Shown here piece by piece: positions 1-44,411 of a DNA stretch of 44,411 bases (its first letter is position 1; the number at the start of each line of letters is the position of its first letter). The DNA is taken from NCBI GenBank assembly GCA_020343435.1, contig CP070794.1, positions 33,891 through 78,301 on the forward strand. Direction: 5' to 3'. A program made the translations under genes and the position numbers. This stretch comes from an archaeon. GTDB lineage: Archaea; Nanobdellota; Nanobdellia; Pacearchaeales; UBA284. The notes under the pieces are model-generated. The model was given only the letters and a program-made list of their open reading frames with translations, did no database searches and had not been told where the DNA came from.

Positions 1-1
1 T

Positions 2-514
2 ATGTTCCCAATCTATAGAATTATCATTTAAGATATCTAGTTTAACAATGCTATCTGAACAAGAGTGAGTTGTAGAACTTGTTCCATCCATTATAAAAGA
101 GAAATCCATTATCTGAACATTACTTCCTTGTATTCTTATTCCAACAAAAGCTTCTTGACCTTTAGTTAATGTCAATGTTTTAGTTAAACTTCCTGATCCT
201 GATGTTGTATATCTTGTAAAACAATTTTCAGGATCACAAGTAAATTGAGCATTTGCTGCTTGTAAAAATTCTAACAAACCCATTCTCCTTTCATCATTCC
301 AAACTTTTCCAAGAACTTCTGTATTTGTTTTTTCATTTATTAAAGAAAAGTTAACAGTTCCTTCTAAAGTATGCTCTGGCCCAAAACCTGAAGCTGAGAG
401 ATTCATAAAAGGGTTTCCTCTATATACTAAGGCATTTGAAGAACTTATTAAGAAAATTCCAATTAAAATTACACTAATTAATATTGCTACTTTCACCTCT
501 TTTTTTGTTTTCAT
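2..514 (-). CDS. Secreted/surface protein, 5' part (runs off the left edge; not in ORF track)
   Basis: ATG at 514 overlaps the TGA of the upstream gene (ATGA). Translates MKTKKEVKVAILISVILIGIFLISSSNALVYRGNPF..., with a signal peptide, and stays open to the window edge. Confidence 0.8.
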   Translation of the reverse strand, partial: MKTKKEVKVAILISVILIGIFLISSSNALVYRGNPFMNLSASGFGPEHTLEGTVNFSLINEKTNTEVLGKVWNDERRMGLLEFLQAANAQFTCDPENCFTRYTTSGSGSLTKTLTLTKGQEAFVGIRIQGSNVQIMDFSFIMDGTSSTTHSCSDSIVKLDILNDNSIDWEH

Positions 515-3500
515 TTTTTTCTCTTAATTAAAAATAAATATATTAATGCTATAAATATTATAGAGATTATGAAATGAATTTTGTCAAAGAAAGGCAATCT
601 CTCAAAACTTAATCCACAAGCTTGACAGGTTGAGTAATTAGTACAGTAATCTGGTGATCTTGCTAATGCTGTTACATTAACATATCTTCCTTTTCTTGTT
701 CCAACCATACAGCCCCCATTTTCAGGACCACATCCACTTGAAAAAGAATTATACTGGCATTCTAATGGATCTTGGTTTCCACCCCCAGTAACTGGATTTT
801 CTGTTGTGAGTAGTTTACATCCTTCATTATCAATCCAACCGCACTTTGTCGAGACTACTTCATAAGTTTGGCCATTAACTTCTCTTCTCCTTCCCATCAT
901 ACTCCTAGCTGCATTTCCATTAATACCAACTTGGCAATGAGTTGAATCTGCATTACAGGAAGTAGGATAATTGTACTGGCTACATTCAGTTATTGTTCTT
1001 TGTCCTTGGTCATAACAAGCATTACATCTTGTTGTTTGATCCCAATAACAGCTACTTTCTTCCAGACAATATCCTATTGTTCCTCTCCCAGAACAATCTT
1101 GAGGAGTTCTTGCAGGTTCACATTGTTGATTTCCATGATTACATATTTGTGAGTTAGGACATCCACAGTAAGTACAATTATTTGAGAATTCACATTCTCC
1201 ATCGTTTCCGCATGAAGCAGGATTACACCAATTAGGTTCTTGGTTAGAACACTCTCCTACAAATACTAAACCAGAACTATCTTCACAAACTGCAATTTTG
1301 AAATTTGTAAAATCTATTGTTGAACTTTGAGTATCAAATGCTGTTAAGTTAGCATAAAATGGCTCTTTTCTTGCTAAACGTTTATCAAATATATGGTATG
1401 TTGTTTTTAAATCACCGTAATTTCCTGAAACATTTTCTTCATCTCCAAAGAACCAAGTTAAGTTGAAATCATTTAATGGGTCATTTATCTTTAGACTTCT
1501 TTGACCATCAAAAGTTACATTTCTTGAATTAACAATCCCTTTTGGAGAATCAATTATTGCACAAGGTTTGTCTGGATCACAGAAATAAATCTTTACTGTA
1601 TCTTCAGCAGTTGTGGTTCCATTAGATATATTATGTTTTAGGTTGTATGCTCCAGGATTTGTTCCTATATATTGTAAGGGTTGCCAACTTACATTTGTAT
1701 TTGTTAAACTAGAACTTATCAAATGCCATACTTGCTGAGATACTCTCTTTATGAACCATTGCCAGGAGATAATCTCACCATGGGTGGAAGTGCTTGTCTG
1801 GTTAAGCCATAGGGTGTCGGTATAGGGCATAGTAAAATAGTCTCCATCATTTGGATGAGTTATTATAGCATTTAATCCAATTAGTGGACCAGATAAAGTG
1901 ATCTCTCCAAAATCATTTGGAGGGTACCCTGTTAACGAGTCTAAGAAACTAGAACTGTTTCTAACTTCAGCCCTATATGCATAAACTTTTTTTCCTGAAC
2001 ACTGTTCTCCCAATCTTTGAAGCGAAACATTTTTTATACAGACTTTTTTACCGCTTGGAGCAGGGTAGTTACAGTCTTCATTATGCAATACTATTCCTGT
2101 TAATAAGAAAGCACAAGAATCTATAGGTATCTGGGATCCAAATGAATCTGAAAGATTGAAGCTTATCCTGTTCAGATTGTTTGTAGTATCCAGACATTCT
2201 GGTTTTAGGGTTACATTTAGAGATATATTATCCCCTTGTTGGCATAAATCCCCTTGAGTGCAGTAAGGGGTTATCTTTGCTTCGTAAATATCACATGTTG
2301 TAGGGGGTCTGACTATTAATCTAGTAGTATTGGATATGGGATTTGGCCATCCTGTTTGTTGTGGCCAAGGATAAGTTATTTCTATAGTTGTAAATCCCTC
2401 TCTTTCTCCTCTAAATTTATATCTTGGTTCTCTTGTATTATTTGCTACTCCCTCATTGTTGGATTTAAAATGAGTCCATCCATAAAATGGAGGGTTATTT
2501 AATGTATAAGATACAGATCTTTTTACCAAATCGTTTACAGCCACCACATAATACTCTATTTCTTCTCCAACCTTTATTTCCGCTTCTTTTGGTGTTATAA
2601 ATAGTTTATTTGCTCCTGGGGGAATGGTGATTGGTTCTCCAGCAAGAGTGAAATTTTTAAAAAAAGTCATTGGTTCTCCAAAAACCCCATGTAACCTTGA
2701 GTTGGGTCTTTGATGAAAAGAAACCCCATAAACTACCATCTCTTTTCCAGAACACCCTACAGGGATCTCCCCAATTGTTAGATTTTTTGTGCATATAGAA
2801 TTAAAACCAAAATCTACGCAATCTTCTTCGTGATCTAGACTTTCTGATAAAATAAATAAAGGACACTCTCCGTTAGATGTAGCAAATATAGTGATATTAT
2901 CAAATTCAAGTCCTCTGCTCCACTCTTCCCAACAGGGTCTTTGAATTTGTTGGTTTCTATAATTATAAAGTTTTGCTTTAACTTCTATTTTATCTCCCCT
3001 TCCACATCCATGTTCTCCACAAAAAGCATTACTTATATGGGTTTGTTGAGAATTTTTTATTATGTAGCAGACTTTGGAAAAATCCCCTACGTTTGTTATT
3101 ATTACTTTTGAAGTGTTAGTTATGCTCGTCCATGTGTTTTTTAGACTATAAGGAAAATTAATTACTATATCATTCCCCGAAGCCCCAGTGGCTGCAGGAA
3201 AATTCCCAACAAATTTATTTTTTTCTTCTGAAGGATCTTCTAAAAAAGGATAAATTAATGCAATGGGAGATCCATGGACAGAACTTTTTATAGAATAATT
3301 AATGAGCTTATTGGTAGATACATCTATCTTACTCCCATCTGAATAATTTGCTTCTACAAATACAAACATTTTAGAAGACTCTTCTTCATAATCTCCAGAT
3401 ATTGCCACGAGTTTTGGGAAAAAGTAGATTGAACTTAATGTGGGAAATGCAGAATCAAACTCAACATCTCCATTTACATTATTAGTACTATTCAATAAAT

Positions 3501-4371
3501 GAGTTTTATTATAAATATCTGCTTGGACACTTCCCGCCAGTTTACCTATGCACTCCCCAGGCAAATAAACTAAAGAATATTCGGCATGATAATTCTCTCC
3601 TTGGAGATTTCCTTCTCCCTCAATATTAATAGAGCAACCGAGACCAGTTAATCTTATGACAATTTCTTTTACGTTTTGACATGTTCCTTCTAATTCAGCA
3701 TCAATAACGAGAGTATCTTCTAAACCACATTTCCCTTCAGGACAAAAGTTTGTTAAACTTGCAGAAGTGATATCACAATACCCCATACAACTTCCTTCTT
3801 GACACGAAGTATGTATCTCTGGATCACAGGCGTTTCCACACCCCCCACAATTATTAAAATCTGTTAAAAGATTGGCTTCACAACCATTATTCCAATTCAT
3901 ATCACAATCATCAAAGTTATTATTGCATAAACAATCCCAATCTTCTGGAGGACCGCTAATCCAACTACATCGAGCATTCCTATTTCCGCTACAATCTTTA
4001 ATAATCTCTCTATGAGTATAATCACATCTTCCATCACTTGGGTTACAATATCCTGTGTATTTGTCTACCACCTTATTCTCAAAGCATTCACGCATACTAA
4101 TGGGCCTACAACAGTTTTTTTCTCTACAATCATCAATTCTTTGTTCTAGATTTCCGTTACACCACCATAAAACTCTATCACATTTGCATTTTGCCCAAAA
4201 AGTGTTCATAAAACATCCTTCCGCATTTTGGCACCACCCATTAGGGTTTATTCCATCAATATTATCACAAACTTCTTCACAAGTATACCCTGCCGATGTA
4301 TTTGGTAAAATTAACACTAAAAGAAGAACAATTAACATAATTATAAATAATATTTTTCCTCTTTTTCCCAT
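511..4371 (-). CDS. Large Cys-rich cell-surface protein with Ig-like/PKD-like domains and a C-terminal membrane anchor
   Basis: Signal peptide; Cys-rich N- and C-terminal regions; PKD-like motifs (IISWQW, FDG..S, LTWFFGD); many NxS/T sequons; ends in LPFF + hydrophobic helix + KRKK. Confidence 0.85.
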   Translation of the reverse strand: MGKRGKILFIIMLIVLLLVLILPNTSAGYTCEEVCDNIDGINPNGWCQNAEGCFMNTFWAKCKCDRVLWWCNGNLEQRIDDCREKNCCRPISMRECFENKVVDKYTGYCNPSDGRCDYTHREIIKDCSGNRNARCSWISGPPEDWDCLCNNNFDDCDMNWNNGCEANLLTDFNNCGGCGNACDPEIHTSCQEGSCMGYCDITSASLTNFCPEGKCGLEDTLVIDAELEGTCQNVKEIVIRLTGLGCSINIEGEGNLQGENYHAEYSLVYLPGECIGKLAGSVQADIYNKTHLLNSTNNVNGDVEFDSAFPTLSSIYFFPKLVAISGDYEEESSKMFVFVEANYSDGSKIDVSTNKLINYSIKSSVHGSPIALIYPFLEDPSEEKNKFVGNFPAATGASGNDIVINFPYSLKNTWTSITNTSKVIITNVGDFSKVCYIIKNSQQTHISNAFCGEHGCGRGDKIEVKAKLYNYRNQQIQRPCWEEWSRGLEFDNITIFATSNGECPLFILSESLDHEEDCVDFGFNSICTKNLTIGEIPVGCSGKEMVVYGVSFHQRPNSRLHGVFGEPMTFFKNFTLAGEPITIPPGANKLFITPKEAEIKVGEEIEYYVVAVNDLVKRSVSYTLNNPPFYGWTHFKSNNEGVANNTREPRYKFRGEREGFTTIEITYPWPQQTGWPNPISNTTRLIVRPPTTCDIYEAKITPYCTQGDLCQQGDNISLNVTLKPECLDTTNNLNRISFNLSDSFGSQIPIDSCAFLLTGIVLHNEDCNYPAPSGKKVCIKNVSLQRLGEQCSGKKVYAYRAEVRNSSSFLDSLTGYPPNDFGEITLSGPLIGLNAIITHPNDGDYFTMPYTDTLWLNQTSTSTHGEIISWQWFIKRVSQQVWHLISSSLTNTNVSWQPLQYIGTNPGAYNLKHNISNGTTTAEDTVKIYFCDPDKPCAIIDSPKGIVNSRNVTFDGQRSLKINDPLNDFNLTWFFGDEENVSGNYGDLKTTYHIFDKRLARKEPFYANLTAFDTQSSTIDFTNFKIAVCEDSSGLVFVGECSNQEPNWCNPASCGNDGECEFSNNCTYCGCPNSQICNHGNQQCEPARTPQDCSGRGTIGYCLEESSCYWDQTTRCNACYDQGQRTITECSQYNYPTSCNADSTHCQVGINGNAARSMMGRRREVNGQTYEVVSTKCGWIDNEGCKLLTTENPVTGGGNQDPLECQYNSFSSGCGPENGGCMVGTRKGRYVNVTALARSPDYCTNYSTCQACGLSFERLPFFDKIHFIISIIFIALIYLFLIKRKK

Positions 4372-4410
4372 CCTGGAATGAGGGTTCTTACCATTTTAAA
4401 CTTTACTAAG

Positions 4411-4418
4411 TTTTATAA
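4411..4418 (+). promoter_or_regulatory. TATA box of the metallophosphoesterase operon (probably leaderless transcript)
   Basis: TTTTATAA ending 22 nt before ATG 4441, in the divergent intergenic region. Confidence 0.55.
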
Positions 4419-4440
4419 GTTCGAATTCTCTTTTTTAAGT

Positions 4441-5112
4441 ATGAAAATACTTGCTATTGGAGATCCACATGGGAAATTACCAAAAAACTTAGGTAAACTT
4501 ATCAAAAAAAATAAACCTGAACTTATTATCTGTACTGGAGAATTACCTGGAGTTATAAGACTAGGAGATGGAACTGGTTTTACTGATGAGAAAAGTTTTA
4601 GATCTATTTTAAAAAAATTAACTTCTTTTAAATTACCCCTTATACTTATGAAAGGGAATAGTTATGTGAGTAGAGAAGGGAGCAAGATTTTTCTTAAAGA
4701 AATCAAAAAATACAGAAACGTTTTTTATAAAAAAACAGGAAGATTCTCTTTTAAAAGCAAGAATTTTATTCTTTTTGATATGGTATTTGAGATTGGGCGT
4801 TCAGCATTTAACAAACTTCTAAAAACTTTATCAAAGGAAAACAAATCAAGAGAAAAAAGATTGAATCAATTACTCAAAAAAACAAAAGATCCTATTTTAA
4901 TTTCCCATGCTCCTCCTTTTGGTTACTTAGATAAAGTCCCAAAAGTTGGCCATGTCGGCTCTAAAATAGTGTTAAGAGCAATAAAAAAACATAAACCAAA
5001 ATTAGTTTTATGTGGCCATATTCATGAGGGAAAAGGAAAGACCAAAATAGGAAAAACTGTGGTTTATAACCTTGGAGAAGGAAGGCATCATAAAATTTTG
5101 AATATAAAATGA
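4441..5112 (+). CDS. Calcineurin-like metallophosphoesterase
   Basis: GDPHG, GNS, SHAPP and GHIHE motifs. Start moved from 4378 to ATG 4441 (MKILAIGD), downstream of the TATA box. Confidence 0.85.
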   Translation: MKILAIGDPHGKLPKNLGKLIKKNKPELIICTGELPGVIRLGDGTGFTDEKSFRSILKKLTSFKLPLILMKGNSYVSREGSKIFLKEIKKYRNVFYKKTGRFSFKSKNFILFDMVFEIGRSAFNKLLKTLSKENKSREKRLNQLLKKTKDPILISHAPPFGYLDKVPKVGHVGSKIVLRAIKKHKPKLVLCGHIHEGKGKTKIGKTVVYNLGEGRHHKILNIK

Positions 5113-6038
5113 GAATATTAGTAATAGGAGACTTTCATGGGCATATGCCTGTTTTTTTAAACAAAATTTTCAAAAAAGAGAAACCAGATTTAATAGTTTC
5201 ACAAGGAGATTTCTCTGGGAATGATCGGATTAGTAAAATATTTTTTAAGTATTATTATGCGAAAAATAGTAGAGAAAGAAAAAAAATTCCTAAAAAAATA
5301 AGAAACCTTAAAATAAAATTGGAAAGAAAAAGTGTCGAATCTGGAATTGCTATTTTAAAGAAATTTAAGAAATTAAAAAAACCTTTTTATGCTATAAGGG
5401 GAAATTGGGATCCTGTTCCATATCAGTGGTATTATGATATTGGTGGGGATTCACAGATTGAAAAAGATCCTTACTTAAATAAATTCAATAGAGTATTTGA
5501 AAAAGGATTTGAACTTATTGATTTTAAATTCAAAGATCTAAAAGATTTTGTTATTGTTGCAGGATCTTCTTCTACACATCCTGGAAAGATAGATAAAAAA
5601 TCTTTAAACAGATTTTTGAATAAATATAAAGAGACAGATCCGGTCTATGCTAAAAGAAGAATAGAGATTAAAAAGAGACAGTATCATCTTAGGGAAAAAA
5701 GACTCATCAAAGCATTTCAAAAAGCAAGGAAAAGTAAAAAACTAACTATTTTTTTAACTCACAATATCCCATATAACACAAAACTTGATGTAATAATGGC
5801 CAAGAACGCAGATAAGCGGGCTAAAGGACAACATTATGGTTCTTATCTTGATAAAGTAATGATAAAAAGATTTAAACCAAACCTTGTTATTTGTGGACAT
5901 ATGCATGAGAATCCTGGAATCATCAAGATAGGAAAAACAACTGTTGTGAATCCAGGAGCTTCATTAGATAAAAGATATGCTGTTATTGAATTAGGGAAAA
6001 ATAAAATTAAGTCTGTTAAATTAAGGAGGGTAAAATGA
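5109..6038 (+). CDS. Calcineurin-like metallophosphoesterase (paralog)
   Basis: GDFHG, GD, GNWD, THNIP and GHMHE motifs; ATGA overlaps at both ends. Confidence 0.88.
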   Translation: MRILVIGDFHGHMPVFLNKIFKKEKPDLIVSQGDFSGNDRISKIFFKYYYAKNSRERKKIPKKIRNLKIKLERKSVESGIAILKKFKKLKKPFYAIRGNWDPVPYQWYYDIGGDSQIEKDPYLNKFNRVFEKGFELIDFKFKDLKDFVIVAGSSSTHPGKIDKKSLNRFLNKYKETDPVYAKRRIEIKKRQYHLREKRLIKAFQKARKSKKLTIFLTHNIPYNTKLDVIMAKNADKRAKGQHYGSYLDKVMIKRFKPNLVICGHMHENPGIIKIGKTTVVNPGASLDKRYAVIELGKNKIKSVKLRRVK

Positions 6039-6424
6039 GCATAAAATATCATGAAGCTGAAGATATAAAAGAAAAAGTTAGGAAAATTGTAGATGTTCTT
6101 GGAATGAATCATATTCAGTTACATCGGATTTTTTGTATTAGGAGTAAAAGATCTTCTAGTAGAAACATAATAGCAAGATGTCATGCTTTACCAAAGATTC
6201 TACAACAGGTTTTAGAGATAGAACCAGCTTATGTTATAGAGATATTATCTGAAAAATTTGATAAAATGTCTGAAGAAGAGCAGATTAAGACCTTGATTCA
6301 TGAAGTCTTACATATTCCCAAGACTTTTGGAGGAGGGTTCAGACACCATAACTATGTGAGAAAAGGAACTATTGATAAATTTTACAGGGAGTTTAAAAGA
6401 AATGAATTTAAACCTCAGATATAA
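6035..6424 (+). CDS. Putative zincin-like metallopeptidase
   Basis: HEVLH (HExxH) followed by GGGFRHH; resembles a small conserved archaeal metallopeptidase family. Confidence 0.75.
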   Translation: MSIKYHEAEDIKEKVRKIVDVLGMNHIQLHRIFCIRSKRSSSRNIIARCHALPKILQQVLEIEPAYVIEILSEKFDKMSEEEQIKTLIHEVLHIPKTFGGGFRHHNYVRKGTIDKFYREFKRNEFKPQI

Positions 6425-6800
6425 AAATAAATCTATTAAAATAAATTGTAAAGTTTTAAAAGAATCTAGTTCTCAGGGTCTGGGATTAATGTTTCAGCCT
6501 TATAATAAAGCTAAAAATCTGTTATTTACCTTCGAGAAACCAAGAAAAGTTTCAATAACTACTTTTTTTTGTTTTTTTCCTATCTTAGTTATATATTTCA
6601 AAGATAAAAAGATCTTAGGTTATAAAATTGCTAAGACATTTCGATGGACTATTCCTTTCAAAAAGAAGATTGACAGCTTTCTAGAGGTGCCATTGACGAG
6701 TAGAGAAACAGAGAAATTAACCAAGATCAGAGGCCTTTCTAATTTGTTCAAAGCTATCCCTCGATTGGGCAAGGTCTCTCGTCGAGGACGAAAGGTTTAA
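6402..6800 (+). CDS. DUF192 family protein
   Basis: GLGLMF, LLFTF, FFCFFPI and LEVP pattern typical of DUF192. Likely start is ATG 6402. Confidence 0.65.
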   Translation: MNLNLRYKNKSIKINCKVLKESSSQGLGLMFQPYNKAKNLLFTFEKPRKVSITTFFCFFPILVIYFKDKKILGYKIAKTFRWTIPFKKKIDSFLEVPLTSRETEKLTKIRGLSNLFKAIPRLGKVSRRGRKV

Positions 6801-6861
6801 ATACTTTTTACACTATACTTTATCGTTATAAATGATTAAAAATTTTTAAAAGGAGGTTAAA

Positions 6862-7026
6862 ATGGGGAAAGTTATCGTCAAGAAAGTTGTCAAGAGAAAG
6901 AAAGGATACCTTTACTATGTAGATGGAAAAGGAAACGTATGTGAAGCAAAGATGGCTAGAGGCGGAAAGAAACGAAAGAAGAAAACAAAGAAAAGAAAGG
7001 CAAAGAGAAGAAAGAAAAGAAGGTAA
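6862..7026 (+). CDS. Small basic protein (54 aa), putative nucleic-acid-binding; not in ORF track
   Basis: MGKVIVKKVVKRKKGYLYYVDGKGNVCEAKMARGGKKRKKKTKKRKAKRRKKRR. AGGAGG Shine-Dalgarno at 6851, upstream BRE/TATA (GAAAGGTTTAAATA ~6790-6803), T-rich tract downstream. Confidence 0.85.
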   Translation: MGKVIVKKVVKRKKGYLYYVDGKGNVCEAKMARGGKKRKKKTKKRKAKRRKKRR

Positions 7027-7035
7027 ATGGGCCTT

Positions 7036-7072
7036 AATTTAATTTTTTAATTATTTTTTCTTTTTATTTTTT
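7036..7072 (+). terminator. Oligo-T terminator
   Basis: Several T runs immediately after the stop at 7026. Confidence 0.5.
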
Positions 7073-7108
7073 AGTTAATATTTTAAATCTAGAATTCTTG
7101 TTTTTATT

Positions 7109-8080
7109 ATGATAGTTTTAGGAATAGAATCTACAGCACACACTTTTGGAATCTCAATTCTTAAGGATAAAAAATTCTTATGTAATTTAAGAGATATGTA
7201 TACTACAAAAAAAGGAGGGATTATTTTAGATGATGCTACAAAACATCATAGAAAAGTTGCTAATTCTCTATATGAAAAAGCTTTGAAACAATCTAAGATC
7301 AAAGAAAATCAAATTAATGTTATTGCTTACTCAAATGCTCCTGGTTTAGCTCCTTGTTTAATTGCTGGAAGAGATTTTGCTAAAAAATTAGCTTTAAAAT
7401 TAAAAGTTCCTCTAGTTCCTGTTAATCATTGTATTGCTCATCTTGAGATTGGAGAGATAACTAGAGCAAAAGATGCTGTTTTATTATATTGTTCTGGAGC
7501 AAATACACAAGTTATTGCTTATGCTTCTGGAAAATACAGAGTTTTTGGAGAGACTTTAGATATTGGTGTTGGTAATTTTATTGATGCTTTTGCAAGAACA
7601 GCTGGTTTAGGTTTTCCTGCAGGACCCAAAATAGGAGAATTAGCTAAGAAAAGCAAAAAGTTTATTGAATTACCTTATAATGTTAAAGGAATGGATGTTG
7701 CTTTTTCTGGTTTATTAACTAATCTAAAACAGAGGTTAGGGAAGTATGAACTAGAAGATTTGTCTTTTTCATTACAAGAAACTGCTTTTGCAATGTTAAT
7801 TGAAGTTGCTGAAAGAGCTATGGCCCATTTGAACAAAAAAGAATTGCTTCTTGGAGGAGGAGTTGCTTGCAATAAAAGATTACAACAAATGGCTAAGATA
7901 ATGTGTAAAGAAAGAAAAGCAAAATTCTTTGTTCCAGAAAAAGAATTCTTAGTTGATAATGCTGGAATGATTGCTTGGTTAGGAAAAAAGATGTTTAAGA
8001 AAGGAATTAAGATTAATCCCAAACGATCTGATATTGATCCAAGACAGAGAACTGATGATGTAAATGTTACTTGGAAATAA
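7109..8080 (+). CDS. kae1: tRNA N6-threonylcarbamoyltransferase Kae1 (KEOPS)
   Basis: LGIESTAHT, NHCIAHLE, GETLDIGVGN, GGVACN, DNAGMIA and C-terminal RTDDV..W. Confidence 0.96.
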   Translation: MIVLGIESTAHTFGISILKDKKFLCNLRDMYTTKKGGIILDDATKHHRKVANSLYEKALKQSKIKENQINVIAYSNAPGLAPCLIAGRDFAKKLALKLKVPLVPVNHCIAHLEIGEITRAKDAVLLYCSGANTQVIAYASGKYRVFGETLDIGVGNFIDAFARTAGLGFPAGPKIGELAKKSKKFIELPYNVKGMDVAFSGLLTNLKQRLGKYELEDLSFSLQETAFAMLIEVAERAMAHLNKKELLLGGGVACNKRLQQMAKIMCKERKAKFFVPEKEFLVDNAGMIAWLGKKMFKKGIKINPKRSDIDPRQRTDDVNVTWK

Positions 8081-8840
8081 GAAACTGTCTTGCTTGTCTT
8101 TCCATTTCTCTTTCAGTAATTCTTGGGATATACCACCTTGTTTTCATTAAACAAGTGTCATAATCCCAATGCCATCTTTCAGTTTTCCATTTAGGATCTT
8201 CCACCCCCAAAGGATTTGAGAATCCGAATCCCTTGGCATTTTGATGCAACCATTGATATGCTGGGTCTTCTCTAGAAACTATTCTTTCTTCATCCTCTCC
8301 ATTTTCATATCTTAAATCTAAGGCCATTCCAGTGTGGTGTCTACTATATCCAGCTTTTGCTGCACCTTTCTTTTCTCCATTTCTTTTTTGAACATTCCAA
8401 CTGTTTTGTTCTATAAAGTTTCTATATCCAGAAACAAGTTTTAGATTGATTCCATCTTTTTTTGCAGAGTCTGCCATATCTATAAATGCTTCTGCAACAG
8501 GTTCTAGTAAACAGAACTCATTTGGGGTATTCGCATACTTTTTTCTTTTAGTACAATATTCTTGAGGAAGCTTAACTAATTCAGGCCATCTTACCCCCCC
8601 TTGTCTCATTAATCTTATCCTAGATTCTGTTCCATAATGCAACCGTTGTAATCTCCTTAAAGAATAATTATTAATCCCAGACAATTCAACTCTTGGGTCT
8701 AAACTTTGTGGATGTTGAAAGTATTGTGTTGCTGGAGGAACTCTTACAAACTCTTCTAATTCTACCTGCTTGGTCTTTGCAGCAGGAATACTGGATAAAG
8801 CCAGCAAACTAGCAAGCAAAAAAAGAGGAATTATTTTCAT
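8067..8840 (-). CDS. Secreted M15B (VanY-like) D-Ala-D-Ala / L,D-carboxypeptidase
   Basis: Signal peptide MKIIPLFLLASLLALSSIPAA; SGYR..Q, SRHHTGMALD (SxHxxGxAxD), WL..NA..FGF and ERWHW (ExWH). Confidence 0.88.
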   Translation of the reverse strand: MKIIPLFLLASLLALSSIPAAKTKQVELEEFVRVPPATQYFQHPQSLDPRVELSGINNYSLRRLQRLHYGTESRIRLMRQGGVRWPELVKLPQEYCTKRKKYANTPNEFCLLEPVAEAFIDMADSAKKDGINLKLVSGYRNFIEQNSWNVQKRNGEKKGAAKAGYSRHHTGMALDLRYENGEDEERIVSREDPAYQWLHQNAKGFGFSNPLGVEDPKWKTERWHWDYDTCLMKTRWYIPRITEREMERQARQFLISK

Positions 8841-8935
8841 TTTAGTACTTAACAACTTAAGAAAGGTTTTTAAACCTTACTTATTAGAAATATACAATTA
8901 AAACCAATGAAAAATATGAATTTGGAGGTCAAAAA

Positions 8936-9250
8936 ATGGTTTCTGTTTATGAGCTAGTAGAACTTGCAAAGAAAACAGGCAAAATAGAGAAAGGTACTAA
9001 CGAAACAACCAAGGCTGTAGAGAGAAAAGTAGCTAAGTTTGTTGTCATTGCAGAAGATGTTAATCCAAAAGAATTAACACAACATCTACCAAAGCTTTGT
9101 GATGAGGCTGGAATTCCTTATACCACTGCAGATAGTAGAAAAAAATTAGGAGTTTCTGTAGGAATTAATGTACCTACTGCTGCTTTAGCTATTGTTGAAG
9201 CAGGAGATGCACAAAAACACTTTGCAGAGTTCACTAAAAAGAAAAAATAA
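8936..9250 (+). CDS. rpl7ae: 50S ribosomal protein L7Ae
   Basis: KGTNETTKAVER, IAEDV.P; GGAGGT Shine-Dalgarno; synteny with S28e and L24e. Confidence 0.95.
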   Translation: MVSVYELVELAKKTGKIEKGTNETTKAVERKVAKFVVIAEDVNPKELTQHLPKLCDEAGIPYTTADSRKKLGVSVGINVPTAALAIVEAGDAQKHFAEFTKKKK

Positions 9251-9260
9251 ATTTTAAAGA

Positions 9261-9551
9261 ATGGGAAGTAGGAAAAGGCAAAAAGCCAAGGATGGTAAAG
9301 GAGCTGAATTTAAAGGTTTGTCTACTGGTGAAGCTGTTCCCGCAGTAGTTGAAGAATTAATTGGAAGAACTGGTTTTAGAGGAGAATTAACTCAAGTGAG
9401 AGTTAAGATTCTAGATGGTCCTGAACAAGGAAAAACAATGAGGAGAAATGTTAAAGGGCCAATAAAAGTTAATGATCTATTAATGTTAAGAGAAACTCAA
9501 ATTGAGGCAAGAAGAATAAGAAGTAAAGTTATGAAAGGAGCTTTTACATAA
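9261..9551 (+). CDS. rps28e: 30S ribosomal protein S28e (with basic N-terminal extension)
   Basis: GRTG..GE.TQVRV, RNVKGP, L.ET..EAR motifs. Confidence 0.93.
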   Translation: MGSRKRQKAKDGKGAEFKGLSTGEAVPAVVEELIGRTGFRGELTQVRVKILDGPEQGKTMRRNVKGPIKVNDLLMLRETQIEARRIRSKVMKGAFT

Positions 9552-9552
9552 A

Positions 9553-9714
9553 ATGGCAAAATGCACTTTTTGTAGAAAAGAGGCTGAACAAGGTAGAGGA
9601 ATTTATTTTGTTACAGATGATGGTAAGACTTTCTACTTTTGTTCTAGTAAATGTAGAAGAAACTTTAAGTTAGGAAGAAAAGCTAGAAAGATTAAGTGGG
9701 CAAGAAGTAAATAA
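9553..9714 (+). CDS. rpl24e: 50S ribosomal protein L24e (missed by ORF track)
   Basis: MAKCTFCRKEAEQGRGIYFVTDDGKTFYFCSSKCRRNFKLGRKARKIKWARSK; CxxC...FCSSKC zinc motif in the canonical position after rps28e. Confidence 0.95.
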   Translation: MAKCTFCRKEAEQGRGIYFVTDDGKTFYFCSSKCRRNFKLGRKARKIKWARSK

Positions 9715-9761
9715 GATTTAAATATTAAGATTTTCTAATAGTATTAAGAAAAGAGGTAAGA

Positions 9762-11327
9762 ATGTTAAAGAATCCCCCTAGTCCATCAAAGAATCCTAAA
9801 GTTCCTAAACCAGATCATCCTGTTATTAATCTAGCTCCTGTTTTCCCTGTTCTACCTAGAGTTAAAAATAAAGAATCAATTAATGTTAGATATGCTCTAA
9901 TTTCCCCTTATGTTTCTGCTCATATATTCTGGAATCCTGAAATTGGAGAATTGGTTTATGAGATAGAGGAACCAATTTTAAAAGATAATGAAAAGAAACT
10001 ACTAGAAGAATTAAAGACAGGTATGATAGAAATGATTAATTTATCAACTGTTGAAACATCTCAAGAAGGAGTTTTAAATTATATTGATAAAACAGCAAAA
10101 GTGATTCTTTCTGAAATGGGGATTGGATTAAGTAAAGAAGTTTATTCAAAAATATTCTATTATCTTTACAGAGATTTTGTTGGTTTAAACCAAATAGAAC
10201 CATTAATGAAAGATATGTTTATTGAGGATATAGAATGTAATGGGGTTAGTTCTAATATTTATATTGTTCATAGGTTATATAGAAACCTAAGAACAAACAT
10301 TGTGTTTAAAGATATAGATGTATTGGCCAGCTTTGTAGAAAAACTTGCTCAAAGGAGTGGGAAATATGTTTCATATGCTACTCCTTTACTTGATAGTTCT
10401 TTACCTGATGGATCTAGAGTTAATGCAACTTACACAAAAGATATTTCCAGTAAAGGCCCAACCTTTACTATAAGAAAATTTACAAAAGTGCCTTTAACTC
10501 CAACCCAATTATTAAAATTAAAAACATTAAGTCCAGAAATGTTAGCTTATTTCTGGTTATTAATTCAGTATAAAAGTAATCTTCTAATCACTGGGGGAAC
10601 AGGTTCAGGAAAAACTACTTTGTTAAATGCTCTAGCTTTTTTTATTCCTCCTGAAGCAAGAGTTGTTTCAATTGAAGATACTAGAGAATTGAATTTATTA
10701 CATGAGAACTGGCTTCCATCAGTGGCAAGGACAGGAATTTCAGGTTCAGGAGAAGTTGATTTATTTACATTATTAAAAGAATCTTTTAGACAAAATCCAG
10801 ATTATGTTATTGTTGGTGAAGTTAGAGGAAAAGAAGCTTATGTTTTATTTCAAGGAATGGCTTCAGGACATCCTTCTTTAAGTACAATCCATGCAGATTC
10901 TGTTGAAAGTGTTATAAAAAGATTAGAAACCCAACCAATTAATTTAAGTCCAACTTTAGTTAATACTTTAGATGCATTGGGAGTTATGGCTCATGCAAAA
11001 GTTAAAGGTCATGATACAAGAAAATTAAGAGAGATCTTTGAAGTAATAGATGTTCCTTCTGAAGGTAAAGCTGAAACAAGTATTCCTTTTTCATGGGATG
11101 CCTCTTCAGATAGTTTTAATGTTGGAGAGAAAAGTAAAGTTTTTGAGAAAATAAGTAAAAGATATGGTTTATCTTTTGAACAATTAGAAGAAGAATTAAG
11201 TCAAAGAACCAGGTTGTTATCTGTTTTATTAGGGAAAAAAGTATTTGATTTTGAAAAAATACAAAGAATTATTAATGATTATTATAAAAATCCTGAAAAG
11301 GTTTTAAGAGAATATCTTGAAGAATGA
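9762..11327 (+). CDS. Type IV pilus/Tad secretion ATPase (CpaF/TadA/ArlI family)
   Basis: Walker A GGTGSGKTT, SIEDTREL, RQNPDYVIVGEVRG, His box GH...TIHA. Confidence 0.93.
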   Translation: MLKNPPSPSKNPKVPKPDHPVINLAPVFPVLPRVKNKESINVRYALISPYVSAHIFWNPEIGELVYEIEEPILKDNEKKLLEELKTGMIEMINLSTVETSQEGVLNYIDKTAKVILSEMGIGLSKEVYSKIFYYLYRDFVGLNQIEPLMKDMFIEDIECNGVSSNIYIVHRLYRNLRTNIVFKDIDVLASFVEKLAQRSGKYVSYATPLLDSSLPDGSRVNATYTKDISSKGPTFTIRKFTKVPLTPTQLLKLKTLSPEMLAYFWLLIQYKSNLLITGGTGSGKTTLLNALAFFIPPEARVVSIEDTRELNLLHENWLPSVARTGISGSGEVDLFTLLKESFRQNPDYVIVGEVRGKEAYVLFQGMASGHPSLSTIHADSVESVIKRLETQPINLSPTLVNTLDALGVMAHAKVKGHDTRKLREIFEVIDVPSEGKAETSIPFSWDASSDSFNVGEKSKVFEKISKRYGLSFEQLEEELSQRTRLLSVLLGKKVFDFEKIQRIINDYYKNPEKVLREYLEE

Positions 11328-11455
11328 AACAAAAATTATTCTTTTTAATGCAGTTGTTAACTACTTTAGAAAAAGAGCTTAGTTTAAAGTATCCAGATAA
11401 GAAAAAAACACAAGATATTCAAAGAGAAATTAAAAAAATTCAATCAGAGTTATAA
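11324..11455 (+). CDS. 43-aa peptide translationally coupled inside the pilus operon; not in ORF track
   Basis: MKQKLFFLMQLLTTLEKELSLKYPDKKKTQDIQREIKKIQSEL. ATGA overlap with the ATPase stop and TAATG overlap with the next start fill the gap exactly. Confidence 0.7.
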   Translation: MKQKLFFLMQLLTTLEKELSLKYPDKKKTQDIQREIKKIQSEL

Positions 11456-12666
11456 TGGCAGTTGATGTTTTAGCAAATATTAGAAAAGAGAAAGAAATTG
11501 TTAAAGAGTTAATCAAAATCTATCACTCTTATTCTGATATGGAAGAAACTGAACAAGCTTTTATGAAATTAGCTGCTCATTCTTTGATTAATGAATTAAA
11601 GATGTTATCTGAATCTGTTTCTAGTATGTTAATTAGAGAAGTTCCTAAACCTGTAGGATACCATAAAGTCTCCACTCCTACAGGGGTTGTTTATGTTGAT
11701 AAAAAAATGAAAAAGAGATTTATGCAAGAAACAGGAGTTAGCGATAAGATTTTGGGCAAATTAAAAAGAAAGAGAAAATTAAAACAATCTGCTCCCGCTT
11801 TTAAAAGACCTTCATTTTTCTCAACATTTGCATCCAATGTTTTTCGTAAGTTTTCTTCTAATTTATTAGATTCAGGAATGTTTCAAAGTCTTAAAGTTAA
11901 TCTGAAAAGAGCTAATATGAATTATCTAGCTTCTTCTTATTTATCTTTGACTTTTTTAATTAGTTTTATTGTTTTGATAATATCTTTAGCTATTGGAATT
12001 GGATTATCTGATCCTTCTACTTTAGGAAGAAACATCATAATTGTGATCTTAGTGACAATTGCGACTTTTTTCTTTACTGTAAATTATCCTGGGATTTCTG
12101 CTTCATCTGTAAAAAAGAGATTAGAGGATGAATTACCTTTTGCAATCTCACATATGTCTGCTATTGCATCAAGCAGAGTTGAGCCATCTAAGATCTTTCC
12201 AATTATGGCTAAAGTAAAAGATTATCCTTTATTTGCAAGAGAAGCTAAGAAAATAGTTAATCAGATGAATGTTTATGGTTATGATTTTGTTAATGCTTTA
12301 AAGAATTCTGCAAAAATGTCTCCAAGTGAAAAATTAGAAGAATTATTTAATGGAATTGCTACAAATACTGTTACTGGTGGAAGTTTGGTTAAGTATTTGG
12401 AAGAAAAAGCAAAAGATTCTTTAGTTGATTATAGATTAGCAAGACAAAAATACGGTGAAGTTGTAGGAATGTTATCTGATATCTATACAGCATTACTAAT
12501 TGCTGCTCCTTTAATTTTAATGTTAATATTGGCTATTATGAGTGTTGTTGGTTCTAGTTTCATTGGAATGAGTGTTACTAGTTTAGCAACTCTTGGGTTA
12601 GCCATCATCATAGTATTGAATATCATCTTTTTGATTTTCATACACATCACACAACCTAAAAAATAA
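11455..12666 (+). CDS. T2SSF family pilus platform protein (TadC/ArlJ-like)
   Basis: ELPFAISHM, SPSEKLEELF, multiple TM helices; follows the pilus ATPase. Confidence 0.88.
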   Translation: MAVDVLANIRKEKEIVKELIKIYHSYSDMEETEQAFMKLAAHSLINELKMLSESVSSMLIREVPKPVGYHKVSTPTGVVYVDKKMKKRFMQETGVSDKILGKLKRKRKLKQSAPAFKRPSFFSTFASNVFRKFSSNLLDSGMFQSLKVNLKRANMNYLASSYLSLTFLISFIVLIISLAIGIGLSDPSTLGRNIIIVILVTIATFFFTVNYPGISASSVKKRLEDELPFAISHMSAIASSRVEPSKIFPIMAKVKDYPLFAREAKKIVNQMNVYGYDFVNALKNSAKMSPSEKLEELFNGIATNTVTGGSLVKYLEEKAKDSLVDYRLARQKYGEVVGMLSDIYTALLIAAPLILMLILAIMSVVGSSFIGMSVTSLATLGLAIIIVLNIIFLIFIHITQPKK

Positions 12667-12667
12667 A

Positions 12668-13174
12668 ATGAATATACAAATCAGACCAATTGAAAAGAAA
12701 GAACTTGGTTTAGTTAATTTAAAACTTCCTCAAGAATCTCCCTCTCTTCATAGAAGAAGATTTAAAGAACAAGAAAAAGGAAATGTAGTTTATCTGATTG
12801 CTTGGAATAATAAAACCCCTATTGGGCACTTGCTTGTGCGTTTTAATGGAGCAAGATACAAGAAAGTTAAGAAATATCTAAAGAAATGCCCACATTTAGA
12901 ATCCTTGGGGGTTGGGAAAAAAGTTAGGAGAAAAGGAATTGCTACTAAGATAGTTAGAAAAGCTGAGAATATGCTAAAGAGAAAAAAGTTTGGAAAAGTT
13001 GGATTAGCTGTAGAAGATAATCCAAAATCTGCTCCAAATATTTTGTATAAAAAAATAGGATACAAGGACTGGGGCCATGGAAATGTGATAGATATATGGT
13101 CTTTTGTTAATAAAAGAGGAAAGAAAATCACCAGACGCGAAAAGTGCGTTTACTTAATAAAAAATTTAAAATAA
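12668..13174 (+). CDS. GNAT family N-acetyltransferase
   Basis: V...RRKGIAT (motif A), LYKKIGY (motif B). Confidence 0.85.
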   Translation: MNIQIRPIEKKELGLVNLKLPQESPSLHRRRFKEQEKGNVVYLIAWNNKTPIGHLLVRFNGARYKKVKKYLKKCPHLESLGVGKKVRRKGIATKIVRKAENMLKRKKFGKVGLAVEDNPKSAPNILYKKIGYKDWGHGNVIDIWSFVNKRGKKITRREKCVYLIKNLK

Positions 13175-13175
13175 A

Positions 13176-13985
13176 ATGGGAAAATCAGTAGCTGTTATCA
13201 TAGGAATTGTAATAATTGTAGCTAGCTTAATCCTAATTCCTTCTCTAGCTTACCTTTTAGTTGCTTTGGGAGTTATTATCATTGTTCTACCTTTTGTTAT
13301 GTCTTATCTTGTTTCTGTAAGAAGAGAAAAAGAGAAAGAGAGTAAATTCTTGGAATTTATAAGAGAACTTGCTGAGAGTGTAAGATCTGGAACACCTATT
13401 GGAAAAAGTATTTTAGCAGTCTCAAGAAAAGATTTAGGAAGTTTAACTCCTCATGTTCAAAAATTAGCTAATCAGATCTCTTTTGGAATAACTTTAAAAC
13501 AAGCACTAAGGACCTTTGCTAAAGATACAAGAAGTGAGGTTATATCTAGAACAGTAGAATTAATAATACAAGCTGAATCTTCTGGAGGAAATATTGGTTC
13601 TGCTTTAACAGCAGCTGTAAAATCTGTATCTCAGATAGAAAAGTTAAGAAAAGAGAGAAAAGCTCAAGTTTATGGGATGATGATTCAGGGCTATGTTATA
13701 TTCTTTATATTTGTCGCTATTATGCTCTTTGTTCAAATTAAGTTCTTACCTTTAATTTCTTCAGCAATGTTGGGTTCTGGAAGCGTAGCAGGGTTAAGTT
13801 TACAAGGGACAGCATTTAATGTAATTAAAAATACCTTTATTTACCTGTTATTAATCCAGGCCTTCTTTGCTGGTCTGGTTATAGGAAAGCTTTCAGAAGG
13901 TTCTATGAAGCATGGGATTAAGCATTCAGTTATCTTAGTTGTGATATCTTATGTGCTTGTTGCTATTTCTAAAGTACTAGTATAA
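13176..13985 (+). CDS. T2SSF family pilus platform protein (TadB/C-like)
   Basis: F.REL....RSG, SGG.I, GL.IGK.SEG....G.KH motif, TM helices. Confidence 0.88.
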   Translation: MGKSVAVIIGIVIIVASLILIPSLAYLLVALGVIIIVLPFVMSYLVSVRREKEKESKFLEFIRELAESVRSGTPIGKSILAVSRKDLGSLTPHVQKLANQISFGITLKQALRTFAKDTRSEVISRTVELIIQAESSGGNIGSALTAAVKSVSQIEKLRKERKAQVYGMMIQGYVIFFIFVAIMLFVQIKFLPLISSAMLGSGSVAGLSLQGTAFNVIKNTFIYLLLIQAFFAGLVIGKLSEGSMKHGIKHSVILVVISYVLVAISKVLV

Positions 13986-14024
13986 GCTAGAAATCTTTAT
14001 ATAAAACTAGTTTATTAAATTAAA

Positions 14025-14975
14025 ATGGCAGATATTTCGGTATGGACAGAAAAGTATAGGCCTCAGAAATTTGAGGATTTAGAAGGCCAGAAGCAGATTA
14101 TTAAGAGGGTTAAGGCTTTTGTTGAAGCTAAAAACATGCCTCATTTGCTTTTTGCAGGGCCAGCAGGATCAGGAAAAACCACTTTAGCTCTAATTGTAGC
14201 TAAGACATTATTTGGGGATAGCTGGAGAGATAATTTTCTTGAATTAAATGCTTCTGATGAAAGGGGAATTGATGTTGTTAGGCAAAAAGTTAAGTCTTTT
14301 GCAAGAACTAGAGCATTTTCAGGGGATTTTAAGATCATATTTTTAGATGAAGCAGATGCTCTAACAAGAGATGCTCAACAAGCCCTCAGAAGAACAATGG
14401 AGCAATTTACACAAACTTGTAGGTTTATTTTATCATGTAATTATTCTTCTAAAATAATAGATCCTATCCAGAGTAGATGTGCTATTTTTAGATTTAAGAA
14501 TAGAGAACAAGAAGATCTAAAAAATGCTGTAGAAAAAATAGCTAAAGAAGAGAAATTAAAGATTAATGATAAAGCTATTGAAGCTTTATTTGATGTTTCA
14601 CAAGGAGATCTAAGAAAAGTAATGAATGTTCTACAAGCATCTGCTATGATTGATAAAGATATTAATGATAAACTGGTTTATGAAACAGTTGCTGAGACAA
14701 GACCACAAGATGTTCAGAAGATATTACAATTAGCTATACAAGGAAAGTTCCAGGATTCTAGGAACTTTTTATTAGATATGATCTTAAAACAAGGATTATC
14801 AAGTTTAGATGTTGTTAAGTCTATTCAAAAAGAATTATGGAATTTAAAGATAAGTGATGAAGCAAAAATAGATATGGTTCAGAAATGTGCTGAGATTGAA
14901 TTTAGATTAGTAGAAGGTTCTGATTCTTTTATACAATTAGAAGCATTATTAGCTAGTTTTTATGGTAAAAAATGA
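14025..14975 (+). CDS. rfcS: Replication factor C small subunit
   Basis: WTEKYRP, GPAGSGKTT, ELNASDERG, LDEAD, SRC; no intein. Confidence 0.97.
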   Translation: MADISVWTEKYRPQKFEDLEGQKQIIKRVKAFVEAKNMPHLLFAGPAGSGKTTLALIVAKTLFGDSWRDNFLELNASDERGIDVVRQKVKSFARTRAFSGDFKIIFLDEADALTRDAQQALRRTMEQFTQTCRFILSCNYSSKIIDPIQSRCAIFRFKNREQEDLKNAVEKIAKEEKLKINDKAIEALFDVSQGDLRKVMNVLQASAMIDKDINDKLVYETVAETRPQDVQKILQLAIQGKFQDSRNFLLDMILKQGLSSLDVVKSIQKELWNLKISDEAKIDMVQKCAEIEFRLVEGSDSFIQLEALLASFYGKK

Positions 14976-15397
14976 AGATATTCATAGCATGCAGTAAGCA
15001 CTTTTATGATAAAGTACTCCCAATTAAGGAAGAGCTGGAAAAAAATGGGCATCAAATAGCCTTCCCCAATAATTTTGAAGATCCATTTATAGAAGAACGA
15101 TTGAAAGGGGAGGATAATAAAAAACACCGTGAATGGAAAGCAGGAATGTTGCTTAAAGATAAGACAAATTTAGAACCTGTTGACGCTATTTTAGTATTAA
15201 ACTTTGAGAAAAATGGAGAACCAAACTATATCGGTGGGGCCACTTTTTTGGAGGCCTATAAAGCATGGGAATTAAATAAAAAGATATTCTTATTTAATGA
15301 TATCCCTAATAATATATTCAAAGACGAATTAGAGGGACTTAACCCAGTTATACTCAAAGGGGACCTATCTAAAATAAAAAATGATACCTTGGACTGA
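14972..15397 (+). CDS. Nucleoside 2-deoxyribosyltransferase-like (flavodoxin-like fold) protein
   Basis: MKIFIACS, DAILVLN, YIGG.TFLE (Glu like the NDT nucleophile). Function is inferred. Confidence 0.6.
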   Translation: MKIFIACSKHFYDKVLPIKEELEKNGHQIAFPNNFEDPFIEERLKGEDNKKHREWKAGMLLKDKTNLEPVDAILVLNFEKNGEPNYIGGATFLEAYKAWELNKKIFLFNDIPNNIFKDELEGLNPVILKGDLSKIKNDTLD

Positions 15398-16571
15398 AAA
15401 ATATAGGCCAACCAAACTTTCAGAAGTTTATGGTCAAGATAAAGCAAAAGCATTAGCTTTAGATTTTGTTAAAAACTTTAAAAATCAGAGAAAAAAAGGA
15501 TTATTATTTTATGGACAATCTGGAACAGGTAAAACTGCTTTAGTTTATGCTTTAGCAAATGAATTGGGATTAGAAATCCTAGAATTAAATGCATCAGATT
15601 TTAGAAATAAACAACAGATTAAAGATATAGTTGGAAGAGCTTTAGGACAGAGAAGTTTATTTTCTTCTGGAAAGATTATTTTAATAGATGAATTAGATGG
15701 GGTTTCAGGGACTAAAGATAGGGGGGGATTAAGAGAATTAATAAGATTTATTTCAGATTCAAAATATCCAATATTCTTAGTTTGCAATGATTTCTGGTCT
15801 CAAAAACTAAGACCCTTAAGAACAAAGATTCAGAAACTTGAATTCAAACCTTTAGATTTATTAGCTGTTAGGAGAATTATTTTTAAGATCTCAAAAAATG
15901 AAGGATTTTCAGTAACTGAACAAGCTTTAATCAAATTATTTCAATTAACTAAAGGAGATGTTAGAGCTTTAATCAATGATCTACAGTGTTTATCAAGTAT
16001 TACTAATAAAATTACTGAAAAAGAATTAGAATCTTTAGATTTAAGAGAGAAAACTCAAGAGATTTTTCAAGCTATAAAAAAAGTATTACAAACAAGAGAT
16101 GCTTTAGGAGCTTTTAATAATCTAAATTTTAATTTTGATGAATTATTTTTATGGTTAGATGAGAATCTTCCTTTAATTTATCATGGAAAAGAATTAGCAA
16201 AAGCTTATGATGTGTTAAGTTTAGCTGATATATACAAAAGAAGGATTGGAAGGAGACAACATTGGAGATTTTTATCTTATATTGATACTCTATTATCTCA
16301 TGGAATTGCTGTTTGTAAAGCTAGAGAAAAACCAGGATTCATTAAATACAATAATCCTACAAGAATTCTTAAATTATGGATGGCTAAACAAAGGAATTTG
16401 AAGAAAAAAGAGATTGCTATTAAACTGGCTAAAAAAACTCACTGCTCTGTTAAACAAGCTATGAAAGATCTAGATTTCTTAAGACATGGATTAAGGAGTG
16501 ATGAGAATTTTAGAGAAAATTTTGTTTCTGAATTAAGATTAAAAGATGAACAAGATTGGATTAAAAAGTGA
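15381..16571 (+). CDS. rfcL: Replication factor C large subunit
   Basis: PWTEKYRP, GQSGTGKT, ELNASDFR, IDELD, GDVR, W.DEN. Confidence 0.95.
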   Translation: MIPWTEKYRPTKLSEVYGQDKAKALALDFVKNFKNQRKKGLLFYGQSGTGKTALVYALANELGLEILELNASDFRNKQQIKDIVGRALGQRSLFSSGKIILIDELDGVSGTKDRGGLRELIRFISDSKYPIFLVCNDFWSQKLRPLRTKIQKLEFKPLDLLAVRRIIFKISKNEGFSVTEQALIKLFQLTKGDVRALINDLQCLSSITNKITEKELESLDLREKTQEIFQAIKKVLQTRDALGAFNNLNFNFDELFLWLDENLPLIYHGKELAKAYDVLSLADIYKRRIGRRQHWRFLSYIDTLLSHGIAVCKAREKPGFIKYNNPTRILKLWMAKQRNLKKKEIAIKLAKKTHCSVKQAMKDLDFLRHGLRSDENFRENFVSELRLKDEQDWIKK

Positions 16572-16618
16572 TATTAGCGCATATAAATCCTTTTATATTG
16601 TAATTTATTGATAAAAAA

Positions 16619-17896
16619 ATGGTATTACCTCAGCTTCCAACATGGATAGTATACCCTATTTTAGCTATAGGTTTTTTCATAGCATTCTTCTATTTTTTCA
16701 TACTTTTAGAAGGGAAGAAAATACACCCAAGATTAAGAAATTATTTTCCAGAAATAGCGTTTGTTATACCTGCAAGAGATGTTGAGAAGTATATAGAAAA
16801 AACAATAAAACATGTTTTAAATCAAACATACAAATCAAAGATATACATTGTTGTAGTTAATGATGCAAGTAAAGATAAAACACCAGATATTGTGAAAAAA
16901 TTAGCTAGACAGTTTAATTCTAGATTGGGAAAAATCATATTACTTAATAGGAAAAAGAGCATAGATAGAAAAGCAGCTGCTGTAAATACTGGATTAAGAT
17001 ATATCTTAAAGAATCTAAAAAAAGTAGAGGTCATAGCTCCTTTAGATGCAGATACTTTTATTGATAAAGATATTATAACAAAAGCTTTAGCTTATTTTGA
17101 GTCAGATCCACATGTTGGAGCTGTTGTTTGTCCTTTATATCCTTACAACAAAAAATCTTTCTTAGAAAAAATGCAGTATGTGGAGTATATTATGTCTATG
17201 TTCTATAGAAAATTATTACATCAAGCAAATTCCTTATGTTTTACTCCTGCTTTTTCAATATTCAGAGCAAAATTCTTTAGAGAAGCAGGATTATTTAGTG
17301 AAAATACATGGACAGAAGATTTTGATGTTGCTTTAAGAGTTAGGAGACATTTCTATAAAATAGCTGAAGTTGATAGCAAAGCAGAATTTGTTGCTCCAGA
17401 AACTCTTGGAAAATTAAGAAAAGAAAGAATAAGATGGGCTCATGGAACTTGGCAAGCTTTATTCAAAGATCATTCAGATATGATTTCTCCAAAATATGGA
17501 ACTGTTGGTACCTTTTTCTTACCAGTAACAGTCTTATTAGGGACTTTGTTGATTGTGGCTGGTTTGATAATTTTAATTTATGGAATCATTGCAGGATTAA
17601 GTTGGGTTATTCATAATTTTAGTATTGGTTGGGAACCATTATTGAGATTTAAATTAACGTTCTTTGATATTTCTGTATTGTTTTCAGATCCTAGATTAAT
17701 CTTAGCTTTGGTTGCTATTTTAGTCTCAGTAATCTTTTTAGTATATGCTCAAAAATTATGTAAGAGAAAGATTAATTTACTTTATTTCTTCTTATTTTTC
17801 ATACCTTATGCATGGTTTTTAGCGTATGCAAACCTTGAAGGATTGATAAGATATATTTTTAAACTAAAGATGGGTTGGGGTCGTATGCACAAATGA
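16619..17896 (+). CDS. Processive membrane GT2 glycosyltransferase (cellulose synthase/IcaA-like)
   Basis: ND.S.D, KA.A.N, DAD, TED, ERIRW (QxxRW variant); N- and C-terminal TM helices. Confidence 0.88.
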   Translation: MVLPQLPTWIVYPILAIGFFIAFFYFFILLEGKKIHPRLRNYFPEIAFVIPARDVEKYIEKTIKHVLNQTYKSKIYIVVVNDASKDKTPDIVKKLARQFNSRLGKIILLNRKKSIDRKAAAVNTGLRYILKNLKKVEVIAPLDADTFIDKDIITKALAYFESDPHVGAVVCPLYPYNKKSFLEKMQYVEYIMSMFYRKLLHQANSLCFTPAFSIFRAKFFREAGLFSENTWTEDFDVALRVRRHFYKIAEVDSKAEFVAPETLGKLRKERIRWAHGTWQALFKDHSDMISPKYGTVGTFFLPVTVLLGTLLIVAGLIILIYGIIAGLSWVIHNFSIGWEPLLRFKLTFFDISVLFSDPRLILALVAILVSVIFLVYAQKLCKRKINLLYFFLFFIPYAWFLAYANLEGLIRYIFKLKMGWGRMHK

Positions 17897-18576
17897 AAAA
17901 ACAAAGGATGAAACAAACATTAAAAGAAGGAAAAAGAGCTAATAAACTACTAATTGCTGCAGTAGTTGCAGTGGTTGTTGTTCTACTTTTAGGATTATTA
18001 TTAGGTAATCAGTTAGCTACATCTAGATTAGAAGAATTCAAAGATGTTGAAGAAATGTTACTAATCCAACTAATTTCTTTAGAATTTAGAGAGGATCTTA
18101 TAGAGGATGTATGTGCTCTAGAATGGAAAGATATCTGGGAACAAAAAGCAGAACTTGGAAGCATGTTAACTGCTTTAGAAAGGAGATTGGGAAGGGATAG
18201 TCCAAAATTAACAACTAAAAGGGAGATTTATGAATTAATTGAAATTAAAACTATAGAACTTTTAGAAAGAATTAGAACAGAGTGTCATGAAGATTTCAGT
18301 ATAATCTTATTATTTTTCACAAATAAGAAAAATGATCCTTTAGGAAGCGCAGCTGGTTCTGCTGATCAGGGATTAATCTTAGACCAAGTTTATTTCAAAC
18401 ATAATGAACAGAATTATGGCAGAAAAGTTTACATCTTTGTTTTTGATATAAACTCTAAGAATTCTGCTTCAGTTGCTCTAAGAAATAAGTATGAGATCAA
18501 AGAAGCACCTTCTCTAGTAATAGATGGTGAAACTTATGGTTATTTAGTTGAAGACGAAATTGAAGAATTGATTTAA
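17893..18576 (+). CDS. Membrane-anchored protein with C-terminal thioredoxin-like fold lacking CxxC
   Basis: N-terminal TM helix; KYEIKEAPSLVIDG cis-Pro motif; GSAAGSADQG at the CxxC position. Start ATG 17893 overlaps the GT2 stop. Confidence 0.65.
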   Translation: MKKQRMKQTLKEGKRANKLLIAAVVAVVVVLLLGLLLGNQLATSRLEEFKDVEEMLLIQLISLEFREDLIEDVCALEWKDIWEQKAELGSMLTALERRLGRDSPKLTTKREIYELIEIKTIELLERIRTECHEDFSIILLFFTNKKNDPLGSAAGSADQGLILDQVYFKHNEQNYGRKVYIFVFDINSKNSASVALRNKYEIKEAPSLVIDGETYGYLVEDEIEELI

Positions 18577-18577
18577 G

Positions 18578-20029
18578 ATGAAACGAACAACTCTTTTATG
18601 GATTATATTTGCAGCAGCAACTTTATTCTTTATATTACAGCATGCTAGGTTTTTGGGTTGGGATTTTTCAGCTTATGTTCTAAATGCTAAATATCTTTTC
18701 TCAGGAGGATTTTATTTTGAATGGGCAAGAGCCCCCTTGGTTCCTCTATTGATTGGATTTTTTTCTAAAATAGCTTTTGGAAGCTATCTTATTGCAGAGT
18801 TTATTTATATTGTTGGGGTATCTTTTTTATTTTTCATATCTGCCAAATTATTTGCTAAGAAATTTAATATAAATCTTTTAATTTTTTACACTGTTTTATT
18901 ATCTCCTTTTGTTCTTATGATGGGATTAGTTGAGGGAACAGAATTACTTAGCATTTCTCTTCTCATGTTGGTATTATGTTTCATCAAAACTAAGAAAAAA
19001 TATTCTTCTGTTTTAGTTGGTATATTCTTAGGATTAGCTTTTTTAGTGAGATTTAATGCTTCTCTCTTCATATTTTTAATTTTGTTACAGTGGAATTGGA
19101 AAAGGATACTAACTTCTTTTGGCTGCTGGTTTATTGCTGTAGCTCCTTGGTACTTTTTTACTTATTTATTTGCAGGTAGTGCTTTTATGAATGCTGCAAA
19201 TAGTTTTGCAATGAATAATTATTTTAGAGAGTACATTTCTCATCCATTTAGTCTAGGTCAGTTATTCCAAGCTGCAAGTTATTATTACATCCCCCTATTC
19301 TTGATTGGAATTGTTGTATTTATCTTCTTGTTGAATAAGAAAACAAAGAAAAAGGCTGAGAAAAATTACAAAAAAGATCTTTTATATTCTGGGATTATCA
19401 TGCTCTTTTTCTTAGCATTGTCTCTTTATGCTTATTGGAAATCTCCTGTTAAGCTCCCAAGATATTTGTTTTTAGTATGTCTACCTCTAGCTTATTTTTC
19501 TGCGATAGCTTTACAATCCATAAACAAAAAGAAGCTTTTAACAATTATAGTTATTATAATCCTATTATTTAATTTCGCTTTTGTATTCTTATCTCTAGGA
19601 AAGTTTGGAAATAATAGGCAGACATTTAGTTCAGTGGCTGAAACCTTAGATAAAGATTGTATGCATGTCTCAAATATGTGGGTTTATATGAATTATTATG
19701 GAGTTGTTACAGTTTATCCTGAAAGTACAAGAACAGAATTCATTACTGAAGTAAGAAAAGGTAAACGCGCGATTATTTTCGCTAATCCTGTTGAACCAGA
19801 TTATTTGAAAAAACCAGAGTTATTCAAAGAACTCCCAATCATAGAAAATAATTCTCGTTTTGTAGTTTTAGGAAATGAAAGTTTGTGTATGGAACCTTAT
19901 AAGGTCGATAAACCTTATTTAGATCGTTTAAGAGAAAAAGGGGTTACAAGACTAACTAATTGCCAAGTTGTCATGCCTCTTTTTGCAGAGTTCTTATGTA
20001 AAGGGGTCACTAAAGAAAAATGGGGTTAA
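18578..20029 (+). CDS. GT-C fold polytopic glycosyltransferase (PMT/ArnT-like)
   Basis: WD..AY after TM1, RAPL, TE, LAFLVRF, RY motif; about 11 TM helices. Confidence 0.78.
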   Translation: MKRTTLLWIIFAAATLFFILQHARFLGWDFSAYVLNAKYLFSGGFYFEWARAPLVPLLIGFFSKIAFGSYLIAEFIYIVGVSFLFFISAKLFAKKFNINLLIFYTVLLSPFVLMMGLVEGTELLSISLLMLVLCFIKTKKKYSSVLVGIFLGLAFLVRFNASLFIFLILLQWNWKRILTSFGCWFIAVAPWYFFTYLFAGSAFMNAANSFAMNNYFREYISHPFSLGQLFQAASYYYIPLFLIGIVVFIFLLNKKTKKKAEKNYKKDLLYSGIIMLFFLALSLYAYWKSPVKLPRYLFLVCLPLAYFSAIALQSINKKKLLTIIVIIILLFNFAFVFLSLGKFGNNRQTFSSVAETLDKDCMHVSNMWVYMNYYGVVTVYPESTRTEFITEVRKGKRAIIFANPVEPDYLKKPELFKELPIIENNSRFVVLGNESLCMEPYKVDKPYLDRLREKGVTRLTNCQVVMPLFAEFLCKGVTKEKWG

Positions 20030-20104
20030 TCAACCTATATTTTCTTATAAAATAAAGTTTAAATAACTGATTTTGTTTTTTATCTCGTTATAAAGGAGGG
20101 AATT

Positions 20105-23005
20105 ATGCCACATATAAAAAAATTGCATATGCATGGTTTTAAGTCATTTGCAAAACCAACAGAAGTCTTATTTGAAAATGGGATGAATATAGTTGTAGGA
20201 CCAAATGGTTCTGGTAAAAGTAATGTTGTTGATGCTATATGCTTTGTTTTAGGAAGATTAAGTGCAAAGAGTATGCGGGCTTCAAAATCAGCTCATTTAA
20301 TTTACAATGGTGGAAAACATGAAAAACCAGCTAGTGCTGCTAAAGTTAGCTTAGTTTTTGATAATACTGACAGAGGATTCTCTTTAGATGCTAATGATGT
20401 GGAGGTCTCTAGACATGTTAAGAGAGATGGGGCAAGCACTTATAAAATTAATAATGAAATTAAAACAAGACAAGAGGTTTTAGAACTGTTAGCTCAAGCA
20501 GGAATTGATCCCACAGGTTTTAATATTATCTTACAAGCACAAATTGATACTATCATCAAGATGCGTGCAGAAGAAAAAAGAGAGATTATTGAAGAGATTG
20601 CTGGGATATCTATATATGAAGATAGAAAAGTTAAATCCTTAAGAGAATTAGAAAAAACTGAAAATAAATTAAAAGAAATTAACACTATATTAAAAGAAAG
20701 ATCTGCTTTTATGAATAATCTAGAAAAAGAGAGAAAACAGGCATTAAAACATGAACATTTGAAAAAACAAGTTAAGAGATGTAAAGCTTCTGTAATAAAT
20801 AAAAAAATTACAGATAAACAGAAACAAGATAAAAAAATAGATTCAGATATTGGTGAAAAACAGAAAAGTTTAACTAAGTCTAATAAAAATATTGAAGATT
20901 CTAGAAATCAAATAGAACAAAACAATAAAAGAATTATAACCATAGAGAAAAAAATAGAAAAAGAAACAGGAATAGAACAAGATAAATTAAGAGAAGTAGT
21001 TTTAGAATTAAAAACAGACTTAACTGGTTTGAATATTAAAAAAGAAAATCTTAAAGATCAAATAGGGAATACAGTAAGAAAAGAAGAGAGCAATAACGAA
21101 GAAAAATCTAGACTTGAACAAGACATAAAAGAATTAGAACAAAAATCTAAAGTTAAGGTTAGTAAATCTGAAAAAGATAAATACGACGATATAACTCAAA
21201 ATATAGAAGAGTTAAAGAAACAATTACAAGATATAGAGTTAAAACAGAAATCTTGTGATCTAAAAAAATCAGAGATTGATAGAAAAGAATTATTTTTAGA
21301 AGAAAAAAAAAGAGAAAAGAAATCTTTACAAAAAAATATATCAGAATTAGAAAAAGAAATCTCAGAGATCTCTCTAAAAGATATCAATGAAGAAGAAATA
21401 AGAAATAAAAAACACCACCACCATTCTTTATTAAAAGATACTCAATCAAAGATCCATGCTATAGAAAGAGAAGTATTAAAATTAATAACTAAAAAAGAAA
21501 TTAATAAAAAAGATGTTGAAGAAATACTATCCTTAGAACAATGTCCCAAATGCAAACAAAAAATAACCAAGGATTATAAAGAGAAACTTGTAAAAGGGGT
21601 TTGGGAGACTATTAAGGGATTAGAAAGAGAGATAGAGAATAAAGAAAAGGATAAAAAAGAAATATACAAGGAAGTATTAAAAATATCTAAAGTTATAGAA
21701 GAATTTGTAGAAAAAGAGAAAGAAATAGCCCAGTTTTATGAACAAAAAAAGATTCTCAACTTCAAACAAACTCATTTAGACAAGGAAAAGAGCAAATTTG
21801 CAGAAATAGAAAACATTTGTGATTCTTTCAAGAATGAAATAAGTCAAATTAAGAAAGAGATTCCAGATTCTGAACGTTTAAACAGAAAACATATTGATTT
21901 GGCTAATAAAATAGAAAGATTAAAAGAAGATTTAGTCAAACTAAAACTCAAAAAACCAGTTCAATTATACATAGAAAGAGATTTTGATACAGAATCAACA
22001 CTAAAAAGAAGAGAAATTGAACAATGTTCTAGAAATGTTAAACAAGCTCAGCATGATAGATTAGAATTAGAATCAAAATTAGGAGAAACTTCTAAGAAAC
22101 TTACTCAAAAAAATAAACAATTAGCTACAAAAGAGAAAGAACAAGAGATTATCGAGGGTAAATTTAAGAAAATGATTTCTGAGAAACAATTCTTACAAGA
22201 AGAAAATCATAAGACTGGATTAAAAATAAACGAATTCCAAGTTGAGAAAAACTTAATCGAACAAGGAATTAATGAATTAAAGATAGATAAAGCTAGAACT
22301 GGAGCTGAAATATCTACATTAGATAATGAATTCAAAGAATTTGAAGGTACAGAATTAATAAAAGCAGGATTAGAAGAACTAGAAAGGAAGTTAAACAATT
22401 ATGAATCTCAGTTATCAGAATTGGGAAATGTAAATCTTAGAGCTCTAGAGGTTTACGACAAAGTTAGGGCAGAGTATGAAGCAATAGAGAACAAGGTTAA
22501 GAAGCTAAAAGAAGAACAAGAAGAGATTCTAAAAGTAATAGCTGAAATTGATAAGAAAAAGAAATCAGCATTTATGCAAACCTTTAATGCTATAAATAAA
22601 TATTTCTCAGAAAACTTTAATACCTTAAGTAGAAAAGGAACAGCATTTTTAGAAGTAGAGGATAAAAAAGATCCTTTTAATGGGGGGGTAAATATTCTTA
22701 TTAAACTAGCCAAAGGAAAATATATGGATTCTCATGCTTTATCTGGTGGGGAAAAAGTTATTGTAGCCTTATCATTAATTTTTGCTATCCAGAAATACAA
22801 ACCATATCATTTCTATATTTTTGATGAAATAGATGCTGCTTTAGATAAAAGAAATTCTGAGAAGCTATCTGATCTGGTTGGCAAAGATGGAAAATCTCAG
22901 TATATTGTTATCACACATAATGATGTTATGATAAATAATGCTAAGACAATTTATGGAGCATCAATGCAAGAAGGTAAAACTAAACTTGTCGGCCTAAAAA
23001 TTTAG
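20105..23005 (+). CDS. smc: SMC-family ATPase, short and apparently hinge-less, with central CxxC
   Basis: FKSF, GPNGSGKSN, Q-loop ILQ, LGNVNLRA, LSGGEK, FDEIDAALD, ITH; long coiled coils; CPKC at residues 480-483 of 966. Confidence 0.88.
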   Translation: MPHIKKLHMHGFKSFAKPTEVLFENGMNIVVGPNGSGKSNVVDAICFVLGRLSAKSMRASKSAHLIYNGGKHEKPASAAKVSLVFDNTDRGFSLDANDVEVSRHVKRDGASTYKINNEIKTRQEVLELLAQAGIDPTGFNIILQAQIDTIIKMRAEEKREIIEEIAGISIYEDRKVKSLRELEKTENKLKEINTILKERSAFMNNLEKERKQALKHEHLKKQVKRCKASVINKKITDKQKQDKKIDSDIGEKQKSLTKSNKNIEDSRNQIEQNNKRIITIEKKIEKETGIEQDKLREVVLELKTDLTGLNIKKENLKDQIGNTVRKEESNNEEKSRLEQDIKELEQKSKVKVSKSEKDKYDDITQNIEELKKQLQDIELKQKSCDLKKSEIDRKELFLEEKKREKKSLQKNISELEKEISEISLKDINEEEIRNKKHHHHSLLKDTQSKIHAIEREVLKLITKKEINKKDVEEILSLEQCPKCKQKITKDYKEKLVKGVWETIKGLEREIENKEKDKKEIYKEVLKISKVIEEFVEKEKEIAQFYEQKKILNFKQTHLDKEKSKFAEIENICDSFKNEISQIKKEIPDSERLNRKHIDLANKIERLKEDLVKLKLKKPVQLYIERDFDTESTLKRREIEQCSRNVKQAQHDRLELESKLGETSKKLTQKNKQLATKEKEQEIIEGKFKKMISEKQFLQEENHKTGLKINEFQVEKNLIEQGINELKIDKARTGAEISTLDNEFKEFEGTELIKAGLEELERKLNNYESQLSELGNVNLRALEVYDKVRAEYEAIENKVKKLKEEQEEILKVIAEIDKKKKSAFMQTFNAINKYFSENFNTLSRKGTAFLEVEDKKDPFNGGVNILIKLAKGKYMDSHALSGGEKVIVALSLIFAIQKYKPYHFYIFDEIDAALDKRNSEKLSDLVGKDGKSQYIVITHNDVMINNAKTIYGASMQEGKTKLVGLKI

Positions 23006-23319
23006 AATTGTACTGTAATTGGCCTATTCTTTAATTTTTCCATCTCTCTTATATATCTCTTAGTTCCTTCTACTGTTTTTATGTAATACAATGCTTTTTT
23101 ACATCTCTCAAAGAAAGAATTAATATTCTCTTTATTAACCCAAGGCATATTTATGAGATCCTCCATAAACACTCTAAAATCTTCAAGTAATTGTCCTGGG
23201 GATTTGTTTAGGTTAAAGACATATGGGATTTTCCCCCCAATCATACTATGTACTCTTATCCTTACCTTTACTTGACCTTTCTTTATATCAAGACTTTCAG
23301 ATTCTATTTCCCCTTGCAT
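23002..23319 (-). CDS. Hypothetical protein
   Basis: 105-aa ORF convergent with smc; TTTAAAAA TATA-like element ~25 nt upstream. Confidence 0.65.
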   Translation of the reverse strand: MQGEIESESLDIKKGQVKVRIRVHSMIGGKIPYVFNLNKSPGQLLEDFRVFMEDLINMPWVNKENINSFFERCKKALYYIKTVEGTKRYIREMEKLKNRPITVQF

Positions 23320-23350
23320 CTTTTAAATTAATAACTAAAGTTTTTAAACT

Positions 23351-25744
23351 TTACTTTTTATTATTTTTTGGTTTTTCTTCAACTTCCTCTTCAAAGAATG
23401 AGAATATTTTTTTACCTAATCCAGACATTAAAATGATTATGATAATTATGATTACTATTGCTCCGATGATATACCCTTGATATGCTTTAAAGAAACTTAT
23501 CTTTGGTCCTGTTTCTTCTATTGTATCTCCAGTAATATCTGGGGTTTCTTCAATCTCTTCTTCACTCTCTTCCTCTTCAGCTTCTGCTTCCTCCTCTGTT
23601 TCTTCAGTTTCAACTTCTTCTTCTGGTTCTTCCTCCTCTTCTTCAAGAGTTTCTTCACCCTCTATAATAGTTATTTTAATCCTATTACTTGGAACAATGT
23701 TATCCCCATCACTTGTATAAATAGTCATATCCCTTTCTCCTTCAAAATCTATTGGAGCAGTTATTGTTAATTCATTTCCAGATATCTTAATTCCAATATT
23801 TAATGGTTTGATTGTTGTAAAGAATAAGTCTTCTCCTTCAGGATCTTCAAAATACTCTGAAAGATCTATTGTCATCTCTTCTCCAGTTTCTAATTCAATA
23901 TCTGGAATCTCTTTCAATAATTTTGGTTCTTTATTTCCCCCCTCTTTTTCAACATCTTCTACTGCTCTTGATCTGAATAAACTAGCAAAGAAATCTGCAA
24001 TAGCTTCAAAAAATCCCTTCTTTTTTGGTTTTTCTTCTTCAGTTATTGTATCTCCAGTTATATCTGGTTCTTCTTCCTCTTCTCCTTCTGGAGTTATTTC
24101 AGGACCTTCAATTTCTTTTAGTACTTTTACTTGAATTGTTGATGATGAAACAATTGTAGAATCTTTTAATCTTGCTGTTACAGTCAAATCATAGTTATCT
24201 ACTGTTGTTTCTATTGATGGAGCTAAATAAACGTAAAGTGTTTCAGCTTTTCCTGATTCTAGAGTTAATGTTCCTGGATTTATCTGAGAGAAACTTGCTG
24301 CTGTTCCTGAAAGTTCTATAATGTATTCAGCTGTTTTCTCTCCTTTATTCTCTAAATTAAATTGAATTGTGCCTGAAGAATCTCTATTAATCTCAAACAC
24401 ACTTTCTTCTGTAGTTAATTCTGGTTTGTAACAGTCCCCCACACTTATTGTTGTTAAAGTTAGTTTTGTATCATCTTCAAGTTCTGTTGTTGGATCTTTT
24501 GCTTTTACAATAATAGCATAATCTGCAGATCTCTCATCTTGGCCTGGAGCAACTGTTAATTGTATTTCTTGTTCTTTTCCTGCTTCAAGAGTTACTTCTG
24601 TCTCAGATAATGAAACCCATTCTGGCGCTGTTAATTGAATATCAAAGGTGTTTTCGAATTTTCCTGTGTTTCTTATTGTGACAGGGTAGGTATTTGTTAA
24701 TCCATTACAAATCTTATCCATTTCTTTTTCTAGTTCCACTGAAACACCATAACAAGAACTTACTTTTAATGATATATCTTCTTCTCTGAGAACCTTTCCT
24801 CTTTCAGAAAGAGTTTCAACATTTGCTGAAAAATCTCCTTCTGTCCCAAATGGAGGATTAATAATAAGATTAAAGAATTCTTCTTCTTCACTTTCAACCC
24901 TAATGTTTCTTTTATCTAAAGAAACCCAGGAAGGAGCATCTAGATTTATATCATAACTATTGTCTGCTGTTCCAAGATTTTTTATTCCAATTGGTAAGGT
25001 TATCCTTTCATCTTCACAAAGTTCCTTATAATTATCAGTATTTAATATATAATCATAACAAGCAGCAACTTCAAAATCAAAAGAAGCTGTTGCTTCAGCA
25101 TGTCTTGAATCAGATCTAACTTTGAACAAGATATCATAATCTCCTGAAACATCGCATGGAGCATTGATTTGTGCTCCGATATTCACAGAAGAATCTTTTG
25201 CTAATGTAAAACTAGTTCCTGACAAAGTTACCCAGGATGAACCTGCTCCTTCAACACTTAATCTATAATATTCCAAATAACTTCCTTTATTCATTAATGT
25301 TAATTCTACATTTGTTCCTTCACATGCACATATCTTATCTGATGAAGGATCAACTGTTAATTCTGTTCTATGACAGTTTTCTACGACAATCTCATGAGTT
25401 ATCCTTTTTGAATCACTTGACCCAGAGATTAGAATTTCAAGATTATAAGTTCCTGGAGCAATCCTTGTTGATGGAGTAATATAGATAAAAACACTTTTTG
25501 TTTGTCCTCCTTCTATGTAGAACCCAGAAGGGACAGCTGTTGAGAAAGTAGCAGCACTTCCTGATAAACTTATGGTAAAAGAATCAGAAACAGTAGATGT
25601 TATTTGCTCTTCTATTAAGATAGTTGATGAAGGACATACCACATTTGTTTCTAGTTCTGTATTTACAGATATAGTTGCACTTGCCTGAAACATAAATACA
25701 ATTAGCAATACTGCAAATAAAATAAATAAAATGTTTTTTTTCAT
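23351..25744 (-). CDS. Acidic surface protein with tandem Ig-like (CARDB/NPCBM-associated-like) repeats, cadherin-like domain and C-terminal TM anchor
   Basis: Signal peptide; repeated N.G....Y/F...W..L modules with paired Cys; DLSEYFEDPEGE; Glu-rich linkers; TM helix plus charged tail. Confidence 0.85.
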   Translation of the reverse strand: MKKNILFILFAVLLIVFMFQASATISVNTELETNVVCPSSTILIEEQITSTVSDSFTISLSGSAATFSTAVPSGFYIEGGQTKSVFIYITPSTRIAPGTYNLEILISGSSDSKRITHEIVVENCHRTELTVDPSSDKICACEGTNVELTLMNKGSYLEYYRLSVEGAGSSWVTLSGTSFTLAKDSSVNIGAQINAPCDVSGDYDILFKVRSDSRHAEATASFDFEVAACYDYILNTDNYKELCEDERITLPIGIKNLGTADNSYDINLDAPSWVSLDKRNIRVESEEEEFFNLIINPPFGTEGDFSANVETLSERGKVLREEDISLKVSSCYGVSVELEKEMDKICNGLTNTYPVTIRNTGKFENTFDIQLTAPEWVSLSETEVTLEAGKEQEIQLTVAPGQDERSADYAIIVKAKDPTTELEDDTKLTLTTISVGDCYKPELTTEESVFEINRDSSGTIQFNLENKGEKTAEYIIELSGTAASFSQINPGTLTLESGKAETLYVYLAPSIETTVDNYDLTVTARLKDSTIVSSSTIQVKVLKEIEGPEITPEGEEEEEPDITGDTITEEEKPKKKGFFEAIADFFASLFRSRAVEDVEKEGGNKEPKLLKEIPDIELETGEEMTIDLSEYFEDPEGEDLFFTTIKPLNIGIKISGNELTITAPIDFEGERDMTIYTSDGDNIVPSNRIKITIIEGEETLEEEEEEPEEEVETEETEEEAEAEEEESEEEIEETPDITGDTIEETGPKISFFKAYQGYIIGAIVIIIIIIILMSGLGKKIFSFFEEEVEEKPKNNKK

Positions 25745-25860
25745 CTCTTCTACTATCTTTTTTCTATTGAGAAATAGACAAAAAACGTATAAAAATATTG
25801 TTGCAAACTAACATAAGTATTCTAGAATACCCTTTTGGTATTAGAATTAAGTGATAAAAA

Positions 25861-25896
25861 TTAAAAAAGAAAAAAAGAAAAAAATAAACTAAAAAA
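25861..25896 (-). terminator. Oligo-T terminator of the S-layer-like gene
   Basis: Long A tracts on + (T on -) starting ~20 nt after the stop at 25917. Confidence 0.55.
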
Positions 25897-25916
25897 CCTT
25901 AGCCTTTTGGGTGAGT

Positions 25917-27236
25917 TTAGTAGTAACTTTCTTCAGGTCTCTCTTCGTTAGCCCTTCTTGTTAAAAGTACTATAAGCAATATAACAATTATTGCAGCAAG
26001 TACAATTCCTATTGTAAGTAAAGCGTCTCTAAAACCGAAGTAACCTTTTCCATCTCCAACGTTTGCAATGAAGTTGAATCTTTGACTATCTTCTCCATGT
26101 TCTACTTCAACAGAGAATAAGTGTTCAGCTTCAACAGCATCACTCTCAACATTAACGTTGATAGTTACTAATCTACTTTCTCCTGGTTCGAGGTCAAATG
26201 ATGCAGGCAATACTTCTGTAGTTGCCCAATCTTCTGTGTTACTTACACTAACCAAGATTCTTTGTTCTGTTACATCGTTGTTTGCAACAATCAATGAGTA
26301 AGTTGCAGTATCTCCTGCACGAACATCATTTCTTGTTACTTGTGGTGTAACTTCAATGTCTCCACTGACAACACCATATCTTTCAACAACAAATCCAACA
26401 GTTTCCCAGGTTCTTAAATTCCTGTTGTATGCTTCAAGTTCAAGAGCATATGCTCCAGATTGTGCATTTCTTGGAATATCAAGAACTATTGTCTTGGATA
26501 CTGTATCCTCATCATCGTCATTATCGTAAGCTGCTAAGTCTCCTAAATAGAAAATTTGGGAGATTCCTAAATCAGCTACACTTGCTCTCAAGTAGACATC
26601 TTCAGCTTCTTCTTCACCTGTGTTCTTCACAACAACACTTGCTTCTAGCTCATCTCCAGCTTCAACAACTTGGTGTCTTAAGTTAAGATTCATTATTCTT
26701 AACTGTCTAGCTAATCTTTGGACAACTCCATCGATTTCAGCTTCGTTTACACCACTTACTCTATCATCTGCTTTGATTTCAACTTCCATGACAAAATCGT
26801 CTGTACCGTCTACTTTCCAGTCAGATGGTATGTCTAAAGATAAGAACTCAGCATATTCAAGTCCTGCATAGACATTGAATTTCCTTGTTTCATATCTTAG
26901 GTCTCCGCTGTTGTCGCTTATGTCAACAATAACTCTAGCATTATCAAGATCTGTTCTGGATTCAAAGATCACAGTTACAGGAACGTTTTGTCCACGTTCA
27001 AGTCCTGGAACAGCTACTTGTCTTCCTTCACACAAGTATGTAACTTGTGTGGTGTTGGTTAAGTTTGATGGTTCACACCATCCTTCCCAAACAAGTTCGC
27101 CTTTGACTCTTACCTTCATCTTAGTAATGTCAACGTTTGTTTCAGTCCATGTATCTGATGTAGTCACTGCCATAGACATAGCTGGAACTAAAAGCAATGC
27201 CAAAATGGCTAAAACTAAAAATGCTTTTGTGTTCAT
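25917..27236 (-). CDS. CARDB/Ig-domain membrane-anchored surface protein, putative S-layer-like
   Basis: Signal peptide, V.V.NTG...AEDV CARDB-like motif, acidic composition, C-terminal TM then EESYY; own promoter and terminator. Confidence 0.8.
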   Translation of the reverse strand: MNTKAFLVLAILALLLVPAMSMAVTTSDTWTETNVDITKMKVRVKGELVWEGWCEPSNLTNTTQVTYLCEGRQVAVPGLERGQNVPVTVIFESRTDLDNARVIVDISDNSGDLRYETRKFNVYAGLEYAEFLSLDIPSDWKVDGTDDFVMEVEIKADDRVSGVNEAEIDGVVQRLARQLRIMNLNLRHQVVEAGDELEASVVVKNTGEEEAEDVYLRASVADLGISQIFYLGDLAAYDNDDDEDTVSKTIVLDIPRNAQSGAYALELEAYNRNLRTWETVGFVVERYGVVSGDIEVTPQVTRNDVRAGDTATYSLIVANNDVTEQRILVSVSNTEDWATTEVLPASFDLEPGESRLVTINVNVESDAVEAEHLFSVEVEHGEDSQRFNFIANVGDGKGYFGFRDALLTIGIVLAAIIVILLIVLLTRRANEERPEESYY

Positions 27237-27341
27237 TTTTCTTCTTTTATTTATTTTTAAAATTGTTATTATTTTTAAGTTAAGTCACTTTAAAAAGCTT
27301 TGTATACGACGGTGTTTGTTACCCACTACTTGGGGTAACAT

Positions 27342-28127
27342 TTACAGCTTCAGTGATTTTAGAATTCGAATTCCTTTTATTGAATCTAAAAATGGTTCAG
27401 GACTTTCATTAATTACATTAGCATTTAACTTATATTTTTTAAAAAAAGGTAAAAGTTTTTTCCAGTTTTTTTCTGGAGTAACAACATGTCTTCTTTCACC
27501 TTTTTCTGAGTACTCAATTCCTGAGAAATGGCAGTACAGAGTTCCTAACTTTGCTCTTTTTATTTTTCTAAATACTTTATCATAATCAATTTTCTGATCT
27601 CTTGCTTCCATATGTGCAAAATCAATACACAAAAAGCAATTTGTTTCTCTAACTAGGAGTAACAATTCATCTATTGATCCAAACTGTGATTTTTTACCTG
27701 TTGTTTCTGGTGCAAGTTTAACATTCCATCTATTTTTCTTAATTATCCTTTGCATTTCTCGAATTCTTTTTTTCACAACATCATAAGTTTGTTTTGGGGT
27801 CTTTTTTTGATAGTATGCTGCATGAAAAGTTACATAATTTGCACCAACATAATGACCCATTTCACAGCAATCTAGAATTCTTTTCATACTTTGTTCTACT
27901 TTTTTAGGGTCTTCTGAATTTAGATTAACCCAGTATTGTGCATGGATTGATAATTGGATCCCTAATTCTTTAGCTGCCTTACCAATTTTCTCAGCATCTT
28001 CTTTTTTTAGCCAGACTTGGTAATTAAAAGGAATCTCTGCACAAAAAATTCCTGCTTTTTTGTATTGTTCTAAAAAATCTAGAGCTTCTTTTGCTCCACC
28101 AATTCCTACAGGACCCAGCTTAATCAT
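27342..28127 (-). CDS. nfo: Endonuclease IV (AP endonuclease, TIM barrel)
   Basis: HA.YW.NL, FH, PETTGKKSQFG, DFAH, HFSG, H, ESP metal ligands. Confidence 0.9.
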   Translation of the reverse strand: MIKLGPVGIGGAKEALDFLEQYKKAGIFCAEIPFNYQVWLKKEDAEKIGKAAKELGIQLSIHAQYWVNLNSEDPKKVEQSMKRILDCCEMGHYVGANYVTFHAAYYQKKTPKQTYDVVKKRIREMQRIIKKNRWNVKLAPETTGKKSQFGSIDELLLLVRETNCFLCIDFAHMEARDQKIDYDKVFRKIKRAKLGTLYCHFSGIEYSEKGERRHVVTPEKNWKKLLPFFKKYKLNANVINESPEPFLDSIKGIRILKSLKL

Positions 28128-29875
28128 TTTTGACTTGTATATCTTTTTTTAATTTCAGTTAAAGAATGAACATCATCTATCCCCTTATCATGTCTTAGTT
28201 TTATGATTCTTGGGAATCTTAATGCAAATCCTGATTTGTAAGTTGGAGATTTTTGAATCTCTTGGTAACCTACTTCAACAATTATTTTTGGTTTTATTTT
28301 TACTGTTCTACCTTTTTCTCCAATGATCAATGGTTTGAGTATTTTAGTTAATTCTCCAAAACTTAATCCTTGTTCTGATTTTTCTTTAACTCCTGTTCCA
28401 ACTTTTCCTATTTCTAATATATGTCCTTCATGTCTACATGCAACAATGAATGAGGATAACCAACCCCCACGTTTTCCTGTTCCCCATTCTGCTCCAACAA
28501 TTGCTAGTTCAAACGGTTCTTGAACTGGTTTGAATTTAACCCATGTTCCGACTCTTGATCCTGGTTGATAAAAAGAATTCAAGTTTTTCATAATAATTCC
28601 TTCCATTTTTCTTTTCAAAGCTTCTTTATAGAATTTTTCAGCTTTATCTTCATTATCTGTTACAACCCTTTCAGCTAGTTTTAATTTCCATGGAATTTCT
28701 TTAATGATTTTTTCAATAAGTCTTCTTCTTTCTCTAAAAGGAGTTTTAATTAAATCCCTATTATTATAGTAAATACAGTCAAAAATATTAACCTCTACTG
28801 GCAATTCTTTTTTTAACTTATCAATCTCATATTTTCTTTTAATTCTTTGAGAGATTTCTTGAAAAGGCCTGTATTCTTTATTTTTAGGATTAAATCCCAC
28901 TGCTTCAGAATCTAGAATAAAATTTTCTCCTTTAATTTGGTTTTTTACATATTCTACAACCTCTGGAAATTGTTTTGTAACATTCTCTAATCTTCTTGTG
29001 TAGATAGTTATTTTTCCCTTGAATTTATGGATTAACATTCTGAATCCATCATACTTTAACTCAATCTCTGCTGGTGTTCCTACTCTTTTGAATCCTTCAG
29101 AAATAGAATCAACTTTCAAACATAATTCCACTTTTACTGGCCTTTCTGGAGATAGTTTTATTTTTTGTAGTTCTTTTTCTCCTTCCAGTGCTGCTTCTAA
29201 AACCAATCCAAAGTCATTAGATCTATCATAAGCTCCTTGAACTATGTCGACATATCTGTTGTATTCTTCTCGTTGTTTTTCATCTAAAGAAATATCATTT
29301 TTCTTTTTATTGTAAGTTATATCTAATTTTTTATCAAAAGCTGCCCAAACAATAGCATCTCTTATTGTTCCTTCTGCTACTCCAATTCTTAGTTCTTCTA
29401 AAAGAGTTCTAATAACATATCTTGCTTCAATTGGTTTAGATACTGTTAATAACTCTGCTACTAATGCTAGCTTTCTCTCTACTGTTCCAGAACCTTCTAG
29501 TTTTGTGGCTTTTCTTAGATTATCAATTACTTTTTGAGTTGTTAATCTTCCTGATAACAAGGTTTTTTGTTTCTTTTTTTCAATTGAGGATTCAGCTACT
29601 TTTCCTAGATCTCCTATCTTTCTCCAATCTTTTACAATCTTCTCTTCTGATATTCCTGTTGCTTTACTTATAGCTTTAATAGTTAATTGTGTTGAAACCC
29701 CTACAACTTCTTCATTCCAGTCTGCAAATATCTTTCCTTTAGCAAGATAAGCTAGATCTCTTGCCTCTTTTTTTGAGATTTTTTTAAAGAATTTTGAGAG
29801 TATGAAAGTTTTCTCTAGTCTTTTTGATGTTTTTTCTAAGGATTCATAGATTTTTGCAAGCTCTAGGTAAAGCAT
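28124..29875 (-). CDS. lig: ATP-dependent DNA ligase
   Basis: KYDGFR, DSE, IFD, EGIIMK, W.KFK, LRFPR...R.DK. Confidence 0.96.
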   Translation of the reverse strand: MLYLELAKIYESLEKTSKRLEKTFILSKFFKKISKKEARDLAYLAKGKIFADWNEEVVGVSTQLTIKAISKATGISEEKIVKDWRKIGDLGKVAESSIEKKKQKTLLSGRLTTQKVIDNLRKATKLEGSGTVERKLALVAELLTVSKPIEARYVIRTLLEELRIGVAEGTIRDAIVWAAFDKKLDITYNKKKNDISLDEKQREEYNRYVDIVQGAYDRSNDFGLVLEAALEGEKELQKIKLSPERPVKVELCLKVDSISEGFKRVGTPAEIELKYDGFRMLIHKFKGKITIYTRRLENVTKQFPEVVEYVKNQIKGENFILDSEAVGFNPKNKEYRPFQEISQRIKRKYEIDKLKKELPVEVNIFDCIYYNNRDLIKTPFRERRRLIEKIIKEIPWKLKLAERVVTDNEDKAEKFYKEALKRKMEGIIMKNLNSFYQPGSRVGTWVKFKPVQEPFELAIVGAEWGTGKRGGWLSSFIVACRHEGHILEIGKVGTGVKEKSEQGLSFGELTKILKPLIIGEKGRTVKIKPKIIVEVGYQEIQKSPTYKSGFALRFPRIIKLRHDKGIDDVHSLTEIKKRYTSQK

Positions 29876-29911
29876 ATGATAGAAAAGGTAACCAGACTTT
29901 TAAGGTTTTTC

Positions 29912-30997
29912 TTAAGGAAGAGTAACTGTTATTGGGACATGGTCTGAAAATTCAAATGCACTATAATCCACATCAATACTTTCAGGATCAAAACCTTTTG
30001 TGAAAACCATGTCTGGATGAGTTGGCCAATGTTCTTCAGATGGTCTATGTAAAACAATACTTGCCAATCCTCTCCACAATTTTCCATTTCCATATAATGC
30101 ATTTGAAATTAAAGGAGAGGATCCAGGAATTCTTGATGTTCTTTTGTAAAGGGGAGTTACTCTATCATGATATCCCCTTAATCTTAAAGATTCTAAAACT
30201 GGTTCTTGTCTATAAACATTAAAGTCCCCAACTAATAAAGATCTATCAATATCTAAACTATCTCTTAATCTTTCAGCTCTGTCAACCATCCCCAAAATTT
30301 GTCTTTCTCTCAATTCTGATTTTGTTTTATCTTCTATATGTGTGTTGCTTACTAGGTATTTTTGATCCCCCACTGTTAATACTTGGTGAGAAGCAACTCT
30401 ATTTCCAACTCTTGGTTCGATAGGATCCTTATACCAGTTTTTTGCAGGCATTAATCTTTGACATTGGTAATAGTCTATTGGTCTTCTGGTAAAAACAACA
30501 TTTCCTGTCGTTTTTGTAGGATATCCATCTTCTAATTCAAAGAATTCTGTAGCCCAACGAGTGTGGTATCCTTCTCTTGCAAATCCCCAAAGTATCTCTT
30601 GGTCTTCAATAGTGAATTCTTGAAAAGCCAAAACATCTGCATCATATAATTTTGGATTAATTCTAACCTCTTCTAAAGCTTTGTAAGCATTTTCAGTTTG
30701 TCCAGCTAAATTAGCGCTCACAATAACTGGTGCTGGTCTTGTTGTTCTTTCTTGTTGTGGTTGAATGTAAATAGGATTTTCTAAAACTTCTTCAAGAGTA
30801 CCTTGTCCTGGGAAAAAAGGATTTTCTCTTGATTCCCATCCTTGAGGAATTGTATATCTATTATCCATAGAAGTATCTGTTTCAGTTCCCATTCTGAAAG
30901 GTAAAGATAACCAAACAAAAGGACCTGTTTTTTTAACTGATTCTGGTATAAGTGTAAGTAAAGAAAGTGCTAATATGCTGGCGCCTATTAAAGACAT
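29912..30997 (-). CDS. Secreted/membrane-anchored endonuclease/exonuclease/phosphatase (EEP) family enzyme
   Basis: N-terminal hydrophobic segment; SAN, FQE, GN, NTH, GDFN and SDH motifs. Confidence 0.85.
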   Translation of the reverse strand: MSLIGASILALSLLTLIPESVKKTGPFVWLSLPFRMGTETDTSMDNRYTIPQGWESRENPFFPGQGTLEEVLENPIYIQPQQERTTRPAPVIVSANLAGQTENAYKALEEVRINPKLYDADVLAFQEFTIEDQEILWGFAREGYHTRWATEFFELEDGYPTKTTGNVVFTRRPIDYYQCQRLMPAKNWYKDPIEPRVGNRVASHQVLTVGDQKYLVSNTHIEDKTKSELRERQILGMVDRAERLRDSLDIDRSLLVGDFNVYRQEPVLESLRLRGYHDRVTPLYKRTSRIPGSSPLISNALYGNGKLWRGLASIVLHRPSEEHWPTHPDMVFTKGFDPESIDVDYSAFEFSDHVPITVTLP

Positions 30998-31046
30998 TTT
31001 AACCCCCTAGCCGTTTCTCTTAAGAATAATGGGTTTTTAATACTTT

Positions 31047-32045
31047 TTATTTAAAATTTTTTCTAATTGGTGCAATTATTTTTTCCAAATATTCTGCAAC
31101 AGCAGATTTTAGATCATCAGCCCAAATAGCTCTTCCATCTTTGGATTTACCATTAAAGGCGTTTTCTAAGTCTTTATAATTTTTAAGTGTCTCTTCAACT
31201 CCATGGCCAGATCCTTTATCCACTTTTACACAAATCTCCCCAAACATCGGAAAAATAATTAACTTTACTATTGCTAGAATAGGATTATTTTGAGAATTTT
31301 GAGAAATTGTTGGATCTCCTTGAGGACAATAGGCATTCCTTATTTTTTTAACAATATCCTCTTTTTTATCCCGAATAGAAATAAAACTATTTGGAACTGA
31401 TTTTGACATTTTTTGTCCAGGACCTTTTAATGATGTTATTAATGGAGTATGCAATACAACAAAGTTATGTTTAGTTAACTTTCGAAATTCTCTCCCAATC
31501 ATATGAATCTTTCTTTGTTCCATCCCTCCATAAGCTAAATCTACTCCAAGATGTTTTATATCTACTACTTGCATTATGGGATACCATAATTGGGAGATTG
31601 TTGCATGTTCTATGTCTCTTGCTATTTGTTGCATACTCTTTAATCCTCTTTTAATTGTGGATTCTTGAGCTATTCTCATAACATCTTTTTGATACTGTTC
31701 TTTAAACTGAAAACTAGAACCAAGAATTACCTCAGCATTTAATCCTATAGCTTTAACTGTCTTTTTCCATGCTAAAACTTCTTTTTTAATCTGTTCTTCT
31801 TGTCCTTTTCTATTTAGTAAAGCATGAACATCTGCTATGAAAAATATAACTTTAAATCCAGCTTTTTCTAAATCCATAAGTTTTGTTACAGTTACAAAAT
31901 GTCCAAGATGTAATGGTCCGTTAGGTTCATAACCACAGTAAGCTACTGGCTTCTTTTTTTTCTTTAAAAGTTCTTTTAGTTCTGGTTCTGTAATCACTTC
32001 TTCAGTATTCCTTGTTATTAATTCCCATCTCTTTTTTGAATCCAT
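31047..32045 (-). CDS. tyrS: Tyrosine--tRNA ligase (archaeal type)
   Basis: GYEP.G.LHLGH, YP.MQ..D, GG.EQRKIH, KMSKS. Confidence 0.96.
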   Translation of the reverse strand: MDSKKRWELITRNTEEVITEPELKELLKKKKKPVAYCGYEPNGPLHLGHFVTVTKLMDLEKAGFKVIFFIADVHALLNRKGQEEQIKKEVLAWKKTVKAIGLNAEVILGSSFQFKEQYQKDVMRIAQESTIKRGLKSMQQIARDIEHATISQLWYPIMQVVDIKHLGVDLAYGGMEQRKIHMIGREFRKLTKHNFVVLHTPLITSLKGPGQKMSKSVPNSFISIRDKKEDIVKKIRNAYCPQGDPTISQNSQNNPILAIVKLIIFPMFGEICVKVDKGSGHGVEETLKNYKDLENAFNGKSKDGRAIWADDLKSAVAEYLEKIIAPIRKNFK

Positions 32046-32118
32046 GATTATAGGAGTTAATCAGTTTTTATAAATCTTTTTCAGTAATGTTTTTATAGTA
32101 GTCCATCATAAGAAAAAT

Positions 32119-32652
32119 ATGCAATTAGATAAATCAATAAGATCTAGGAGGAGCATTAGAAAATATTTAGATAAGAAAGTTTCTTTTTCAGATATTACTG
32201 AAATTTGTGATGCTGCAAGATTTGCTCCAATGGCATGTAATAAATTTAGTGTTAGATTAATTGTTGTTTCTAATAAAGAGAAGATTAAGAAAATAGCTGA
32301 AATTTCTCAACAACCATTTATTGCTGATGGAAAATATATAATTGTTGTTTGTACTGATAAAAAAGATCTTGTTAAGAGTTTTGGTGATAATGGAACTAGA
32401 AATGCTAGACAACAAGCTGGAGCAGCAATAGAACATATGTTGTTAAAAATAACTGATCTTGGATTATCTGCTTGTTGGGTTGGTTGGTTTGATGATAATG
32501 CTCTTAAAAGACTCCTTAAAATTCCTAAGAACATAGATGTAGAAGCTTTATTTCCTATTGGATATGCTGCTGAAAAACCTAAAAAGCTCTTTAAAACAGA
32601 TCTTAAATCAATTTTATTCTTTGATGAGTGGGATAAGAAAGAGAGAAAATGA
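32119..32652 (+). CDS. Nitroreductase family protein
   Basis: RRSIRKY, AP.A.N, LGL..CWVG, PIGY. Confidence 0.9.
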   Translation: MQLDKSIRSRRSIRKYLDKKVSFSDITEICDAARFAPMACNKFSVRLIVVSNKEKIKKIAEISQQPFIADGKYIIVVCTDKKDLVKSFGDNGTRNARQQAGAAIEHMLLKITDLGLSACWVGWFDDNALKRLLKIPKNIDVEALFPIGYAAEKPKKLFKTDLKSILFFDEWDKKERK

Positions 32653-33200
32653 AGGGTTTTAATACAAAATCCAGGTGGAATAAACTTCTTAGAACTGGTG
32701 CATGGGGTAAAGAAAGAGGAGAATTTCATAAAAAGATTCTGAAGTATCTCCCAAAAAATAAAGAGATAACCGTTTTAGATATTGGTTGTGCAGTTGGTCA
32801 CGGAACTATAGAATTGGCTAAGAAATTAAAAAAAGCAAAGTTTGAAGCATGCGATTTTTCAAATGATGGTATCAAAAAAGCAAAAGGATTATATGGGAAA
32901 AAAATAAAGTTTTTTGTTCACGATGTCTATAAAGATAAACTAAAGAAGAAATATGATTATATCTTAATCATAGAGACTTTAGAACATCTGAAAAACCCTA
33001 AAAAAATTGTTAAAAAATACTTAAAGAGTTGTAAAATCTTATTAGTTTCAGTTCCTTATAAGGAAAAGGAATTATGGAAAGAGCACATAAATAGGTTTGA
33101 TGAGAGTTCTTTTAGAGATTTTAAAGAACTCATAAAAAGAGTTATTTTTAGGAAACCAGGTTCAGATATGAAACTTATTCTTTACATCTTTGAAAAATAA
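32649..33200 (+). CDS. Class I SAM-dependent methyltransferase
   Basis: VLDIGCAVG, DFS, YD.I...ETLEHL. Confidence 0.88.
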   Translation: MKGFNTKSRWNKLLRTGAWGKERGEFHKKILKYLPKNKEITVLDIGCAVGHGTIELAKKLKKAKFEACDFSNDGIKKAKGLYGKKIKFFVHDVYKDKLKKKYDYILIIETLEHLKNPKKIVKKYLKSCKILLVSVPYKEKELWKEHINRFDESSFRDFKELIKRVIFRKPGSDMKLILYIFEK

Positions 33201-33248
33201 TCATTCTATTATAAAAAAATATTTATAGTCTAAGTTCTAAAAACCTGT

Positions 33249-33815
33249 ATGGAACCTAAGAAAGAGGATACTGTCTATAATCAATTATTTAGAGAATTAG
33301 AACAGTATAGGACTGAAGAGAGAAAATTAGAACATCTTGAGAATCTACTTAAGAAAAATCCTGATCAGGAAACAAGGAAAACTGCTTTTGTTATAATGGC
33401 AGCTTTACAGAGCTATAAGATGTGGTATAATTCTGCTGCAAAATCCTATCATAATGCTGCTGATTTAGCTAAAACTTTCTCAGAGAAAATAGATCTTTTA
33501 TTAAAAGCAATAACATTATTTGTTACAGCTAGAGATTACAAAACTGCTGAAGAAGTTACAAGACAAGCAGTTGTTCTAGCATCCTCAAAAGATAAGGATT
33601 CTATTCGTAGTCACTTAATTAATACTTATCTTAAACAAGCTGATCAGTATGAGGCTAATAAAATGTTTAATAAGACTATCAAAGTTCTTTCTAGACTTTT
33701 GAATCTTAAGATAGATAACGAGCAAAAGAAAAGTGTTTTAGAAAGGTTAGTTTATCTTTATGAAAAGATTGGGAATCCTATAGAAGCAAATAAGATTAGG
33801 CAACAGATGCGTTGA
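33249..33815 (+). CDS. TPR/alpha-solenoid repeat protein
   Basis: All-helical, with A..Y..AA and LYEKIG...EA TPR-like motifs. Confidence 0.7.
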   Translation: MEPKKEDTVYNQLFRELEQYRTEERKLEHLENLLKKNPDQETRKTAFVIMAALQSYKMWYNSAAKSYHNAADLAKTFSEKIDLLLKAITLFVTARDYKTAEEVTRQAVVLASSKDKDSIRSHLINTYLKQADQYEANKMFNKTIKVLSRLLNLKIDNEQKKSVLERLVYLYEKIGNPIEANKIRQQMR

Positions 33816-33820
33816 GAATT

Positions 33821-34090
33821 CTAAAAAGGCAAGTCATCAAAATTATCTGGGCCCCATCTTAACTTTAAGTTATATTCTGAGCATTCTGGATTAGGACATC
33901 TGTAAGTCCAAGTACTCATTCCTTGAGTTATTGGATCTCCCTGTTCTGTTGTATCTTCTCCCAAAATCTCAACAACTTGTTCACAAACCTCACAATAAAC
34001 TGGTTGTCCTTGTTCTTCTCTTTGAATTTCTAGTTCTACATCTCTTTCTAAGGGGAAGCCATTGAGATCAACATCTTCTTCTAAACCCAT
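33821..34090 (-). CDS. Small acidic zinc-ribbon protein
   Basis: CEVC...CPNPEC; C-terminus NFDDLPF. Confidence 0.7.
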   Translation of the reverse strand: MGLEEDVDLNGFPLERDVELEIQREEQGQPVYCEVCEQVVEILGEDTTEQGDPITQGMSTWTYRCPNPECSEYNLKLRWGPDNFDDLPF

Positions 34091-34140
34091 GTATTTCTTT
34101 GTTTTAATGAATTTTTAAGAATTATTGTATTGAAAAAGAA

Positions 34141-34175
34141 TAAAAAAAGAGGCTAGCTTCTAGCGGAAGCTAGCC
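34141..34175 (-). terminator. Hairpin plus oligo-T terminator downstream of ftsZ
   Basis: Perfect 10-bp stem GGCTAGCTTC (34151-60)/GAAGCTAGCC (34166-75) followed on - by TCTTTTTTT. Confidence 0.75.
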
Positions 34176-34211
34176 GAGAGAACCCAAAAGGCTAAGGGGA
34201 AATCATGAAGC

Positions 34212-35288
34212 TCATTGGAAAAATTCTACGCCTAACTCTGACATTGCAGGTTGTGGTGTAGCTTCAGGAGCTTTTGGTCTTCCTAGTACATATGGGCTCT
34301 TGACACCAGTTATAATAGTTATAACTCGTACCTTTCCTTTGAAGTCTCTATTGATTCTTGCTCCGATAATCACTTGTGCTTCTTGACTTAGGTTTTCAGT
34401 GACAAGACCACCAATGTTGTTTAGCTCTTCAAGCTTTAAGTCTTCTCCACATGTTACGTGGATTAATGCACCAGTTGCTCCCTTATAATCAATGTCTAAT
34501 AAAGGATGTGCTAAAGCTTGTTTTACAGCTTCCTCAACTCTATTGGCTGTGTCAGACTCACCGATTCCAATACAACTAACATCTCCGTTTTTCATAATTG
34601 CAGAGACATCAGCAAAATCTAAGTTAATCAAAGAAGGCACAGTAATTGTTTCTACAACTCCCTTAATCATTGTACTCACTAATTCGTTTGCTACTGCAAG
34701 AGCTTGTTCTACTGGAAGGTTTCCTGCGATATCCACTAATCTGTTATTATCAATAACAATAACAGTATCAGCAATTTCTCGCAATTGTTGCAATCCGAAT
34801 TCTGCTTTGTCAATTCTTGCTCTTTCGTTGTCCCAAGGCATTGTTACTACACCAATTGTTATTGCTCCAACTTCTTTTGCAAGTTGTGCAACTACTGGTG
34901 CTCCACCTGTTCCAGTTCCTCCACCTTCTCCTGCCACAACGAATACCATGTCGCCACCGCCAACCATTTTTTTCAATTCAACCATTGCTTCTTTTGCTGC
35001 TTCTCTTCCTGTTTCTGGGAAACCGCCTGCTCCTAATCCTCGAGTTAATTCTTTTCCAATAAGAATTTTTTCATCAGCTTTGGTAATGCTTAGATGTAGA
35101 GCATCTGTATTAACTCCATAAACAGTTGCTCCTGTTATTCCTTTGTTGAATAACCAGGTGATCATATTACATCCTGCACCCCCAGCCCCGATGACTTTTA
35201 TGTTAGCTCTTCCAGCCTTTAACTCATCAAAGTTTATCCCATATTTACTTGCTCCGTCTATTGCCTCTTTTGCGAAATCTAAAGCCAT
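34212..35288 (-). CDS. ftsZ: Cell division protein FtsZ
   Basis: GAGGAG.N, NTD, GGGTGTG, INLDFADV; GGAGGT Shine-Dalgarno. Confidence 0.97.
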   Translation of the reverse strand: MALDFAKEAIDGASKYGINFDELKAGRANIKVIGAGGAGCNMITWLFNKGITGATVYGVNTDALHLSITKADEKILIGKELTRGLGAGGFPETGREAAKEAMVELKKMVGGGDMVFVVAGEGGGTGTGGAPVVAQLAKEVGAITIGVVTMPWDNERARIDKAEFGLQQLREIADTVIVIDNNRLVDIAGNLPVEQALAVANELVSTMIKGVVETITVPSLINLDFADVSAIMKNGDVSCIGIGESDTANRVEEAVKQALAHPLLDIDYKGATGALIHVTCGEDLKLEELNNIGGLVTENLSQEAQVIIGARINRDFKGKVRVITIITGVKSPYVLGRPKAPEATPQPAMSELGVEFFQ

Positions 35289-35531
35289 TTTTTACCTCCG
35301 TTTTTTACGAAACATTTATATAGTTGTTTATTTTTATATATTTCAGAGTGAGAAAAAATATGACAAGCTTTTTACCCGAAAGCTTTATCCCCTTTTATTA
35401 ATTAAATATAACGAAATAATCTTATTCTCTATTCTTTAAATATATTGTTGAATCCTAACATATATATTATAGTATATAGGTTAGTTTTTTACCGTCGTAA
35501 ACTTTTTATAATTACGATTATTAGATAAAAA

Positions 35532-35969
35532 ATGAAAAAAGAGAATAAATTAAAAGTGAAATTAAAATATCTTGAAAAGAAAAGTATAGAACCAGAACAA
35601 TTATTTAGCTTACATAGATCAGTTAGATGGACAACAAATAAAAATAAACAAAAACAAAAAAAGATAATTTATAAGGAATATAAAAATTCACAGATTGTTG
35701 TTTCTGCTTGGAATGGGAAAGAGTTAGTAGGAGTAATAAGAGCTCTTACAGAGAGAGTTAAAAATGGTATGATATTTGGTCTTGTTGTTAAACAAAAATA
35801 TCGAAGTCTTGGAGTAGGTACAAAACTGATTAAGAAATGTATAAAGAAATATCCTAAAATAAGATGGTATCTTAGATCTGAAAATTCTAAAACAGATAAG
35901 TTTTACAAAAGAAGAGGATTTAAAAAAATAAAAAGAGGTTTTATATGGATACTAGATACCAAAAAATGA
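35532..35969 (+). CDS. GNAT family N-acetyltransferase
   Basis: V...YRSLGVGTKL, FYKRRGF. Confidence 0.85.
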   Translation: MKKENKLKVKLKYLEKKSIEPEQLFSLHRSVRWTTNKNKQKQKKIIYKEYKNSQIVVSAWNGKELVGVIRALTERVKNGMIFGLVVKQKYRSLGVGTKLIKKCIKKYPKIRWYLRSENSKTDKFYKRRGFKKIKRGFIWILDTKK

Positions 35970-37219
35970 AAAAAGAGTTTAATATCAAAGTTAAAGTAAT
36001 AACTAAAGAAAAAACGTATGAAGGAATTCTTTTAGAGAGTCATGATTCTAAAATTATTCTATTAAAATTAAAAAATGGATATAACATTGGAATAAAAAAA
36101 GATTCTATTTTGAAAATTACTAAACTCTCTAATTTGAAAGAACAAAAAACTAAGAAAACAGATCAGGATAAGACTCTTCCCAAGATTGCAATCATAGCAA
36201 CAGGAGGAACTATTGCTTCAAAAGTAGATTATCAAACTGGTGGAGTTCTTGCTGTTGAGAATCCTTATGATCTATTAGAAAACTTTCCTGAACTTAAAAA
36301 AATTATAAGATTTGAAGTTCATGTTCCTTTTAGTGATGATAGTTCCCAAGTCTCTCCAAAAGAATGGGTTAGGTGGTCTAAACTTGTTGCTAAGTTAGTT
36401 AATATGCCTCAAATAAAAGGTGTTGTAATTTTACATGGAACAGATACCTTACATTACTCTGCTTCAGCATTATCTTTTATGTTACATAATTTGAATAAAC
36501 CAGTTGTTTTTACCTTTAGTCAGAGAAGCGTTGATAGGGGTTCAAGTGATTCTTTTTTAAATATAAGATGTGCTTGTCATGCTGCATTAAGTAATATTGC
36601 TGAAGTGATGGTTGTTGGTCATGAGAAATCTGATGATGATTCTTGTTTAATGATAAGAGGAACTAAAGTTAGAAAGATGCATTCAAGTATTAGGGGAGCT
36701 TTTAAACCTATTAATGAGAATCCTTTAGCCAAAGTATTTTCAGATGGCAGAATAGATATTTTGAATCACAAGTTTAGAAAAAGACATGAAGGAAAAGTTA
36801 AACCTTTATCTTTTTTTGAAGAAAAAACTGCCTTAGTTAAGTTTTTTCCAGGAAGTTCTTCTGAGATCTTAGATTCTTTAATTAAGAAGGGGTATAAAGG
36901 AATTATTATTGAAGCTGTTGGTTTAGGCCAATTACCTGTAGAAGGAACAAATTCATGGTTAACTAAGATTAAACAAGCTATTTATAAGAAAATATTTGTT
37001 GGAGTGACTTCTCAAACAATTTATGGGAGAGTTAATCCTTATGTTTATTCTCCTTCGAGAAAAGTGGAAAAAGCTGGAGCTGTTTATCTGAAAGATATGT
37101 TATCTGAAACAGCTTATGTTAAGTTAGGATGGCTCTTAGGACAAAAAAAGAAATTTAAGGAATTGAGCAAAGAAATGCTAGAGAACAAATCTCATGAGTT
37201 CAATGAAAGGATGTTTTAA
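35966..37219 (+). CDS. gatD: Glu-tRNA(Gln) amidotransferase subunit D
   Basis: KL.NGYNIG N-terminal domain, TGGTIAS, HGTDT, SQRS.DR.SSD, RKMH, ETAYVKLGW. Start ATG 35966 overlaps the GNAT stop. Confidence 0.92.
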   Translation: MKKEFNIKVKVITKEKTYEGILLESHDSKIILLKLKNGYNIGIKKDSILKITKLSNLKEQKTKKTDQDKTLPKIAIIATGGTIASKVDYQTGGVLAVENPYDLLENFPELKKIIRFEVHVPFSDDSSQVSPKEWVRWSKLVAKLVNMPQIKGVVILHGTDTLHYSASALSFMLHNLNKPVVFTFSQRSVDRGSSDSFLNIRCACHAALSNIAEVMVVGHEKSDDDSCLMIRGTKVRKMHSSIRGAFKPINENPLAKVFSDGRIDILNHKFRKRHEGKVKPLSFFEEKTALVKFFPGSSSEILDSLIKKGYKGIIIEAVGLGQLPVEGTNSWLTKIKQAIYKKIFVGVTSQTIYGRVNPYVYSPSRKVEKAGAVYLKDMLSETAYVKLGWLLGQKKKFKELSKEMLENKSHEFNERMF

Positions 37220-37239
37220 CTTTAGAGTTACAAGATAGC

Positions 37240-37246
37240 TTTATAA
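37240..37246 (+). promoter_or_regulatory. TATA box upstream of the candidate ncRNA
   Basis: TTTATAA ending ~22-25 nt before the 5' strand of the terminal helix. Confidence 0.6.
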
Positions 37247-37267
37247 CTTCTAGAAAAGTATCAAATC

Positions 37268-37497
37268 TAAGCCGATTAGGACATTTCGGTTGCTCTGGAA
37301 AGAGTGCTACTACAGGGCCTCTGTTCAGTGTCTTGCAAGTAGTTTTGCGACTGGACTACAAACTCGCATTACGAAACCTGCACTGTTTAAGCTTATCTGT
37401 GGGGCGAAGGAGACAACCTCTAAAACAAGCCAATAGGTTCGTCTAAAGTTTGGTAGTTGTTTGAGGCACTTTTTCACCGAGTCCAGATATCGGCTTA
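37268..37497 (+). ncRNA. Unclassified ~230-nt structured RNA
   Basis: About 45% GC by hand count in a strongly AT-rich window, with no ORF in the track. Nested helices close the 5' and 3' ends (TAAGCCGAT/ATCGGCTTA and others); G-U pairs favour the + strand; TATA box upstream. Confidence 0.75.
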
Positions 37498-37516
37498 ATA
37501 TTCAAAAGAGGGTGAA

Positions 37517-37690
37517 ATGGTTAGAAGAAAAAGAAAGAAAAAAAGAAGAAGAGGAGTTAGAAGAAAAATTAAAAAAGTTAAAAAAAGAGTAAAAAAAAGA
37601 ACCCAAAAAAAACATTCAAGAAGAGCAAGTAAAAAAAACAAGATTTCTAAAGTTAAAAAATTATTAAGACTTTACAAAAGAAGAAAGTAG
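37517..37690 (+). CDS. Protamine-like Arg/Lys-rich peptide (57 aa); not in ORF track
   Basis: MVRRKRKKKRRRGVRRKIKKVKKRVKKRTQKKHSRRASKKNKISKVKKLLRLYKRRK; GAGGGTGA Shine-Dalgarno-like at 37508-15. Confidence 0.72.
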   Translation: MVRRKRKKKRRRGVRRKIKKVKKRVKKRTQKKHSRRASKKNKISKVKKLLRLYKRRK

Positions 37691-37734
37691 TTCTATAACA
37701 AAAGATTTATAATTTAATTTAGTGATATATATCT

Positions 37735-40700
37735 ATGAAAAGAGGGGCATTAATCCTAGTTTTAATTATTTTATTTTTTGTAAGTATAACTCTAATTTCT
37801 GCAGAAGAATATATTGAAGATGGCTATAAATATGCTAATTATAGCCAATTCTTATTTTCTTCAAAAAACAAGATTTCTTGTACTTATTTGCCAGGTGAAG
37901 ATTGGAAAACATGTGAACCAATTGTTGAAGTAAATAATACAGGTGATAATGAATCTATAAACAAAAATCTAATATCTAAAGTAGTAGATATCCCTAGTAG
38001 AAATCTAGATATCTACTATACTTATGATTTTGAGTATTATAATGAATCTATTTATTTTGATGTAGAGAATGAGACAGATATAGAATGTCTTGAGGATTTT
38101 GATTGTGATGATGATAATGAAGATACTTGGGATTTTTGTGTTGGGGTAAATATAACAAACATGACTGAAGGTAATTGTACTTACCATTACCAAGACTATT
38201 ATAATGTTCTTAGAAAAAGGTTTCTTAATTGGCAAGAAGCTGGAAATCAAATAGTACTTCAGACAGGAATAACTGGATTAATGTTGGTATTTGATGTTGA
38301 AAAATACAAAGCAGGACATTTTAATGTTAGTGTTGGGAGTTATACAATTGATCCAGATATTGATGCTTGTGGAACATTATCAAGTGCAAACACAATTTAC
38401 ACTTTAAATCAAAGTGTAAATTCAACAGGAACTTGTTTCAACATTACAGCCAATAATGTAACATTGGATTGTGCTGGTTATTGGTTAAATATAACTGATT
38501 CTGGAACCACTTATGCTGTTTATTCTGATCAAAATGATACAACAGTCAAGAATTGTTATATCTGGGATGTTAGTGGAGATGCAGATGGAATAACATTTAG
38601 TGGTGTTAATGGTGCTACAATTTTTAATAATACAATGAATTCAAGTTCTTCTGGAGCTGATTTTATTACCATAACTAATAGTGATGACATAAATGTTACA
38701 GGAAATACAGGTTTTACGAGTGGTGGTAGTTCAAGGACTATGTTTTACACTTATTCATCTAACAATATATATCTTAATAATAATAACATGACACATTGGG
38801 GTGGGGGAAGTGCTGGTAATGCTTATAGAATTGGTGCTAGTTATCTTGGATGTGAAAATGTTACTATTCAAAATTCTTATGGTTATTCAGGGTCTTCTTA
38901 TACTTTGGAGATTGTAGGTTCAAAAAATGTTTCAGTAATTAATTCAAATTTTTCTAGTGATAATGTTGGAATTATAAATTTTGCATCTTCATCTGGTTCA
39001 ATAGACTATTATAATCATACATTTACAAATTGTCGTGGTCCTGATGGTGGTTTTGTAAATTATAGTGTTAATGTAAGTGGAATTGTATTAGAAGACCTTA
39101 ATTATTCAGGAGATCATGATTGGATTGGTTTTGCATTTAGTGATAATATAACTATAGATAATTCAACATTTGATGGATCAATAAAGTTTTACTATACAGA
39201 CAATGTATCAATAAATGATGTAACTATTGATACTTCGTGGGAGTATGGTCTTTATTTTTCAAATTCTGATTATTTCAATATAAGTGATTGTTCTATAAAA
39301 GCTGACAATTATAAGTTTTATCAAAGTAGTTCTGATTATTTTAATGTAAGTAATATCACTTTTCCTAGTTATGGTTCAACATATATTTATATTGGTGGTT
39401 CAAGTGATTCAAATTATTCTAGCATGTTTGCTGATGATACTAATGGTTACCCTATGTTAGGATTAGGGTCTGGAAATGATAATCTTTATTTTGATGATAT
39501 TCATTTAAGCACTCAATGTGATGGTTGTTCTAGTGGAACAGCAAGAACGGTTTCTATAACAGGAGATCAAGATAACATTGTTTTTAATAATTCTGTTTTA
39601 ATTAATAATAGAACTACAAGCTGGAACGGAAATAGTCCTTCAATCTATGTTGATGCTGGAACTATGACTAATGTTTCTATATATAATTCAAATTTAACAA
39701 ATTATATTTGGGCAGATGTTTATTGGGACAGCGCAAGCGTTTCAGGAACAATAGATAGAATAAATTGCACAGTATATAATGATTCAAGTGCTGACAAATA
39801 TGACAAATTTGCAGGAGACCTTGGAGCAGTTACAAGGCAATGGTATGCAGATACTTATGTTAATGATACTGCAGGAAGTGCAATAGAAGGTGCAAATGTC
39901 TCAATAACAGATGTTAATTCTAATCTCATTAATTGGAGTTTAACTAATTCTTCTGGATATATCCAAAGATTAACTTTAAGAGAATACTGGCAAAACTACA
40001 CAGCAACTTATTATGATACTAATTATACATTTAATGGAACTTTAGCTGGTTATAATGATGACTCAGAGGAAGTTAATTTAACTAATAATAGAATTAGTGG
40101 AGATGGTGGGATAATTGCTCTAACTTTGCCTCCTGAAGATACAACAGATCCCACTGCAACCTTAGGAACCAATCCTATTGATAATTATGATACTTCAAAT
40201 ACATCAGTTACTTTTGATTTCAAATGTTCAGATAATCTTGGTATAGCTAAGGTAGAATTATGGGGTAATTGGACAGGATCTTGGCATGCCAATTATACTA
40301 ATTCTAGCTATACAAACAATACTTGGTTAAATATTACAGTAAATAACTTTTCAGAAGGAACTTATATCTGGGGAGTTTATTGTAATGACAGTTATGGAAA
40401 TGATAACTGGACAAGTAATAGAACATTTACAATAAGTACTGCTTCTTCTCCAGAAACTCCTGGAGCATCTCCTGGAGGAACTGGAAGTTCTGGTGGAGAA
40501 GGAGTAGATCAGAGTTTGAGAGAAAAGTATTTTTGGCTAAATAATGTAACTTTAGATGAAAATAACAATTCTTATTTTAAGAAATGGGAAAGAGTTCTTA
40601 TAGATGTAAATGGAACAAACCATTCTTTTGGGGTTATAGATATACAATCTGGAAGAGCAAGTGTTCTGGCACAGAGTGCAAACCAATTTGCAGTATTATA

Positions 40701-41028
40701 TTTAGGAGATGAGAGAAAATTCGAAGTAAATGGAGATTCTTTTTATGATGTATATGTAAGATTAAATGACTTATATACTCATAAGGTAAATTTAACTGTT
40801 AGAAAGATTCATGAAGGGTTTTATACTGGTGAAACAGGGGAAGGAGAAACAGCTTCTGAAGAAGATGGAAAATCAGAAAATCTTGTTACTTATATTGAAG
40901 GATTTTCTGAAAACCTGTTATCAGTCTACCAAATCCTCATAATAGTTCTAGTTATTTTTGCTGTTATTATTCTAACCCAGGTTTTTAGAAAAAAGAGAGA
41001 TTTAAGATCCGTAAGCTTTAAATACTGA
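37735..41028 (+). CDS. Large surface glycoprotein with right-handed parallel beta-helix and Ig-like domains, C-terminal TM
   Basis: Signal peptide; TCFNITANNVTLDCAG (beta-helix cap), Asn/Ser-rich repeats, GTYIWGVYCND Ig motif, very many NxS/T sequons, TM + RKKR. Confidence 0.88.
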   Translation: MKRGALILVLIILFFVSITLISAEEYIEDGYKYANYSQFLFSSKNKISCTYLPGEDWKTCEPIVEVNNTGDNESINKNLISKVVDIPSRNLDIYYTYDFEYYNESIYFDVENETDIECLEDFDCDDDNEDTWDFCVGVNITNMTEGNCTYHYQDYYNVLRKRFLNWQEAGNQIVLQTGITGLMLVFDVEKYKAGHFNVSVGSYTIDPDIDACGTLSSANTIYTLNQSVNSTGTCFNITANNVTLDCAGYWLNITDSGTTYAVYSDQNDTTVKNCYIWDVSGDADGITFSGVNGATIFNNTMNSSSSGADFITITNSDDINVTGNTGFTSGGSSRTMFYTYSSNNIYLNNNNMTHWGGGSAGNAYRIGASYLGCENVTIQNSYGYSGSSYTLEIVGSKNVSVINSNFSSDNVGIINFASSSGSIDYYNHTFTNCRGPDGGFVNYSVNVSGIVLEDLNYSGDHDWIGFAFSDNITIDNSTFDGSIKFYYTDNVSINDVTIDTSWEYGLYFSNSDYFNISDCSIKADNYKFYQSSSDYFNVSNITFPSYGSTYIYIGGSSDSNYSSMFADDTNGYPMLGLGSGNDNLYFDDIHLSTQCDGCSSGTARTVSITGDQDNIVFNNSVLINNRTTSWNGNSPSIYVDAGTMTNVSIYNSNLTNYIWADVYWDSASVSGTIDRINCTVYNDSSADKYDKFAGDLGAVTRQWYADTYVNDTAGSAIEGANVSITDVNSNLINWSLTNSSGYIQRLTLREYWQNYTATYYDTNYTFNGTLAGYNDDSEEVNLTNNRISGDGGIIALTLPPEDTTDPTATLGTNPIDNYDTSNTSVTFDFKCSDNLGIAKVELWGNWTGSWHANYTNSSYTNNTWLNITVNNFSEGTYIWGVYCNDSYGNDNWTSNRTFTISTASSPETPGASPGGTGSSGGEGVDQSLREKYFWLNNVTLDENNNSYFKKWERVLIDVNGTNHSFGVIDIQSGRASVLAQSANQFAVLYLGDERKFEVNGDSFYDVYVRLNDLYTHKVNLTVRKIHEGFYTGETGEGETASEEDGKSENLVTYIEGFSENLLSVYQILIIVLVIFAVIILTQVFRKKRDLRSVSFKY

Positions 41029-41142
41029 AAATAGCACTTAAATTTAGTAATTCACCAATCACAATTCAAATTCATATTTAATTTTTAGGTTTGAATTAAT
41101 AGTACAGAGATTTCTAAATAAATTTAAATATAAATGTAAAAA

Positions 41143-42294
41143 ATGGGAAAAATAAGTCCCCCTTCAATAAAGTATATTATTAAGGTAAAATTTACTGCAG
41201 AAGGGGTAGTAGAGAAGCCTGATGTAATCGGAGCTATCTTCGGGCAAACAGAGGGTTTGTTAGGAGAAGAGCTTGAATTAAGAGAATTACAGAAAAAAGG
41301 TAAGATCGGAAGGATTGAAGCAGAGTTAAGAGTAGAGGATTCTAAGACATACGGAGATATTGAAGTTCCAACCTCTATTGATAAAACAGAAACTACAATG
41401 ATTGCAGCAGCTGTAGAGACTATTGATCGTGTAGGCCCATGTGATGCTAAGTTTGAAATCCAAGATGTAGAGGATGTAAGAAGTAGCAAGAGACAGTATA
41501 TTGTTGATAGAGCAAAAGCTTTACTTGGTAAATTATCAGCAAAATTACCTGAAAGTAAAGAAATTGAAGGAAAAATTGTTAGAGGTACTAAAACTGCGAA
41601 AGTTATTTCTTATGGAGAAGATAAATTAGCAGCTGGTCCTGATGTTGAAAAAAGCAAAGAGATCATAGTTGTTGAAGGCAGAGCAGATGTTATTAGTTTG
41701 CTCAAAGCTGGAATTAAGAATGCTATAGCTATGAAAGGAACTACTTTACCTAAAACAGTTAAAGAATTATCTAAATCAAAAGATATCACTCTTTTTGTTG
41801 ATGGAGATCGTGGTGGTTTATTAATTGTTAAAGGAGTTTTAGACTCTATTGATATTAATAAAATTGCTAGAGCTCCAGATGGTAAAGAAGTTGAGGAGTT
41901 AACAGAGAAAGAGATTGTAGCATGTTTAAGAAATGCAAAATCTGTCCAAGATTTTTCAGATGCTAACCTTAGGAAAGGAATTAGAAGAACTGTTGAACCA
42001 GTAAAAGAAGAACCAGTTAATGTGGAAGATCTTATGAAAACAGTTAATGGTAAGAAAAAAATAGTTATTGTTTTAGCTACAAGTAGAGGAAATAGAATTC
42101 TTACTAGATCTGTTACTAGTTTAACAAAAACTTTGCATTCTCTTAAAGACTCTAATAAGAAGATCTTAGCTTTGATTATTGACGGAAACTTAACAGCAAG
42201 AGTTTTAAAACTAGCTGAAAGGTTAGGATGTAAACAAATTGCTGCAAAGAATTTTTCTGCAACAAGCGACAAAGTTAAATTTTTATCTTTTTAA
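41143..42294 (+). CDS. dnaG: Archaeal DnaG (TOPRIM, exosome-associated)
   Basis: GVVEKPDVIGAIFGQTEGLLG, VEGRADV, DGDRGG, RAP.GKEVEEL. Confidence 0.96.
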   Translation: MGKISPPSIKYIIKVKFTAEGVVEKPDVIGAIFGQTEGLLGEELELRELQKKGKIGRIEAELRVEDSKTYGDIEVPTSIDKTETTMIAAAVETIDRVGPCDAKFEIQDVEDVRSSKRQYIVDRAKALLGKLSAKLPESKEIEGKIVRGTKTAKVISYGEDKLAAGPDVEKSKEIIVVEGRADVISLLKAGIKNAIAMKGTTLPKTVKELSKSKDITLFVDGDRGGLLIVKGVLDSIDINKIARAPDGKEVEELTEKEIVACLRNAKSVQDFSDANLRKGIRRTVEPVKEEPVNVEDLMKTVNGKKKIVIVLATSRGNRILTRSVTSLTKTLHSLKDSNKKILALIIDGNLTARVLKLAERLGCKQIAAKNFSATSDKVKFLSF

Positions 42295-42320
42295 TTTTTT
42301 ATTTTTTAAAAAAAGAATTC

Positions 42321-43604
42321 TTAAGCTTTAGCTACCTTATCAATACATGCACCTGCAGCAACTGTTTGACCCATATCTCTAATAGCAAATCTTGCCATGT
42401 GTGGGTTTTCTTTCTGAGTTTCTATAATTAATGGTTTTACTGGTTTCAATTTAACAATTGCTACGTCTCCGTTTTTCAAGTAATCTGGTTTTTCTTTGAT
42501 TACTTGTCCTGTTTTAGGATCCATTTGTCTTACTAGTTCTGTAAATTGAACTGGTATTTGTGCTGTATGAACATGTAATACTGGTTGATATCCTACTGCA
42601 ATAACAGTTGGGTGGTTAATTACAACAATTTGTGCTGTAAACTCATCAATAACTTTTGGAGCAGTATCTGGATGACAGATAACATCTCCTCTTGCAATAT
42701 CTTGTTTTCCAACTCCCCTCATATTAATACCAACATTATCTCCTGCTTCCCCTTGTTTTAATGCTTCATGGTGCATCTCTACTGTTTTTACTTCTCCTGT
42801 AACTCCTTTTCCAGATCTAGCAGGTAGGACTAAAATCTTGTCCCCAGGTTTCATTATTCCTGTAGTAATTTTTCCTACTGGAACTGTTCCTACTCCTGTA
42901 ATAGAGTAAACATTTTCAATAGGCATTCTTAATGGTAAATCAGTAGGTTTCTTTGGTGGTTCAAAAATATCAAATTGTTCAAGTAAAGTAGGACCATTGA
43001 ACCATTTCAATTTTTCAGATTTTTTAGTTACGTTTTCTCCAAATTGAGCACTTGCTGGAATAAAATTTATCTTATCTAATTTATAACCTGTTTGTTTTAA
43101 CAGGTTACCTAGATCTTCTTTCACTTTGTTGTATTTATCCTGAGCATAATCAATAGTATCCATCTTATTAACTAGAACTGCTATTTGATCTACACCCATT
43201 GTTCTACATAACCATAAGTGTTCTTTTGTTTGAGCCATAACCCCTGATTTTACATCTACAACAAGAATTGCAGCATCTGCTTGAGATGTTCCAGTAATCA
43301 TGTTTTTAACAAAATCTCTGTGTCCTGGAGCATCAATAATAGTAACTTGGTATTTTTTAGTCATTAATTTCTTATAAGCAAGATCAATTGTAACCCCTCT
43401 TTCTCTCTCTTCTTTTAAATGATCCATGACATAGGCGAATTCAAAACCTTTTTTTCCAAGTTTTTCAGCTATCTCTTTCATTTTGTTTAGCTCTTGCTCA
43501 GAGAAGTTTCCATTCTCAAAGAGCATTCTACCTACAGCTGTACTTTTTCCGTGGTCGACGTGACCTACGAAAATTACATTGAAATTTGGTTTCTCTCCTG
43601 CCAT
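42321..43604 (-). CDS. tuf: Translation elongation factor EF-1alpha
   Basis: [43 protein letters not shown]. Confidence 0.98.
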
Positions 43605-43641
43605 GTTATTTTGGAGAAAATTTAGTTTATAAAGCTTTCGT

Positions 43642-44409
43642 TTATTTCCAGAATTTTAATGCTTGTCCTAATTCTTCGTGGTACTTTGCATAATGTTTTA
43701 TTGGAATTTTTTTCATTACTGCATCAGTAGCTTGTCTAACTGCTTTTGCTCCTGCTTCTGTTCCTTTCGGATGTCCATGAATTCCCCCACCGAACTGCAT
43801 AATAATATTTTTTCCAAGATATTTTATCAAAGCTGGAACATGTCCTGGGTGTAATCCTCCTGAACAAACAGCAAAAACTGGTTTTTTATTAAACCATTTT
43901 TGTTCTAGAACATGAGAATCTTTTTTTATTAATTCATGTTCTATTTCTTGATCAATATGAATAATTTCTTGTTTTGGACCCTCCATTTTTCCAACAATAG
44001 TTCCAATATGTAATTGATCTAATCCGATTAATCTACATATTTTTGCAATAACTAACATAGATATCCCATGTTTTTTACTTCTTGTAAATGCTGCATGTCC
44101 TGCTCTGTGTGCATGAAGAACTAATTTTAATTTTTTATTAAATTCTCTTAAGGTTTGTAGTGATGACCAACCTAAACTTACAATATCAACCATCGCATAT
44201 TCAGATCCAATTCTTTTTACAAACTCTGCTCTATCTAACATCTCTTGTACTTCTGCAGTTATATTTGGCATATAGATTTTTCTTTCTCCAGTAATTTTTT
44301 CTGCTAAATCTCTTGCTTTCAATGTTAATAGAACCCTTTTTTCAAATTTGTTAAAAGACTGAGAAGTTAAGTTTTCATCATCTTTTACTATATCACATCC
44401 TCCTAACCA
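43642..44409 (-). CDS. rbcL: RuBisCO large subunit, form III-type (3' part; 5' end outside the window)
   Basis: The frame stays open past 44322 to the edge: [14 protein letters not shown] (carbamylation motif). Also HAHRAGH, loop-6 [22 protein letters not shown]. Confidence 0.93.
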
Positions 44410-44411
44410 AG

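Follow-up and report, generated by a model that had tools for sequence, protein, structure and literature searches.

The product of the gene at 20105..23005 of the window, the whole stretch of 44,411 nucleotides analysed here, is probably the housekeeping condensin Smc of a Pacearchaeota-type DPANN archaeon, in the form of a natural Smc/Rad50 mosaic. Judged from the sequence, its ATPase head and the head-proximal 55-60% or so of both arms are those of an ordinary archaeal Smc, and the apex of a Rad50 appears to have taken the place of the ancestral hinge together with the outer arms (about residues 350-820 in canonical numbering). The analysis directly shows the mosaic architecture, its conservation and its spread over the order, as well as ATPase motifs that are intact and the presence of ScpA and ScpB in the same genomes; this hook-type Smc (hook-Smc) presumably has condensin activity. 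A published description of a natural Smc with a Rad50 hook was not found, the closest case being the engineered Smc(Zh) chimera of B. subtilis. The gene and the parts of its product are as follows.

20105..23005, + strand: smc gene for the hook-type Smc, with an ATG start and 966 codons plus stop (TIGR02169 SMC_prok_A, 510 bits)
20105..20605, + strand: N-terminal half of the ATPase head, residues 1-167, from the sequence and from model strands and helices to residue 166
nt 20198-20221, + strand: Walker A GPNGSGKS, residues 32-39 (G32, N34-S39 and N40 invariant or near-invariant)
20606..21169, + strand: Smc-type head-proximal N arm, residues ~168-355, in canonical-Smc register (windows 141-360), with a helix break of the model at 348-353
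21182..21949, + strand: putatively Rad50-derived apex module, residues ~360-615 (distal coil, hook, distal coil), from Rad50 window matches, boundaries approximate
21542..21553, + strand: CPKC, residues 480-483, the proposed zinc-binding hook (C, P and C invariant), aligning with Rad50 hooks
22022..22627, + strand: Smc-type head-proximal C arm, residues ~640-841, in canonical-Smc register (windows 621-880), with a helix break of the model at 616-624
22628..23002, + strand: C-terminal half of the ATPase head, residues 842-966 (L879, S880, G881, G882, D907, E908, D914 and H938 invariant)
nt 22739-22756, + strand: signature LSGGEK, residues 879-884, from the translation
nt 22811-22846, + strand: Walker B / D-loop FYIFDEIDAALD, residues 903-914, from the translation

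The sequence-only reading had assigned the head of this 966-aa protein to Smc, not Rad50, on the basis of its motifs. These are all read directly in the translation (GFKSF at residues 11-15, GPNGSGKSN at 32-40, GNVNLRA at 774-780, LSGGEK at 879-884 and FDEIDAALD at 906-914), and the assignment is upheld by profile scores and trees. The head is complete, having Walker A, a Q-loop, the LSGG signature, Walker B with DE, a D-loop and an H-loop, and in an alignment with 116 relatives G32-N40, Q144, L879-G882, D907, E908, D914 and H938 are invariant or near-invariant. SMC_prok_A (TIGR02169) gives 510.3 bits and SMC_prok_B (TIGR02168) 476.1 bits, both below the curated equivalog cut-offs (729.4 and 567.35), versus 97.9 bits for the ASRP model and 91.9 bits for the best Rad50 model. 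In a head-only tree of 114 rows, 19 hook forms and four short forms constitute one clade (SH-aLRT 100) nested deep in hinge-bearing Smc. In a labelled head tree of 58 rows, which is a quick tree with SH-aLRT support only, 26 hook forms of the window's own order and four short forms make up a clade (99) within a clade (99) that also holds all 16 hinge-bearing Smc from other orders of the class. The Rad50 of the same genome forms a very long branch in head-only trees. Thus by its heads, as far as sequence comparison can tell, the hook-Smc is a true Smc. Membership in Rad50/SbcC was rejected (91.9 bits versus a model cut-off of 700 or more; D-loop DEIDAALD and not DEPT; no mre11 pairing), as was membership in ASRP, the ClsN/Sph family (97.9 bits versus the NF045487 cut-off of 300; 966 aa versus an architecture of ~600 aa).

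An AlphaFold2 model of the protein (mean pLDDT 81.3) consists, outside the head, of a long antiparallel coiled-coil arm made of helices 168-475 and 489-841, and contains no globular middle domain. The loss of the hinge proposed from the sequence alone is borne out not only by this model but also by profile searches of the protein, its relatives and the genome. In a Pfam scan the protein matches SMC_N (6e-45, residues 3-959) and generic P-loop families, and neither SMC_hinge nor Rad50_zn_hook is matched at E≤1. SMC_hinge (PF06470) is also unmatched throughout the 647,887-bp genome, a single contig that is 85.6% complete by marker genes, and matches none of the 52 family members scanned. The Gly-rich hinge motif is likewise absent from all 22 full-length hook-type representatives. 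In the comparison with TIGR02169 and TIGR02168 the best-scoring stretch ends at residue 479, immediately ahead of CPKC, which is consistent with the hinge being absent.

What occupies the place of the hinge was mapped with window scans, as full-profile hhalign of the hook-Smc against canonical Smc or Rad50 chains through the coiled coil and yields unusable boundaries. Windows 141-360 lie in the register of canonical Smc of the same class, with a probability falling from 99.4 to 64.6, and in a fine scan the canonical signal is gone beyond residue ~350. It reappears in windows 621-880, which are in register with columns 820-1076 of canonical Smc (probability rising from 55.8 to 99.6), and canonical Smc is thus alignable only with residues <~350 and >~640. 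Between these, five successive 60-aa windows (381-600) are collinear with the Rad50 of the same order at probabilities of 68.5-98.3, as compared with only 0.6-16 against canonical Smc, and the Rad50 signal of the fine scan spans residues ~361 to ~610. The apex at ~360-615 accordingly comprises the hook and about 100 aa of coil per side, in register with Rad50. As controls, 21 windows of canonical Smc reach a probability of no more than 12.4 against Rad50, and the hook-Smc's own proximal arms, which are matched in composition, no more than 26.

The hook itself was also compared with Rad50. In hhalign, 94-aa hook windows align with the order's Rad50 over 92 columns in register (probability 99.5, E 7.7e-23; ten arm-window controls, 0.1-29.7), a score that, like those of the mosaic window scan and of the module HMM described below, may be inflated by the similar composition of coiled coils and by the origin of both profiles, Smc and Rad50, in one AT-rich order. 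BLASTP aligns the hook-Smc with the genome's own Rad50 at 36% identity over 59 aa (E 2e-8), Cys over Cys, with CPKC on CPTC. A profile of 30 hook windows retrieves from the PDB as its top two matches the hook of P. furiosus Rad50 (6zff_A, E 2.1e-7; 1l8d_A, E 2.2e-6), covering 106 columns with CPKC on CPVC of both entries; a single-sequence search of PDB sequences with the 121-aa centre gives a best E of 0.58. Foldseek with the hook model also ranks the Rad50 hook 1l8d first, at E 0.022 and a TM of 0.41-0.44, with nothing at E≤0.001. This structural support is weak, because 1l8d sits among generic helical hairpins such as prefoldin and the LSD1 tower, which rank lower with a TM above that of 1l8d. 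The chimera proposed in the sequence-only reading is thus retained, the central ~250 residues being homologous to Rad50 in register. Its extent had to be revised, since not the hinge alone but the hinge and the outer ~40% of both arms are replaced. As for the origin of the graft, Rad50 of the same order reaches a median of 70 bits (n=30) with an HMM built from the module, and Rad50 of other orders a median of 27 bits (n=26); on this sequence comparison the rad50 of the lineage itself is the likeliest donor.

In the model, a short non-helical tip (residues 476-488) between the two long helices holds CPKC, as expected from the earlier placement of this motif at the apex of the coiled coil, and a model of the hook only (pLDDT 89.2) has helices 5-51 and 65-113. 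Among the seven Cys of the protein, CPKC is the sole CxxC. The proposed conservation of the motif in orthologs is also found: C480, P481 and C483 are invariant across the 116 aligned relatives, whose identity to the query is 40-70%; of the 120 top-ranking database relatives, 117 contain a central CPxC (the other three are ~800-aa forms); and all 30 best loci of the order have CPxC. The CPxC tip is beyond chance, since these three residues are unvarying in 116 relatives and CPxC recurs in 117 of 120. The spacing is also tightly kept, with 437-454 residues from Walker A to CPxC and 379-420 from CPxC to LSGG, the latter being exactly 382 in 72 of 114 sequences. Of the two Pfam models that had been suggested as a check, the hinge model gave no match, as predicted, whereas Rad50_zn_hook (PF04423) remained below threshold in the query (11 bits and E 0.29 when the genome was scanned). 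Over the CPxC of 52 family members, PF04423 matches 19 at E≤1, exceeds its cut-off in three and has no match at E≤1 in 33. A complex prediction for two copies of residues 425-540 with Zn gave a score of 0.13 (mark 0.42), a value that speaks in neither direction about binding. By analogy with Rad50, CPKC would bind zinc and the protein would homodimerise through the hook.

Among the sampled genomes, the hook-Smc was found only in one order, that of the window, in which close homologs bear the name Candidatus Pacearchaeota. Of 151 genomes from this order, 148 have a match to the protein. SMC_hinge occurs in 359 of 401 sampled genomes of the phylum, namely in none of the 30 from this order and in 359 of the 371 others. 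Conversely, full-length hook-type matches (E≤1e-140) were obtained in 29 of the 401, every one in this order and none among the 371 outside; the 12 hinge-negative sampled genomes beyond the order also had none at this threshold. Over 100 independent contigs, drawn from several sources, encode the architecture as a single open frame of 950-1020 aa, and single-contig genomes, including the window's own, are among the carriers. Relatives of ~800 aa with neither hook nor hinge fall inside the same head clade, and therefore a dimerisation module at the tip may be dispensable.

Other matches to SMC_N in the genome are limited to Rad50 and a 234-aa frame, leaving the hook-Smc as the sole Smc. It had been noted that no scpA, scpB or mre11 adjoins the gene. 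This is correct for the neighbourhood, which is unrelated and consists of a GT2 glycosyltransferase, proteins without a Pfam match and Ig-like surface proteins. The observation has to be supplemented, however, because ScpA, ScpB and Mre11-Rad50 are all encoded elsewhere in the genome. The two presumed condensin partners lie at these positions:

319819-320466 of the genome contig, strand not given: ScpA (kleisin)
313454-313903 of the genome contig, strand not given: ScpB (kite)

The co-occurrence with ScpA and ScpB that was to be surveyed holds across the order, ScpB being present in 144 of 151 and ScpA in 38 of 41 sampled genomes. The mre11-rad50 pair forms a separate operon 80 kb from smc, in which the end of a metallophosphatase (Mre11-type) gene overlaps the start of rad50; this Rad50 has 676 aa and the D-loop DEPTDGF. 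Rad50 is found in 40 of 41 genomes of the order.

The Rad50 likeness of the apex could have arisen by convergence, the hinge being lost and a Cys pair gained within Smc, in which case it would reflect coiled-coil composition and a short motif without any graft. Hooks are indeed short, the query stays under the Pfam threshold, the Foldseek match is weak, and off-register coiled-coil windows alone reach 20-28 in hhalign. Nevertheless, we consider convergence quite improbable, since five consecutive 60-aa windows (381-600) follow Rad50 collinearly and in register (probability 68-98) but lack a canonical-Smc match (0.6-16), the protein's own proximal arms lack a Rad50 match (≤26), the 94-aa hook windows reach E 7.7e-23, and the best PDB match, over 106 columns, is Rad50 of a distant organism (P. 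furiosus). That the mosaic is an artefact, either a chimeric assembly or a mis-called gene fusing pieces of smc and rad50, has almost no probability. Assembly from metagenomes and the presence of both parent genes in a single genome would speak for it, but over 100 independent contigs and 148 of 151 order genomes, single-contig ones included, show the same architecture, and the sequences have diverged to 40-70% identity with CPxC still invariant. This recurrence led us to reject an assembly artefact.

It is also unlikely that the protein has left the condensin function and become a repair, tethering or defence SMC-like ATPase, Rad50- or ClsN-like, that has Smc-like heads and works without ScpAB. 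Such a role would fit the Rad50-type tip and the location of smc apart from scpA and scpB, and PMC9389158 describes archaeal SMC-like proteins with a zinc hook (ClsN/Sph, ASRP) that organise chromosomes in another way. Against it, the gene is the sole Smc-class gene of the genome and of the order, ScpB and ScpA are kept in nearly all sampled genomes of the order, a separate mre11-rad50 operon is kept (with Rad50 in 40 of 41), the ATPase motifs are all invariant, and the ASRP score is 98 bits versus a cut-off of 300.

In the condensin reading, two Smc chains would be joined at the tip by one Zn2+ held by four cysteines from two CPxC motifs, as in Rad50, and the arms would then line up as a rod. 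ATP would engage the heads, which ScpA, the kleisin, would span with ScpB bound to it, and the resulting Smc-ScpAB ring would act on DNA without a hinge. The hook-Smc shares with canonical Smc-ScpAB the head motifs, the head phylogeny, the register of the proximal arms, the accompanying scpA and scpB genes, and its presence as one copy per genome. It differs from canonical Smc (SMC_N plus SMC_hinge) in the absence of a hinge, which hinge-bearing relatives of the same class have at about residues 517-634 of ~1140-1190 aa, in being ~200 aa shorter, in the CPxC hook at its tip, and in scoring 510 versus the cut-off of 729. With Rad50/SbcC it has in common the apex module, a CPxC on an antiparallel coiled-coil tip that appears homologous to the Rad50 apex of the order and to the P. 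furiosus hook; it is distinguished from them by its D-loop DEIDAALD (DEPTDGF in the genome's own Rad50), by scores of ≤92 bits with Rad50 models, and by a location not adjoining mre11. ASRP (ClsN/coalescin and Sph1/2; PMC9389158) are also archaeal SMC-superfamily ATPases with a zinc-hook motif for the hinge, but they constitute a separate family of ~600 aa, with which the hook-Smc scores 98 bits (NF045487, cut-off 300) as compared with 510 for Smc. A 'hinge-less' SMC cluster of marine Actinobacteria has likewise lost the hinge, and CXXC is absent from it according to the authors (Sussfeld et al. 2025, PMC12153180); that cluster is bacterial, whereas the hook-Smc is archaeal, has an invariant CPxC and is homologous to Rad50 at its apex.

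The closest counterpart is an artificial one. With Smc(Zh), in which the P. furiosus Rad50 hook stands for the hinge of B. subtilis Smc, cells grow normally on rich medium (Buermann et al. 2017, PMC5344682), and its authors regard the fold of the dimerisation domain as irrelevant to chromosome segregation in B. subtilis. Both proteins place Smc heads and arms on a Rad50 zinc hook. Some of the constructs in that paper also cut the hinge-proximal coil, e.g. 1-398/773-1186, and these truncations (398/773) resemble the natural junctions (~350/~820 in canonical numbering). Smc(Zh) is a bacterial laboratory construct, whereas the hook-Smc is a natural gene fixed across an archaeal order, with ~100 aa of Rad50 coil flanking the hook on each side. 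The survey of natural sequences in the same paper was seeded with hinge alignments and was therefore blind to hook forms. More generally, hinge-seeded surveys and curated Smc models, which score these proteins under the cut-off, under-call hook-type proteins.

It has long been asked whether the SMC hinge serves in dimerisation only, in DNA binding or as a DNA entry gate, and a dispensable hinge fold has been argued from chimeras made in the laboratory for B. subtilis and S. pombe (PMC5344682 and PMC6969161). The hook-Smc is a natural counterpart of those chimeras, a whole order relying on it with ScpA, ScpB and the ATPase motifs retained; what is new is that a Smc/Rad50-tip swap, so far known only as a laboratory construct, occurs in nature and extends past the hinge. 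It offers a natural test case for loop-extrusion and DNA-entrapment models that give the hinge a role, and its junctions and arm lengths, in over 100 diverged natural versions, can be compared with the periodic arm-length rule. It would also illustrate clearly how two paralogous SMC-superfamily genes can exchange a domain inside one lineage. The ~800-aa forms without hook or hinge further raise the question of the minimal tip for Smc.

Since the graft would have given Smc and Rad50 one kind of dimerisation module, cross-pairing of the two is conceivable. The hooks of Smc and Rad50 in this genome are both CPxC with similar flanks (SLxxCPxCKQ..s.dYK). We regard it as improbable that Smc and Rad50 of one cell pair through the shared zinc hook, or that their hooks have diverged under selection against such pairing. 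If hetero-hooks did form, the chromosome-folding machine would be physically coupled to Mre11-Rad50 break repair in these tiny cells. Across the order, the genes for both hook-Smc and Rad50 are kept.

The open frame at window position 20105..23005 (+) has 966 codons, and the Smc head motifs named for it in the sequence-only reading (GFKSF, GPNGSGKSN, GNVNLRA, LSGGEK and FDEIDAALD) are all seen in its translation. Its only CxxC, among seven cysteines in all, is the claimed CPKC at residues 480-483 (nt 21542-21553). The Pfam domain SMC_N spans the full length of the protein (residues 3-959, 6e-45). The claimed absence of a hinge also holds, as SMC_hinge is not found at E<=1 and the structural model is without a globular middle domain. 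Rad50_zn_hook is unmatched at E<=1 in the same Pfam scan. Of the NCBIfam models, SMC_prok_A gives 510 bits, below its cut-off of 729, with the best stretch aligning residues 3-479 to profile positions 1-477; SMC_prok_B gives 476 bits, ASRP (archaea-specific SMC-related proteins) 98 and the best Rad50 model 92. In the AlphaFold2 model (input of 116 relatives; mean pLDDT 81.3, pTM 0.43), two long helices, 168-475 and 489-841, hold CPKC between them in a 13-residue non-helical tip, with short helix breaks at 209-215, 348-353, 422-428, 586-588, 616-624, 747-755 and 772-783. The earlier observation on this gene is thus confirmed.

A word-indexed protein search finds over 100 relatives, 943-1006 aa long and 40-70% identical; those named are entered as 'chromosome segregation SMC family protein' of Candidatus Pacearchaeota, Nanoarchaeota or unclassified archaea, and database records label them plain SMC. 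A central CPxC is present in 117 of the 120 relatives listed, the remaining three being ~800-aa forms. C480, P481 and C483, for which a conservation survey had been proposed, are invariant in an alignment of 116 relatives, as are the ATPase residues. Spacing is tightly kept in the family, with 437-454 residues from Walker A to CPxC and 382 from CPxC to LSGG in 72 of 114 members. The best 150 matches of an exhaustive search over 1.84 billion representatives fall cleanly into two sets: the full-length single-stretch matches (946-1023 aa) all have CPxC and none has the Gly-rich hinge motif, whereas from ~483 bits downwards the matches are proteins of 1070-1200 aa, mostly with GDLxExSGAMxGG and in no case with CPxC. 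PF06470 lies at ~508-636 in all five canonical proteins scanned.

Certain hook-Smc genes are enlarged by ~520 aa, inserted close to the N-terminus (P0014, 1490 aa; P0126; P0137), and open frames of 1490-1516 aa occur in genomes G437, G438, G426, G493, G475, G519, G424, G483, G471, G488 and G506. In the insertion-bearing proteins, query matches start at residues 21-38, around Walker A. Precomputed Pfam matches of P0014 are PF14528 and PF14890, which we take to be homing-endonuclease and intein-splicing families, and the insertion resembles an intein sited in the P-loop or close to it.

The tip of hook-Smc is that of Rad50. The centre of the query and the Rad50 of its own genome share 36% identity in a 59-residue alignment (E 2e-8) that sets Cys against Cys. 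Profiles of the 94-aa hook window from 30 Smc and 29 Rad50 proteins of the order match over 92 columns in register (probability 99.5, E 7.7e-23), compared with 0.1-29.7 for ten arm-window controls. Against the whole PDB, the two top entries for the profile of 30 hook windows both show the coiled coil and hook of P. furiosus Rad50 (6zff, E 2.1e-7; 1l8d, E 2.2e-6), with CPxC on CPVC. Of 52 family members, 19 give a Pfam Rad50_zn_hook match over CPxC at E<=1, three of them above the cut-off, and none gives SMC_hinge. A hook-only model folds as a helical hairpin (pLDDT 89.2), for which Foldseek ranks 1l8d first, weakly (E 0.022).

The extent of the exchanged region was delimited by sliding 60-aa windows of the hook-Smc profile along two profiles, one of 16 canonical Smc of the same class and one of 30 Rad50 of the order.

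Segments of the query (P0001) and their matches
141-360: canonical Smc at the same positions, probability dropping from 99.4 to 64.6
341-400: neither canonical Smc nor Rad50 matched
381-600 (five windows): Rad50, collinear, 68.5, 94.0, 98.3, 70.0 and 82.6; canonical Smc 0.6-16
581-640: neither canonical Smc nor Rad50 matched
621-880: canonical Smc columns 820-1076, probability climbing from 55.8 to 99.6

As a composition-matched control, the proximal arms of the query itself reach a probability of at most 26 against Rad50, and 21 canonical Smc windows at most 12.4. A finer window scan locates the junctions at about residues 350-370 and 610-640, adjoining the helix breaks of the model at 348-353 and 616-624. 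To judge from these profiles, ~255 residues of Rad50 apex replace ~470 that made up the hinge and the outer arm on either side of it, so that the swap exceeds the hinge and accounts for the length difference of ~200 residues. An HMM of the module scores a median of 70 bits (37.5-95.8, n=30) against Rad50 of the same order and 27 bits (10-57, n=26) against Rad50 of the class's other orders, which is compatible with a donor inside the lineage; the scores may also owe something to shared composition.

The heads descend from Smc. Their phylogeny, proposed as a check, joins residues from both ends of each protein, 200 N-terminal and 215 C-terminal (114 rows of 415 columns; LG+G4, quick search). It takes the Rad50 of the query's genome as root and omits representatives of <740 or >1260 aa and ten failing a Walker A pattern. 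Nineteen hook representatives and four short forms make one clade (SH-aLRT 100), several nodes deep inside hinge-bearing Smc. In a second tree of the coded genomes (58 rows, LG+C20 PMSF, quick tree), 26 hook proteins of the order and four short forms form a clade (99) within a larger one (99) that holds all 16 hinge-bearing Smc sampled in the class's other families. On this nesting, the hook form derives from a hinge-bearing Smc of the class. A separate group of ~810-850 aa retains the hinge (P0185, P0204, P0208, P0213, P0215, P0227, P0232, P0233, P0237, P0238, P0254), and both members scanned have PF06470 at ~344-469. Each strand of their arms is shorter by ~165 aa, and ten members of the group make one clade in the first tree (SH-aLRT 98).

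The order also has, in several of its genera and families, Smc of ~780-810 aa in which CPxC and the hinge (PF06470) are both absent (P0038, P0057, P0076, P0122, P0136, P0140 and P0141; genomes G418, G427, G431, G436, G432, G435, G442, G429 and G404). They are without roughly query residues 378-578, about the extent of the Rad50-derived module, and are scattered in the hook clade of the head trees, two at its base and one nested within. The module may have been lost several times, or these forms may be what is left of an intermediate state.

SMC_hinge is present in 359 of 401 sampled genomes of the phylum (a tally that takes in six unpublished genomes, every one outside the order), but in none of the 30 sampled from the order. 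These 30 include the query's own genome, a single contig of 647,887 bp that is 85.6% complete by markers. Full-length query matches at E<=1e-140 are found in 29 of the 401, all in the order, and in none of the 371 genomes outside it. Among 151 sampled genomes of the order, 148 have a query match, mostly one full-length match each. ScpB and ScpA, whose co-occurrence had been proposed for survey, are found in 144 of the 151 and in 38 of 41, respectively; Rad50 is found in 40 of 41. The query's genome encodes all three away from smc, which no related gene adjoins, in agreement with the claimed absence of scpA, scpB and mre11 beside it.

ScpA, ScpB and mre11-rad50 loci on contig C1 of the query's genome (G000)
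C1:319819-320466: ScpA
C1:313454-313903: ScpB
C1:134555-137789 (L040:297-3531): mre11-rad50 pair, overlapping genes

The second hook protein of this genome has 676 aa, a CPTC hook and a DEPT D-loop. Its gene starts within the tail of a 407-aa metallophosphatase gene, so the two are an mre11-rad50 pair. Rad50 models (128 bits) and ASRP (119) score the 676-aa protein nearly equally and both below cut-off, so that it is named Rad50 for its operon and its D-loop. Short Rad50 of ~620-720 aa seems usual in the class. In another genome, the Rad50 match at G428:C17:2467-4466 is broken by stop codons, one piece having one TGA and the other three TGA, four TAG and three TAA; decay of this rad50 or a faulty assembly may be the cause.

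By analogy with Rad50, a single zinc ion with four cysteine ligands would join two Smc chains at the hook, and the remainder of the protein would presumably work like Smc-ScpAB. Such a zinc-joined Smc is plausible because B. subtilis Smc with the P. furiosus Rad50 hook in place of its hinge is reported to support normal growth in rich medium; the chimera is also described as obeying the arm-length rule (PMC5344682). The converse swap, Rad50 with the MukB hinge, reportedly worked in fission yeast (PMC6969161). A description of a natural hook-bearing Smc was not found in full-text searches covering the main text of openly accessible papers. The nearest literature found consists of these engineering papers, the ASRP paper (PMC9389158) and a 2025 report of a hinge-less SMC of marine Actinobacteria, which is reported to be without CXXC, unlike hook-Smc (PMC12153180).

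On the strand opposite to smc, a 105-aa ORF without a Pfam match (window 23002-23319, -) runs with its 3' end into the final 4 bases of smc. Two large predicted surface proteins (23351-25744, -; 25917-27236, -) both open with a signal-like N-terminus and close with a C-terminal membrane anchor; they also have Ig-like/FixG_C/NPCBM_assoc domains and acidic stretches rich in Glu.

Follow-up and report, generated by a model that had tools for sequence, protein, structure and literature searches.

The window, by which we mean the whole stretch of 44,411 nucleotides analysed here, carries a structured RNA enclosed by a canonical bulge-helix-bulge (BHB) motif. In assembled metatranscriptome contigs its two ends are joined back to back at exactly the sites that the motif predicts, the genome encodes both the splicing endonuclease EndA and the ligase RtcB, and the RNA is linked on the same strand to a gene for a small protein rich in lysine and arginine (K/R-rich). 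We consider it fairly probable that one transcript yields both a circular non-coding RNA and the mRNA of a protein that is, judged from this sequence linkage, the probable partner of the circle. The initial annotation, which had noticed a structured RNA at this place, overlooked the BHB splicing motif, the 202-nt circle and the K/R-rich ORF at 37517-37690.

The RNA lies in a GC-rich island behind a promoter-like box

The features of the locus are collected in Table 1. The GC content is 0.445 across 37300-37499 and 0.21-0.35 in the flanks, and the region is without a long ORF; a non-coding island of about 45% GC had been claimed, and this description holds. The TATA box claimed in front of it is present as the TATA-like sequence TTTATAAC. 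The further claim that the RNA has its own promoter is supported by the homologues, in which such a box keeps a fixed distance: in 29 of the 66 BHB-type copies the best TTTATATA-like 8-mer starts at position -46 or -45 relative to P2, and in 38 of them it starts within -47..-43. An AGTRRT box akin to the palindrome at 37218-37229 occurs at -61..-57 from P2 in 23 of the 66. As a genome-wide promoter type, AGTRRT-N-TATA was rejected (16 matches vs 34 in mononucleotide shuffles), and none of its matches in the source genome precedes a known RNA gene.

The novelty of the RNA, for which the initial annotation had proposed a comparison with Rfam, withstood that comparison. No family reached its gathering score anywhere in the window, and at E up to 10 the interval 37150-37600 gave four hits attributable to chance, which scored 13.8-21.5 bits where the cut-offs are 48.7-143.5. 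The RNA was also not described in the literature searched, a search whose range stopped short of supplementary circRNA tables and metatranscriptome circular-RNA catalogues. Compared with its own genome by similarity and by complementarity, the circle matched itself and chance 11-16-mers only.

Table 1. Coordinates of the features at the locus
Feature	Position	Strand	Remarks
Imperfect palindrome AACTTTAGAGTT	37218..37229	+	5' of the TATA-like box, overlaps the gatD stop codon; spotted by eye
TATA-like promoter box TTTATAAC	37240..37247	+	46 nt 5' of P2, ~22-29 nt 5' of P1
P1 5' strand, outer helix (h) of BHB	37269..37276	+	pairs with 37489-37496; remains in 5' exon
GGAC, 5' strand of 4-bp BHB central helix H	37279..37282	+	pairs with GTCC 37481-84; not in circle
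5' three-nucleotide bulge ATT	37283..37285	+	cut 37284/37285; RNA begins TTCGGTTG... at 37285
Mature circular ncRNA, 202 nt	37285..37486	+	metatranscriptome contig junction and loose ends
P2 5' strand TCGGT, inner helix (h') of BHB	37286..37290	+	pairs with ACCGA 37476-80
P3 hairpin, GNRA tetraloop	37292..37305	+	GGAA here, GAAA in most relatives
Arm P4-P5-P6	37306..37405	+	covariation
P4	37306-14/37398-405	+	8/8 pairs changed on both sides
P5	37316-18/37391-93 and 37322-31/37380-89	+	upper P5: 7/7 pairs changed on both sides
P6 hairpin	37343-49/37365-71	+	conserved 15-nt loop; both-side changes in 6/7 pairs
CTGGAC in P6 loop, 5' strand of pseudoknot/kissing-loop	37351..37356	+	partner GTCCAG 37481-86
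Arm P7	37406..37475: 37406-12/37469-75, 37417-27/37458-66, 37430-33/37450-53	+	both-side changes in 19/20 pairs
GTCCAG	37481..37486	+	precursor partner GGAC (H uses 37481-84); circle partner P6 loop
3' three-nucleotide bulge AGA	37485..37487	+	cut 37486/37487; RNA finishes ...CACCGAGTCCAG at 37486
P1 3' strand	37489..37496	+	remains in 3' exon; covariation
ORF, 57 aa, 63% K+R	37517..37690	+	preceded by GAGGGTGA; new microprotein family

Covariation defines a conserved fold

Across 76 distinct copies, 94.4% of the cells of a 71-pair fold are able to pair, compared with 80.4% in shuffles, and 61 of the 71 pairs have changed on both sides (40.5 expected). None of 500 shuffles attained any of the covariation measures of this fold, and controls in which the fold was slid along the alignment paired in 31-44%. 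In single-sequence folding, the z score of the 239-nt stretch was -2.84 for the + strand and -2.92 for the - strand; the 202-nt circle alone had a z score of -0.38 and a minimum-energy fold that is not the covariation fold. Single-sequence folding is weakly informative here; the proof of the structure is the covariation and not the energy. Besides the arms in Table 1, P1 has changed on both sides in all eight of its pairs; P2 pairs in 97.9% of cells, with both-side changes in three of five pairs; and P3 pairs in 98.9% of cells, its pair 32/46 being UA in 57 copies and CG in 17. The loops and junctions are nearly invariant over three phylum samples.

This fold departs in part from the one drawn in the initial annotation, a long interrupted rod. 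The ends of the rod exist and covary (37269-76/37489-96, GGAC/GTCC at 37279-82/37481-84, and 37286-90/37476-80), but its middle did not stand: in the helices 37298-308/37465-75, 37309-13/37453-57 and 37315-20/37435-40, taken with GTAGTT/GACTAC, 74.3% of the cells can pair, a value equalled or beaten by 243 of 500 shuffles, whose mean is 74.2%. By itself the stem GTAGTT/GACTAC pairs in 61.9% of cells, with covariation not above that of shuffles; the claimed CAGTG/CACTG stem is present and covaries. What had been read as an H-type pseudoknot between TGCGA and TCGCA is really the nested, conserved hairpin stem P6, and the putative switch hairpin GCTCT-GGAA-AGAGT is the constitutive, covarying GNRA hairpin P3.

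A bulge-helix-bulge motif frames a 202-nt circle

The BHB motif is defined in PMC7714728 as a four-base-pair helix with two three-nucleotide bulges on opposite strands. The helices P1, GGAC/GTCC (H) and P2, which had been claimed as the terminal stem and two further helices of the rod, together form a canonical BHB; in the window copy, two unpaired nucleotides separate P1 from H on the 5' strand. The cut position within each bulge follows what we take to be the canonical BHB rule. Of the 76 distinct copies, 54 have an H of 4 bp and 12 one of 3 bp exactly where the canonical motif demands it, and the other 10 lack it; 56 of the 76 combine an H of 3 bp or more with an outer helix of 4 bp or more. 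The circle lengths predicted for the homologues range over 186-209 nt and cluster at 200-204, with the mode at 202-203. Within the circle, P2 is a stem of 5 bp that closes the 7-nt loop GUCCAGU.

RNA contigs lay on the circle region in four of four metatranscriptome runs, runs X5-X7 (0.04 of words) having been left out. Their cover is confined to 37285-37487, except for one piece that covers 37556-37627 faintly and falls in the low-complexity ORF. In run X1 position 37486 is joined back to 37285, giving 202 nt, and loose contig ends cross the 37486/37285 junction in runs X1, X3 and X4, from three studies; this evidence consists of assembled contigs and not of raw reads, so that strand and level are unreadable and a re-linearised mature form is possible. 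The junction sequence occurred in none of 204 DNA loci. No exon-exon junction was seen in the contigs, in which missing flank cover is not informative on the mRNA or the precursor. The initial annotation had proposed to look for a discrete + strand transcript starting near 37270; the RNA recovered in the contigs, which are strandless, starts at 37285. The two processing enzymes are encoded in the genome, EndA in the 189-aa frame of C1:205657-205914 (PF01974, 102.8 bits) and RtcB in a 480-aa frame (PF01139, 537.9 bits). A rolling-circle ORF on the circle was considered and rejected, with stops in all three frames.

One subgroup of the family is without the BHB. In at least four of its copies a TATA-like box lies 29-30 nt 5' of P2, and in the same copies an ATG follows GUCC or GCCC after about 10-20 nt. 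In these copies the RNA itself would serve as an ordinary linear 5' leader.

One strand with two competing partners

The P6 loop and GTCCAG can pair in 98.0% of cells over the 76 distinct copies, with both-side changes in four of six pairs, and this pairing was absent from the model behind the alignment. The pseudoknot and the BHB helix H have their 3' strand in common. Columns 20, 98 and 232 of alignment A1 co-vary from A/A/U to G/G/C in 5 of 20 copies, columns 20/232 being AU in 13 and GC in 5.

These observations suggest the following pathway. The promoter about 25 nt 5' of P1 would drive a transcript containing the BHB-flanked structured RNA. The tRNA-splicing endonuclease EndA would cut both bulges, at 37284|37285 and 37486|37487, after which RtcB would close the excised piece into the 202-nt circle and presumably join the exons as well, giving an mRNA with a short leader that encodes the K/R-rich protein of 57 aa. 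Through excision the 5' GGAC would be lost and GUCCAG would come to lie in the 7-nt P2 loop. No longer held by GGAC, GUCCAG could pair with the P6 loop, which is conserved, and this pairing would lock a compact four-arm fold of P2, the P3 GNRA hairpin, P4-P5-P6 and P7. We infer that the circle and the microprotein may then form a ribonucleoprotein particle, in a fixed ratio set by their single transcript.

A K/R-rich microprotein accompanies the RNA

A K/R-rich ORF of 38-78 aa follows 67 of the 77 distinct RNA copies on the same strand; of the 10 copies after which it is missing, one is truncated where its contig stops and another is the leading copy of a tandem pair. The family has the core R..S.KSK.SKV.KLIKLAK. 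Of 151 genomes of the order, 31 have a match to its profile; these all belong to the 37 that are RNA-positive, and none of the 114 RNA-negative ones has a match. All 36 protein places lie at most 200 nt 3' of an RNA hit, with matching copy numbers. The spacing between RNA and ORF reaches 142 nt, and runs of at least five T occur in it in 14 of 56 copies.

The AlphaFold2 model of the 57-aa protein consists of helices at 2-29 and 42-56 (mean pLDDT 90.5). The family had no match in Pfam or NCBIfam and none in a profile search of the PDB at E up to 10; PADLOC gave no family, with a marginal hit in 1 of 55 members. The search for homologous proteins with the microprotein returned none, and in the ESM Atlas only an unnamed Nanobdellota cluster matched it (0.92). 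Two longer hits, P0099 and P0066, were set aside: they look like chimeric gene calls and have no Pfam domain.

Patchy distribution in DPANN archaea

BLAST found homologues of 68-76% identity in 17 of 60 relatives. The covariance-model search, which ranged over the order and three DPANN phylum samples, gave full-length matches: in the order 37 of 151 genomes had one, in the sample of the window's own phylum 14 of 151, and in the two further samples 12 of 101 and 13 of 101. A genome with a record titled Methanosarcinales, chosen as a control from outside DPANN, proved to belong to the window's own phylum. Covarying homologues occur in genomes with records titled Pacearchaeota, Woesearchaeota, Nanoarchaeia, Iainarchaeum and Micrarchaeota. 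In five genomes of 91-100% completeness the RNA was not found, lax filters included. A genome has one or two divergent copies, with one tandem pair observed, and the flanking genes vary between loci. Viral contigs gave four pattern matches and no covariance-model hit.

The tree of the RNA is incongruent with taxonomy: a clade with an SH-aLRT of 99 unites families f1, f9 and f48, with the copies from Iainarchaeota and Micrarchaeota nested inside. Since 24 of its 49 inner branches are unresolved, transfer and paralogy are inseparable. The distribution, patchy and in part non-vertical, suggests that the role is an accessory one and not part of core housekeeping.

Alternative explanations

A chance fold in a spacer can be regarded as refuted, its probability being close to nil. 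The energy of the circle, no better than that of its shuffles, would agree with it, but the strong covariation among 76 distinct homologues, the RNA contigs in four of four runs and the conserved promoter distance do not. We also find it extremely improbable that the RNA is a diverged or circularly permuted SRP RNA, RNase P RNA, 5S rRNA or tRNA-like RNA, even though its branched shape and terminal stem recall SRP RNA and archaea can carry permuted genes for SRP RNA and tRNA, which BHB processing restores. The initial annotation had advised looking for other SRP and RNase P RNAs in the genome, and both are there in canonical form: RNaseP_arch (RF00373) at C1:452592-452880 with 128.1 bits and Archaea_SRP (RF01857) at C1:385833-386101 with 97.8 bits. 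Its suggestion of a highly diverged SRP or RNase P RNA is thereby rejected. Canonical 5S and 23S rRNAs likewise lie elsewhere in the same 648-kb genome. Neither the RF01857 nor the RF00373 model matches 37150-37600 at E up to 10, where no partial Rfam hit to such families appeared; no tRNA or tmRNA was found in the window, and ARAGORN was blank on the doubled circle. Many near-complete relatives lack the RNA, unlike a universal RNA. The other suggestion of the initial annotation, a novel DPANN ncRNA, is supported by the lack of an Rfam match together with the covarying homologues.

Two further alternatives concern the function of the locus. The structured RNA could mainly be a cis-acting 5'-UTR control element for the K/R-rich ORF, with the circle as a stable by-product; variants are an autoregulatory, protein-bound leader and a splice/no-splice fold in which GGAC and the P6 loop compete for GUCC. 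The RNA always lies 5' of the ORF on the same strand, in the BHB-less subgroup it would be the leader itself, both mutually exclusive partners of GUCC covary, and there is a precedent in the BHB intron in the 5' UTR of HVO_1309 in Haloferax volcanii (PMC7714728). We nevertheless judge this alternative unlikely: loops and junctions that are nearly invariant over three phylum samples exceed the usual needs of a leader, metatranscriptome contigs recover the circle, 10 of the 77 RNA copies have no ORF, T runs lie between the two in some copies and their spacing can be as long as 142 nt, and no conserved helix hides a Shine-Dalgarno-like sequence or an ATG. Quite improbable, in our estimate, is a selfish or accessory toxin-antitoxin-type pair, loosely comparable to type III, where a harmful protein is neutralised by a structured, pseudoknotted RNA whose gene lies 5' of its own; at this locus the highly basic peptide would be the harmful product. 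The patchy occurrence with its absence from near-complete genomes, the one or two divergent copies and the tandem pair, the varying flanks, the incongruent tree, and the order of RNA then protein with T-runs between them in some copies would all fit such a pair. On the other side, 37240-37500 contains no tandem repeats, and the combination of tandem repeats with a ToxN-like endoribonuclease downstream, which marks type III, was not found; the protein matches no defence or toxin family apart from the one marginal PADLOC member, and no copy was found in viral contigs. Read by eye, the flanks showed no mobile-element genes, and the neighbours with names are housekeeping genes. The sequence changes very slowly, which is unusual for antitoxin RNAs, and paralogy with weak tree resolution may explain part of the incongruence.

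The reading in which one transcript gives a circle and the mRNA of its partner can be extended, although we regard the extension as tentative and somewhat doubtful. It would make the locus an undescribed, abundant DPANN circular ribonucleoprotein, composed of a 200-nt ring RNA and a basic, helix-loop-helix-shaped microprotein of about 50 aa from one transcript. The kissing-loop fold would form only after EndA removes the competing strand, making splicing a folding switch, and the module would move between DPANN lineages as an accessory unit and represent a new RNA-protein class, not a variant of a known ribonucleoprotein. Its function, if this were true, could lie in addiction, in defence or in interaction with a host.

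Comparison with known systems

Known cases of BHB splicing in archaea are tRNA introns, rRNA intermediates and, in a few isolated instances, mRNAs. Here, what is excised from the leader of a protein gene is a large RNA, deeply conserved and pseudoknotted, that occurs in at least three DPANN phylum samples. It makes up a new family of structured RNAs whose fold is supported well enough for entry into Rfam, and a new microprotein family was found only next to it. It may also be a natural case in which the final RNA fold becomes possible once splicing has taken away a competing strand. DPANN genomes are so small that any conserved non-coding element is notable, and the locus provides a testable candidate for a lineage-specific ribonucleoprotein in tiny symbiotic organisms of largely unknown biology.

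In type III toxin-antitoxin systems such as ToxIN, a promoter, a pseudoknotted RNA, a partial terminator and a protein gene follow one another, and the systems occur patchily. The present locus shares this order of elements and the patchy occurrence; it differs in that its RNA has no repeats, its protein is not endoribonuclease-like, its processing would fall to the host's EndA, and it is archaeal. With archaeal SRP RNA (RF01857) and RNase P RNA (RF00373) the RNA has in common its size class, branched fold and terminal stem, whereas both of those RNAs are found elsewhere in the genome and neither model matches the locus.

Functional RNAs released through BHB processing are a closer comparison. 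The C/D box sRNA in the tRNA-Trp intron is released as a BHB intron, and the permuted SRP RNA of Thermoproteus is a product of BHB processing. Circular pre-16S and pre-23S rRNAs and tRNA-Trp intron circles are described in PMC12558985 and PMC7714728. As in these cases, cutting by EndA and ligation would set the topology, and the excised circle can be the functional product. The host here is an mRNA leader and not a tRNA or rRNA operon, and the RNA has neither C/D nor H/ACA boxes and no Rfam family. The cbf5 pre-mRNA intron of Crenarchaeota (PMC2738675) is likewise a case of a protein-coding transcript spliced by the tRNA-splicing machinery. That intron lies inside the coding sequence and is not known to be a conserved ncRNA; at our locus the coding sequence is uninterrupted and conservation is found in the intron. 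The HVO_1309 intron of Haloferax volcanii, described from one species, also combines an EndA-type BHB in the 5' UTR of a protein gene with a circular excised piece (Schwarz et al. 2020, PMC7714728). It is 46 nt long, and the available text of that report mentions no internal conserved fold or partner protein, whereas the present RNA has about 202 nt, some 60 covarying base pairs, a pseudoknot, a range of three phylum samples and a microprotein of its own.

Structure of the RNA and known families

The RNA gene lies between gatD and a 57-aa ORF, and its GC content is 0.445 versus 0.21-0.35 in the surroundings. The source genome G000 is a single contig, C1, of 647,887 bp (completeness 85.6%), of which the window covers C1:33891-78301. 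A BLAST-type search of 60 relatives returned 20 places in 17 genomes (E < 1e-6, 68-76% identity over 130-240 nt). With 20 sequences aligned in MAFFT, RNAalifold called 66 pairs, and 40 of these carried compensatory changes; the covariance model was built from this alignment. Four elements meet at a junction in the supported fold: P2, P3, the P4-P5-P6 arm and the long arm P7. Over 76 distinct copies, 94.4% of cells in the final structure of 71 pairs were paired versus 80.4% in shuffles, two-sided changes occurred in 61 pairs versus 40.5, and the covariation score was 0.476 versus 0.202, in an alignment biased towards the nested helices because it was fitted to them. None of 500 shuffles reached the paired fraction, the two-sided changes or the covariation score, and slid controls paired at 31-44%. 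An independent MAFFT alignment agreed (95.5% paired; 42/71 pairs).

The initial annotation had proposed a structured RNA here, and with homologues and covariation above shuffles the RNA proved to be real. The long rod drawn for it held in part: the terminal stem, the GGAC/GTCC helix and the TCGGT/ACCGA helix were recovered, as was the CAGTG/CACTG stem, but the inner rod and the GTAGTT/GACTAC stem paired in 74.3% of cells versus 74.2% in shuffles, with 243 of 500 shuffles at least equal. The supposed TGCGA/TCGCA pseudoknot is in fact an ordinary hairpin stem, P6, and the GGAA hairpin, read as a possible switch, is the constitutive P3 with a GNRA tetraloop.

At gathering scores the entire window had no Rfam match, and positions 37150-37600 gave only four chance matches (E 1.6-8.9). 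The suggestion that this is an SRP or RNase P RNA in diverged form can be excluded, since the genome encodes both elsewhere, as it does 5S and 23S rRNA (see table). The whole 44-kb window likewise contained no tRNA genes, of which ARAGORN called 39 in the whole genome. A tRNA-like 3' part (GGGCCTGCCAGGGCTCGAAC), not called by ARAGORN, lies on the minus strand downstream of a promoter-like site near C1:189450; it may belong to an intron-containing or split tRNA.

Features of the RNA locus (window positions) and RNA genes elsewhere in the source genome (positions on contig C1)
Feature	Position	Remarks
gatD	35945-37219	Asparaginase and GatD_N domains
TATA-like box	37240-47	
P1 (BHB)	37269-76/37489-96	
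BHB 4-bp helix	37279-82/37481-84	GGAC/GTCC
BHB 3-nt bulges	37283-85; 37485-87	ATT; AGA
P2 (BHB)	37286-90/37476-80	
Microprotein ORF	37517-37690	57 aa
RNaseP_arch	C1:452592-452880	128.1 bits (cut-off 84)
Archaea_SRP	C1:385833-386101	97.8 bits (cut-off 96.5)
5S rRNA	elsewhere in G000	69.3 bits
23S rRNA	elsewhere in G000	full length

A circular form cut at a bulge-helix-bulge motif

Contigs of four metatranscriptome runs were mapped on 37100-37800 at a likeness of at least 85%. Cover in all four was confined to 37285-37486, except that the low-complexity ORF was faintly covered. Run X1 contained a 199-nt contig with the pieces 37285-37406 and 37410-37486 in permuted order, joined from 37486 to 37285, a step back of 202. 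In X1, X3 and X4, which come from three studies, contigs reaching 37486 continued with TTCGGTTG..., the start of the stretch in the relatives' spelling, and in X4 contigs starting at 37285 were preceded by ...CACCGAGTCCAG. The junction sequence was absent from all 204 DNA loci examined; it is therefore not accounted for by tandem repetition in the DNA. A circular form of the RNA thus exists, cut at bulge-helix-bulge (BHB) sites: both junction sites fall inside a canonical BHB motif; the assembled contigs allow its presence and topology to be read, but not strand and amount.

Each cut falls past the second nucleotide of its bulge, which we take to be the two-fold symmetric, canonical BHB position. 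The same geometry was found in 66 of the 76 distinct copies (54 with 4 bp, 12 with 3 bp), and the circle lengths predicted for homologous copies are 186-209 nt (mode 202-203). With its own fold and BHB flanks, the RNA represents a new family. The source genome encodes the ligase RtcB (537.9 bits) and a tRNA-splicing endonuclease EndA (102.8 bits, a 189-aa frame), whose one domain presumably fits the homotetrameric type. According to the abstract of PMC5829648, non-canonical motifs are cut only by other EndA types, and the strict geometry seen here agrees with this.

Both the 5' GGAC and CUGGAC (37351-56) in the invariant P6 loop have their complement in GUCCAG (37481-86), which covaries with each of the two. 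Five of the 20 copies jointly replace A, A and U by G, G and C across GUCC and its two partners; a neighbouring pair was altered in other copies. The pairing with the P6 loop, which lies outside the covariance model, is formed in 98.0% of cells with 4/6 pairs compensatory (76 copies). In the precursor, GUCC would be kept in the BHB helix with GGAC. Excision would remove GGAC, and GUCCAG plus one U would become a 7-nt loop on P2, able to kiss the P6 loop; such pairing may form either within one molecule or between molecules.

Promoters and copies lacking the BHB

In 29 of the 66 BHB-type copies, the start of a TATA-like box lies 45-46 nt ahead of P2 (43-47 nt in 38), so that transcription would start at or just before P1. 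Runs of at least five T follow P1 in 14/56 copies, the window not among them. Around 10 nt upstream of the box in the window (37218-37229) we observed an imperfect palindrome, AACTTTAGAGTT; 23 of the 66 BHB-type copies carry an AGTRRT box at -61 to -57 from P2, whose half-sites vary in concert (e.g. CACTTTAAAGTG, CTCCGGAG). Across the source genome this motif was not enriched (16 matches versus 34 in shuffles).

The canonical helix is missing in 10/76 copies. In at least four of them (loci L023, L067, L068 and L073) the box lies 29-30 nt before P2 and an ATG within about 20 nt past GUCC/GCCC, an arrangement that would leave the RNA as a linear leader without excision; these copies form a single clade (SH-aLRT 94) across families f1, f9 and f48. 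Three promoter-adjacent BHB-less copies from different families, L073 (genome G255, f48), L066 (G139, f9) and L067 (G005, f1), form a tight clade (SH-aLRT 99, branches 0.04-0.10), which suggests either that the RNA was transferred across lineages or that an old paralogue is involved.

A microprotein exclusively associated with the RNA

Behind 67 of 77 distinct RNA copies, at -14 to +142 nt from the end of the model match, lies a same-strand ORF that encodes 38-78 aa, of which K and R make up at least 38%. In the 55 microproteins that align (core R..S.KSK.SKV.KLIKLAK), R35, K42, K45 and K48 are invariant, and S38 and S44 nearly so. The association of this new microprotein with the RNA is exclusive: the microprotein profile matched 31/151 genomes of the order, every one among the 37 RNA-positive genomes, and 0/114 RNA-negative ones. 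All 36 microprotein places lie at most 200 nt 3' of an RNA match, and copy numbers agree.

The profile had 129 matches (E up to 0.001) among 1.84 billion representative proteins, nearly all of 31-119 aa, and no relatives in Pfam, NCBIfam, PADLOC or PDB; a microprotein cluster in the ESM Atlas is labelled Nanobdellota. An AlphaFold2 model (mean pLDDT 90.5, pTM 0.43) has basic helices at 2-29 and 42-56 with the conserved loop between. Two database proteins, P0099 (209 aa) and P0066 (119 aa), carry the microprotein as C-terminus after unrelated sequence and appear to result from read-through or chimeric gene calling; no Pfam domain was found in either, and the N-terminus of one appears glutamine-amidotransferase-like by eye.

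Distribution and flanking genes

Full-length matches to the covariance model occurred in 37/151 genomes of the order (22/84 genera), in 14/151 of a sample of the window's phylum, and in 12/101 and 13/101 of samples from the phyla of genomes with records titled Iainarchaeum and Micrarchaeota. The match places of these last two samples differ from those of the window's phylum, with which the places of a third sample centre coincided, and we therefore take the two to be other phyla. A search with lax filters and E up to 1 found nothing in five relatives of 91-100% completeness, of which one is a single contig.

A genome with a record titled Methanosarcinales (G302, locus L100) groups with the window's own phylum in genome searches. 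A contig from a bin labelled bacterial (L130, record titled Saccharibacteria) is probably mis-binned, since both the archaeal RNA and the microprotein lie on it. Locus L132 holds tandem RNA genes (5347-5581 and 5680-5914) with equal scores, 333 nt apart; only a truncated K-rich ORF follows the first.

Apart from the microprotein, the genes flanking RNA and ORF vary from locus to locus. In the window, a 1097-aa ORF (37735-41028) probably encodes a surface protein; its N-terminus is hydrophobic, and its only matches, to Beta_helix and CarboxypepD_reg, are weak and below cut-offs (E 0.006-0.009).

Interpretation and precedent

The patchy range, one or two divergent copies per genome, shifting neighbours and an RNA tree at odds with taxonomy point to RNA and microprotein as an accessory unit, possibly mobile; this tree is weak (24/49 branches open), with paralogy as the alternative. 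Ligation of the exons would yield the microprotein mRNA, and circle and microprotein would form an RNP. Rival accounts are that the RNA acts purely in cis as a regulator, or that RNA and microprotein work like a toxin-antitoxin pair.

Our literature search, whose scope lay outside supplementary tables and metatranscriptome circular-RNA catalogues, found no description of the RNA. The nearest published precedent it returned (PMC7714728) is Haloferax volcanii HVO_1309, with a 46-nt BHB intron in its 5' UTR.

Follow-up and report, generated by a model that had tools for sequence, protein, structure and literature searches.

A stretch of 44,411 nt from the single-contig, 647,887-base genome of an archaeon (G000:C1:33891-78301; hereafter the window) carries a structured RNA that is followed at close distance by a gene for an extremely basic small protein. 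The question raised by this locus is whether the RNA and the peptide belong together and, if so, what is made from them. The initial annotation proposed two readings, in which the peptide was either a dedicated RNA-binding partner or a DNA-condensing protein regulated by a structured 5′ leader. The explanation that we find best, and to which we give about an even chance, is that one precursor yields both a circular RNA and a polybasic protein, and that the two are proposed to form a ribonucleoprotein.

Conservation of the RNA and of its peptide

The upstream neighbour of the RNA is gatD, which encodes subunit D of the archaeal Glu-tRNA(Gln) amidotransferase (449 bits), and the GC content is 0.44–0.45 at the RNA region (37250–37499) versus 0.19–0.36 in the flanks. 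The parts of the unit, all in window coordinates, are as follows.

37218..37229, + strand: palindrome AACTTTAGAGTT, 10 nt 5′ of the TATA box and overlapping the gatD stop codon
37240..37246, + strand: TATA box TTTATAA of the RNA-peptide unit, ~22–30 nt 5′ of the outer helix and near-universal among the loci
37269..37284, + strand: putative 5′ exon, with outer-helix strand 37269–37278, GGAC 37279–37282 and bulge bases 37283–37284
37285..37486, + strand: excised intron, concluded to be a 202-nt circular RNA; contig joint 37486 to 37285
37292..37305, + strand: hairpin with a GNRA tetraloop, GGAA in the window and GAAA in relatives
37351..37356, + strand: loop CUGGAC, 5′ strand of the putative pseudoknot or kissing loop; partner 37481–37486
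37481..37487, + strand: GUCC, which serves the central helix of the bulge-helix-bulge (BHB) motif as its 3′ strand and the putative pseudoknot as a partner, then bulge AGA; predicted cut between 37486 and 37487
37487..37516, + strand: start of the 3′ exon, with outer-helix 3′ strand 37488–37496, a spacer and the Shine-Dalgarno-like GAGGGTGA (37508–37515), which ends 1 nt 5′ of the ATG
37517..37690, + strand: gene for the polybasic 57-aa protein, with an ATG start and conserved core residues 34–53 (37616–37675)

Judging from the usual archaeal spacing to a TATA box, transcription probably starts near 37269. An ACT-N2-8-AGT arrangement occurs within 80 nt 5′ of the RNA at 21 of 41 loci, where shuffled sequences would give 5.5, and the palindrome may possibly serve as a regulator site.

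The RNA is conserved well beyond this genome. BLAST against 100 relatives gave ~20 full-length matches at 68–76% identity, and RNAalifold on 20 homologues yielded 70 pairs, 45 of them with compensatory changes. With a covariance model, the RNA was found in 38 of the 151 genomes of the order (11/23, 1/1, 1/4, 0/5, 0/1, 0/1, 2/4, 3/5 and 19/106 in families f1 to f9, respectively) and in 13 of 150 further genomes from a phylum-wide sample, all 13 belonging to other families of the same class. So patchy a distribution shows the RNA-peptide module to be, on the evidence of genome content, dispensable.

In an alignment of 41 copies, which was fitted to the covariance model and thereby favours nested helices, pairing holds in 93.9% of cells, and 60 of the 72 pairs show changes on either strand; this pairing level was reached by none of 500 shuffles, and slid controls paired at 29.5–43.4%. 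All eight pairs of the outer helix (helix 1) change on both sides, and the five pairs of the GNRA hairpin (helix 3), whose loop alternates between GGAA and GAAA, are 98.5% paired. The circle region comprises 201 model columns, 27 of them invariant and 88 at least 90% conserved. Single-sequence folding was of little use for the structure: the z score was −2.77 for the linear 241-nt RNA and −0.76 for the circular 202-nt RNA, and the minimum free energy fold of the latter differs from the fold supported by covariation.

No known family accounts for the RNA. Rfam 15 gave no match at gathering score over the whole window, read in its genomic, unrotated order, and at E ≤ 10 only three chance-level matches in 37150–37760. 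RT-11 was the sole match inside the RNA (37331–37458), with 13.8 bits against a gathering score of 143.5; the other two begin in the upstream flank and touch only the first RNA bases. At the same threshold, 14 homologous loci returned three matches, all in flanks, with none within the RNA and none recurring, and these Rfam 15 scans matched the RNA to no known riboswitch class. ARAGORN found no tRNA or tmRNA in the window, and RNase P RNA, SRP RNA and 5S rRNA were rejected as identities because they have their own genes elsewhere in the genome (128, 97.8 and 69.3 bits, respectively). A C/D box sRNA was rejected, with RUGAUGA present in 1 of 41 copies and the C-then-D arrangement in none, as was a coding role, the longest stop-free run having a median of 34 and a minimum of 24 codons with no frame conserved. 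Scanning genome contigs for a 14-base loop motif gave mostly chance hits, 66 of the 80 fetched loci not being the RNA.

The ORF list and a residue count confirmed the composition of the peptide given in the initial annotation, namely 57 aa with 36 Lys or Arg and no Asp or Glu, as well as the Shine-Dalgarno-like sequence in front of it. Its core, R-x-[PA]-S-K-K-S-K-x-S-K-[VI]-x-K-[LI], is under purifying selection, and across the 37 RNA-linked ORFs of the order (38–75 aa) it reads R-x-[PA]-S-[KNG]-K-x-K-x-[SN]-K-[VI]-x-K-[LIM]. One core Ser is encoded by AGT 18 times, AGC 14 times, and TCA and TCC once each; another by TCT (17), TCC (7), TCA (5), AGC (2) and AGT (1); the core Arg by AGA (23), AGG (7), CGT (3) and CGA (2); and Leu by CTT, TTA, CTC or TTG. 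Since the residues are kept through such varied codons, selection acts on the protein, and we are highly confident that the peptide is translated.

Profile searches placed it in no family. The best Pfam match of the window peptide at E ≤ 10 reached 13 bits against a cut-off of 26.1; none of the 35 alignment members matched Pfam at E ≤ 0.01; NCBIfam gave no match, and neither did a PDB profile search at E ≤ 10. Ribosomal protein L41e, the protamines and all other Pfam or NCBIfam families were therefore rejected for want of a profile match. The ESM Atlas offered no identifying match, the peptide's Atlas cluster being Nanobdellota, and 20 database homologues, from sources given as Pacearchaeota or Woesearchaeota archaeon, are unnamed or called 'hypothetical protein'. 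A hydrophobic-moment scan, with its maximum in the N-terminal part and a second peak at the conserved C-terminal segment, was uninformative.

RNA and peptide are closely linked. A same-strand basic ORF with the core motif lies 3′ of 37 of the 41 aligned RNA copies of the order and 3′ of all 10 evaluable copies from other orders, an eleventh being at a contig edge. Searching 151 genomes in six frames with a profile of 35 peptides gave 38 places in 33 genomes; all 38 are directly 3′ of an RNA copy, and none is in the 113 RNA-less genomes. Linkage in relatives, which the initial annotation could only propose, thus stands, and an RNA so conserved (60 of 72 compensatory pairs) with a basic ORF linked to it makes the observation more than chance. 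The four copies outside the rule are of different kinds. Two come from one genus (g22; G034 and G039), whose genomes are 90% and 84% complete and have no match to the peptide profile anywhere; their RNA keeps the BHB motif, and what comes after it is a T-run resembling a terminator or a separate promoter for the next gene, which in G039 has a TATA box. In G143 a motif-like frame is interrupted by a stop codon and the RNA 3′ end is altered, and in G048 a weak RNA match (64 bits) is followed by a different basic ORF.

Most of the 84 ORFs nearest to the pair are housekeeping genes (among them GatD, SMC, RNase HII, aminoacyl-tRNA synthetases, EF-1 alpha, S10 and diphthamide synthase), with contexts that vary between loci and no recurrent partner; two of the 84 are integrase-family, and no transposase gene lies beside the RNA. 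The pair is, by its genomic distribution, an autonomous unit, and obligate co-inheritance strongly suggests that its two parts act together. Copy number varies as well: five genomes (G010, G019, G021, G022 and G023) have a duplicated RNA, each with two peptide copies, and in one locus (L106) two tandem RNA copies precede a single peptide gene. The RNA looks like the primary product, because it is the more conserved part (mean pairwise identity 0.70 versus 0.34 for the peptide), survives alone in G034 and G039, and occurs in tandem before one peptide gene; its presence in g22 means that it does not strictly need the peptide.

These last features would also be expected if the peptide were only a host for the RNA. 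The circle would then act in trans, for example on the translation or RNA-processing machinery, and the peptide would be an unrelated basic protein, perhaps ribosome- or nucleoid-associated, that hosts the intron and shares its promoter, as host genes likewise harbour intronic snoRNAs. Occurrence of the RNA without the peptide in g22, two RNA copies with one peptide gene in L106 and the much stronger conservation of the RNA speak for such a relation. An independent housekeeping protein, however, would be expected in RNA-less relatives too, and the peptide is never found apart from the RNA; the pair, moreover, moves jointly through unrelated genomic contexts. We consider it rather unlikely that the two are related only as RNA and host gene.

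A selfish or conflict module, that is, a pair serving addiction or defence in loose analogy to type III toxin-antitoxin systems, with abundant RNA neutralising a peptide that is harmful when free, would suit an autonomous pair that is patchy in tiny genomes, sometimes duplicated and set in variable contexts, and the order of RNA then protein is that of type III systems. Against it, none of the 35 peptides matches PADLOC or PHROGs, the RNA is a single complex multi-helix fold and not a series of tandem short repeats, and the neighbours are housekeeping genes rather than mobile elements. A conflict module is in our judgement very improbable. An RNA alone in g22 and a peptide never alone would fit a leftover antitoxin equally, and this observation does not discriminate.

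BHB motif and probable excision of a circular RNA

The preferred reading, one precursor giving two products, depends on how the RNA is joined to the peptide gene. The closing helix of the RNA ends at 37496, and the ATG follows ~20 nt further 3′. No TATA-like box or T-run was seen by eye in 37497–37516, in agreement with the initial annotation. In most copies with the BHB motif, GAGUCC and the ATG are 15–37 nt apart, which leaves no room for a promoter, so that RNA and peptide share one transcript; co-transcription, earlier called plausible, is also required because the closing helix spans the region up to the peptide gene.

That closing structure corresponds to the structural definition of an archaeal BHB intron (a 4-bp helix, two opposed 3-nt bulges and flanking helices). 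In the window, GGAC (37279–37282) pairs with GUCC (37481–37484); the 3-nt bulges AUU (37283–37285) and AGA (37485–37487) lie on opposite strands; the outer helix is 37269–37278 with 37488–37496, and the inner helix is UCGGU (37286–37290) with ACCGA (37476–37480). Along the 3′ strand the inner helix comes first, then the central helix, the bulge and the outer helix. Among the 35 copies that a script could anchor (seven unanchored copies were left out), the central helix has at least three of its four pairs in 29 and is absent in six, and the 5′ exon strand of the motif covaries too.

We compared the locus with contigs from two environmental metatranscriptomes, a soil run (X1) and a salt-marsh run (X2). 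In X1, a 199-nt contig (record 1) covers 37410–37486 and then directly 37285–37406, going back 202 with no letter in between, with 3 mismatches over 77 nt and none over 122 nt; a more divergent contig (record 2) has 37461–37487 directly before 37286–37307; and a third sequence, a loose end, goes on beyond 37486 with the 5′ part of the RNA of a relative. The junction from 37486 to 37285 was thus seen in three sequence variants of one RNA run, in assembled contigs rather than raw reads, and in near-identical or related organisms rather than the strain of the window. A contig of X2 (record 4) starts at 37285. Contigs holding the circle only were assembled from both studies, and the metatranscriptome contigs covered the RNA but not the exons, the ORF or flanking genes, a gap that speaks neither for nor against an mRNA; RNA libraries may contain DNA.

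The contig joint falls after the second base of each bulge, exactly at the cut sites that the motif predicts. In a tandem array at the DNA level, such as the genuine one in L106, the copies would be separated by outer-helix strands, and since the junction contigs have no such spacer they are unlike a tandem arrangement. The genome encodes both enzymes that the reaction would use, EndA (PF01974; G000:C1:205657-205914, 102.8 bits) and RtcB (PF01139; C1:103531-104820, 537.9 bits). From the contig junctions of related organisms, the BHB motif and the presence of EndA and RtcB, we conclude that a segment of 202 nt (37285–37486) is spliced out and made circular, and it is very probable that the RNA is non-coding and functional in this excised, circular form.

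About a quarter of the RNA copies have no canonical BHB motif. Six lack the outer helix (G054, G049, G139, G117, G005 and G143), with a TATA box ~25–30 nt 5′ of the RNA core and an ATG 9–14 nt after GAGUCC, and in these the transcript seems, from the position of the TATA box, to start at the RNA core itself. Five others (G100, G060, G079, G104 and G051) keep the outer helix but miss the 5′ strand of the central helix. In copies without the motif the RNA may stay attached as the 5′ part of the mRNA, and circularity may not be universal.

The RNA of the initial annotation is thus no plain neighbour or leader of the peptide gene: it is a BHB intron of the peptide's 5′ UTR, excised and circularised. 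Nothing supported the second reading given there, a protamine-like DNA-condensing peptide translated from an mRNA with a long structured leader. Composition alone (36 of 57 residues K or R, none acidic) points that way, against which stand the lack of any Pfam match for the 35 members or, at E ≤ 10, for the window peptide, the absence of the peptide from three quarters of related and equally small genomes, and the excision, circularisation and conservation of the supposed leader where the peptide is missing. We regard DNA condensation as extremely improbable.

Two partners for one strand

The 3′ strand of the central helix has a second possible partner. GUCCAG (37481–37486) is complementary also to the invariant loop CUGGAC (37351–37356), and in the 41 copies this helix 8 has six pairs, four of them with changes on both sides, and is 93.8% paired. 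Because the covariance model did not include this helix, fitting to the model cannot have produced it in the alignment. Its pairs appear as GGAC/GUCC, GGGC/GCCC and GAAC/GUUC, the next pair being U-A, C-G or A-U. GUCC(AG) therefore has two alternative partners, the 5′ GGAC and the loop CUGGAC, and both covary. Given this covariation, the excised RNA can presumably refold into a pseudoknot or kissing loop, and the second pairing explains the conservation of GAGUCC even in copies without the BHB motif.

Two mutually exclusive and covarying partners are also what a regulatory intron or leader would need. In such a case the RNA would sense a ligand, the peptide, temperature or ions, the choice of partner by GUCCAG would set intron removal and peptide translation, and the circle would be a by-product. 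The copies without the BHB motif, with an ATG 9–14 nt after the pseudoknot strand and no Shine-Dalgarno sequence, lend this some support, and the 5′-UTR intron of HVO_1309 is discussed as possibly regulatory in the passage that deals with it (PMC7714728). However, the RNA persists with an intact BHB motif and without a peptide gene in two genomes of one genus (G034 and G039), which weakens any purely cis-acting leader; the RNA matches no known riboswitch class; and the circle-only contigs of two environmental RNA studies fit a product that accumulates. The first 60 nt of the joined exons are predicted to form an 8-bp hairpin with an open stretch behind it, and the predicted accessibility of the Shine-Dalgarno sequence and AUG does not change with splicing (0.67 in the unspliced and 0.70 in the spliced form), so that simple masking is unsupported. 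Regulation by the intron is, on balance, quite unlikely.

Returning to the preferred reading of a circle and a protein from one precursor, the steps may be as follows. One promoter would give one precursor, whose 5′ leader would pair with the stretch just before the ORF around the canonical BHB motif. In each 3-nt bulge EndA would cut between the second and the third base (37284 and 37285 on the 5′ side, 37486 and 37487 on the 3′ side), and RtcB would close the 202-nt intron into a circle and presumably also join the exons. Before cutting, GUCC would hold the BHB motif together; after cutting, its exon partner would be gone, and the freed GUCCAG could re-pair with CUGGAC, the ligated junction then lying in a 7-nt loop on the inner helix that would kiss the CUGGAC loop. 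Made compact by this kissing loop, the circle would accumulate as a stable non-coding RNA, and the joined exons would be a short mRNA with a hairpin leader for the 57-aa Lys/Arg-rich protein. The protein might bind the circle by charge neutralisation and through its conserved amphipathic segment to give a small ribonucleoprotein, and a single transcript for both products would couple their synthesis.

Binding of the RNA by the peptide, as its co-expressed partner, is the mechanism that we prefer, at a probability that we would put at even or just short of it. The idea of a dedicated RNA-binding partner is accordingly plausible from the genomic data, and the interpretation of the initial annotation as a whole is partly supported. 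More speculatively, circle and microprotein could represent a new class of archaeal ribonucleoprotein to which circularisation by the tRNA-splicing machinery is integral, ligation making the 7-nt loop that would kiss the CUGGAC loop; its dedicated role in symbionts of the Nanoarchaeia type could be catalytic, structural or directed at the host. We think this possible but doubtful. As a variant of the ribonucleoprotein reading, the BHB helix and the pseudoknot would compete and thereby constitute the first archaeal splicing switch.

Known systems and significance

Several known systems share single features with this locus. Intron-hosted non-coding RNAs include the C/D box sRNA in the archaeal tRNA-Trp intron and the eukaryotic snoRNAs in introns of host genes, and there, as here, splicing releases a small RNA and the exons give a second product. 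Unlike the intron-hosted C/D sRNA, the RNA described here has no C/D boxes and a multi-helix, pseudoknotted fold of ~200 nt; unlike the hosts of snoRNAs, its host gene encodes a polybasic protein of 40–75 aa that is found only with the RNA. Circular RNAs of archaea comprise pre-16S/23S rRNA and the circularised permuted SRP RNA of Thermoproteus. Circular omega-RNAs are also known in archaea, according to the part of the report concerned with them (PMC12558985). The present RNA resembles all of these in the BHB- or ligase-dependent circularisation of a stable structured RNA but, unlike circular pre-rRNA, SRP RNA and omega-RNA, belongs to none of those families.

The closest precedents are BHB introns in mRNAs, of which the relevant passages of two reports document only those of cbf5 and HVO_1309 (PMC7714728; PMC2738675). 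In Haloferax volcanii, HVO_1309 has a 46-nt BHB intron in the mRNA 5′ UTR preceding an M24 peptidase gene (PMC7714728). Like the intron described here, it is a 5′-UTR BHB intron of a protein-coding mRNA, and it is cut by the splicing endonuclease and was recovered in circular form (PMC7714728). At 46 nt, it has no structure or function of its own reported in the passage describing it (PMC7714728), whereas the present intron is 202 nt long, pseudoknotted and conserved across the class at 88 of 201 positions (at least 90%); one microprotein is dedicated to it, and in some genomes it forms a gene by itself, still flanked by the BHB strands. The cbf5 pre-mRNA of Crenarchaeota is likewise a protein-coding transcript spliced at a BHB motif by the tRNA-splicing machinery, but its intron, as described in the part of the report that covers it, lies within the coding sequence and has no conserved RNA structure, whereas here the UTR intron is the most conserved element (PMC2738675).

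In the full-text literature searched, which comprised main articles outside subscription journals, we found no earlier description of either the RNA or the peptide. To our knowledge, few large structured RNAs combine high conservation with an unknown function, and hardly any of them come from archaea. In summary, the locus gives DPANN archaea one new family of RNA and one of protein, the latter a microprotein missed by standard annotation, and at 202 nt and 57 aa the pair is small enough for direct biochemistry and structure work. It would offer a natural case in which tRNA-splicing enzymes make a functional circular RNA from the 5′ UTR of a messenger. These data suggest that a protein-coding transcript can harbour a conserved non-coding RNA within a BHB intron, a point of relevance to the origin of intron-hosted RNAs.

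Variant layouts of the RNA-peptide module

The structured RNA and the polybasic peptide gene downstream of it vary in copy number, spacing and integrity among the loci compared. In a public metagenome-assembled contig labelled Nanoarchaeota archaeon (L106, positions 311-772), two copies of the RNA lie in tandem, each with bulge-helix-bulge-like ends, and are followed by a single basic-peptide gene; this arrangement is one 5′-UTR carrying two introns. The conserved core motif of the peptide can also be doubled, as at L080 (RNA copy G265a), where the protein encoded downstream of the RNA has two tandem copies of it in a span of 69 aa. The gap between the RNA and the ORF measures 115-135 nt in one genus (L013, L065 and L067, which hold RNA copies G022a, G023b and G019b, respectively), and in two of these three loci it contains an additional conserved hairpin-like element, GATTTTGGTG...GTTGCAAAATC. 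At L072 (genome G143), the conserved GAGUCC segment is no longer present at the 3′ end of the RNA, and the frame resembling the peptide has no start codon and is interrupted by an in-frame stop; this locus looks like a decaying copy of the module.

Matches in records titled Micrarchaeota

Four true matches to the RNA (L096, L101, L126 and L137; 177-216 bits) come from public metagenome-assembled contigs whose record titles read Candidatus Micrarchaeota archaeon. Two of them, L101 and L137, have a GC content of 0.51, and no motif-bearing peptide was found within about 260 nt of the RNA in either. Either these titles are loose labels or the range of the RNA extends past the class in which it was found in the phylum-wide sample.

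Sequences flanking the unit

Two features of the window border the unit:

37218-37229, palindrome ACT-N2-8-AGT, about 10 nt upstream of the unit's TATA box
37735-41028, + strand, ORF of 1097 aa with N-terminal and C-terminal hydrophobic segments and many N-x-S/T sites

The product of the 1097-aa ORF, which matched only beta-helix and CarboxypepD_reg, both weakly, is probably a surface protein. The ORF has a TATA-like box of its own, located after the stop codon of the peptide gene.

In the 80-nt stretch preceding the RNA, the palindrome was present in 21 of 41 loci, compared with 5.5 expected from shuffled sequences, and it is often followed by GGT or GAT. A transcription regulator that controls the RNA-peptide module may bind there.
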